This document shows, in pieces, positions 1 through 64,000 of a stretch of 64,000 nucleotides of DNA. Both the position numbers and the translations under genes were made by a program. This stretch comes from Escherichia coli. Lineage in GTDB: Bacteria > Pseudomonadota > Gammaproteobacteria > Enterobacterales > Enterobacteriaceae. Numbering within the stretch: position 1 is the first letter of the stretch; each line of letters opens with the position of its first letter. The stretch lies in assembly GCF_030013595.1 (NCBI RefSeq), contig NZ_CP122768.1; one strand, given 5' to 3'. Under the pieces are notes generated by a model. That model saw only the letters and a program-made list of their open reading frames with translations, made no database searches and was not told where the DNA came from.

Positions 1-615
1 CGGCGCAAGCTGGCGCGAGAACAGGCCCATATAGGCGCACTCTTCCAGCACTACGGCATTATGCACCGCATCGGCGGCGTTTTTACCCCAGGCGAACGGG
101 CCGTGAGAATGCACCAGTACCGCCGGGATTTGCGCCGGACTCCTGCCGCGTTCTTCGAAAGTTTCAATGATCACTTCGCCGGTCTGGTATTCATACTCGC
201 CGTTGATCTCCTCTGCGGTCATCAGGCGCGTGCAGGGGATGGCACCATAGAAATAATCAGCGTGCGTGGTGCCCCAGGCGGGGAGATCCAGCCCGGCCTG
301 CGACCAGATGGTGGCGTGGCGCGAGTGGGTATGCACAATGCCACCGATTTCGGCATAGCGACGGTAAAGCGCCAGATGCGTTGGCGTATCGGACGAGGGC
401 TTTTTGCTACCTTCCACCACCTTGCCGCTGGCTATCTCAACCACCACCATATCGTCGGCGGTCATCACGTCGTACTCGACGCCGGAAGGTTTGATTACCA
501 TCCATTGCCGCGTTTCGTCTACCGCGCTGACATTGCCCCAGGTGAACGTCACCAGATGGTGAGCGGGAAGTGCCAGATTTGCCGCCAGCACGTCGGCTTT
601 CAGTTGCTCTAACAT
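1..615 (-). CDS. sgbE: L-ribulose-5-phosphate 4-epimerase, 5' portion only (gene runs off the window start)
   Basis: Minus-strand translation from the ATG near 615 reads [30 protein letters not shown]...; the listed + ORF 61..612 is its antisense shadow. Confidence 0.85.
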
Positions 616-1469
616 ATAAATCCAGCCTCCTGCATACGCGCTTCAATCCAGCGCCGCGCCTGAATAATCTCCAGCACCGGCTCTTTGGCTTTTTCGGTCC
701 ACATCTCAATCAGGAAAGAACCGCGATAGTTCAGTTCATGCAGCGTTTTGAAGATGCCAACGAAATCGACGCAGCCTTCGCCAAACGGCACATCACGGAA
801 CTGTCCGGGACTTTGCCCGGTGACTGGCAGGGTGTCTTTCAGATGGATTGCGGCAATACGGTCAATGCCCAGTTTCAGTTCGGCGGGAACATCATTGCCC
901 CAGGCGCTGAGGTTGCCGACGTCCGGGTAGACGGTGAACCACGGCGAGGCGAGCATCTCGTCCCACTTTTTCCATTTGCTGATGGAGTTCATAAACGCGG
1001 TATCCATAATCTCCACCGCCAGCATTACTTGTGATGCCGCCGCCTGTTCGACCGCCCACGCCAGCCCTTCAGCAAAACGTTGCTGGGTGCCTTCGTCGTG
1101 GTCTTCGTAATAGACGTCGTAACCTGCCAGTTGAATGGTGCGAATGCCGAGATCGCGCGCCAGGCGAATCGCTTTACTCATGATTTCCCGCGCCCGTTCG
1201 CGCACCGCCTTGTCCCGGCTGCCAAAGGGAAAGCGACGATGTGCGGACAGGCACATTGACGGAATGGCAACACCCGTTTCGATCATCGCGGCAACCAGCG
1301 AAGTCCTTTGTGTGGCGCTCCAGTCAAGGCGTGACAGACGCTCGTCAGTTTCATCCACCGACATTTCGACAAAATCAAAGCCGCAGCTTTTTGCCAGCAC
1401 CAGCCGCTCCGGCCAGGAGAGATCTTTCGCCAGCGCTTTTTCATAAATGCCTAACGGATGATTACGCAC
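609..1469 (-). CDS. sgbU: L-xylulose-5-phosphate 3-epimerase
   Basis: ORF 609..1559 trimmed to the GTG giving [13 protein letters not shown]... (286 aa), preceded by a GGGGAGG ribosome-binding site. Confidence 0.9.
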
Positions 1470-2124
1470 GCGCGCCTCCCCAGATGGCATCAATTTGCGC
1501 ATGGAAATCGCCAGCCACCTGCGCCGGATTTGCTGCGCCTGCCAGCGCCCGCCCGGCAATAAACGCTTTCACGCGGATATCTTTAAACAGCGGCAGGTCA
1601 GCAGGGGTAATCCCGCCGGTAATGGAAAGCTCAAGGCCGATATCGGAAAGTGCCTTCATGCGTGCCAGATCGGCTTCGCCCCACTGTTGCCCGCTGGCCT
1701 GTGCATCACGACCACGATGATAAATGGCCTGCCGCACGCCAATACGATGCCAGTCGCGGGCGTCGTCCAGCGTCCAGTTACCGAACAACTCGATCTGAAT
1801 TTCACCACCGCAGCGTTGCGCCATCGCGTGGCCTTTTTCCACCGTCGCGAGCGGCGCGGCGCAGATGATGGTCATCCAGTTGGCACCCGCGCCAAACGCC
1901 TGTTGCGCGAGCGTTTCACCAGCGTCGGCGACCTTCCAGTCAGCAACGATGATTTTGTCCGGGCATTGTTCGCGTAAGGCTTTCACCGCGCCAAGCCCTT
2001 CGTTTAAACAGAGAATGGTGCCTGCTTCGACGATATCGACGCTGTTTTTTAACAGCGTAACGTCGCGCTGTGCGTCTTCAAGTGATGAGTGGTCGAGGGC
2101 CAGTTGCAGAAGTGGTCGGCTCAT
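1462..2124 (-). CDS. sgbH: 3-keto-L-gulonate-6-phosphate decarboxylase
   Basis: 220-aa [22 protein letters not shown]..., OMP-decarboxylase-like; overlaps sgbU start by 8 nt. Confidence 0.9.
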
Positions 2125-3617
2125 AATGTGTGCTCCTTGATGCGGGCGTGAAAGCCCTGAAGTGCGGCAATGAGATGCTGATAGCGTTGGTATTTTTGTT
2201 GGTAAAGCTGATGGGCGGTCATATCCGGCAGCAGGGTGCGTACCGGGTGCTGTAAATCACGTTGGGCTTCGCTGAAATCGCGATAAACTCCGGTGCCGAC
2301 GCGGGCGGCAAGTGCCGCACCAAAGCAGCCGGTTTCTTCCACCTGCGGCAGCTCGATACGCAGACCGCTGACGTCCGCCAGCATTTGCATCCAGACATCG
2401 GAATGCGCCGGGCCGCCAGTGACGCGCAGGGTGTGCACATCAGTAAAACGTTCGCGCATCCGGTTGAGATGGGTCATATGGCTGAACACCACGCCTTCAT
2501 AAATGGCCTGCAACAGGTGTGCGCGGGTGTGAATGGCCTGCATCCCGTAGAAACCGCTGGTCATCTCGAGTCCGGCGTTGCTGCCGTACAGGAACGGCAG
2601 GAAAAAGAGATCGCCCCCGGCCTTTGGCAAGCTGGCAACGGCCTGGTTAATCTCATCAAACGAGATTTCTCCCCACTGTGCGGTAAACCATTCGAGGTTG
2701 CCGGAAGAGGTGGGGCTGGCTTCGTGAACGATAAATTGACCATCGTTAACGTAGCGACCATAGACATACGGATGCGCTTCACCGTCACGTAAACCACGGG
2801 TTATGCCGCTGGTCACCGCCCAGGTGCCCATCACCGCATTAAGGGTAAATTCGTCTTCGATCCCGGCACAGAGTGCGGTGGAAACCACATCAAACAGGCC
2901 GCCGACAATGGGCGTACCCGCTTTCAGACCGGTCAGTGCGGCTGTCTGAGCGGTGATTTCCCCGCAGATTTCGGCAGATCCGACAACAGGCGGCAGGGCG
3001 TGGTTGATTTCAGCGATCCCCAGCCAGTCGGTGAGACACGGGTCATATTTCCCGCGACTCATGTTGTAGAGGTTGGACTCGGAAATATTGCTCTCTTCAC
3101 AGCCTTTGACGCCGGTTAAACACCAGCGCAGATAGTCGTGCGTCATCATTACGCAGCCAATTTGCGCGTAGCGTTCCGGTTCGTGCTCTTTCAGCCAGCG
3201 TAACAGCGACACCGGATGCCCGGTCCACAAGGTTTGTCGGGTCAGCGGGTAGAGTTTTTCCGGGATGCCATCTTCCTGCCAGCGACGAACGATTTCCATC
3301 GCCCGGCGATCCGAGGACAAAATGGCGTTACCGAGCGGCTTGTCGTTTTTATCCAGCAAAAACAAGCCCTTTCCCTGTGCGGAGATACCGACACCGACAA
3401 TTTGTTCCCCGCTAACACCAGAATGAGTAAGCAGGGCGCGAATGACAGCCATGCAGCATTGCCACAGTTCTGCCATATCGCGCTCTGCCCAGCCTGGCTG
3501 CGGGCTTAATGCGCACAGCGGCAGGCGCTGCACGCCTGCCTCCCGGCCTTCGCGGTCATACAGCCCGGCTTTCAGCCAGCTACCGCCACAATCTAACCCC
3601 AGCCAGTATTGCGTCAT
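2121..3617 (-). CDS. lyxK: L-xylulose kinase (FGGY family)
   Basis: 498-aa ORF MTQYWLGLDCGGSWLKAGLYD...; 4-nt overlap with sgbH. Confidence 0.9.
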   Translation of the reverse strand: MTQYWLGLDCGGSWLKAGLYDREGREAGVQRLPLCALSPQPGWAERDMAELWQCCMAVIRALLTHSGVSGEQIVGVGISAQGKGLFLLDKNDKPLGNAILSSDRRAMEIVRRWQEDGIPEKLYPLTRQTLWTGHPVSLLRWLKEHEPERYAQIGCVMMTHDYLRWCLTGVKGCEESNISESNLYNMSRGKYDPCLTDWLGIAEINHALPPVVGSAEICGEITAQTAALTGLKAGTPIVGGLFDVVSTALCAGIEDEFTLNAVMGTWAVTSGITRGLRDGEAHPYVYGRYVNDGQFIVHEASPTSSGNLEWFTAQWGEISFDEINQAVASLPKAGGDLFFLPFLYGSNAGLEMTSGFYGMQAIHTRAHLLQAIYEGVVFSHMTHLNRMRERFTDVHTLRVTGGPAHSDVWMQMLADVSGLRIELPQVEETGCFGAALAARVGTGVYRDFSEAQRDLQHPVRTLLPDMTAHQLYQQKYQRYQHLIAALQGFHARIKEHTL

Positions 3618-3620
3618 GGT

Positions 3621-4607
3621 TTATTGCACCTCATCCACGGCTTTCAGCAGATCAGCACCCTGCGGAACATCTTTAACAAACATGTCGCGAACCTGATTCC
3701 CCAGTGCGTCGCTAAAGGCTTTGCGGTCGAGATCGGTGATGACTTCCACGCCCGCTTCTTTCATGCCGTCGATGATTTTTTGCTGATCTTCGGCAACCAG
3801 TTTGCGCTGGTAGTTACCCGCTTCCTGCGCAGATGAGATCAGCGCCTGCTGGAACTCCGGGGTTAAGCCGTCAAACTTCGCTTTGTTGATCACCACCAGA
3901 AGCGGGGAATAGGCGTGATGGGTCAGAGAAAGGTATTTCTGCACTTCGAAAAATTTTGCTGACCAGACGACGTTGATAGGGTGTTCCTGAGCGTCGATAG
4001 TGCGGGTTTCCAGCCCGGTATAGACTTCGGCAAACGGCATCGGAATCGGGTTAGCGCCAAAGACTTTGAATGCGGCGATATTCATCGGGCTATTGTTGGT
4101 GCGAATTTTCAGCCCTTTCAGGTCGGCGGGGGTTTTAACCGGTGCGCGCGAGTTGGTGACATCGCGCCAGCCGTTTTCCCAGTAAGCGAGCACTTTCAGA
4201 CCTTTACCTTCAAGGGAGACTTTCAGGTCATCACCGACTTTGCCGTCGAGCGTTTTATGCGCGTGGGCGGTATCGCGGAACAGGAAAGGGACATCAAGCA
4301 GGTTCATCACAGGTGACAATCCGGCAAAGTTATTCGAGCCGGACATTTCCATATCGATGGTGCCGCCACGCACGCCGCTGATCATCGCCTGCGCATTACC
4401 GAGGGTGCTATCCGGAAACAATTTTAATTTCAGTTCGCCTTTGGTTTTTTCCTGTAATAATTCATTGAATTTTTTCGCCGCAATATGTTGCGAGTCGGTT
4501 TGTGATGTTTCATAACCGAAACGTAAAGATTGTGCCGCCAGAGAAGATGTGCTGAACGCCGCCACTCCGGCAATTAATAATGCGTAGGTTACAGAGCGTA
4601 ATTTCAT
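3621..4607 (-). CDS. yiaO: TRAP transporter periplasmic substrate-binding protein (2,3-diketo-L-gulonate)
   Basis: 328-aa ORF with signal peptide MKLRSVTYALLIAGVAAFSTSSLA. Confidence 0.9.
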   Translation of the reverse strand: MKLRSVTYALLIAGVAAFSTSSLAAQSLRFGYETSQTDSQHIAAKKFNELLQEKTKGELKLKLFPDSTLGNAQAMISGVRGGTIDMEMSGSNNFAGLSPVMNLLDVPFLFRDTAHAHKTLDGKVGDDLKVSLEGKGLKVLAYWENGWRDVTNSRAPVKTPADLKGLKIRTNNSPMNIAAFKVFGANPIPMPFAEVYTGLETRTIDAQEHPINVVWSAKFFEVQKYLSLTHHAYSPLLVVINKAKFDGLTPEFQQALISSAQEAGNYQRKLVAEDQQKIIDGMKEAGVEVITDLDRKAFSDALGNQVRDMFVKDVPQGADLLKAVDEVQ

Positions 4608-4619
4608 GATATTTTCCTT

Positions 4620-5897
4620 TTAGTTAATCCATTTCAGAGGAGCGGTGATGAGTTCCGGAATAAATATAAAAACAACCAATAGTGAATATAAAACCAGTAC
4701 GTAAGGGAAAACGCCTCTTACCGCATCATCAAATTTCAGTTTCGCCACACCGGAAATAACATTAAGGACATTGCCGATGGGCGGTGTAATTAATCCTATG
4801 GAACAGTTAATGATAAACATGACACCGAAATAAATCGGATCGATTCCTGCCTCTTTAACTAAAGGCATTAATACCGGGGTAAGAATTAATACCGTCGGCG
4901 TTAAATCCATGACCATGCCGACAATCAGGATAGCCACCATAATGACGATAAACAGCAGACGCGGTGAATCGACCAGCGGTTGCAGTAAATCAGAAACCAT
5001 CATCGGCAGTTCAGCAATGGTGATCAGCCAGGCGGAAACTTGTGCCGAGGCCACCAGAAACATCACCACTGAGGTCGTTTTCGCTGCGCCAATGAGCACA
5101 TGCCAAAGTGTGGCGAAGGTCATTTCACGGTAAATAACTGTGGCGACAAACAGCGCATAGAAAGCAGCAACGGCCCCGGCTTCGGTAGGGGTAAACAGAC
5201 CGGAGCGAAACCCGCCAATAATGATGACTGGAAGAAACAGCGCCCAGATACCGGAGACAAAAGAGTGCCAGATTTCCTGCATCGTTGCTTTTTGCTGGCG
5301 GGGTAAATTAAGGCGACTGGCCTGCCACCACCAGGTAAGCATCAGCGTTGCGCCCATCATCATGCCAGGGGCAATGCCCGCCATAAACAGCTTACTGATG
5401 GATAATCCGCTGGAAACGCCGAAAATAATAAACGGAATGGAAGGGGGAATAATTGGCGCGATAATCCCGCCAGAGGCAATCAACCCCGCAGCCCGGTTGA
5501 CCGGGTAGTTAGCGCTGCGCATCATCGGCACCAGTAACGCGGCAACGGCGGCGGTATCTGCAACAGCAGAACCAGAAAGGCTCGCCATAATCATTGCCGC
5601 CAGCACGCCGACGTAGCCCAGCCCGCCAGGTTTATGCCCCACCAGTTTCATCGGCAGGTCAACAATGCGTTTCGACAAGCCGCCCGCATTCATGATTTCA
5701 CCCGCCAGCACAAAGAACGGTATCGCCAGCAGGGAGAAACTGTCGGCTCCGTTCACCAGCGTTTGTGCCATGATCTGGACATCAAACATCTCCAGCCAGA
5801 ACATTAACGCTGCGCCACATAACAACAGTGCCCAGGCAATAGGCAAACCGATAGCAATACCACCCAACAGACAGCCCAGAAAAATCAGCACAGCCAT
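4620..5897 (-). CDS. yiaN: TRAP transporter large permease subunit
   Basis: 425-aa highly hydrophobic ORF, DctM-like. Confidence 0.9.
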   Translation of the reverse strand: MAVLIFLGCLLGGIAIGLPIAWALLLCGAALMFWLEMFDVQIMAQTLVNGADSFSLLAIPFFVLAGEIMNAGGLSKRIVDLPMKLVGHKPGGLGYVGVLAAMIMASLSGSAVADTAAVAALLVPMMRSANYPVNRAAGLIASGGIIAPIIPPSIPFIIFGVSSGLSISKLFMAGIAPGMMMGATLMLTWWWQASRLNLPRQQKATMQEIWHSFVSGIWALFLPVIIIGGFRSGLFTPTEAGAVAAFYALFVATVIYREMTFATLWHVLIGAAKTTSVVMFLVASAQVSAWLITIAELPMMVSDLLQPLVDSPRLLFIVIMVAILIVGMVMDLTPTVLILTPVLMPLVKEAGIDPIYFGVMFIINCSIGLITPPIGNVLNVISGVAKLKFDDAVRGVFPYVLVLYSLLVVFIFIPELITAPLKWIN

Positions 5898-5899
5898 GA

Positions 5900-6373
5900 T
5901 TAAGCTCCTTGCGGTGGCGACGTTAGAGAATTGCTACGCGTGATGAGTTGATATAAATGACGCAGTTCAAAGAATGCGATAACGAGGCTGGTGGGCAGAC
6001 AAGCGGCATACATCAGGCCGATGGGCAAACCGAGGATCGGTGAATAATCGCTCCAGTCCTGAATTGTTTTTAGCGTTGCGCCCCAGGCCAGTGCGCCACA
6101 AATAAATAAGATTAAGGAATGGGTAACCAGAGCGACTCGTCGCTGCCATGCGGGGGAGAGTTTCTCCACCAGAAAGGTGACCTGAACGTGGGCGTTATCC
6201 ATAAAAGCCACAATCGCGCCAATAAATGTTAACCAGACAAATAAATAACGTGACAATTCATCTACAGATAAAATGCTTGTCTTAAAACCATATCTTAAAA
6301 TAATGTTTATAAACACAATACAGGAAAGTACGGCGAGATTAATCGCCAGTATTGCTTCAAGTATTTTTTTCAT
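5900..6373 (-). CDS. yiaM: TRAP transporter small permease subunit
   Basis: 157-aa membrane ORF immediately upstream of yiaN. Confidence 0.85.
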
Positions 6374-6490
6374 AGCTATTCCTTGAGGCTATGTTTGACA
6401 TAATTCAAGTTGCATGTGCAGCAACCTAAATTATTAATATAGTTAGAGCAATAACATTACCCAGGCGTTCTGGCGTAGACGATTATTCGA

Positions 6491-6961
<471 letters not shown>

Positions 6962-6969
6962 TTATCTCC

Positions 6970-7968
6970 TCATAACGCCTGGATTTTGGCCCACACGCTG
7001 TCATCAACGGTGATGCCGTTACGGCGGTTTTCGGCCAGCAGGGTAGTAAATTCGTGGCCGGGTAAGCGGATGGCCTGGTTTTCGTCAGCGCGTTCAGCGG
7101 TAGTAACGTAATCCATGATGCGTTGCAGCTTGGCATCGCGGGTGGGGCCGTCGATCAATTTATCCACTTCGATGGCGATAAAGATTTGCGAAACGCCGTA
7201 TTCGTCGCTGTTGTCCTGGGTGACTTCGGCAACCGATGCGCCGTCGGAAAGGAGAGTGGCGATCATATCCAGCACAATCGACATGCCAGAACCTTTCCAG
7301 TAGCCCATCGGTAAAATGCGGCGATTCTTCTCGATAACGCCAGGTTCTTTGGTCAAATTGCCCTCATCATCAAAGCCACCATCGACCGGGAGCTGACGGC
7401 CTGCCAGACGGTTAACTTCTAACATGCCGTAAGAGAACATCGACATCGACATATCGACCATGGTGATTGGGGTAGAAGGAATGGCGACGATCAGCGGGTT
7501 GGTGCCGATGCGACACTCTTTTGCGCCCCACGGCGGCATTACGGCGATGGAGTTGGTCCAGCAAATGCCAATATAGCCTTTTTCCGCCGCCTGCCAGCCG
7601 TAGCTGCCGCCGCGCATCCAGTGGTTGGCATTACGTAGTGCCACCAGACCAATACCATGATCGGCAGCCAGTTCGATGGCGCGATCCATCATCTTTTTCG
7701 CTGTCAGGTTACCGATCGAACGCTGGGCGTCCCACTGTTCAATTGCGCCGAGGCTGGTTATACGTTTGGGTTGGGCATCAGGAATGATATCGCCGTTTTC
7801 CAGTTGTTGAATGAAACGAGGGAAACGGTTGACGCCGTGAGAATAAACGCCGGATTCGGTGGTGCGGGCGAACATCTCGGCACAGGCATCAGCCGTTTCG
7901 CTGTCAACGCCGCGTGAAATTAAGACTCGATTAAAGGCTGCTTTTAACTGCTCAAATGTCACTTTCAT
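6970..7968 (-). CDS. yiaK: 2,3-diketo-L-gulonate reductase
   Basis: 332-aa [29 protein letters not shown]...; first gene of the operon. Confidence 0.9.
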
Positions 7969-8168
7969 CCCTGGCTTCCTTGTTTTTTTGATCGCTTTTT
8001 TGGCTTAAAATTTCAATATACGAAATCTGATTTCAAATATATCGATCGCTTTTTAACAAAGCAATCTGATTGATGAATTTCAAAAAACTTAAAAATCAAT
8101 TGGTTATAAATTATCTGTCGAGATCGTGAACTACGACACACTTTGCGCTACCATCAGGACGCGACAAA
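7969..8168. promoter_or_regulatory. yiaK / yiaJ divergent control region with AT-rich direct repeats
   Basis: 200-bp AT-rich spacer between divergent starts; repeated ATTTCAA(A)TATA-like motifs near 8009-8042 and 8076-8087. Confidence 0.4.
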
Positions 8169-9017
8169 ATGGGGAAAGAAGTGATGGGAAAAAAAGAGAA
8201 CGAGATGGCGCAGGAAAAAGAGCGTCCAGCCGGAAGCCAGAGTCTGTTTCGCGGGTTGATGCTGATTGAGATTTTGAGCAATTATCCAAACGGTTGTCCG
8301 TTGGCGCATCTTTCGGAACTGGCTGGTTTAAATAAGAGTACCGTCCATCGCTTATTGCAGGGATTACAGTCCTGCGGCTATGTGACCACCGCGCCCGCCG
8401 CAGGGAGTTACCGCCTGACTACCAAATTTATTGCCGTCGGGCAGAAGGCGCTGTCTTCGCTGAATATCATTCATATCGCCGCTCCGCATCTTGAGGCACT
8501 GAACATCGCCACTGGTGAAACCATTAACTTTTCCAGCCGCGAAGACGATCACGCTATTTTGATTTATAAGCTGGAACCCACAACCGGGATGCTGCGAACC
8601 CGTGCCTATATAGGCCAGCATATGCCGCTCTACTGTTCCGCAATGGGCAAGATCTACATGGCGTTTGGTCACCCGGACTATGTGAAGTCATACTGGAAAA
8701 GCCATCAGCATGAGATCCAGCCGTTAACCCGCAATACCATTACCGAGCTGCCCGCGATGTTCGACGAACTGACGCACATTCGTGAAAGTGGAGCGGCGAT
8801 GGACAGAGAAGAAAACGAACTCGGCGTCTCCTGTATTGCTGTTCCGGTGTTTGATATTCATGGGCGGGTGCCGTACGCCGTGTCGATTTCTCTTTCGACA
8901 TCACGTCTGAAACAGGTGGGGGAGAAAAATCTCCTGAAACCACTGCGTGAAACCGCGCAGGCTATTTCTAATGAACTGGGATTTACTGTCAGGGACGACC
9001 AGGGCGCGATCACATAA
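8169..9017 (+). CDS. yiaJ: IclR-family transcriptional repressor of the yiaK-S operon
   Basis: 282-aa ORF with N-terminal HTH (LSELAGLNKSTVHRLLQGL). Confidence 0.9.
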   Translation: MGKEVMGKKENEMAQEKERPAGSQSLFRGLMLIEILSNYPNGCPLAHLSELAGLNKSTVHRLLQGLQSCGYVTTAPAAGSYRLTTKFIAVGQKALSSLNIIHIAAPHLEALNIATGETINFSSREDDHAILIYKLEPTTGMLRTRAYIGQHMPLYCSAMGKIYMAFGHPDYVKSYWKSHQHEIQPLTRNTITELPAMFDELTHIRESGAAMDREENELGVSCIAVPVFDIHGRVPYAVSISLSTSRLKQVGEKNLLKPLRETAQAISNELGFTVRDDQGAIT

Positions 9018-9118
9018 CGCTTTGGACAAGTGCCAAAACTTTAACATTTCCTTCGTTGGATCAAAGCAGTAGAGACGCGCTCTCTGGCACTCTGCTGTTT
9101 TAGTGCAAAGGAGTGATC

Positions 9119-9592
9119 ATGAACCGGTTTATTATTGCGGATGCGACGAAATGTATCGGTTGCCGTACCTGTGAAGTGGCTTGCGCAGTGTCGCATCAGG
9201 AGAATCAGGATTGCGCTGCGTTGTCACCAGACGAGTTTATTTCCCGTATTCGTGTCATTAAAGACCACACATGGACCACGGCTGTAGCCTGCCATCAGTG
9301 TGAAGATGCACCGTGCGCGAATGTCTGCCCTGTTGACGCGATAAGCCGCGAACATGGGCATATTTTCGTTGAACAATCACGTTGCATTGGCTGTAAAAGC
9401 TGTATGCTGGCTTGCCCGTTTGGTGCGATGGAGGTCGTTTCTTCGCGCAAAAAGGCGAGGGCGATTAAGTGCGATCTGTGCTGGCATCGGGCGACGGGAC
9501 CGGCCTGTGTTGAAGCCTGCCCGACAAAGGCGTTGCAGTGCATGGATGTCGAGAAAGTGCAGCGGCATCGGCTACGGCAGCAGCCTGTTTGA
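9119..9592 (+). CDS. ysaA: 4Fe-4S ferredoxin-type protein
   Basis: ORF 9113..9592 trimmed to MNRFIIADATKCIGCRTCEVAC...; several CxxCxxC clusters. Confidence 0.85.
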   Translation: MNRFIIADATKCIGCRTCEVACAVSHQENQDCAALSPDEFISRIRVIKDHTWTTAVACHQCEDAPCANVCPVDAISREHGHIFVEQSRCIGCKSCMLACPFGAMEVVSSRKKARAIKCDLCWHRATGPACVEACPTKALQCMDVEKVQRHRLRQQPV

Positions 9593-9708
9593 AACGTTTT
9601 TCCGGCGTTTCTCAACGCAGGGATAGTGCGCTTTGTTTATGCCGGATGCGGCTAAAATGAACTGCACCCCAAATGTTGGACATAATCTGACATCTGAAGG
9701 TGCAGTTT

Positions 9709-10230
9709 ATGAAACATTCATTTGAAGTAAAACTTGCCGCTGTAAATCATTACCTGGCTGGTCATGCAGGCATCATTTCTACGGCAAAACTCTTTCAACT
9801 TTCTCACACCAGCCTCTCACACTGGATTAATCTTTTTCTTCTTCACGGTCCTCGTGCACTGGATTGCAGACACAAGCGTAGCTATTCTCCTGAAGATAAA
9901 CTTTGCGTGGTTCTTTATGCTCTCGGGCATTCTGAGTCTCTACCCCGGGTAGCTGCCCGGTTTAACATTCCCAGCCACAACACGGTTAAAAACTGGATAA
10001 AAGGCTACCGCAAATCTGGTAATGAGGCCTTTATCAGGCGCAGGAAGGAGAAAAGCATGACCCGTTCTGATGATACCCATGAAAACGAGGCAAACATGAC
10101 GCCGGAAGAGATGAAGAATGAGCTGCGTTATCTTCGCGCAGAAAATGCATATCTGAAAGCCATGCAGGAGCATCTCCTGGAAAAAAAGCGCCAGGAGCTG
10201 GAGAAAAAACGAAAGTCATCCGGAGCCTGA
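9709..10230 (+). CDS. insJ: IS150 OrfA (HTH DNA-binding protein)
   Basis: 173-aa ORF MKHSFEVKLAAVNHYLAGHAGIISTAKLF... ending in a leucine-zipper-like region. Confidence 0.85.
   Translation: MKHSFEVKLAAVNHYLAGHAGIISTAKLFQLSHTSLSHWINLFLLHGPRALDCRHKRSYSPEDKLCVVLYALGHSESLPRVAARFNIPSHNTVKNWIKGYRKSGNEAFIRRRKEKSMTRSDDTHENEANMTPEEMKNELRYLRAENAYLKAMQEHLLEKKRQELEKKRKSSGA
10183..10189 (+). promoter_or_regulatory. Programmed -1 ribosomal frameshift heptamer A AAA AAG
   Basis: Slippery A AAA AAG motif in the orfA frame (LEKKRQ) just before the orfA stop; the -1 frame continues into orfB. Position +/- 2 nt. Confidence 0.6.
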
Positions 10231-10334
10231 GGTGCGGACACTGCCAGTCTGACCTGTTAAAGGCTGCAGGGCTGGCCAGAAGCACGCTGTACTACCAGCT
10301 GTCACTGCAGAAGGCTAAGGACAAGTATGCTGAT

Positions 10335-11089
<755 letters not shown>

Positions 11090-11172
11090 AAACGCCTTAT
11101 CCGGCCTACAAATTCTACCAAATTCAATATATTGCAGAAATCATGTAGGCCTGATAAGCGTAGCGCATCAGG
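11090..11172. repeat. REP elements (BIME-like); the first REP is split by the IS insertion
   Basis: GCCGGATGCGGC (9640-9652) on the left flank and CGCCTTATCCGGCCTAC (11093-11109) on the right rejoin into a consensus-length REP; a second REP GTAGGCCTGATAAGCGTAGCGCATCAGGC lies at about 11143-11171. Confidence 0.6.
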
Positions 11173-11178
11173 CAATTT

Positions 11179-12432
11179 TTAGTGACTTTCAGCCCAGGCT
11201 CTTTCTATCTCTTCTGCCAGAATCTTCACTCCCGCCTCAATTTTCTCCGGCTCCGGCACGTAGTTCATGCGCATACATTGATGTGTATGTGGCCACGGTT
11301 TATCCAGCCCTGGGAAGAAGTTGTGCCCCGGCACCATCAGCACGCCCCGTGCTTTCAGGCGCTGGTAGAGCTGCTCGGTCGTAATTGGCAAATCCTTAAA
11401 CCATAGCCAGAGGAAAATGGCTCCTTCCGGTTTATGAATCAGGCAGCGATCTTCCGGTAAATAGCGGCGAATGATGGCGATAGTTTCCTGAACACGCTGG
11501 TAGTAAAACGGTTTGATGACTGTTTCAGACAGGCGCAGCAGATCGTTACGCTTAATCATTTCACTCATCATCGCCGGACCAATACCGCCAGGTGCCAGGC
11601 TGATAATGCCGTTCATATTGGTGATGGCGGTGATGATTTTTTCATTGGCGATGATAATGCCGCAGCGGGAGCCTGGTAGACCCAGCTTGGAAAGACTCAT
11701 GCACAGCACGATATTCGGATTCCATAGCGGGCGCGCTTCGCTGAAGATGATACCCGGGAACGGGACGCCATAAGCGTTATCAATCACCAGCGGAATGCCG
11801 TGTTGATTCGCCAGCGCGTCAAGCTTCAGCAACTCTTCGTCAGTAATCACATTGCCTGTTGGATTCGTCGGCCGGGAGACGCAAATCATCCCGGTTTCTT
11901 CGCCAATATGCAGATGCTCAAAATCGACGTGGTATTTAAACTGGCCTTCCGGCAGCAGTTCAATATTCGGACGCGCAGAGACAAACAGATCTTCTTCCAG
12001 TCCGGCGTCAGCGTAGCCAATGTATTCCGGTGCCAGCGGGAACAGCACTTTTTTGACCCGACCATCGGCACGGCGTCCGGCAAACAGATTAAATAAGTAG
12101 AAAAACGCGCTCTGGCTGCCGTTTGTTAGTGCAATATTCTGTGGTTCGATATCCCAACCCAACTTCTCGCGCAGCATTCCGGCAAGCAGTGTGAGTAGCT
12201 CCGTTTTCCCCTGTGGACCGTCGTAATTGCACAGTGCATCAGTCGCTTTGCCACTTTCCAGCATGTCGGTCAGTAGCGTCTGGAAGTAGTCCTGCATTTC
12301 CGGGATCTGCGCTGGATTACCGCCGCCGAGCATAATCGCGCCAGGCGTGCGTAAACCGTCGTTCAGATCTTCCATCAGCAGCGTAATGCCGGAGTGGCGG
12401 GTAAATTTGTCACCAAAAAGGGAGAATGTCAT
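11179..12432 (-). CDS. avtA: Valine-pyruvate aminotransferase (transaminase C)
   Basis: ORF 11179..12537 trimmed to MTFSLFGDKFTRHSGITLLMEDL... (417 aa). Confidence 0.9.
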   Translation of the reverse strand: MTFSLFGDKFTRHSGITLLMEDLNDGLRTPGAIMLGGGNPAQIPEMQDYFQTLLTDMLESGKATDALCNYDGPQGKTELLTLLAGMLREKLGWDIEPQNIALTNGSQSAFFYLFNLFAGRRADGRVKKVLFPLAPEYIGYADAGLEEDLFVSARPNIELLPEGQFKYHVDFEHLHIGEETGMICVSRPTNPTGNVITDEELLKLDALANQHGIPLVIDNAYGVPFPGIIFSEARPLWNPNIVLCMSLSKLGLPGSRCGIIIANEKIITAITNMNGIISLAPGGIGPAMMSEMIKRNDLLRLSETVIKPFYYQRVQETIAIIRRYLPEDRCLIHKPEGAIFLWLWFKDLPITTEQLYQRLKARGVLMVPGHNFFPGLDKPWPHTHQCMRMNYVPEPEKIEAGVKILAEEIERAWAESH

Positions 12433-12565
12433 AGCGGGATATCTGTCGAACTCTGTAGCAAGGAAGGTAACAATAACGCTACATTTGCTGGGGTGCAAAT
12501 CGCTCTGTTGAAGAGGGAGCGGTGCTTTATCCTGCAACGCTGATTAGAGCTGACATTTTATCCTG

Positions 12566-12604
12566 GTTGGCGGCTTCCCGAGGTACTGACGAACGGGAAG
12601 CCGG
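12566..12604 (-). terminator. Hairpin downstream of malS
   Basis: Inverted repeat CTTCCCG...CGGGAAG just after the malS stop. Confidence 0.45.
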
Positions 12605-12609
12605 AAAAG

Positions 12610-14640
12610 TCACTGTTGCCCAGCCCAGATGACCAGCACTTTATCGTCGCCATGCTCACGAACAAAGCCGTAGCCCTGCTTCAGCGAAAGTGTCGTTTGT
12701 TTGCCCGCGCCAATTGCGGGATGGCGGGCGCGAAACTGGCTGATTTTCTGCCAGTGCGCGACGCTGGCGGCAGATTTACCGCTAACATCCTGCCAGTTCA
12801 TATCCGAACGCGTACCTTGCAGCGGATCCGAACCGGTGGGGCCGAACGGACGCGAGGATTCATCACCATAAAAGATTTGTACCGCGCCTGGCGCTAATAA
12901 TAATAACTCTGCTGCTTTGTCGCCCCCTTCACGGAACAGGCGGGTATCATGCGATGAGAGGTAGCTCAACACGTTGAAATCCTGCAATTTCTCCGCCATT
13001 TTCTGCCAGGTCGTATCCATCTGCGCCAGACAATCGACTGCTTTAGCCGCCTGCTCCTGATAATCGAAATTGATCATCGCATCGAAGCCGTGGCGATAGT
13101 AGTCACTTTGCATCACGCCGTGGCCCCAGGCTTCACCGGTCATCCAGAACGGTTTGTCATCTAATGTTTTGTCGGGGTTAGCTTTTTTCCATTCGCGAAG
13201 TGCGGCGCTGGCTTCGGATTTCAGTTGCTGCCAGGCGGGCAACTCAACATGTTTGGCGGTGTCGACCCGAAAACCATCAATCCCATAGTCGCGGACCCAC
13301 TGACTTAACCAGTGGGTTAAGTAATCGCGAGGGGTAAAGCCGTCAATGTCTTTAGCGTGGGTATCCGTTTTGTTTTTATAGAACACTGGCAGACCAGAAG
13401 CGGTCGTTGATTCGGTTTTGATATCCGGCAAAAAGGCCAGCGACATAGTGAGATCGTCGAATCCAGGATTGTCGTAATCGCCGATATCGGTTCTGATCCA
13501 GTTTTTTCCCCACCATTTATCCCAGCCTGTTTTGTCGCTGAAATTAATGTAATCGTTAAAGCTATGCCAGGTTTGCCCGGCGGCAGGTTTCCAGTCGCTC
13601 CAGCGTTCACCCAACGTTTTTTTCACTTCGTCACCAGAAAGATATAACGCGCCAAACTGAAACTCCTGCATATCCGCCAGCGTGGCATAGCCAGTGTGGT
13701 TCATCACGACATCAAAGAGAATACGAATACCGCGCTGATGTGCGTTATCAACCAGCGTCCGTAGATCGGCTTCGCTGCCCATATTGGCATCAAGATTCGT
13801 CCAGTCCTGTGTGTAATAACCGTGGTAGGCATAATGCGGGAAGTCGCCTTTTGTACCGCCGCCGACCCAGCCGTGAATTTGCTCAAATGGGGCGCTTATC
13901 CATAAAGCATTGACGCCCAACTGCTTGAGGTAATCCAGTTTGTTGGTCAGGCCGAGTAAATCACCACCGTGGAAAGTGCCAATTTCTGCCATACCGTCTT
14001 TATGACGTCCGTAACTCTGGTCATTACTGGGATCGCCGTTTTCGAAACGATCTGTCAGCACAAAGTAAACTGTGGCGTTATGCCAGTAAAAAGGGGCAGG
14101 GGCGTCAGTTTCTGCCCGTTCCAGCAGGAGTAAACCGTTGCTGGTGGCAGCGGGTTGTAACGTTATTTGACCGTTCTTCACTATCGCAATTTGCTGGCTG
14201 TAATAATCCCGGACTGCGGCTCCCTCCGGAAAAGTGGCGCTGACATCCAGTGTGAGCGGTAATCCATCCCATTTCGGGCATTCACGGACCAGGCTTGCTA
14301 CCGGTTCGACGGCGTTCTGGATGGAAATCATCAATGTTGGTGTACCGGAGCGGGTGTCTATTTGCAGTGTATATTCGCCGTCCCTGAACAATCGCCATTG
14401 AGGCGGCGTGTTGCTACAAGGTTGCAGGGAAAGCATCTGATTGAGTTTTATCGCATCCACAGGCTGCCAGCACTGTTGGTCAAAATTTAGCGTTAGTGGA
14501 CGCGTACCTTTGGGCAACTGCGCGTGGCTGACAAATGTTCCCGTCCCCTGTTCGCTAAAGGCGGGAAACCCCGGAGAAGTCCAGCTGGCGGCAACGGCGA
14601 AGCCAGGAAGGAGTGTCAGAAAACAGGCGGCGAGTTTCAT
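12610..14640 (-). CDS. malS: Periplasmic alpha-amylase
   Basis: 676-aa ORF with signal peptide MKLAACFLTLLPGFAVA and a GH13 catalytic core. Confidence 0.9.
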   Translation of the reverse strand: MKLAACFLTLLPGFAVAASWTSPGFPAFSEQGTGTFVSHAQLPKGTRPLTLNFDQQCWQPVDAIKLNQMLSLQPCSNTPPQWRLFRDGEYTLQIDTRSGTPTLMISIQNAVEPVASLVRECPKWDGLPLTLDVSATFPEGAAVRDYYSQQIAIVKNGQITLQPAATSNGLLLLERAETDAPAPFYWHNATVYFVLTDRFENGDPSNDQSYGRHKDGMAEIGTFHGGDLLGLTNKLDYLKQLGVNALWISAPFEQIHGWVGGGTKGDFPHYAYHGYYTQDWTNLDANMGSEADLRTLVDNAHQRGIRILFDVVMNHTGYATLADMQEFQFGALYLSGDEVKKTLGERWSDWKPAAGQTWHSFNDYINFSDKTGWDKWWGKNWIRTDIGDYDNPGFDDLTMSLAFLPDIKTESTTASGLPVFYKNKTDTHAKDIDGFTPRDYLTHWLSQWVRDYGIDGFRVDTAKHVELPAWQQLKSEASAALREWKKANPDKTLDDKPFWMTGEAWGHGVMQSDYYRHGFDAMINFDYQEQAAKAVDCLAQMDTTWQKMAEKLQDFNVLSYLSSHDTRLFREGGDKAAELLLLAPGAVQIFYGDESSRPFGPTGSDPLQGTRSDMNWQDVSGKSAASVAHWQKISQFRARHPAIGAGKQTTLSLKQGYGFVREHGDDKVLVIWAGQQ

Positions 14641-14699
14641 GGCGGATGAGTCCTTATTGCTGCGATTTCAGACAGTTTGCCAGCGATAAGCCAGACAAA

Positions 14700-14735
14700 A
14701 CTCATCCCTGAGCGGTAAGTCCACAGGATGAGAAG
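14700..14735. promoter_or_regulatory. Candidate MalT boxes upstream of malS
   Basis: GGATGA-type hexamers in inverted orientation (CTCATCC near 14701, GGATGA near 14727) upstream of the MalT-dependent malS gene. Not verified. Confidence 0.35.
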
Positions 14736-14960
14736 CAAGGGTGAGCGATCGCGCGCAAAAAAACGGCTGAATTTTGCGATAAACCCCACATTTTCTGCGA
14801 TTTAGCGCCAATCTGAATCGTTAACTCGTGACATAGTTTCAGATTTGGACTATTCCTTGGGGTGCTCTTGACAGCTATTTTTGATATGATTTGAGATTCA
14901 ACTCTCAAATTTGTGAAAAATATAAGGTGTTGGAATGATTAAATCCGACCAGGAGACCTG

Positions 14961-15785
14961 ATGATTTTGACTCCCATACGACGATATGGGGCGATGATTC
15001 TTATGTTACTCACTCTGGTGTTTTCGAGTGAGGTGTTAGCGAAGACGCACACAACAACAGCGAGTCAAAAGTCCCACTTAACTAAAGCTAGTAATAAACA
15101 GGTAAGCAGTAAACAAGAGTATTCTCGCAATAGTGCAAAGAGTAGTTCACTTCCTGATTTGCGAAAATACCCTTCCGGAACACCAAGGAAAAAGGCGTTT
15201 CTCCGGACCGTAATGCCTTACATTACCAGCCAAAATGCAGCCATTACTGCGGAACGTAACTGGCTGATTTCAAAACAGTATCAGGGCCAATGGTCACCTG
15301 CTGAGCGTGCGCGTCTGAAAGACATCGCCAAACGCTACAAGGTGAAGTGGTCTGGTAATACGCGAAAAATCCCGTGGAATACCTTGCTCGAACGCGTAGA
15401 CATTATCCCCACCAGTATGGTGGCGACGATGGCTGCAGCAGAAAGCGGTTGGGGAACGTCGAAGCTGGCGCGCAACAACAACAATCTGTTCGGCATGAAA
15501 TGCATGAAAGGACGTTGTACTAATGCGCCGGGTAAAGTGAAGGGGTACTCACAGTTTAGTTCTGTCAAAGAATCGGTGAGCGCCTATGTTACTAACCTGA
15601 ATACGCATCCGGCTTACTCTTCGTTCCGTAAATCGCGTGCACAGCTGCGTAAAGCGGATCAGGAAGTGACTGCCACAGCGATGATTCACAAGCTGAAGGG
15701 CTACTCGACCAAAGGGAAGAGTTATAACAACTACCTGTTCGCAATGTACCAGGATAACCAACGGTTAATCGCGGCACATATGTAA
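14961..15785 (+). CDS. bax: Bax protein (putative glucosaminidase)
   Basis: 274-aa ORF MILTPIRRYGAMILMLLTLVFSSEVLA... Confidence 0.85.
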   Translation: MILTPIRRYGAMILMLLTLVFSSEVLAKTHTTTASQKSHLTKASNKQVSSKQEYSRNSAKSSSLPDLRKYPSGTPRKKAFLRTVMPYITSQNAAITAERNWLISKQYQGQWSPAERARLKDIAKRYKVKWSGNTRKIPWNTLLERVDIIPTSMVATMAAAESGWGTSKLARNNNNLFGMKCMKGRCTNAPGKVKGYSQFSSVKESVSAYVTNLNTHPAYSSFRKSRAQLRKADQEVTATAMIHKLKGYSTKGKSYNNYLFAMYQDNQRLIAAHM

Positions 15786-15799
15786 TTGCATTTCCTCGA

Positions 15800-15834
15800 G
15801 CCTTATCCGACTTGTCGGTCGGATAAGGTTTTTG
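15800..15834 (+). terminator. Rho-independent terminator of bax
   Basis: 11-bp perfect stem CCTTATCCGAC/GTCGGATAAGG followed by TTTTT. Confidence 0.6.
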
Positions 15835-15837
15835 CTC

Positions 15838-15868
15838 GCATCAGGTGATTGTGCTGAGTTACCTGATG
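15838..15868 (-). terminator. Hairpin downstream of xylR
   Basis: Inverted repeat CATCAGGT...ACCTGATG between the convergent bax and xylR ends. Confidence 0.4.
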
Positions 15869-15892
15869 CGACGCCGACAATTCTCATCATCG

Positions 15893-17071
15893 CTACAACA
15901 TGACCTCGCTATTTACATCGCGATACTCTTTTGGCGTCGTGTCATATGCTTTTTTAAAAACAGAGTAGAAATATTGCAGCGATGGATAACCGCACATTTG
16001 CGATATCTCATTGATCGACAAGGTGGTTGAAATCAGCAGACTGCGCGCTTTCTCCAGCTTCTCGGCATGAATCATGGCATGGATGGTTTCCCCCACCTCT
16101 TCTTTAAAACGCTTCTCAAGATTGGAGCGCGAGATCCCGACCGCATCCAGTACCTGATCCACTTTAATCCCTTTACAGGCGTGATTACGAATGTAATGCA
16201 TGGCCTGAATAACGGCGGGATCGGTCAGCGAGCGGTAATCTGTTGAGCGCCGTTCAATGACGCGAACTGGTGGGACCAAAATCCGCTGTAGCGGCATTTC
16301 TTCTTTATCTAATAATCGATGCAACAGTTTTGCCGCCTGATAGCCCATTTGCCGCGCGCCCTGAGCGACCGAAGAAAGGGCGACACGCGACAGATAGCGG
16401 GTCAGTTCTTCGTTATCGATGCCAATCACGCATAATTTTTCCGGTACGGGAATGTGTAGATGTTCACATACTTGTAGAATATGCCGCGCCCGGGCGTCAG
16501 TAACGGCAATAATCCCGGTTTGCGGTGGCAGCGTTTGTAGCCAGTCTGCCAGCCGATTTTGCGCGTGTTGCCAGTTCTCTGGCGCGGTTTCTAATCCCTG
16601 ATAAACCACTCCGCGATACTTTTCTTCGGCGACAAGCTGACGAAATGCATATTCGCGTTCAGTGGCCCAACGTTTACCGCTTGATTCCGGAAGACCATAA
16701 AAAGCAAAGCGGTTAACGCCTTTCTCTTTTAAATGCAAAAATGCGCTTTCAACCAGCGCATAGTTATCGGTGGCAATGTAATGAACGGGTGGGTAACTTT
16801 CTGCAAGGTGATACGAGCCACCAACCCCAACAATGGGGACGTCGACATCAGCCAGCGCTTGCTCGATTTGTTTGTCGTCGAAGTCGGCAATGACGCCATC
16901 TCCTAACCAGTCCTTGATTTTATCAATGCGGGCGCGGAAATCTTCTTCAATGAAAATATCCCATTCCGATTGTGACGCCTGTAAATATTCCCCTACGCCT
17001 TCTACTACCTGCCGGTCATAGGCTTTATTGGCATTGAACAGTAATGTGATGCGGTGACGTTTAGTAAACAT
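15893..17071 (-). CDS. xylR: Xylose operon activator (AraC/XylS family)
   Basis: 392-aa ORF with periplasmic-binding-like N-terminus and C-terminal AraC HTH. Confidence 0.9.
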   Translation of the reverse strand: MFTKRHRITLLFNANKAYDRQVVEGVGEYLQASQSEWDIFIEEDFRARIDKIKDWLGDGVIADFDDKQIEQALADVDVPIVGVGGSYHLAESYPPVHYIATDNYALVESAFLHLKEKGVNRFAFYGLPESSGKRWATEREYAFRQLVAEEKYRGVVYQGLETAPENWQHAQNRLADWLQTLPPQTGIIAVTDARARHILQVCEHLHIPVPEKLCVIGIDNEELTRYLSRVALSSVAQGARQMGYQAAKLLHRLLDKEEMPLQRILVPPVRVIERRSTDYRSLTDPAVIQAMHYIRNHACKGIKVDQVLDAVGISRSNLEKRFKEEVGETIHAMIHAEKLEKARSLLISTTLSINEISQMCGYPSLQYFYSVFKKAYDTTPKEYRDVNSEVML

Positions 17072-17104
17072 GGTTCTTTTCCTGCTGAATCATGCAAAAA
17101 CTCA

Positions 17105-17140
17105 AAACCGGTAATACGTTACCGGCTTTGAGAAAATTTT
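17105..17140 (-). terminator. Rho-independent terminator after xylH
   Basis: Hairpin AACCGGTAA...TTACCGGTT followed by a T-run on the minus strand. Confidence 0.5.
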
Positions 17141-17148
17141 TATCAAAA

Positions 17149-18330
17149 TCAAGAACGGCGTTTGGTTGCGGAGTCCATCCATACTGCCAGCAACAGAATC
17201 GCACCTTTAACGATATACTGCCAGAAGGTCGGTACATCCATCATACTCATGCCGTTATCCAGTGAAGCCATGATGAATGCCCCCATTACCGCTCCGGCCA
17301 CGCTCCCGACGCCGCCTGCCAGACTGGTGCCGCCAATCACGCATGCTGCAATTGCGTCCAGTTCGGCGATATTTCCCGCAGAAGGTGAACCAGCGCCAAG
17401 TCGAGAACTGAGGATTAATCCGGCGATGGCTACCATTAATCCGTTAATTGCGAACACGGCAAGTTTGGTGCGTTCAACGTTAATCCCGGAGAGCCGTGCT
17501 GCTTCCAGATTGCCGCCGATGGCATAAATGCGTCGTCCAAATGCCGTCCGCGTTGCCATAAACATTCCGCCGAGTAACAGCAACGTCAGCAGCAGAACAG
17601 GAGTGGGAACGCCACGGTAATCATTCAACAGCCAGATTGCGCCTAATACGATGATAGCGGTTAAAGCCTGGCGACCGACTACTGCGGTAGAGGCCGGAGA
17701 CTGCAAACCCAAAGCCTGACGGCGCATTCTTCCGCGCCATTGCCAGCCAACAAAAGCCATTAAGCCAAGCGCGCCAATGATGAAGCCGGTGCTGGCAGGT
17801 AGATAGCTTTGCCCAATTTGTGACATCGCGGCGCTGGTGGGGGATACAGTCGTGCCGTTGGTGATGCCAATGAGTATGCCGCGAAATGCCAACATGCCCG
17901 CGAGGGTGACAATAAATGAAGGGACTTTACGGTATGCGACCCACCATCCGTTCCAGGCACCGAGAAGCAGTCCCAGAACCAGTGTTACAATGATGGTCAG
18001 TGGCAAAGGCCAGCCTAACCAGACGTCACAAATCGCCGCGACGCCACCTAACAGCCCCATCATTGAGCCGACGGAAAGGTCGATTTCAGCAGAAATTATG
18101 ACGAACACCATTCCTACTGCGAGGATGCCGGTAATCGCGGTCTGGCGTAACAGGTTGGAGACGTTACGGGCGCTTAAGTAGGCACCATCGGTGGTCCAGG
18201 TAAAGAACAGCATGATTGCGATGATAGCTGCAATCATCACGAAGACCTGCAAATTCAGTGACTTCAGCCCGGAAAAGTCACCGGATGTCGGTACGGCCAA
18301 TTTCACTTCAGACGGATTGCTTTTCGACAT
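17149..18330 (-). CDS. xylH: Xylose ABC transporter permease
   Basis: 393-aa hydrophobic ORF. Confidence 0.9.
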
Positions 18331-19849
18331 GATGTTCGCTCCTCAATGCGGCTTCCATCACCTGCTCCTGAGTCAGGTTATGATTTATCAGGTTGGCTTT
18401 TAGTTTCCCTTCATGCATCACCAGTACACGATCGCTAAGGCCGAGCACTTCAGGTAATTCGGAAGAGATGACAATAACGGCAATACCCTGCTGGACGAGT
18501 TGGTTAATTAATTTGTAGATCTCGTATTTCGCGCCAATATCGATACCCCTGGTGGGCTCATCAAGAATGAGAATGCGCGGGTTGAGTAACAGGCAGCGAG
18601 CGAGGATCGCTTTTTGCTGATTACCGCCGCTCAAACGTCCAATAGCAAGGTCGGGTGACGACGTTTTAACTTTGAGTTGCTGGATTGATTCCAGAATACA
18701 TTTTTGCTCTGCCGCGTCATCAAGCTGGCTAATACCGCCGGTAAATTTATTGAGTGCGGCGAGGGTAATATTTTTACCAACCGCCATTACCGGAACGATG
18801 CCGTCGCGCTTTCTGTCTTCGGGTACCATCGCAATCCCTTGGGCGATGGCTTGCTGACAGTTACAAATATCTACCTGTTTGCCATCAATATAAATTTTTC
18901 CTTCCCATTGTCCGGGCCACACGCCAAACAGGCACTGAATGGTCTCGGTACGTCCGGCACCAACGAGTCCGGCAATACCCAGTATTTCGCCACGTTTCAG
19001 GGAAAACGAGACATCATTAACTCGTTTAATATGACGATTAACCGGATGCCATGCTGTCAGATGTTCAATACGTAATATTTCATCTCCGGTGGTATGTGGT
19101 TCATTAGGGTAAAGCGCGGTTAACTCTCGCCCGACCATCATGGTGATAATATCGTCTTCACTCATTCCGGCAGCATCACGCGTACCAATGTGCTGACCGT
19201 CGCGAATAACGCAAATCGTATCGGAAATCGCTTTGACTTCGTTGAGTTTGTGCGAAATATAAATACAGGCGATACCGTGCTGTTGTAGATCGCGAATAAT
19301 ATCCAGTAAAACCGACGTTTCCTGCTCAGTTAATGAGGCTGTCGGTTCATCGAGAATTAACAAGCGCACCTGTTTATTAAGTGCCTTGGCAATTTCAACC
19401 AGTTGTTGTTGCCCAAGCCCTAAATCGCCAACGCGGGTATCAGGTGAAATGGATAAACTGACCTGTGCGAGCAGCTTCTGACAGCGTAGCGTCATCAGGT
19501 CATAATCCATAATGCCATTGTGGGTTATTTCGTTACCCAAGAAGATATTTTCCAGCACGGTCAATTCTTTCACCAGGGCCAATTCCTGGTGAATGATGGC
19601 GATACCTTTGCGTTCGGTATCGCGGATGTGACTCGCCTGAATCTCTTCTCCCGCAAAAATAATTTCGCCTTCGTAGGAGCCATGGGGATAAATACCACAC
19701 AGCACTTTCATCAGCGTTGATTTACCAGACCCATTTTCCCCACAGAGTGAGACGATTTCGCCAGCATTCAACCGCAAGCTGACGTTATCAATCGCCTTCA
19801 CACTGCCGAAGGTTTTGGTAATGTTCTTCATTTCAAGTAGATAAGGCAT
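18308..19849 (-). CDS. xylG: Xylose ABC transporter ATP-binding protein
   Basis: 513-aa ORF with duplicated Walker A motifs ([18 protein letters not shown]); 23-nt overlap with xylH. Confidence 0.9.
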
Positions 19850-19926
19850 AACGACTCCACCTAAGCCAATTCATTCACGCGGCATGGAGAGAAATCACGC
19901 CCCCGCTCCTCGCCGGGGCGTAACGC

Positions 19927-20919
19927 TTACAGCTCGCTCTCTTTGTGGAATCCGTCTTTAACTACCGTTTCTTTGATGTTGTTTTTATTCACATCGATCG
20001 GTGTCAGCAGGCGGGAGGGAACATCTTTCAGACCATTATTCAGAGTGGTATCTGCTTTTGGTTCCTGACCATTGCCCAACTCAACGGCAATTTCTGCGGC
20101 AGTATTTGCCAACAATGTAATAGGTTTATACACCGTCATAGTTTGCGTACCGGCAGCAATACGTTTAATACCTGCGAGATCCGCATCCTGGCCGGAAATT
20201 GCTACTTTCCCTGATAAACCTTGCGCACTTAATGCCTGAATTGCCCCACCTGCGGTGGCATCGTTTGAGGCAACTACAGCATCAATTTTGTTATTATTGG
20301 CGGTTAGCGCGTTTTCCATAATTTTCAATGCGTTTTCCGGTAACCAGCCATCAACCCATTGGTCACCAACGACTTTAATTTTTCCGGAATCAACGTAAGG
20401 TTTTAACACTTTCATTTGCCCGGCGCGGAACAGCTTGGCGTTGTTATCTACCGGCGAGCCGCCCATCAGGAAGTAATTACCTTGCGGAACAATATCGACC
20501 AGGGCTTTTGCCTGCAGTTCACCGACTTTTTCGTTATCGAAAGAAATATAAAAATCGATATCCGCATCGTTAATCATACGGTCGTAAGCTAATACTTTAA
20601 TACCTTCTTGTTTGGCTTCTTTTACAACGTTACTTAATACCTGACCGTTATACGGAATAATGACAAGAACATCGACGCCCCGGTTAATCATGTTTTCAAT
20701 CTGCGACATTTGTGTTTCTTCATTGCCATTTGCAGACTGTACAAATACTTTCGCGCCGAGAGATTCTGCCTTTTTCACAAAAATATCTCGATCTTTTTGC
20801 CAGCGTTCAAGACGGAGATCATCAATCGCCATACCTATTTTGACTTCTTTGGCGTGTGCCGCAACGTTGGTAAGCAGAAGTGAGGTGCAAAGGGTGAGTA
20901 GAATGTTCTTTATTTTCAT
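19927..20919 (-). CDS. xylF: D-xylose ABC transporter periplasmic binding protein
   Basis: ORF 19927..20997 trimmed to MKIKNILLTLCTSLLLTNVAAHAKEV... (330 aa). Confidence 0.9.
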   Translation of the reverse strand: MKIKNILLTLCTSLLLTNVAAHAKEVKIGMAIDDLRLERWQKDRDIFVKKAESLGAKVFVQSANGNEETQMSQIENMINRGVDVLVIIPYNGQVLSNVVKEAKQEGIKVLAYDRMINDADIDFYISFDNEKVGELQAKALVDIVPQGNYFLMGGSPVDNNAKLFRAGQMKVLKPYVDSGKIKVVGDQWVDGWLPENALKIMENALTANNNKIDAVVASNDATAGGAIQALSAQGLSGKVAISGQDADLAGIKRIAAGTQTMTVYKPITLLANTAAEIAVELGNGQEPKADTTLNNGLKDVPSRLLTPIDVNKNNIKETVVKDGFHKESEL

Positions 20920-21284
20920 GGTGTAGGGCCTTCTGTAGGTAGAGGACAGCTTTAATAAGTAACAATCACCGCGATAAACGTAACCAATTTTTAGCAACTA
21001 AACAGGGGAAAACAATTACAGATTTTTATCTTTCGATTACGATTTTTGGTTTATTTCTTGATTTATGACCGAGATCTTACTTTTGTTGCGCAATTGTACT
21101 TATTGCATTTTTCTCTTCGAGGAATTACCCAGTTTCCTCATTCCATTTTATTTTGCGAGCGAGCGCACACTTGTGAATTATCTCAATAGCAGTGTGAAAT
21201 AACATAATTGAGCAACTGAAAGGGAGTGCCCAATATTACGACATCATCCATCACCCGCGGCATTACCTGATTATGGAGTTCAAT
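20920..21284. promoter_or_regulatory. xylF / xylA divergent promoter region with a CRP-like site
   Basis: AT-rich divergent intergenic region; TGTGA-N6-TCA CRP-like motifs near 21171-21192. XylR and CRP control here is established knowledge; exact sites not verified. Confidence 0.5.
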
Positions 21285-22607
21285 ATGCAAGCCTATTTTG
21301 ACCAGCTCGATCGCGTTCGTTATGAAGGCTCAAAATCCTCTAACCCGTTAGCATTCCATCACTATAATCCCGACGAACTGGTGTTGGGCAAGCGTATGGA
21401 AGAGCACTTGCGATTTGCCGCCTGCTACTGGCACACCTTCTGCTGGAACGGGGCGGACATGTTTGGAGTGGGGGCGTTTAATCGTCCGTGGCAGCAGCCT
21501 GGTGAGGCACTGGCGTTGGCGAAGCGTAAAGCAGATGTCGCATTTGAGTTTTTCCACAAGTTACATGTGCCATTTTATTGCTTCCACGATGTGGATGTTT
21601 CCCCTGAGGGCGCGTCGTTAAAAGAGTACATCAATAATTTTGCGCAAATGGTTGATGTCCTGGCAGGCAAGCAAGAAGAGAGCGGCGTGAAGCTGCTGTG
21701 GGGAACCGCTAACTGCTTTACAAACCCTCGCTACGGTGCGGGTGCTGCGACGAACCCAGATCCAGAAGTCTTTAGTTGGGCGGCAACTCAAGTTGTTACA
21801 GCGATGGAAGCAACCCATAAATTGGGCGGTGAAAACTATGTCCTGTGGGGCGGTCGTGAAGGTTACGAAACGTTGTTAAATACCGACTTGCGTCAGGAGC
21901 GTGAACAGCTGGGCCGCTTTATGCAAATGGTGGTTGAGCATAAACATAAAATCGGCTTCCAGGGTACGTTGCTTATCGAACCGAAACCGCAAGAACCGAC
22001 CAAACATCAATATGATTACGATGCTGCGACAGTCTATGGCTTCCTGAAACAGTTTGGTCTGGAAAAAGAGATTAAACTGAACATTGAAGCTAACCACGCG
22101 ACGCTGGCAGGTCACTCTTTCCATCATGAAATAGCCACCGCCATTGCGCTTGGCCTGTTCGGTTCTGTCGACGCTAACCGTGGCGATGCACAACTGGGCT
22201 GGGATACCGACCAGTTCCCGAACAGTGTGGAAGAGAATGCGCTGGTGATGTATGAAATTCTCAAAGCAGGCGGTTTCACCACCGGCGGTCTGAACTTCGA
22301 TGCCAAAGTACGTCGTCAAAGTACTGATAAATATGATCTGTTTTACGGTCATATCGGCGCGATGGATACGATGGCGTTGGCGCTGAAAATTGCAGCACGC
22401 ATGATTGAAGATGGCGAGCTGGATAAACGCATCGCGCAGCGTTATTCCGGCTGGAATAGCGAATTAGGCCAGCAAATCCTGAAAGGCCAAATGTCACTGG
22501 CAGATTTAGCCAAATATGCTCAGGAACACAATTTGTCTCCGGTGCATCAGAGTGGTCGCCAGGAGCAACTGGAAAATCTGGTAAACCATTATCTGTTCGA
22601 CAAATAA
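21285..22607 (+). CDS. xylA: Xylose isomerase
   Basis: ORF 21273..22607 trimmed to [24 protein letters not shown]... (440 aa). Confidence 0.95.
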
Positions 22608-22678
22608 CGGCTAACTGTGCAGTCCGTTGGCCCGGTTATCGGTAGCGATACCGGGCATTTTTTTAAGGAACGATCGAT

Positions 22679-24133
22679 ATGTATATCGGGATAGATCTTG
22701 GCACCTCGGGCGTAAAAGTTATTTTGCTCAACGAGCAGGGTGAGGTGGTTGCTTCGCAAACGGAAAAGCTGACCGTTTCGCGCCCGCATCCACTCTGGTC
22801 GGAACAAGACCCGGAACAGTGGTGGCAGGCAACTGATCGCGCAATGAAAGCCCTGGGCGATCAGCATTCTCTGCAGGACGTTAAAGCATTGGGTATTGCC
22901 GGCCAGATGCACGGTGCAACCTTACTGGATGCCCAGCAACGGTTATTACGCCCTGCCATTTTGTGGAACGACGGGCGCTGTGCACAAGAGTGCACTTTGC
23001 TGGAAGCGCGAGTTCCGCAATCACGGGTGATTACCGGTAACCTGATGATGCCCGGATTTACTGCGCCTAAATTGCTATGGGTTCAGCGGCATGAGCCGGA
23101 GATATTCCGTCAAATCGACAAAGTATTATTACCGAAAGATTACTTGCGTCTGCGTATGACGGGGGAGTTTGCCAGCGATATGTCTGACGCAGCTGGCACC
23201 ATGTGGCTGGATGTCGCAAAGCGTGACTGGAGTGACGACATGCTGCAGGCTTGCCACTTATCTCGTGACCAGATGCCCGCATTATACGAAGGCAGCGAAA
23301 TTACTGGTGCTTTGCTACCTGAAGTTGCGAAAGCGTGGGGTATGGCGGCGGTGCCAGTTGTCGCAGGCGGTGGTGATAATGCAGCTGGTGCGGTTGGTGT
23401 AGGAATGGTTGATGCTAATCAGGCAATGTTATCGCTGGGGACGTCGGGGGTCTATTTTGCTGTCAGCGAAGGGTTCTTAAGCAAGCCAGAAAGCGCCGTA
23501 CACAGCTTTTGCCATGCGCTACCGCAGCGTTGGCATTTAATGTCTGTGATGCTGAGTGCAGCGTCGTGTCTGGATTGGGCTGCGAAATTAACGGGCCTGA
23601 ACAATGTCCCGGCTTTAATCGCGGCTGCTCAACAGGCTGATGAAAGTGCCGAGCCAGTTTGGTTTCTGCCTTATCTTTCCGGCGAGCGTACACCACACAA
23701 TAATCCCCAGGCGAAGGGGGTTTTCTTTGGTTTAACTCATCAACATGGCCCCAATGAACTGGCGCGAGCAGTGCTGGAAGGCGTGGGTTATGCGCTGGCA
23801 GATGGCATTGATGTCGTGCATGCCTGCGGCATTAAACCGCAAAGTGTTACGTTGATTGGTGGCGGGGCGCGTAGTGAGTACTGGCGTCAGATGCTGGCGG
23901 ATATCAGCGGTCAGCAACTCGATTACCGCACGGGGGGGGATGTGGGGCCAGCACTGGGCGCAGCAAGGCTGGCGCAGATTGCGGCGAATCCAGAGAAATC
24001 GCTCATTGAGTTGTTGCCACAACTGCCGTTAGAACAGTCGCATTTACCAGATGCGCAGCGTTATGCCGCTTATCAGCCACGACGTGAAACGTTCCGTCGC
24101 CTCTATCAGCAACTTCTGCCATTAATGGCGTAA
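22679..24133 (+). CDS. xylB: Xylulokinase
   Basis: 484-aa ORF MYIGIDLGTSGVKVILLNEQGEVV..., FGGY kinase. Confidence 0.95.
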   Translation: MYIGIDLGTSGVKVILLNEQGEVVASQTEKLTVSRPHPLWSEQDPEQWWQATDRAMKALGDQHSLQDVKALGIAGQMHGATLLDAQQRLLRPAILWNDGRCAQECTLLEARVPQSRVITGNLMMPGFTAPKLLWVQRHEPEIFRQIDKVLLPKDYLRLRMTGEFASDMSDAAGTMWLDVAKRDWSDDMLQACHLSRDQMPALYEGSEITGALLPEVAKAWGMAAVPVVAGGGDNAAGAVGVGMVDANQAMLSLGTSGVYFAVSEGFLSKPESAVHSFCHALPQRWHLMSVMLSAASCLDWAAKLTGLNNVPALIAAAQQADESAEPVWFLPYLSGERTPHNNPQAKGVFFGLTHQHGPNELARAVLEGVGYALADGIDVVHACGIKPQSVTLIGGGARSEYWRQMLADISGQQLDYRTGGDVGPALGAARLAQIAANPEKSLIELLPQLPLEQSHLPDAQRYAAYQPRRETFRRLYQQLLPLMA

Positions 24134-24300
24134 ACGTTATCCCCTGCCTGACCGGGTGGGGATAATTCACATCTATATATCTCAGTAATTAATTAATATT
24201 TAGTATGAATTTATTCTGAAAATCATTTGTTAATGGCATTTTTCAGTTTTGTCTTTCGTTGGTTACTCGTAATGTATCGCTGGTAGATATGGAGATCGTT

Positions 24301-24642
24301 ATGAAAACCTCAAAAACTGTGGCAAAACTATTATTTGTTGTCGGGGCGCTGGTTTATCTGCTTGGGCTATGGATCTCATGCCCATTGTTAAGTGGAAAAG
24401 GCTATTTTCTTGGCGTGTTAATGACAGCAACTTTTGGTAACTATGCATATCTTCGCGCAGAAAAACTCGGGCAACTGGATAATTTTTTTACCCATATCTG
24501 CCAGTTAGTCGCGTTAATCACTATCGGTCTCTTGTTTATCGGTGTTTTAAATGCACCTATCAATGCTTATGAAATGGTGATCTACCCCATCGCCTTTTTT
24601 GTCTGCTTGTTTGGTCAAATGCGTTTGTTTCGCTCGGCATGA
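24301..24642 (+). CDS. yiaB: Inner membrane protein YiaB
   Basis: ORF 24259..24642 trimmed to MKTSKTVAKLLFVVGALVYLLG... (113 aa). Confidence 0.8.
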   Translation: MKTSKTVAKLLFVVGALVYLLGLWISCPLLSGKGYFLGVLMTATFGNYAYLRAEKLGQLDNFFTHICQLVALITIGLLFIGVLNAPINAYEMVIYPIAFFVCLFGQMRLFRSA

Positions 24643-24686
24643 GCAACATAAAGCTCTTACACATTCAGGAATGAAGGAATACTGTG

Positions 24687-25124
24687 ATGGACAACAAAAT
24701 ATCAACCTATTCACCGGCCTTTAGTATTGTGTCATGGATAGCTCTCGTTGGTGGTATCGTTACCTATCTGTTAGGGCTATGGAATGCAGAGATGCAGTTA
24801 AATGAAAAAGGATATTATTTTGCCGTACTGGTATTAGGACTGTTTTCTGCGGCGTCTTATCAAAAGACCGTTCGGGACAAGTATGAAGGCATACCGACCA
24901 CTTCCATTTATTATATGACCTGCCTGACTGTCTTTATTATCTCTGTTGCATTACTGATGGTAGGTCTGTGGAATGCGACATTATTACTCAGCGAGAAAGG
25001 TTTTTATGGACTAGCTTTCTTCTTAAGCTTGTTTGGTGCAGTAGCGGTGCAGAAGAATATTCGTGATGCCGGAATAAACCCACCAAAAGAAACACAGGTT
25101 ACCCAGGAAGAATACAGCGAATAA
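24687..25124 (+). CDS. yiaA: Inner membrane protein YiaA
   Basis: 145-aa [26 protein letters not shown]..., paralog of YiaB. Confidence 0.8.
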
Positions 25125-25130
25125 TTCACA

Positions 25131-25166
25131 TAAGCCCGGTCAGTCCAATGTGACCGGGCCTTTATT
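25131..25166. terminator. Bidirectional hairpin between yiaA and wecH
   Basis: Inverted repeat GCCCGGTCA...TGACCGGGC followed by CTTTATTT. Confidence 0.5.
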
Positions 25167-26161
25167 TAACTCACTAGTCTGTTTCTGTCGATTCGTTGTA
25201 CCAGCATAGAAAGTAACAAACTCGCTGCCAACGTCGCGCAAAAGATCCAAATAATATCGAGTATTGGCCAGTTTTTAAGCTCAATCCCCCGGGTGCGCAG
25301 TGCATGGATAATCAAGGCGTGGAATCCGTATATACCCAACGAATGGCGGGAGATTAAGCCAAGTCCGCGAACGGTACGCGTATCCAGCGTGTTTTTAACC
25401 AGAGTCAATAGCGTGATTGCGCAGATAAAAACCATCGGCCCACAGTAAAGATACCAGGTATCGGCAAAATTTCCGCGCCACTGCAATTCATATAATGTCC
25501 CGCGAGAGATAATAAAAACCCCCGTCGCAAACAGTGCGGCGCACACCCACGACAGTGCTTTATGCTGTGTGTCCATCATCCCTATAGCGCGGCCCAACAT
25601 GCCATACAGGATGTAGTAAAAAGTATCGCCATTGATATATAAGTTAATTGGCAGCCATTCAAAACCGTCAATTTTCTGCGGCACTGTGTTTGGGTTAGCG
25701 ATAATACCAATCACCACCATTAGCACCAGCAACATTTTTCCGCCGGCGTTCTTCACCTGAATCAGCGGTGAAACCAGATAAATCACCGCAATCGCGAAGA
25801 AAAACCACAAGTGGTAAAACACTGGCTTTTGCAGCAGGTTTTTCAGCGCTAACTCCATATTGATGGAGGTAAACAGCGCAATGTAGAGCAGTGCGATTGC
25901 GCTATAAAAAAGCAGACATAAGCCGATACGCAAGAAATGGCGCGGCTGGGCGCTGCGTTCGCCAAAAAAGAGATAGCCGGAAATCATGAAAAATAGCGGG
26001 ACGCTGACACGAGAGGCAGAATTCAGAACATTGGCGATATCCCAGGTGACGGAGCTAACACTATGAGCATTGGTCACATACCAGGTAGTGGTGTGAATCA
26101 TCACCACCATTAAACACGCTATCCCTCGCAGGTTATCAATCCAGTAAATTTTGGGCTGCAT
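25166..26161 (-). CDS. wecH: O-acetyltransferase (acyltransferase-3 family)
   Basis: 331-aa multi-pass membrane [28 protein letters not shown]... Confidence 0.85.
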
Positions 26162-26335
26162 CTGTGTCTCTGTATCTGGTTAAAAAAAGTCTGACCGATA
26201 AATCATTCTGTTGGCGCACTGGAATAATCTGAGTTTTATCACTACAGCTTATAGAGGCTTAAGGAAATTCGTAAGATATCAGCCACTATACCGATATAAA
26301 TAATAAGACTCACCTGCAAACCAGACGGTAATTTA

Positions 26336-26644
26336 ATGATGATGAACTCTTTCTTTCCGGCAATGGCGCTTATGGTGCTTATGGCGCTAGTGGGTTGTTC
26401 TACACCGCTACCCGTGCAGAAAGCACAACGGGTAAAGGTTGATCCTCTGCGTTCGTTGAATATGGAAGGGCTATGCAAAGATCAGGCGGCAAAACGCTAT
26501 AATACAGGTGCGCAAAAAATCGACGTCATCGCCTTCGAACAGTTTCAGGGAAGCTATGAAATGCGCGGTTATACCTTCCGTAAAGAGCAGTTTGTCTGTT
26601 CTTTTGACGCAGATGGCCATTTTTTGCATCTTTCCATGCGTTAA
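26336..26644 (+). CDS. ysaB: Lipoprotein YsaB
   Basis: About 100-aa ORF with lipobox (ALVGCSTP); the start is ambiguous among the first three Met codons. Confidence 0.75.
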   Translation: MMMNSFFPAMALMVLMALVGCSTPLPVQKAQRVKVDPLRSLNMEGLCKDQAAKRYNTGAQKIDVIAFEQFQGSYEMRGYTFRKEQFVCSFDADGHFLHLSMR

Positions 26645-26738
26645 GCCCTGCTTTTTCCCGTTTCGTACTGTATATCTTCCATCCAGCGGGTATACTGATC
26701 CCTTCCTTTAAATCCACACGTATCCAGCACGAAATAAT

Positions 26739-27650
26739 ATGCAAAAGTTTGATACCAGGACCTTCCAGGGCTTGATCCTGACCTTACAGGATTACTGGGC
26801 TCGCCAGGGCTGCACCATTGTTCAACCATTGGACATGGAAGTCGGCGCGGGAACCTCTCACCCAATGACCTGTCTGCGCGCGCTGGGGCCAGAACCGATG
26901 GCGGCTGCGTATGTTCAGCCTTCTCGTCGCCCGACCGATGGTCGCTACGGCGAAAACCCCAACCGTTTACAGCACTACTATCAGTTCCAGGTGGTCATCA
27001 AGCCATCGCCGGACAATATTCAGGAGCTGTACCTTGGTTCTCTGAAAGAGCTGGGTATGGACCCGACTATTCACGACATCCGTTTCGTGGAAGATAACTG
27101 GGAAAACCCGACGCTGGGTGCCTGGGGGCTGGGCTGGGAAGTGTGGCTGAACGGCATGGAAGTGACGCAGTTCACTTACTTCCAGCAGGTTGGTGGTCTG
27201 GAGTGTAAACCGGTTACCGGCGAGATCACCTACGGTCTGGAACGTCTGGCAATGTACATTCAGGGCGTAGACAGCGTTTACGACCTGGTCTGGAGCGACG
27301 GCCCGCTGGGTAAAACCACCTATGGCGACGTGTTCCATCAGAACGAAGTGGAGCAGTCCACTTACAACTTCGAATACGCGGATGTGGACTTCCTGTTCAC
27401 CTGCTTCGAGCAGTACGAGAAAGAAGCCCAGCAGCTGCTGGCGCTGGAAAATCCGCTGCCGCTGCCAGCCTATGAGCGTATTCTGAAAGCCGCCCACAGC
27501 TTCAACCTGCTGGATGCGCGTAAAGCCATCTCCGTCACTGAGCGTCAGCGCTATATTCTGCGCATTCGCACCCTGACCAAAGCAGTGGCAGAAGCATACT
27601 ACGCTTCCCGTGAAGCCCTCGGCTTCCCGATGTGCAACAAAGATAAGTAA
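26739..27650 (+). CDS. glyQ: Glycine--tRNA ligase alpha subunit
   Basis: 303-aa [28 protein letters not shown]... Confidence 0.95.
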
Positions 27651-27659
27651 GAGGCGGCT

Positions 27660-29729
27660 ATGTCTGAGAAAACTTTTCTGGTGGAAATCGGCACTGAAGA
27701 GCTGCCACCAAAAGCACTGCGCAGCCTGGCTGAGTCCTTTGCTGCGAACTTCACTGCGGAGCTGGATAACGCCGGCCTCGCACACGGCACCGTTCAATGG
27801 TTTGCTGCTCCGCGTCGTCTGGCGCTGAAAGTAGCTAACCTGGCGGAAGCGCAACCGGATCGTGAAATCGAAAAACGCGGCCCGGCGATTGCTCAGGCGT
27901 TCGACGCTGAAGGCAAACCGAGCAAAGCGGCAGAAGGCTGGGCGCGTGGTTGCGGTATTACCGTAGACCAGGCTGAGCGTCTGACTACCGATAAAGGTGA
28001 ATGGCTGCTGTATCGCGCCCACGTGAAGGGCGAAAGCACTGAAGCACTGTTGCCGAATATGGTTGCGACTTCGCTGGCGAAACTGCCGATCCCGAAACTG
28101 ATGCGTTGGGGTGCAAGCGACGTGCACTTCGTGCGTCCGGTGCACACCGTGACCCTGCTGCTGGGCGACAAAGTTATTCCGGCTACCATTCTGGGCATTC
28201 AGTCCGATCGCGTGATTCGCGGCCACCGCTTTATGGGCGAGCCGGAATTCACTATCGACAATGCCGATCAGTATCCGGAAATTCTGCGTGAGCGCGGGAA
28301 AGTCATCGCCGATTACGAAGAACGTAAGGCGAAGATTAAAGCCGATGCCGAAGAAGCGGCGCGTAAGATTGGCGGTAACGCTGACTTAAGCGAAAGCCTG
28401 TTGGAAGAAGTGGCTTCGCTGGTGGAGTGGCCGGTTGTGCTGACCGCGAAATTTGAAGAGAAATTCCTCGCTGTGCCGTCTGAAGCGCTGGTTTACACCA
28501 TGAAAGGTGACCAGAAGTACTTCCCGGTGTACGCGAACGACGGCAAACTGCTGCCGAACTTTATCTTCGTTGCCAACATCGAATCGAAAGATCCGCAGCA
28601 AATTATCTCTGGTAACGAGAAAGTCGTTCGTCCACGTTTGGCGGATGCCGAGTTCTTCTTCAACACTGACCGTAAAAAACGTCTGGAAGATAACCTGCCG
28701 CGCCTGCAAACCGTGTTGTTTCAGCAACAGCTGGGTACACTGCGCGACAAAACTGACCGCATCCAGGCGCTGGCTGGCTGGATTGCTGAACAGATTGGCG
28801 CTGACGTTAACCACGCAACCCGTGCGGGCCTGCTGTCCAAGTGCGACCTGATGACCAACATGGTCTTCGAGTTCACCGACACCCAGGGCGTTATGGGGAT
28901 GCACTACGCGCGTTACGATGGCGAAGCGGAAGATGTTGCAGTGGCGCTGAACGAGCAGTATCAGCCGCGCTTTGCCGGTGATGACCTGCCGTCTAACCCG
29001 GTAGCCTGTGCGCTGGCGATTGCTGACAAGATGGATACTCTGGCGGGTATCTTCGGTATCGGCCAGCATCCGAAAGGCGACAAAGACCCGTTTGCGTTGC
29101 GTCGTGCCGCACTTGGCGTACTGCGTATTATCGTTGAGAAGAACCTCAACCTTGATCTGCAAACGCTGACCGAAGAAGCAGTGCGTCTGTATGGCGATAA
29201 GCTGACTAATGCCAACGTGGTTGATGATGTTATCGACTTTATGCTCGGTCGCTTCCGCGCCTGGTATCAGGACGAAGGTTACACCGTTGACACCATCCAG
29301 GCGGTACTGGCACGTCGTCCGACGCGTCCGGCTGATTTCGATGCCCGAATGAAAGCGGTATCGCACTTCCGTACCCTGGATGCAGCTGCAGCACTGGCGG
29401 CGGCGAACAAGCGTGTATCTAACATTCTGGCGAAATCTGACGAAGTGCTGAGCGACCGCGTGAATGCCTCTACTCTGAAAGAGCCGGAAGAAATTAAACT
29501 GGCGATGCAGGTTGTGGTGCTACGTGACAAGCTAGAGCCGTACTTTGCTGAAGGTCGTTACCAGGATGCGCTGGTCGAACTGGCTGAGCTGCGTGAACCG
29601 GTTGATGCCTTCTTCGATAAAGTGATGGTCATGGTTGATGACAAAGAATTGCGTATCAACCGTTTGACCATGCTGGAGAAACTGCGCGAACTGTTCCTGC
29701 GCGTTGCGGATATTTCGCTGTTACAGTAA
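27660..29729 (+). CDS. glyS: Glycine--tRNA ligase beta subunit
   Basis: 689-aa [27 protein letters not shown]... Confidence 0.95.
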
Positions 29730-29743
29730 TAACGCCATTATTA

Positions 29744-29773
29744 AAAAGCCTGCCATCTGGCAGGCTTTTTTAT
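29744..29773 (+). terminator. Rho-independent terminator of glyQS
   Basis: AGCCTGCC-ATCT-GGCAGGCT hairpin followed by TTTTTT. Confidence 0.7.
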
Positions 29774-29947
29774 CGCTAAATAATAGAGCAACCTTTAATA
29801 ATCTTCTGCTGAATAAAGATTGTCTCATATATTAATTTTATGAGATTTTTTTAGGATTATATCAAGGAGAAGAAACGAACTTATTAAGCTAGAATAGCTG
29901 CGGGTGCTTGAGACTGTTTGTCTCAGGTATTCACCGAAAGGCAGACA

Positions 29948-30012
29948 GAGAAAAGCCCCACCTGACTATAAATCAAAGTGAGGCTACCCTATGCCTGAAC
30001 ACCATAAGGTTA
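29948..30012 (-). ncRNA. sokA: Candidate Sok-type antisense RNA of the hokA locus (approximate ends)
   Basis: Minus strand opposite the mokA start and leader carries a TTGATT -35-like element and a short hairpin plus U-tract; placement is by analogy with hok/sok. Confidence 0.35.
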
Positions 30013-30203
30013 GCCTCTTACTCGTTGGAAATCAACACAGGAGGCTGGGAATGCCGCAGAAATATAGATTACTTTCTTTAATAGTGATTTGTTGCACGCT
30101 TTTATTTTTCACCTGGATGATAAGAGATTCACTGTGTGAATTGCATATTAAACAGGGGAGTTATGAGCTGGCGGCATTTTTAGCCTGCAATTTGAAAGAG
30201 TAA
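29991..30203 (+). CDS. mokA: Mok-type overlapping reading frame, in-frame N-terminal extension of hokA
   Basis: 70-aa ORF MPEHHKVSLLLVGNQHRRLGMPQKY... whose last 50 codons are hokA. Confidence 0.5.
   Translation: MPEHHKVSLLLVGNQHRRLGMPQKYRLLSLIVICCTLLFFTWMIRDSLCELHIKQGSYELAAFLACNLKE
30051..30203 (+). CDS. hokA: Hok-family type I toxin (small membrane peptide)
   Basis: 50-aa ORF MPQKYRLLSLIVICCTLLFFTWMIRDSLCELHIKQGSYELAAFLACNLKE; single transmembrane helix. Confidence 0.8.
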   Translation: MPQKYRLLSLIVICCTLLFFTWMIRDSLCELHIKQGSYELAAFLACNLKE

Positions 30204-30335
30204 GAGTCTTCGGCGGGAAGTTATTCCCGTCTTTCTTACGGCGTTGCGCATTCTCATTGCACCCAAATTTATTTTTCACAAAAATAATAATAGATTTTAT
30301 TACGCGATCGATTATTTATTTCCTGAAAAACAAAT

Positions 30336-30367
30336 AAAAAAATCCCCGCCAAATGGCAGGGATCTTA
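30336..30367 (-). terminator. Rho-independent terminator of cspA
   Basis: Minus-strand hairpin ATCCCTGCC...GGCGGGGAT followed by TTTTTTT, just after the cspA stop. Confidence 0.6.
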
Positions 30368-30390
30368 GATTCTGTGCTTTTAAGCAGAGA

Positions 30391-30603
30391 TTACAGGCTG
30401 GTTACGTTACCAGCTGCCGGGCCTTTAGCGCCGCTTTCGATGGTGAAGGACACTTTCTGACCTTCGTCCAGAGATTTGTAACCATCGTTCTGGATAGCAG
30501 AGAAGTGTACGAACACGTCTTTAGAGCCATCGTCAGGAGTGATGAAGCCGAAGCCTTTGTCAGCGTTGAACCATTTTACGATACCAGTCATTTTACCGGA
30601 CAT
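30391..30603 (-). CDS. cspA: Major cold-shock protein CspA
   Basis: 70-aa [41 protein letters not shown]... Confidence 0.95.
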
Positions 30604-30762
30604 AGTGTATTACCTTTAATAATTAAGTGTGCCTTTCGGCGATATGGCGTGCTTTACAGATTTTGAAGCGTTAAAGGAATGTGCACTACGAGGGGTATCA
30701 ACGATAACTCTTGAAGGGACTTGCCTTACTACACTGCTTTAATGGTCTGTACGTCAAACCGT
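30604..30762 (-). promoter_or_regulatory. cspA long 5' untranslated leader (cold-box region)
   Basis: About 159 nt between the inferred start ACGGTTTGACGTACAGACC and the ATG; long-leader architecture of cspA is established knowledge. Confidence 0.65.
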
Positions 30763-30800
30763 TGATGTGCATTAAGCCACGCATTGGCGGGTGATGCAAC
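30763..30800 (-). promoter_or_regulatory. cspA sigma-70 promoter
   Basis: Minus-strand TTGCAT (-35) and CTTAAT (-10) with 17-bp spacing, AT-rich upstream. Confidence 0.6.
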
Positions 30801-30883
30801 AATTATTTTTCATATTTATGATTAATCGGTTGGAAAACGGTCCTGTCATCAGGACCGTAAACAGCAATAAAGTGGATAAAAGT

Positions 30884-31174
30884 CTATTCCATCAACTGCT
30901 TACTTAATGCCGGGTTGGCTTGAATCAAACGCATCAATTTTAGTTCGGCACTTGAAGGCTTCACGCGTCTGGATTCCCATTCCTTTACCATGGCGACTGA
31001 TACGCCCAAAACCCGGGCGAAATCATCGATTTTTAATCCTGTCCCTTTTCGTAACTGCTCAATTTCGGTACAGGATGTTGTTCTGTGCGTCAGGGTAATT
31101 TTCTGCGTTTCATCTTTAAAAACAATCTGTTCCAGGCTGCTCAACAGCTCATGCATTGGATCTTTATATTCCAT
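30884..31174 (-). CDS. yiaG: HTH-type (XRE-like) transcriptional regulator YiaG
   Basis: 96-aa ORF with HTH motif LKIDDFARVLGVSVAMVKEWE. Confidence 0.85.
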   Translation of the reverse strand: MEYKDPMHELLSSLEQIVFKDETQKITLTHRTTSCTEIEQLRKGTGLKIDDFARVLGVSVAMVKEWESRRVKPSSAELKLMRLIQANPALSKQLME

Positions 31175-31607
31175 TGAAAACTCCTCAAATCACACTGCGG
31201 GATCGTGAATTGCATCGAAGCTCATTAAGAATAGTCGGGAAAAGCAGACACAGCGGGGTGAAGTCAGGGCATGCTCTGGCTATGATTCGATTCAGCCAGT
31301 CATTTAGCGTGACTTATAGCCACCTAACGATCTGATAAATGCCGATATATCTCTTACCACTCCCGGTTTGTAAAGATTTCGAAAATCTAATGTTCTGCGA
31401 AGGCGTAAATCTCTGGCTACAAAAAAAGCAACGGCACCATCATTTTTTAACAATGAAACAACAAATTAACCTTGTTTCATTTTCTCCATGATTTTACCAG
31501 GAAGATTACGTAGAAAGGGTATCCTGCAAGCCTGTCCTGGACTATCCTTGTCACGTCAGACACGCGTGTGTCGTTGTGCGCTTTTTTTGGGTGAAAGGAG
31601 TAAGAAA

Positions 31608-32318
31608 ATGGCGACAGGAAAGTCCTGCTCTCGCTGGTTTGCGCCTCTTGCGGCGTTATTAATGGTAGTTAGCCTGAGTGGGTGTTTTGATAAAGAAGGC
31701 GATCAGCGTAAAGCGTTTATCGACTTCCTGCAGAATACAGTGATGCGTAGCGGTGAACGTCTACCTACCCTGACTGCCGATCAGAAAAAACAATTTGGTC
31801 CTTTTGTCTCTGATTACGCGATTCTGTATGGTTATTCTCAGCAGGTGAATCAGGCGATGGATTCCGGTCTGCGCCCGGTCGTAGACAGCGTTAACGCAAT
31901 TCGCGTACCGCAGGATTACGTTACGCAAAGCGGCCCACTGCGTGAAATGAACGGTTCTCTGGGCGTACTGGCGCAACAGCTGCAAAATGCGAAGTTGCAG
32001 GCCGATGCTGCGCACTCTGCGCTAAAACAGAGCGATGACCTGAAACCGGTCTTTGATCAGGCATTCACCAAAGTGGTAACGACGCCAGCTGATGCATTGC
32101 AACCGTTGATTCCGGCGGCACAAACTTTCACGCAACAACTGGTGATGGTTGGAGACTACATTGCTCAGCAAGGTACTCAGGTGAGCTTTGTCGCAAATGG
32201 CATCCAGTTCCCGACGTCACAGCAGGCAAGTGAATATAACAAACTGATTGCGCCATTACCGGCACAGCATCAGGCGTTTAATCAGGCCTGGACTACAGCA
32301 GTTACTGCAACCCAATAA
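31608..32318 (+). CDS. yiaF: Lipoprotein YiaF
   Basis: ORF 31488..32318 trimmed to MATGKSCSRWFAPLAALLMVVSLSGC... (236 aa). Confidence 0.85.
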   Translation: MATGKSCSRWFAPLAALLMVVSLSGCFDKEGDQRKAFIDFLQNTVMRSGERLPTLTADQKKQFGPFVSDYAILYGYSQQVNQAMDSGLRPVVDSVNAIRVPQDYVTQSGPLREMNGSLGVLAQQLQNAKLQADAAHSALKQSDDLKPVFDQAFTKVVTTPADALQPLIPAAQTFTQQLVMVGDYIAQQGTQVSFVANGIQFPTSQQASEYNKLIAPLPAQHQAFNQAWTTAVTATQ

Positions 32319-32367
32319 AGAGTAAAAGCCCGAGCGATTATCGGGCTTTACTCCACGCAGTCGCGGC

Positions 32368-33342
32368 TTAGTCCGCGACGTGCGGATTCACACAGTTCTT
32401 CTCAACCTTTCCTTGTAACGCATCAATCAAATTATCCACGGCACAGGCGGCCATGCCATAACGCGTCTCATGAGTGGCAGATCCAATATGCGGTACTGCG
32501 ACGACGTTGGCCATTGAGAGCAACGGCGAATCTACAGACAGTGGCTCTTGTTCGAAGACATCCAGCCCGGCAGCGTGAATTTCCCCTTTCTGCAATGCAG
32601 CAATCAGTGCATTTTCATCAACCACCGGGCCACGTCCGGCATTAATGAATATGGCGGAGGATTTCATTTTGGCGAATTGTTCTGCGCCAAACAGATGATG
32701 CGTTTCATCAGTTAACGGCAGGATCAGGCAAACGAAATCTGACTCTTGTAACAGTGTATCCAAATCGCAGTAGCGGGCGTTGAAGCGTTCTTCTGCTTCT
32801 TTATGGTGGCGGCGCGCGTTATAGAGGATGGGCATGTTGAAACCAAAGTGCGCACGTTGTGCCAGCGCCATACCGATCCGTCCCATCCCGACAATGCCCA
32901 GTGTTTTATGGTGAACGTCAGTGCCGTACCAGTCCGGGCCTATGCTCGCGGTCCATTCGCCTGCTTTTACCCGTTCTGCTACCTCCACAACCCGACGAGC
33001 GGTAGACAACACCAGTGCCATCAGCGTATCGGCGACGGTTTCTGTTAATACGGTTGGCGTGTGCATCAGCAGAATTTTTCGGGCGGTAAGCGCATCGACA
33101 TCAAAATTGTCATAGCCGACAGAGATCGTTGATGTGGCACGCAGTTTCGGCATTTTTTCCAGCAATGCGGCATCAACATTCTCGTTTGAACCCAGTAAAC
33201 CTTCAGCTTCGGCAAAAATTGCTGCATTTTGTTCGACGGTTTGTGGGCTGAGGTTTGCCACCTGGTGAACGGTGAAATGCTCTTGCAGGCGTTGCAGTAA
33301 ATCATCAGGTAAGGCTTTGTAGAGGATAACGGACGGCTTCAT
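32368..33342 (-). CDS. ghrB: Glyoxylate/hydroxypyruvate reductase B (2-ketoaldonate reductase)
   Basis: ORF trimmed to [23 protein letters not shown]... (324 aa); NAD-binding GxGxxG (GIVGMGRIG). Confidence 0.9.
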
Positions 33343-33410
33343 GCTTCTCTCCATTCACTGATAAGGCGATCACCTTAGCCTGAAATATGATGAAGGAAAA
33401 CTGAAGAATG

Positions 33411-33438
33411 CCAGGTGATTTCTGCATCACCTGGCATG
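33411..33438. terminator. Hairpin between ghrB start and yiaD end
   Basis: Inverted repeat GCCAGGTGAT...ATCACCTGGC immediately downstream of yiaD. Confidence 0.4.
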
Positions 33439-33445
33439 AAAGGGA

Positions 33446-34105
33446 TTACAGCGGGCTTAAGGTAATTTCTACACGGCGGTTTTGCGCCTTACCTTCTGCG
33501 GTGCTGTTGCTGGCGATTGGGTTAGCCGGGCCAAGGCCCTGAGTACGGATGCGGCTGGCGTCCACGCCCTGGGTGATCAACGCGCTGGCAACGGAATCCG
33601 CACGCTGCTGGGAGAGACGCATGTTCAGGTCGTGACCACCCGTGCTGTCGGTATAACCAATCACGTTAACCGCCGTTTTCGGATACTCTTTCAGCACCAT
33701 TGCCACGCCGGTCAGGGTGTTAGCGCCTGCCGGTTTCAGGGTCGCGCTGCTGCTGTCGAAGGTCACATTGTTCGGCATATTGAGGATAATGTTATCCCCG
33801 CTGCGGGTTACGCTAACACCAGTGCCGCGCATTTTGTCACGTAGCTTCGCTTCCTGCACATCCATGTAATAACCCACGCCGCCGCCCAGAGCTGCGCCTG
33901 CTGCTGCGCCAATCAGCGCGCCTTTACCGCGATCTTTCTTCGAAGAAGAGAGCGCACCAATACCCGCGCCCACGAGAGAGCCCAGACCTGCGCCAATAGC
34001 AGATTTACCTGCTTCGCGTTCGCCGGTGTAAGGGTTAGTTGTGCAGCCAGATACCGCCAGAGCGCCACTCACTACTGCGGCAATAAGATAAACACGTTTC
34101 TTCAT
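33446..34105 (-). CDS. yiaD: OmpA-family outer-membrane lipoprotein
   Basis: 219-aa ORF with lipobox (LAVSGCTT), Gly-rich region and C-terminal OmpA-like domain. Confidence 0.9.
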   Translation of the reverse strand: MKKRVYLIAAVVSGALAVSGCTTNPYTGEREAGKSAIGAGLGSLVGAGIGALSSSKKDRGKGALIGAAAGAALGGGVGYYMDVQEAKLRDKMRGTGVSVTRSGDNIILNMPNNVTFDSSSATLKPAGANTLTGVAMVLKEYPKTAVNVIGYTDSTGGHDLNMRLSQQRADSVASALITQGVDASRIRTQGLGPANPIASNSTAEGKAQNRRVEITLSPL

Positions 34106-34257
34106 TGTTAATCCTTAATAACCTTTTTATTCTTTGCCACGGGTTCCGTGGCGGGAGATTATGCCGCGTGAACATGAAGATTATTCCTGGGAATACTCGG
34201 AAATTTGTAAGTAATATTTAACTGCTCAATACATCTAACCTTTCAGGAGTCTTCGGT

Positions 34258-36591
34258 TTGGCCAACTCATCCTCACGATATTCCGTTCTGACTGCCGCCC
34301 ACTGGGGGCCCATGCTGGTTGAAACCGACGGCGAAACCGTGCTTAGCTCGCGTGGCGCGTTAGCCACAGGAATGGAAAACTCCTTGCAGAGCGCGGTTCG
34401 CGACCAGGTTCACAGCAATACGCGGGTACGATTTCCAATGGTGCGCAAAGGTTTTCTCGCGTCACCGGAAAACCCGCAAGGCATTCGCGGGCAGGATGAA
34501 TTTGTTCGTGTGAGTTGGGATGAGGCGCTGGAGCTTATTCACCAACAACATAAACGTATTCGTGAGGCTTATGGTCCGGCATCGATTTTTGCTGGTTCCT
34601 ACGGCTGGCGTTCAAACGGCGTGCTGCATAAGGCCTCGACATTATTACAACGCTATATGGCGCTGGCAGGCGGTTATACCGGGCATCTGGGGGATTATTC
34701 GACCGGTGCAGCACAGGCGATCATGCCGTATGTCGTGGGGGGCAGCGAAGTTTATCAACAGCAAACCAGTTGGCCGTTGGTGCTGGAACATAGCGATGTC
34801 GTGGTGCTGTGGAGTGCTAACCCACTCAATACGCTGAAAATTGCGTGGAATGCATCTGATGAGCAGGGGCTTTCTTACTTTTCTGCACTGCGTGACAGTG
34901 GGAAAAAGCTGATCTGCATTGATCCAATGCGATCGGAAACCGTTGAGTTCTTTGGCGATAAAATGGAGTGGGTGGCACCGCACATGGGCACCGATGTTGC
35001 GCTGATGCTGGGGATCGCCTATACGCTGGTGGAAAATGGTTGGCACGACGAAGCGTTTCTGGCGCGTTGCACCACAGGTTATGCCGTCTTCGCCTCTTAT
35101 TTGCTGGGCGAGAGTGACGGAATAGCCAAAACCGCCGAATGGGCGGCAGGGATTTGTGGTGTTGGCGCAGCGAAAATCCGCGAACTGGCGGCTCTTTTCC
35201 ATCAAAACACCACCATGCTGATGGCTGGCTGGGGAATGCAGCGTCAACAGTTTGGTGAGCAAAAACATTGGATGATCGTCACGCTGGCGGCAATGTTGGG
35301 GCAAATCGGCACACCCGGCGGCGGTTTTGGTCTTTCTTATCATTTTGCCAATGGTGGTAACCCCACGCGGCGTTCTGCGGTGCTCTCTTCCATGCAGGGC
35401 AGCTTGCCTGGCGGCACCGATGCGGTAGATAAAATCCCTGTTGCCCGCATTGTTGAAGCACTGGAAAACCCTGGTGGCGCATATCAACACAACGGTATGA
35501 ACCGACATTTCCCGGATATTCGTTTTATCTGGTGGGCGGGCGGTGCCAACTTTACTCATCATCAGGATACCAATCGCCTGATCCGTGCCTGGCAAAAGCC
35601 GGAGCTGGTGGTGATCTCTGAATGCTTCTGGACGGCGGCGGCGAAACACGCGGATATCGTTCTGCCTGCGACCACTTCGTTTGAGCGTAATGATCTCACC
35701 ATGACCGGCGATTACAGCAATCAGCATCTGGTGCCGATGAAACAAGTGGTGCCGCCACGTTATGAAGCGCGTAATGATTTTGATGTCTTTGCCGAGTTGA
35801 GTGAACGTTGGGAGAAGGGCGGCTATGCGCGGTTTACGGAAGGAAAAAGTGAGCTGCAATGGCTGGAAACGTTTTATAACGTTGCCCGGCAGCGCGGGGC
35901 AAGCCAGCAGGTTGAATTGCCGCCATTTGCTGAGTTCTGGCAAGCCAACCAGTTAATTGAGATGCCGGAAAACCCGGACAGCGAGCGGTTTATTCGCTTC
36001 GCCGATTTTCGCCGCGATCCGCAGGCGCATCCATTAAAAACCGCCAGCGGCAAGATTGAAATCTTCTCGCAGCGTATTGCCGATTACGCTTATCCGGATT
36101 GCCCTGGGCATCCAATGTGGCTGGAGCCGGACGAATGGCAGGGCAATGCCGAACCGGAACAGTTGCAGGTACTTTCTGCTCATCCGGCACATCGTCTGCA
36201 CAGCCAGCTGAATTACAGTTCTCTGCGCGAATTGTACGCGGTGGCAAATCGTGAGCCTGTCACCATTCATCCTGACGATGCCCAGGCGCGCGGCATACAA
36301 GATGGCGATATTGTTCGGTTGTGGAACGCACGCGGGCAAATTCTTGCCGGAGCGGTCATTAGCGAGGGAATTAAACCTGGCGTGATTTGTATTCATGAAG
36401 GGGCTTGGCCGGATCTGGATTTAACCGCTGACGGTATTTGTAAAAACGGCGCGGTGAACGTTCTGACCAAAGATCTCCCCAGCTCGCGGCTGGGGAATGG
36501 CTGTGCGGGTAATACGGCGCTGGCATGGCTGGAAAAATACAACGGTCCGGAACTGACACTTACAGCGTTTGAACCACCGGCCAGCTCATAA
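34258..36591 (+). CDS. bisC: Biotin sulfoxide reductase (molybdopterin oxidoreductase)
   Basis: 777-aa [28 protein letters not shown]...; apparent TTG start. Confidence 0.9.
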
Positions 36592-37000
36592 TCCAGGTGG
36601 GTAGTTGGGTTTCATCCTGCCATGCGCAGTCGACAATGTGAAAACCCTGCGCATGGTAGAAATCTATCGCCGGTTGATTTTTTTGATAAACCTCCAGCAT
36701 CAGATGGGGATGGCGCTGCTGCACATACTGCATCAGCGCCTTACCAATACCGCGTCTGACGGCCTTCGGTGCGACAAACATTGCAGCCAGAAATCGGCCT
36801 TCCATAATGCTGACAAAACCGAGAAACTTACCGTCTTCTTCCCAGACCCAGTTTTGCGCGTTGGCAAGATAGGCATCCCGCACCAGCGGAATGCAATCAC
36901 GCCAGTAATTCGCTTTTATAAAGGGATGCCCCCAGGTTGTACTTTCCAGCCACAGTTCGAGGATCGCGGGGAGTTCTGAACGTTGCGCTTCCCGAATCAT
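36560..37000 (-). CDS. yiaC: GNAT-family N-acetyltransferase
   Basis: 146-aa [30 protein letters not shown]... Confidence 0.85.
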
Positions 37001-37560
37001 GGTTTATTTCCCGGATAGCAACAGCAGCCAACCACATGATCATTCACCAGCCCACATGCCTGCATAAAGGAGTAACAGATTGTGGTACCAACAAACTTAA
37101 AACCACGCTTTTTCAGGGCTTTAGATAGAGCGTCGGAGGCGGGCGTAGATGTAGGGATTTCGCTCAACGTTGTGGCTTGTGTCACCTGTGGTTGATGATT
37201 GACAAACGACCAGACAAAGTCGGCAAACGGTTCGCCGTTCTGTTCCATTTGCAGGTACGCCCGCGCATTACCAATAATTGCCTGAATTTTCCCGCGATGG
37301 CGGATAATCCCGGCGTCCTGTACCAGTCTTTCGACATCCTCTTCCTGCATTGCAGCCACCTTCACCGGATCGAACTGATGAAAGCTGGCGCGATAGTTTT
37401 CGCGTTTTTTGAGGACGGTGATCCACGATAACCCAGCCTGCTGCCCTTCAAGGCAGATCATTTCGAACAGTTTTTTACTGTCAGTTTCAGGCACGCCCCA
37501 TTCATTATCATGGTAGGCAATATAAAGCGGGTCCTGACTCACCCAGCCGCAACGTTCCAT
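36997..37560 (-). CDS. tag: DNA-3-methyladenine glycosylase I
   Basis: ORF 36997..37797 trimmed to MERCGWVSQDPLYIAYHDNEWGVP... (187 aa); 4-nt overlap with yiaC. Confidence 0.9.
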   Translation of the reverse strand: MERCGWVSQDPLYIAYHDNEWGVPETDSKKLFEMICLEGQQAGLSWITVLKKRENYRASFHQFDPVKVAAMQEEDVERLVQDAGIIRHRGKIQAIIGNARAYLQMEQNGEPFADFVWSFVNHQPQVTQATTLSEIPTSTPASDALSKALKKRGFKFVGTTICYSFMQACGLVNDHVVGCCCYPGNKP

Positions 37561-37717
37561 ACTTTCCCTCGCTATGTACCCGATCGTAAAAATTTCAGCC
37601 GCTTTTCTTGACGCATCGGTGAAAAAGTCAATATTTAATACAGGGCTACTATGCCCGATATCCTTCATACAATGACAATAATATTGCCGAATTCGGCTCT
37701 TCCCTGGAGTCGTGTTA

Positions 37718-38416
37718 ATGATCATAAAAAAAAGCGGTGGTCGCTGGCAGCTAAGCCTGCTGGCGAGTGTGGTAATCAGTGCCTTTTTTCTCAACACAGC
37801 TTACGCCTGGCAACAAGAATATATCGTTGATACGCAACCCGGACATTCCACAGAGCGTTACACCTGGGATAGCGATCATCAACCTGATTACAACGATATT
37901 TTGTCGCAACGTATTCAAAGTAGCCAAAGGGCGCTGGGACTGGAAGTCAATCTGGCGGAAGAAACTCCTGTGGATGTGACCAGCAGTATGAGTATGGGCT
38001 GGAATTTTCCTTTATATGAGCAGGTTACAACCGGCCCGGTCGCGGCATTACATTACGATGGCACAACCACCTCGATGTATAACGAGTTTGGCGACAGTAC
38101 TACCACGCTGGCCGATCCGTTATGGCATGCCAGCGTGAGTACCTTAGGCTGGCGTGTTGACTCCCGGCTTGGCGATCTCCGACCCTGGGCGCAAATCAGC
38201 TATAACCAGCAATTTGGCGAGAATATCTGGAAGGCGCAATCAGGCCTGAGCCGGATGACGGCGACAAACCAGAACGGCAACTGGCTGGATGTCACCGTAG
38301 GCGCTGATATGTTGCTCAATCAAAATATTGCCGCCTATGCGGCGCTATCTCAGGCAGAAAATACCACTAACAATAGCGACTATCTGTATACGATGGGGGT
38401 TAGTGCCAGATTTTAA
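37718..38416 (+). CDS. yhjY: Outer-membrane beta-barrel (autotransporter-like) protein YhjY
   Basis: ORF 37712..38416 trimmed to MIIKKSGGRWQLSLLASVVISAFFLNTAYA... (232 aa), ending in aromatic F. Confidence 0.8.
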   Translation: MIIKKSGGRWQLSLLASVVISAFFLNTAYAWQQEYIVDTQPGHSTERYTWDSDHQPDYNDILSQRIQSSQRALGLEVNLAEETPVDVTSSMSMGWNFPLYEQVTTGPVAALHYDGTTTSMYNEFGDSTTTLADPLWHASVSTLGWRVDSRLGDLRPWAQISYNQQFGENIWKAQSGLSRMTATNQNGNWLDVTVGADMLLNQNIAAYAALSQAENTTNNSDYLYTMGVSARF

Positions 38417-38530
38417 CGTAACAGTCACAATTAAAACCATTGAGTAACAATAGTTGTGGCGATAGTGGGTGCTAACTTACCAAATAATAAATTTGGTGAA
38501 TAATTGTCACGTCATTCATTCCTGAACTAA

Positions 38531-38561
38531 GGCATTTCATTCCGTTCTGATGGCATTTCAT
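38531..38561 (+). promoter_or_regulatory. Direct repeats GGCATTTCAT-N11-GGCATTTCAT in the yhjX promoter
   Basis: Two perfect 10-bp direct repeats with an 11-bp spacer about 85 bp upstream of yhjX; this is the architecture reported for the YpdB (LytTR regulator) site. Confidence 0.6.
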
Positions 38562-38644
38562 GCCGTTTTCCCCCAGGCATAAAGTGCACTTCGTTATGGT
38601 TGTCAGCAGAGATTTTTCCTTTTTATTACTGCAGGAATACTGCC

Positions 38645-39853
38645 ATGACACCTTCAAATTATCAGCGTACCCGCTGGTTGACACTCATCGGTACTATCAT
38701 TACCCAGTTTGCGCTGGGGTCGGTTTATACCTGGAGCCTGTTTAATGGCGCGCTTTCCGCCAAGCTGGATGCGCCGGTAAGCCAGGTCGCTTTCTCTTTC
38801 GGCTTGTTAAGTCTGGGGCTGGCAATTTCATCTTCTGTTGCGGGGAAATTACAGGAACGTTTTGGCGTTAAACGCGTCACTATGGCTTCCGGCATTTTGC
38901 TGGGATTAGGCTTCTTCCTGACAGCGCATTCTGACAACCTGATGATGCTGTGGTTAAGCGCCGGTGTGCTGGTCGGTCTGGCGGATGGCGCGGGTTACCT
39001 GCTGACGCTCTCTAACTGCGTGAAGTGGTTCCCGGAGCGTAAAGGTCTGATCTCCGCGTTCGCTATCGGTTCTTATGGTCTGGGTAGCCTGGGTTTCAAA
39101 TTTATCGACACGCAGCTGCTCGAAACGGTGGGTCTGGAAAAAACTTTTGTGATTTGGGGAGCGATTGCGCTGGTGATGATTGTTTTCGGCGCAACGTTAA
39201 TGAAAGACGCACCAAAACAGGAAGTGAAAACCAGCAATGGTGTCGTGGAGAAAGATTACACGCTGGCAGAGTCGATGCGTAAACCGCAGTACTGGATGTT
39301 AGCGGTAATGTTCCTGACTGCCTGCATGAGCGGCCTGTACGTGATTGGGGTAGCGAAAGATATCGCCCAAAGTCTGGCACACCTTGATGTGGTTTCCGCA
39401 GCCAATGCAGTCACTGTTATTTCCATCGCCAACCTTTCAGGTCGTCTGGTTCTGGGGATACTGTCTGACAAAATCGCCCGAATCCGTGTTATCACCATTG
39501 GTCAGGTGATTTCGCTGGTGGGTATGGCGGCCCTGCTGTTTGCACCATTGAATGCAGTGACGTTCTTTGCAGCGATTGCCTGCGTGGCGTTTAACTTTGG
39601 CGGCACTATCACGGTGTTCCCGTCACTGGTCAGTGAGTTCTTCGGCCTCAATAACCTGGCGAAAAACTACGGTGTGATTTATCTCGGTTTCGGTATCGGC
39701 AGCATTTGTGGGTCGATTATCGCCTCACTGTTTGGCGGCTTCTATGTGACCTTCTACGTGATTTTCGCCCTGCTGATTCTGTCACTGGCGCTCTCTACGA
39801 CGATTCGTCAGCCAGAGCAGAAAATGTTGCGTGAGGCGCATGGCTCCCTTTAA
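38645..39853 (+). CDS. yhjX: MFS transporter (pyruvate-inducible)
   Basis: ORF 38600..39853 trimmed to MTPSNYQRTRWLTLIGTIITQFALG... (402 aa). Confidence 0.85.
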   Translation: MTPSNYQRTRWLTLIGTIITQFALGSVYTWSLFNGALSAKLDAPVSQVAFSFGLLSLGLAISSSVAGKLQERFGVKRVTMASGILLGLGFFLTAHSDNLMMLWLSAGVLVGLADGAGYLLTLSNCVKWFPERKGLISAFAIGSYGLGSLGFKFIDTQLLETVGLEKTFVIWGAIALVMIVFGATLMKDAPKQEVKTSNGVVEKDYTLAESMRKPQYWMLAVMFLTACMSGLYVIGVAKDIAQSLAHLDVVSAANAVTVISIANLSGRLVLGILSDKIARIRVITIGQVISLVGMAALLFAPLNAVTFFAAIACVAFNFGGTITVFPSLVSEFFGLNNLAKNYGVIYLGFGIGSICGSIIASLFGGFYVTFYVIFALLILSLALSTTIRQPEQKMLREAHGSL

Positions 39854-39935
39854 TCATCTGCCGCGAGCTACTGGGCTTTAGCCTTAGTGTGAATCAAACG
39901 CTTCAACGCAATGTATAAACAATGACGCGTAAAAT

Positions 39936-39962
39936 TTGGGCCAGTTAACTGGCCCTTTTTAC
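39936..39962 (+). terminator. Rho-independent terminator of yhjX
   Basis: GGGCCAGTTAACTGGCCC hairpin followed by TTTTT. Confidence 0.6.
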
Positions 39963-40176
39963 TGCTTTTTGTAACGCTAAAGTCTCTTTTCAAACTTGCA
40001 TTTTTGTAAATTTGTGCTTCGTGCACACTCTTTCCCCACACTTTTTCCCTTTGCTGTGGTCTACTTATTCGCGCGTGTAGATTTTACTTATCTGACTACC
40101 TCCGCACTTTTCCCCTGCCGGGCCTGAAAAGCCGTTAAGCAGGGTGTTATCACCTGTTTGTCCAGGGTTTGTTTGC

Positions 40177-41868
40177 ATGAGATACATCAAATCGATTACA
40201 CAGCAGAAGCTGAGCTTTTTGCTTGCAATCTATATTGGCCTTTTTATGAATGGCGCGGTTTTTTACCGCCGCTTCGGCAGCTATGCGCACGATTTTACCG
40301 TCTGGAAAGGCATTTCTGCTGTTGTTGAACTGGCTGCCACCGTACTGGTAACCTTCTTTTTACTGCGTCTTCTTTCGCTGTTTGGCCGCCGTAGCTGGCG
40401 TATTCTGGCGTCGCTGGTGGTGCTCTTTTCCGCAGGTGCCAGCTATTACATGACCTTCCTTAATGTGGTCATTGGTTATGGCATCATCGCTTCCGTCATG
40501 ACCACCGATATCGACCTGTCAAAAGAAGTTGTTGGTCTGAACTTTATTCTCTGGTTAATCGCCGTTAGCGCATTGCCTCTTATCCTTATCTGGAATAACC
40601 GCTGTCGCTACTCCTTGCTCCGACAACTGCGAACCCCAGGGCAGCGTATTCGCAGCCTGGCGGTCGTCGTACTGGCGGGTATTATGGTTTGGGCACCGAT
40701 TCGTTTGCTGGATATCCAGCAGAAGAAAGTGGAGAGGGCGACCGGTGTTGATTTGCCCAGCTATGGCGGCGTCGTAGCGAACTCTTATCTGCCATCAAAC
40801 TGGCTTTCGGCATTGGGGCTGTATGCCTGGGCGCGGGTCGATGAATCTTCCGATAATAATTCATTGCTTAATCCGGCGAAGAAATTCACTTATCAGGCAC
40901 CGCAAAACGTTGATGACACTTATGTCGTGTTTATCATCGGTGAAACCACGCGTTGGGACCATATGGGTATTTTCGGCTATGAGCGTAATACCACGCCGAA
41001 ACTGGCCCAGGAGAAAAATCTGGCGGCGTTCCGTGGTTACTCCTGTGATACCGCAACCAAACTCTCACTGCGTTGCATGTTTGTACGCCAGGGGGGCGCG
41101 GAAGATAATCCGCAGCGCACATTAAAAGAACAGAACATTTTCGCGGTTCTGAAGCAGTTAGGATTCAGTTCTGACCTCTACGCTATGCAGAGCGAAATGT
41201 GGTTCTACAGCAACACGATGGCGGACAACATTGCTTATCGTGAGCAGATTGGTGCGGAGCCACGTAATCGTGGCAAGCCGGTAGATGATATGTTGCTGGT
41301 AGACGAAATGCAGCAATCGCTGGGGCGCAACCCGGATGGTAAGCATCTGATCATTCTGCATACCAAAGGTTCGCATTTTAACTACACCCAGCGTTACCCG
41401 CGCAGCTTCGCGCAGTGGAAGCCGGAATGTATTGGTGTTGATAGCGGCTGTACCAAAGCGCAGATGATCAACTCCTATGACAACTCGGTGACCTATGTGG
41501 ATCACTTTATCTCCAGCGTGATTGATCAGGTTCGCGATAAGAAAGCGATTGTGTTCTACGCAGCTGACCACGGTGAGTCAATTAATGAACGCGAGCACCT
41601 GCACGGCACGCCGCGTGAACTGGCACCGCCGGAGCAGTTCCGCGTGCCGATGATGGTCTGGATGTCAGATAAATATCTGGAAAATCCGGCCAATGCGCAG
41701 GCATTTGCGCAGCTGAAAAAAGAAGCCGACATGAAAGTGCCACGCCGTCATGTAGAGCTGTACGACACCATCATGGGTTGTCTTGGCTATACTTCACCGG
41801 ATGGTGGAATTAACGAAAACAACAACTGGTGCCACATCCCGCAGGCAAGAGAGGCGGCGGCTAACTAA
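40177..41868 (+). CDS. eptB: Kdo2-lipid A phosphoethanolamine transferase
   Basis: ORF 40144..41868 trimmed to [26 protein letters not shown]... (563 aa). Confidence 0.9.
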
Positions 41869-41917
41869 GAGGCCTGCTGACTTTCTCGCCGATCAAAAGG
41901 CATTTTGCTATTAAGGG

Positions 41918-41950
41918 ATTGACGAGGGCGTATCTGCGCAGTAAGATGCG
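41918..41950 (+). promoter_or_regulatory. proK promoter
   Basis: TTGACG (-35) and TAAGAT (-10) with about 17-bp spacing, roughly 10 bp upstream of the tRNA 5' end. Confidence 0.5.
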
Positions 41951-41959
41951 CCCCGCATT

Positions 41960-42036
<77 letters not shown>

Positions 42037-42042
42037 AATTCG

Positions 42043-42072
42043 AAATGCCTGCTCAGCGAGCAGGCTTTTTTG
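42043..42072 (+). terminator. Rho-independent terminator of proK
   Basis: GCCTGCTC-AGCG-AGCAGGC hairpin followed by TTTTTT. Confidence 0.65.
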
Positions 42073-42124
42073 CATTTGTAGCTCATGAGGATGAGAACCT
42101 CCGGGGGCAGGGAGGTTCGACTCG

Positions 42125-42232
42125 ACGTAGGCCTGATAAGACGCGCCAGCGTCGCATCAGGCAACGGCACCGCACTTATTGTTGGATGCGGCGTGAACAC
42201 CTTATTCGACCTACACACCACACATTTCCCTG
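42125..42232. repeat. REP elements (BIME-like) downstream of proK
   Basis: GTAGGCCTGATAAGACGCGCCAGCGTCGCATCAGGC plus a degenerate second REP (GGATGCGGCGTGAACACCTTATTCGACCTAC). Confidence 0.55.
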
Positions 42233-42744
42233 CCAAATTTTCGCCCCATATCTCACTATCCATTAACGGATTTGTGACAGAAACCATTGTCTTTTTTTAT
42301 ATTTGCTTAAATCTTTTTTTGCGTTACTTATGGCTGGCGCTGGCATTTTCCGCTGTGCGTTTTAGCGTTCATGGTATTAATCGCTCAGATATCCACCTTT
42401 TCCTCAGATTTTTTTCACTAAATGCATAAAACTTAATCACCAATTGTTGCTAAATATTAAGCTGATTGTTCTGGTCATGTTGGAGTAGCACAAATTTCTC
42501 TGCTGCAAATAGCTGTTTGAAGTTTTTTTAATCTTTGTTTGTGGATTCTCACCGTTGGTGTAAATCCCGGTTGGCTGTATTGACGTTTTCACATTCTGTT
42601 GACAGATTGTAGGTCACGAGGGGCATTTTATGGAGGATCCGCACTGTTACACTGATGTTAATTAGTACGGCATCCCCACCTCATAACGTTGACCCGACCG
42701 GGCAAAAAACAAAAAAGGTCAGGCAGCGACAACCCACTGCAAAG

Positions 42745-42772
42745 GGTTAAAACAACAAACATCACAATTGGA
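42745..42772 (+). promoter_or_regulatory. CA-rich element in the dppA leader (candidate GcvB sRNA pairing site)
   Basis: AAAACAACAAACATCACAA just upstream of the dppA ribosome-binding site; GcvB control of dppA is established knowledge, the exact pairing is not verified. Confidence 0.45.
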
Positions 42773-42780
42773 GCAGAATA

Positions 42781-44388
42781 ATGCGTATTTCCTTGAAAAA
42801 GTCAGGGATGCTGAAGCTTGGTCTCAGCCTGGTGGCTATGACCGTCGCAGCAAGTGTTCAGGCTAAAACTCTGGTTTATTGCTCAGAAGGATCTCCGGAA
42901 GGGTTTAACCCGCAGTTGTTTACCTCCGGTACTACCTATGACGCCTCTTCCGTGCCGCTTTATAACCGCCTGGTTGAATTTAAAATCGGCACCACCGAAG
43001 TGATCCCGGGCCTCGCTGAAAAGTGGGAAGTCAGCGAAGACGGTAAAACCTATACCTTCCATCTGCGTAAAGGTGTGAAGTGGCACGACAACAAAGAATT
43101 CAAACCGACGCGCGAACTGAACGCCGATGACGTGGTGTTCTCGTTCGATCGTCAGAAAAACGCGCAAAACCCGTACCATAAAGTTTCTGGCGGTAGCTAC
43201 GAATACTTTGAAGGCATGGGCTTGCCGGAGCTGATCAGCGAAGTGAAAAAGGTGGACGACAACACCGTTCAGTTTGTGCTGACTCGACCGGAAGCGCCGT
43301 TCCTCGCTGACCTGGCAATGGACTTCGCCTCTATTCTGTCAAAAGAATATGCTGACGCGATGATGAAAGCCGGTACACCGGAAAAACTGGACCTCAACCC
43401 AATCGGCACCGGTCCGTTCCAGTTACAGCAGTACCAAAAAGATTCCCGTATCCGCTACAAAGCGTTTGATGGCTACTGGGGCACCAAACCGCAGATCGAT
43501 ACGCTGGTTTTCTCTATTACCCCTGATGCTTCCGTGCGTTACGCGAAATTGCAGAAGAATGAATGCCAGGTGATGCCGTACCCGAACCCGGCAGATATCG
43601 CTCGCATGAAGCAGGATAAATCCATCAATCTGATGGAAATGCCGGGGCTTAACGTCGGCTATCTTTCATATAACGTGCAGAAAAAACCACTTGATGACGT
43701 GAAAGTTCGCCAGGCTCTGACCTACGCGGTGAACAAAGACGCTATCATCAAAGCGGTTTATCAGGGCGCGGGCGTGGCAGCGAAAAACCTGATCCCGCCA
43801 ACCATGTGGGGCTATAACGACGACGTTCAGGACTACACCTACGATCCCGAAAAAGCGAAAGCCTTGCTGAAAGAAGCGGGCCTGGAAAAAGGCTTCTCCA
43901 TCGACCTGTGGGCAATGCCGGTACAACGTCCGTATAACCCGAATGCTCGACGCATGGCAGAGATGATTCAGGCAGACTGGGCGAAAGTGGGCGTGCAGGC
44001 CAAAATTGTCACCTACGAATGGGGTGAGTATCTCAAGCGTGCGAAAGATGGCGAGCATCAGACGGTAATGATGGGCTGGACTGGCGACAACGGGGATCCG
44101 GATAACTTCTTCGCCACCCTGTTCAGCTGCGCCGCCTCTGAACAAGGCTCCAACTACTCAAAATGGTGCTACAAACCGTTTGAAGATCTGATTCAACCGG
44201 CGCGTGCTACCGACGACCATAACAAACGCGTTGAACTGTACAAGCAAGCGCAGGTGGTGATGCACGATCAGGCTCCGGCACTGATCATCGCTCACTCCAC
44301 CGTGTTTGAACCGGTACGCAAAGAAGTTAAAGGCTATGTGGTTGATCCATTAGGCAAACATCACTTCGAAAACGTCTCTATCGAATAA
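42781..44388 (+). CDS. dppA: Dipeptide ABC transporter periplasmic binding protein
   Basis: 535-aa ORF MRISLKKSGMLKLGLSLVAMTVAASVQA... Confidence 0.95.
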   Translation: MRISLKKSGMLKLGLSLVAMTVAASVQAKTLVYCSEGSPEGFNPQLFTSGTTYDASSVPLYNRLVEFKIGTTEVIPGLAEKWEVSEDGKTYTFHLRKGVKWHDNKEFKPTRELNADDVVFSFDRQKNAQNPYHKVSGGSYEYFEGMGLPELISEVKKVDDNTVQFVLTRPEAPFLADLAMDFASILSKEYADAMMKAGTPEKLDLNPIGTGPFQLQQYQKDSRIRYKAFDGYWGTKPQIDTLVFSITPDASVRYAKLQKNECQVMPYPNPADIARMKQDKSINLMEMPGLNVGYLSYNVQKKPLDDVKVRQALTYAVNKDAIIKAVYQGAGVAAKNLIPPTMWGYNDDVQDYTYDPEKAKALLKEAGLEKGFSIDLWAMPVQRPYNPNARRMAEMIQADWAKVGVQAKIVTYEWGEYLKRAKDGEHQTVMMGWTGDNGDPDNFFATLFSCAASEQGSNYSKWCYKPFEDLIQPARATDDHNKRVELYKQAQVVMHDQAPALIIAHSTVFEPVRKEVKGYVVDPLGKHHFENVSIE

Positions 44389-44397
44389 TTAAAAGCC

Positions 44398-44452
44398 ATA
44401 CCCGGTGGCGCTGTGCCTCTGCGTGCAGCGCCATCCGGCAGCAATACTTCAT
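44398..44452 (+). repeat. REP-like stem-loop in the dppA-dppB intergenic region
   Basis: Imperfect palindrome CCGGTGGCGCTG...CAGCGCCATCCGG. Confidence 0.4.
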
Positions 44453-44538
44453 TCCCTGTCCGACAAGGGTGGGAATTGATTTGTGAGCAATACAGACACG
44501 CAGTTCCAGGCTGCGGGTCACTACAGAGAATCCGGGTT

Positions 44539-64000: not shown

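Follow-up and report, generated by a model that had tools for sequence, protein, structure and literature searches.

A C/A-rich element in the Escherichia coli dppA leader with the features of a GcvB-responsive translational enhancer

The C/A-rich element located directly upstream of the ribosome-binding site (RBS) of dppA is very probably a GcvB-responsive translational enhancer of the Escherichia coli dppA mRNA. On our side, this reading builds on the sequence and position of the element, its predicted accessibility and complementarity to GcvB, its conservation, and the identity of the leader to that of strain K-12, as analysed in a stretch of 64,000 nucleotides of the E. coli chromosome (hereafter the window). 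The element and its role in regulation by GcvB are already known and represent a textbook case. The segment from -200 to +20 of dppA is base-for-base the same as in K-12 MG1655, and the element is the very site of the dppA-GcvB interaction described for E. coli K-12 (Urbanowski et al. 2000; Pulvermacher et al. 2008, 2009; PMC9299463).

The C/A-rich element and its predicted pairing with GcvB

The dppA gene (positions 42781-44388, plus strand) was identified as an open reading frame for the periplasmic dipeptide-binding protein of 535 aa. Of the 5426 complete E. coli genomes, 5422 matched this stretch, with identities of 95-100%, and in these it is annotated as dppA (dipeptide ABC transporter substrate-binding protein); the local gene order is eptB, tRNA-Pro, REP/naRNA4-like repeats and dppABCDF. 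The spacer between proK and dppA is 744 nt in size (42037-42780) as compared with 910 nt in MG1655, the difference being located outside the leader. The spacer also contains a REP-type repeat on the minus strand (42130-42211) that matches the Rfam family naRNA4 with 65.3 bits, and at which the nearest genome carries the annotation 'RtT sRNA'. No Rfam family matched the dppA leader itself in our scan, the only nearby hits being the tRNA-Pro and this naRNA4/REP-like element upstream.

The element corresponds to the 19-mer AAAACAACAAACATCACAA on the plus strand (42749-42767), in which 18 of the 19 bases are C or A. It spans positions -32 to -14 relative to the dppA ATG (42781-42783) and is followed by UU, the Shine-Dalgarno (SD) sequence GGAG (42770-42773), another 7 nt and the start codon. 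The SD sequence was recognised from the sequence, and UGGAGCAGAA shows little or no variation across all orthologues. Four ACA triplets, starting at 42752, 42755, 42759 and 42764, are contained within 15 nt (42752-42766), and the last of these ends 3 nt before the SD sequence. The initial annotation had placed a CA-rich stretch immediately 5' of the dppA RBS, at about 42750-42768; the stretch is indeed there and ends 2 nt before GGAG, while its true span differs by one base. Both the minimum free energy (MFE) and the centroid fold of the leader left the element unpaired, and the unpaired probability of its individual bases was 0.77-0.99, so that the ACA motifs lie close upstream of the SD sequence in a predicted unstructured context, as in ACA-motif enhancers.

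For the pairing analysis, we used the GcvB sequence from MG1655, the identity of which was confirmed as Rfam RF00022 (199 bits). The gcvB gene was not found inside the 64-kb window in the Rfam scan; its presence in this strain is to be expected from other E. coli genomes, with 5425 of the 5426 complete genomes carrying the gene, at an identity of at least 99% in 5389. Pairing of GcvB with the dppA leader, which the initial annotation had proposed as a check, was predicted to be favourable. The best accessibility-corrected interaction was between GcvB nt 62-82 (region R1) and positions 42751-42770, with a total energy of -15.9 kcal/mol that is composed of a hybridisation term of -24.6 kcal/mol and opening costs of +7.7 kcal/mol for GcvB and +1.1 kcal/mol for the mRNA; on the GcvB side, nt 63-64 and 67-70 have a low unpaired probability in the folding model. 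The duplex predicted by RNAduplex was longer (42751-42774 with GcvB nt 57-82, 24 pairs, -29.5 kcal/mol) and covered the SD sequence, the extension to 42774 using GcvB nt 57-60. Taken over both predictions, the complementarity amounts to 20-24 contiguous pairs with one bulge and energies of -24.6 to -29.5 kcal/mol, placed at -30 to -7 from the ATG and hence at the RBS of a peptide transport gene. This location, the accessible target and the favourable net energy are those of a GcvB R1 target.

Sliding windows displayed a sharp minimum of the GcvB duplex energy at the element, which was the best site along 42560-42860, and dppA ranked first among 36 neighbouring annotated start regions both by hybridisation energy and after inclusion of the opening costs. 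Running RNAduplex on full-length GcvB and the whole leader had produced a 200-nt 'duplex' full of large loops, which was meaningless, and it was replaced by the sliding windows and the accessibility correction. The exact R1 consensus CACAACA (PMC4104026) is absent from 42740-42780, where the nearest sequence is AACAACA at 42751-42757 (6 of 7 positions). The consensus is statistical rather than a requirement, and the validated Salmonella dppA site also lacks it.

Chance expectation and conservation of the start region

Base composition did not distinguish the element from the rest of the 64-kb window. Clusters with at least 18 C or A in 19 nt occurred twice, as compared with 3.1 +/- 1.8 expected from first-order Markov simulations, and four ACA triplets within 15 nt were found in three places, as compared with 3.2 +/- 2.0 expected, so that neither C/A-richness nor ACA clustering exceeded chance. 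Nor did the raw R1 duplex energy single out the dppA site within the window, where a scan of both strands recovered 44 distinct sites that were as good or better (dppA z = -3.3); raw pairing of this kind is promiscuous since R1 is G/U-rich. The strongest raw R1 duplex of the whole window (-34.6 kcal/mol) is located at 45820-45850 on the minus strand, antisense to dppC, and presumably involves a strand that is not transcribed, providing an example of how unspecific raw duplex energy is. The order of the bases nevertheless matters for pairing within the start region: the dppA segment from -45 to +3 yielded -24.5 kcal/mol against R1 and composition-keeping shuffles -14.2 kcal/mol, a loss of about 10 kcal/mol.

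Conservation was examined within E. coli and across orthologues. The region from -40 to +10 of dppA, including the element, was identical in 5414 of the 5422 E. coli genomes, whereas the start region of yhjV, a control of similar length, was identical in only 2519 of 5404 genomes, and for a wider query of 701 bp upstream of dppA no more than 1883 genomes reached 99% identity. The orthologue set consisted of 80 Enterobacteriaceae genomes with a DppA at least 90% identical, among which there were 50 distinct variants of the start region. Across these genomes the block CAUCACA-(N2-4)-GGAGCAGAA-N3-AUG is almost invariant, while the stretch preceding it differs in its exact bases and remains rich in C and A. 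The R1 duplex energy averaged -25.2 kcal/mol over the 50 variants (range -20.6 to -32.6 kcal/mol), as compared with means of -14.1 kcal/mol for the adjacent upstream segment and -15.7 kcal/mol for shuffles, with the E. coli R1 being used throughout.

These data bear on the suggestion that the element is a chance low-complexity run without function, as the chance-level frequency of such runs in the window might lead one to think. We attach practically no probability to this reading, which is already refuted by the invariance of the element within E. coli, by the persistence in the 80 Enterobacteriaceae genomes of an equally placed block that is C/A-rich and complementary to R1, and by published mutagenesis, in which the orthologous 15-nt deletion removes 96% of the expression (PMC3879156). 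Chance is exceeded when position at the RBS, ordered complementarity to R1, and conservation are taken together.

The conservation also extended into the coding sequence. In 79 distinct orthologous sequences, the synonymous sites of dppA codons 2-5, 8-11, 14 and 16-17 were invariant or nearly so, including positions with the rare codons AGU, UCA, GGG and UUG, while codons 18-44 varied normally. This suggests that a constraint at the RNA level may reach about 50 nt into the dppA coding region (42784-42831, plus strand, codons 2-17). Such invariance up to codon 17 could reflect a long-range contact between the leader and the start region, or a second regulator.

Correspondence with published GcvB targets and proposed mechanism

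Three components of the main reading, namely GcvB-dependent repression, enhancement by the ACA motifs and the binding of Hfq to the leader, are taken from the literature. For both E. coli and Salmonella, the dppA mRNA is listed among the verified R1 targets, supported by RIL-seq, CLASH and MAPS data (Miyakoshi et al. 2022, PMC9299463 Table 1). Together with the predicted pairing, this status supports the suggestion in the initial annotation that the CA-rich stretch is a target of GcvB on a peptide-transporter mRNA. GcvB represses dppA fusions, Hfq, GcvB and dppA form a ternary complex, and the phage-encoded mimic AgvB competes for R1 (Tree et al., PMC4104026), while deletion of gcvB renders DppA constitutive (PMC3658540). 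The mechanism for gltI and dppA has been described as the masking of a CA-rich translational enhancer (PMC9988348).

The dppA site of Salmonella Typhimurium (Sharma et al. 2007; Yang, Figueroa-Bossi & Bossi 2014, PMC3879156) is in the same gene and at the same position. The footprint coordinates of Sharma et al. 2007 were taken via citing papers, and the results of Pulvermacher et al. 2008 are second-hand as well. In both species the site comprises 15 nt with four ACA motifs and ends 3 nt before UUGGAGCAGAA-N3-AUG, and 14 of the 15 bases are the same (ACAACAAACAUCACA in E. coli and ACAACAUACAUCACA in Salmonella), with a single A/U substitution at 42758. The Salmonella segment aligns exactly with positions 42752-42766 of the window (ACAACAAACATCACA), and the published dppA-GcvB region, against which the initial annotation had asked for a comparison, is thereby in the same place. 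The neighbouring hairpins and an A-rich tract are common to the two leaders, while the second dppA codon is CGU (Arg) in the E. coli window and AGU (Ser) in Salmonella.

The functional data on the enhancer come from the same system, the host for the mutagenesis being Salmonella and not E. coli (PMC3879156). The four ACA motifs inside the GcvB target segment also serve as a translational enhancer; deletion of the 15-nt segment lowers dppA expression by 96%, and the expression loss can exceed 100-fold when the ACAs are randomised, as achieved with the mutagenic oligo ppN85, which randomises NNNNNNTNNNTCNNN directly before ATTGGAGCAGAAGAATG (PMC3879156). In reporter constructs, C/A repeats have likewise been found to boost translation (PMC5934652).

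Taken together, the element AAAACAACAAACAUCACAA is assigned two roles, as an enhancer of translation and as the core of the R1 target of GcvB, on the basis of its sequence, predicted accessibility, match to Salmonella and invariance in E. coli. The unstructured C/A stretch with its four ACA motifs 5' of the SD sequence would promote binding of the 30S subunit and thereby a high rate of DppA synthesis. Under glycine or nutrient-rich conditions GcvB would be made via GcvA, and its G/U-rich, single-stranded R1 region would pair with about 20 nt of the leader (42751-42770), possibly extending into the SD sequence. Hfq would assist by binding to the leader, probably at an A-rich hairpin loop situated about 35 nt upstream. 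The resulting duplex would mask both the enhancer and the RBS, such that initiation of translation is blocked. Within this scheme, we infer where exactly the duplex begins and ends in E. coli, where Hfq binds and where the mRNA starts.

The element might instead be an enhancer only, sequence-specific or unstructured and acting through its ACA motifs, ribosome standby or contact with S1, in which case the complementarity to GcvB would be without regulatory effect in E. coli. Irrespective of GcvB, dppA expression requires ACA motifs near the SD sequence (PMC3879156), reporters are translated better with C/A repeats (PMC5934652), the element is predicted to be fully unpaired, and R1 forms many equally good duplexes by chance. 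However, the main explanation itself includes enhancer activity, which is no alternative to it. Furthermore, R1 targeting of dppA is listed as verified for E. coli (PMC9299463), DppA is constitutive without gcvB (PMC3658540), and interactome studies recover GcvB-dppA chimeras. We consider a pure enhancer very unlikely also in view of the approximately 10 kcal/mol of pairing energy lost upon shuffling of the segment, and of the GcvB effect and compensatory R1/target mutations already reported for the orthologous system.

There is an even slighter prospect that the element is chiefly a site for another factor, such as Hfq or another G/U-rich sRNA of the type of the DapZ-like 3'UTR sRNA. DapZ of Salmonella has an R1-like seed and also represses dppA and oppA, which speaks for such a factor; yet any sRNA with such a seed would act on this site just as GcvB does, and so adds to the GcvB reading rather than replacing it. 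With regard to Hfq, the dppA leader is bound tightly (PMC2515195, PMC4104026) and contains A-rich sequence, but the element itself is rich in ACA and not in A-R-N triplets, and the clear A-R-N run is found in the hairpin loop at 42705-42716.

Regulation through an enhancer that is masked by GcvB places dppA among other known systems. The mRNAs of oppA, gltI, argT, livJ and livK also encode periplasmic binding proteins and are likewise targeted by R1 at C/A-rich single-stranded sites. The position relative to the SD sequence differs among these targets, and the dppA site abuts the SD sequence and may overlap it. The gltI site reportedly lies far upstream of the RBS. AgvB, an anti-sRNA of EHEC phage, also carries a C/A-rich sequence of the R1 consensus and competes with the dppA mRNA for GcvB and for the distal face of Hfq (PMC4104026). 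AgvB and the SroC sponge are decoys that relieve repression, unlike the dppA mRNA, which is itself regulated; neither was detected in the window in the Rfam scan.

Other parts of the dppA leader and a possible target in yhjV

The 5' end of the dppA mRNA is probably located near 42616, as judged from a promoter-like pair of hexamers, which would result in a leader of about 165 nt. The putative promoter (42580-42608, plus strand) was recognised from invariant hexamer blocks and consists of a -35 sequence, TTGACG (42580-42585), a 17-nt spacer and an extended -10 sequence, TGaCAGATT (42600-42608). Every orthologous leader from the Enterobacteriaceae has the two blocks unchanged, and the spacer is variable. 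The conserved pair was missed by a simple consensus promoter scanner, which reported only a distant GTGACA/TATATT at 42274-42303. The 5' end near 42616 agrees with what we take to be the E. coli dppA start site. It also agrees with a fragment of the Salmonella dppA mRNA that begins at -163 (PMC2515195), and the 'long leader' of the initial annotation is accordingly plausible.

The first part of the leader contains a nearly invariant block, GGUCACGAGGGGCAUUUUAUGGAGGAUCC (42612-42650, plus strand), in which column identities were mostly 80-99% among 73 distinct leaders. A candidate upstream open reading frame in this block, with an AUG at 42630 behind the SD-like GAGGGG, was rejected as not conserved, the AUG being ACG, AAG or AGG in many genera. 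We also discarded a long-range pairing of the block with the SD sequence, the AUG and codons 3-5, as obtained with RNAalifold for the whole leader, for which all pairs were invariant (covariation term -0.06, consensus energy -7.2); support was likewise weak when sub-regions of the leader were analysed by the same approach.

Further downstream, the MFE and centroid folds contained a hairpin (42687-42728, plus strand) with an A-rich loop of 17 nt, GGGCAAAAAACAAAAAA (42700-42716), and the same hairpin was obtained for most orthologues. The loop, which precedes the GcvB site by about 35 nt, includes four A-R-N triplets, AAA AAC AAA AAA (42705-42716), in agreement with the (A-R-N)n pattern of at least four single-stranded triplets near an sRNA site. 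Since Hfq binds the dppA leader tightly on its distal face (PMC2515195, PMC4104026), the loop is a candidate distal-face site; binding to the leader is published, and its placement at this loop is putative. The covariation support for the hairpin was modest: 81% of the cells were paired, 5 of the 10 pairs had changed on both sides, including compensatory changes from GACC/GGUC to GGCC/GGCC and from C-G to U-A in the stem, and 30 of 500 shuffles reached the score. This result is in part explained by a 1-nt deletion in the 3' arm in some genera, which MAFFT leaves ungapped. A second, small hairpin, AACCC-ACUGCAAA-GGGUU (42731-42748, plus strand), is located directly 5' of the C/A element and was present in the MFE and centroid folds with pairing probabilities near 1. 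It occurs in some genera only, the region being gapped in 59% of the aligned leaders.

Second among the 36 start regions, with an accessibility-corrected GcvB energy of -12.5 kcal/mol, was yhjV, a gene of an amino-acid transporter family (CDS 49766-48495, minus strand). The gene starts with AUGCAGCACAACACACUACCG (49746-49766), and codons 3-5 hold the R1 consensus CACAACA (CACAACAC). The start region is polymorphic within E. coli, as reflected in its performance as a control above. In the literature searched, nothing beyond a genome announcement connected yhjV with GcvB, and by its sequence yhjV may represent an unreported R1 target of GcvB. The Rfam scan of the window also recovered the 5'UTR of the cspA thermoregulator (30336-30763, minus strand), a sok-like antitoxin beside hokA (29902-30053) and a pair of rdlD RNAs, antitoxins that adjoin the ldr toxin genes (50128-50193 and 50611-50676).

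As far as we have searched, the literature contains no dissection of the A-rich hairpin, the 5' block or the synonymous constraint. We tentatively propose, as a possibility that we regard as rather doubtful when taken as a whole, that the leader comprises undissected modules, consisting of an A-rich hairpin that may act as a landing pad for Hfq, the 5' block of about 40 nt and the synonymous constraint up to codon 17, and that yhjV would be an unreported R1 target.

The dppA site stands out in 64 kb by its position at the RBS, its accessibility and its conservation, and would not do so by composition and raw duplex energy alone. Its value is that of a positive control, in which one of the founding examples of sRNA control of ABC-transporter mRNAs was recognised from raw sequence. 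Modest leads for those who study Hfq and GcvB are the A-rich loop of the hairpin, the invariant block at the 5' end of the leader, and yhjV.
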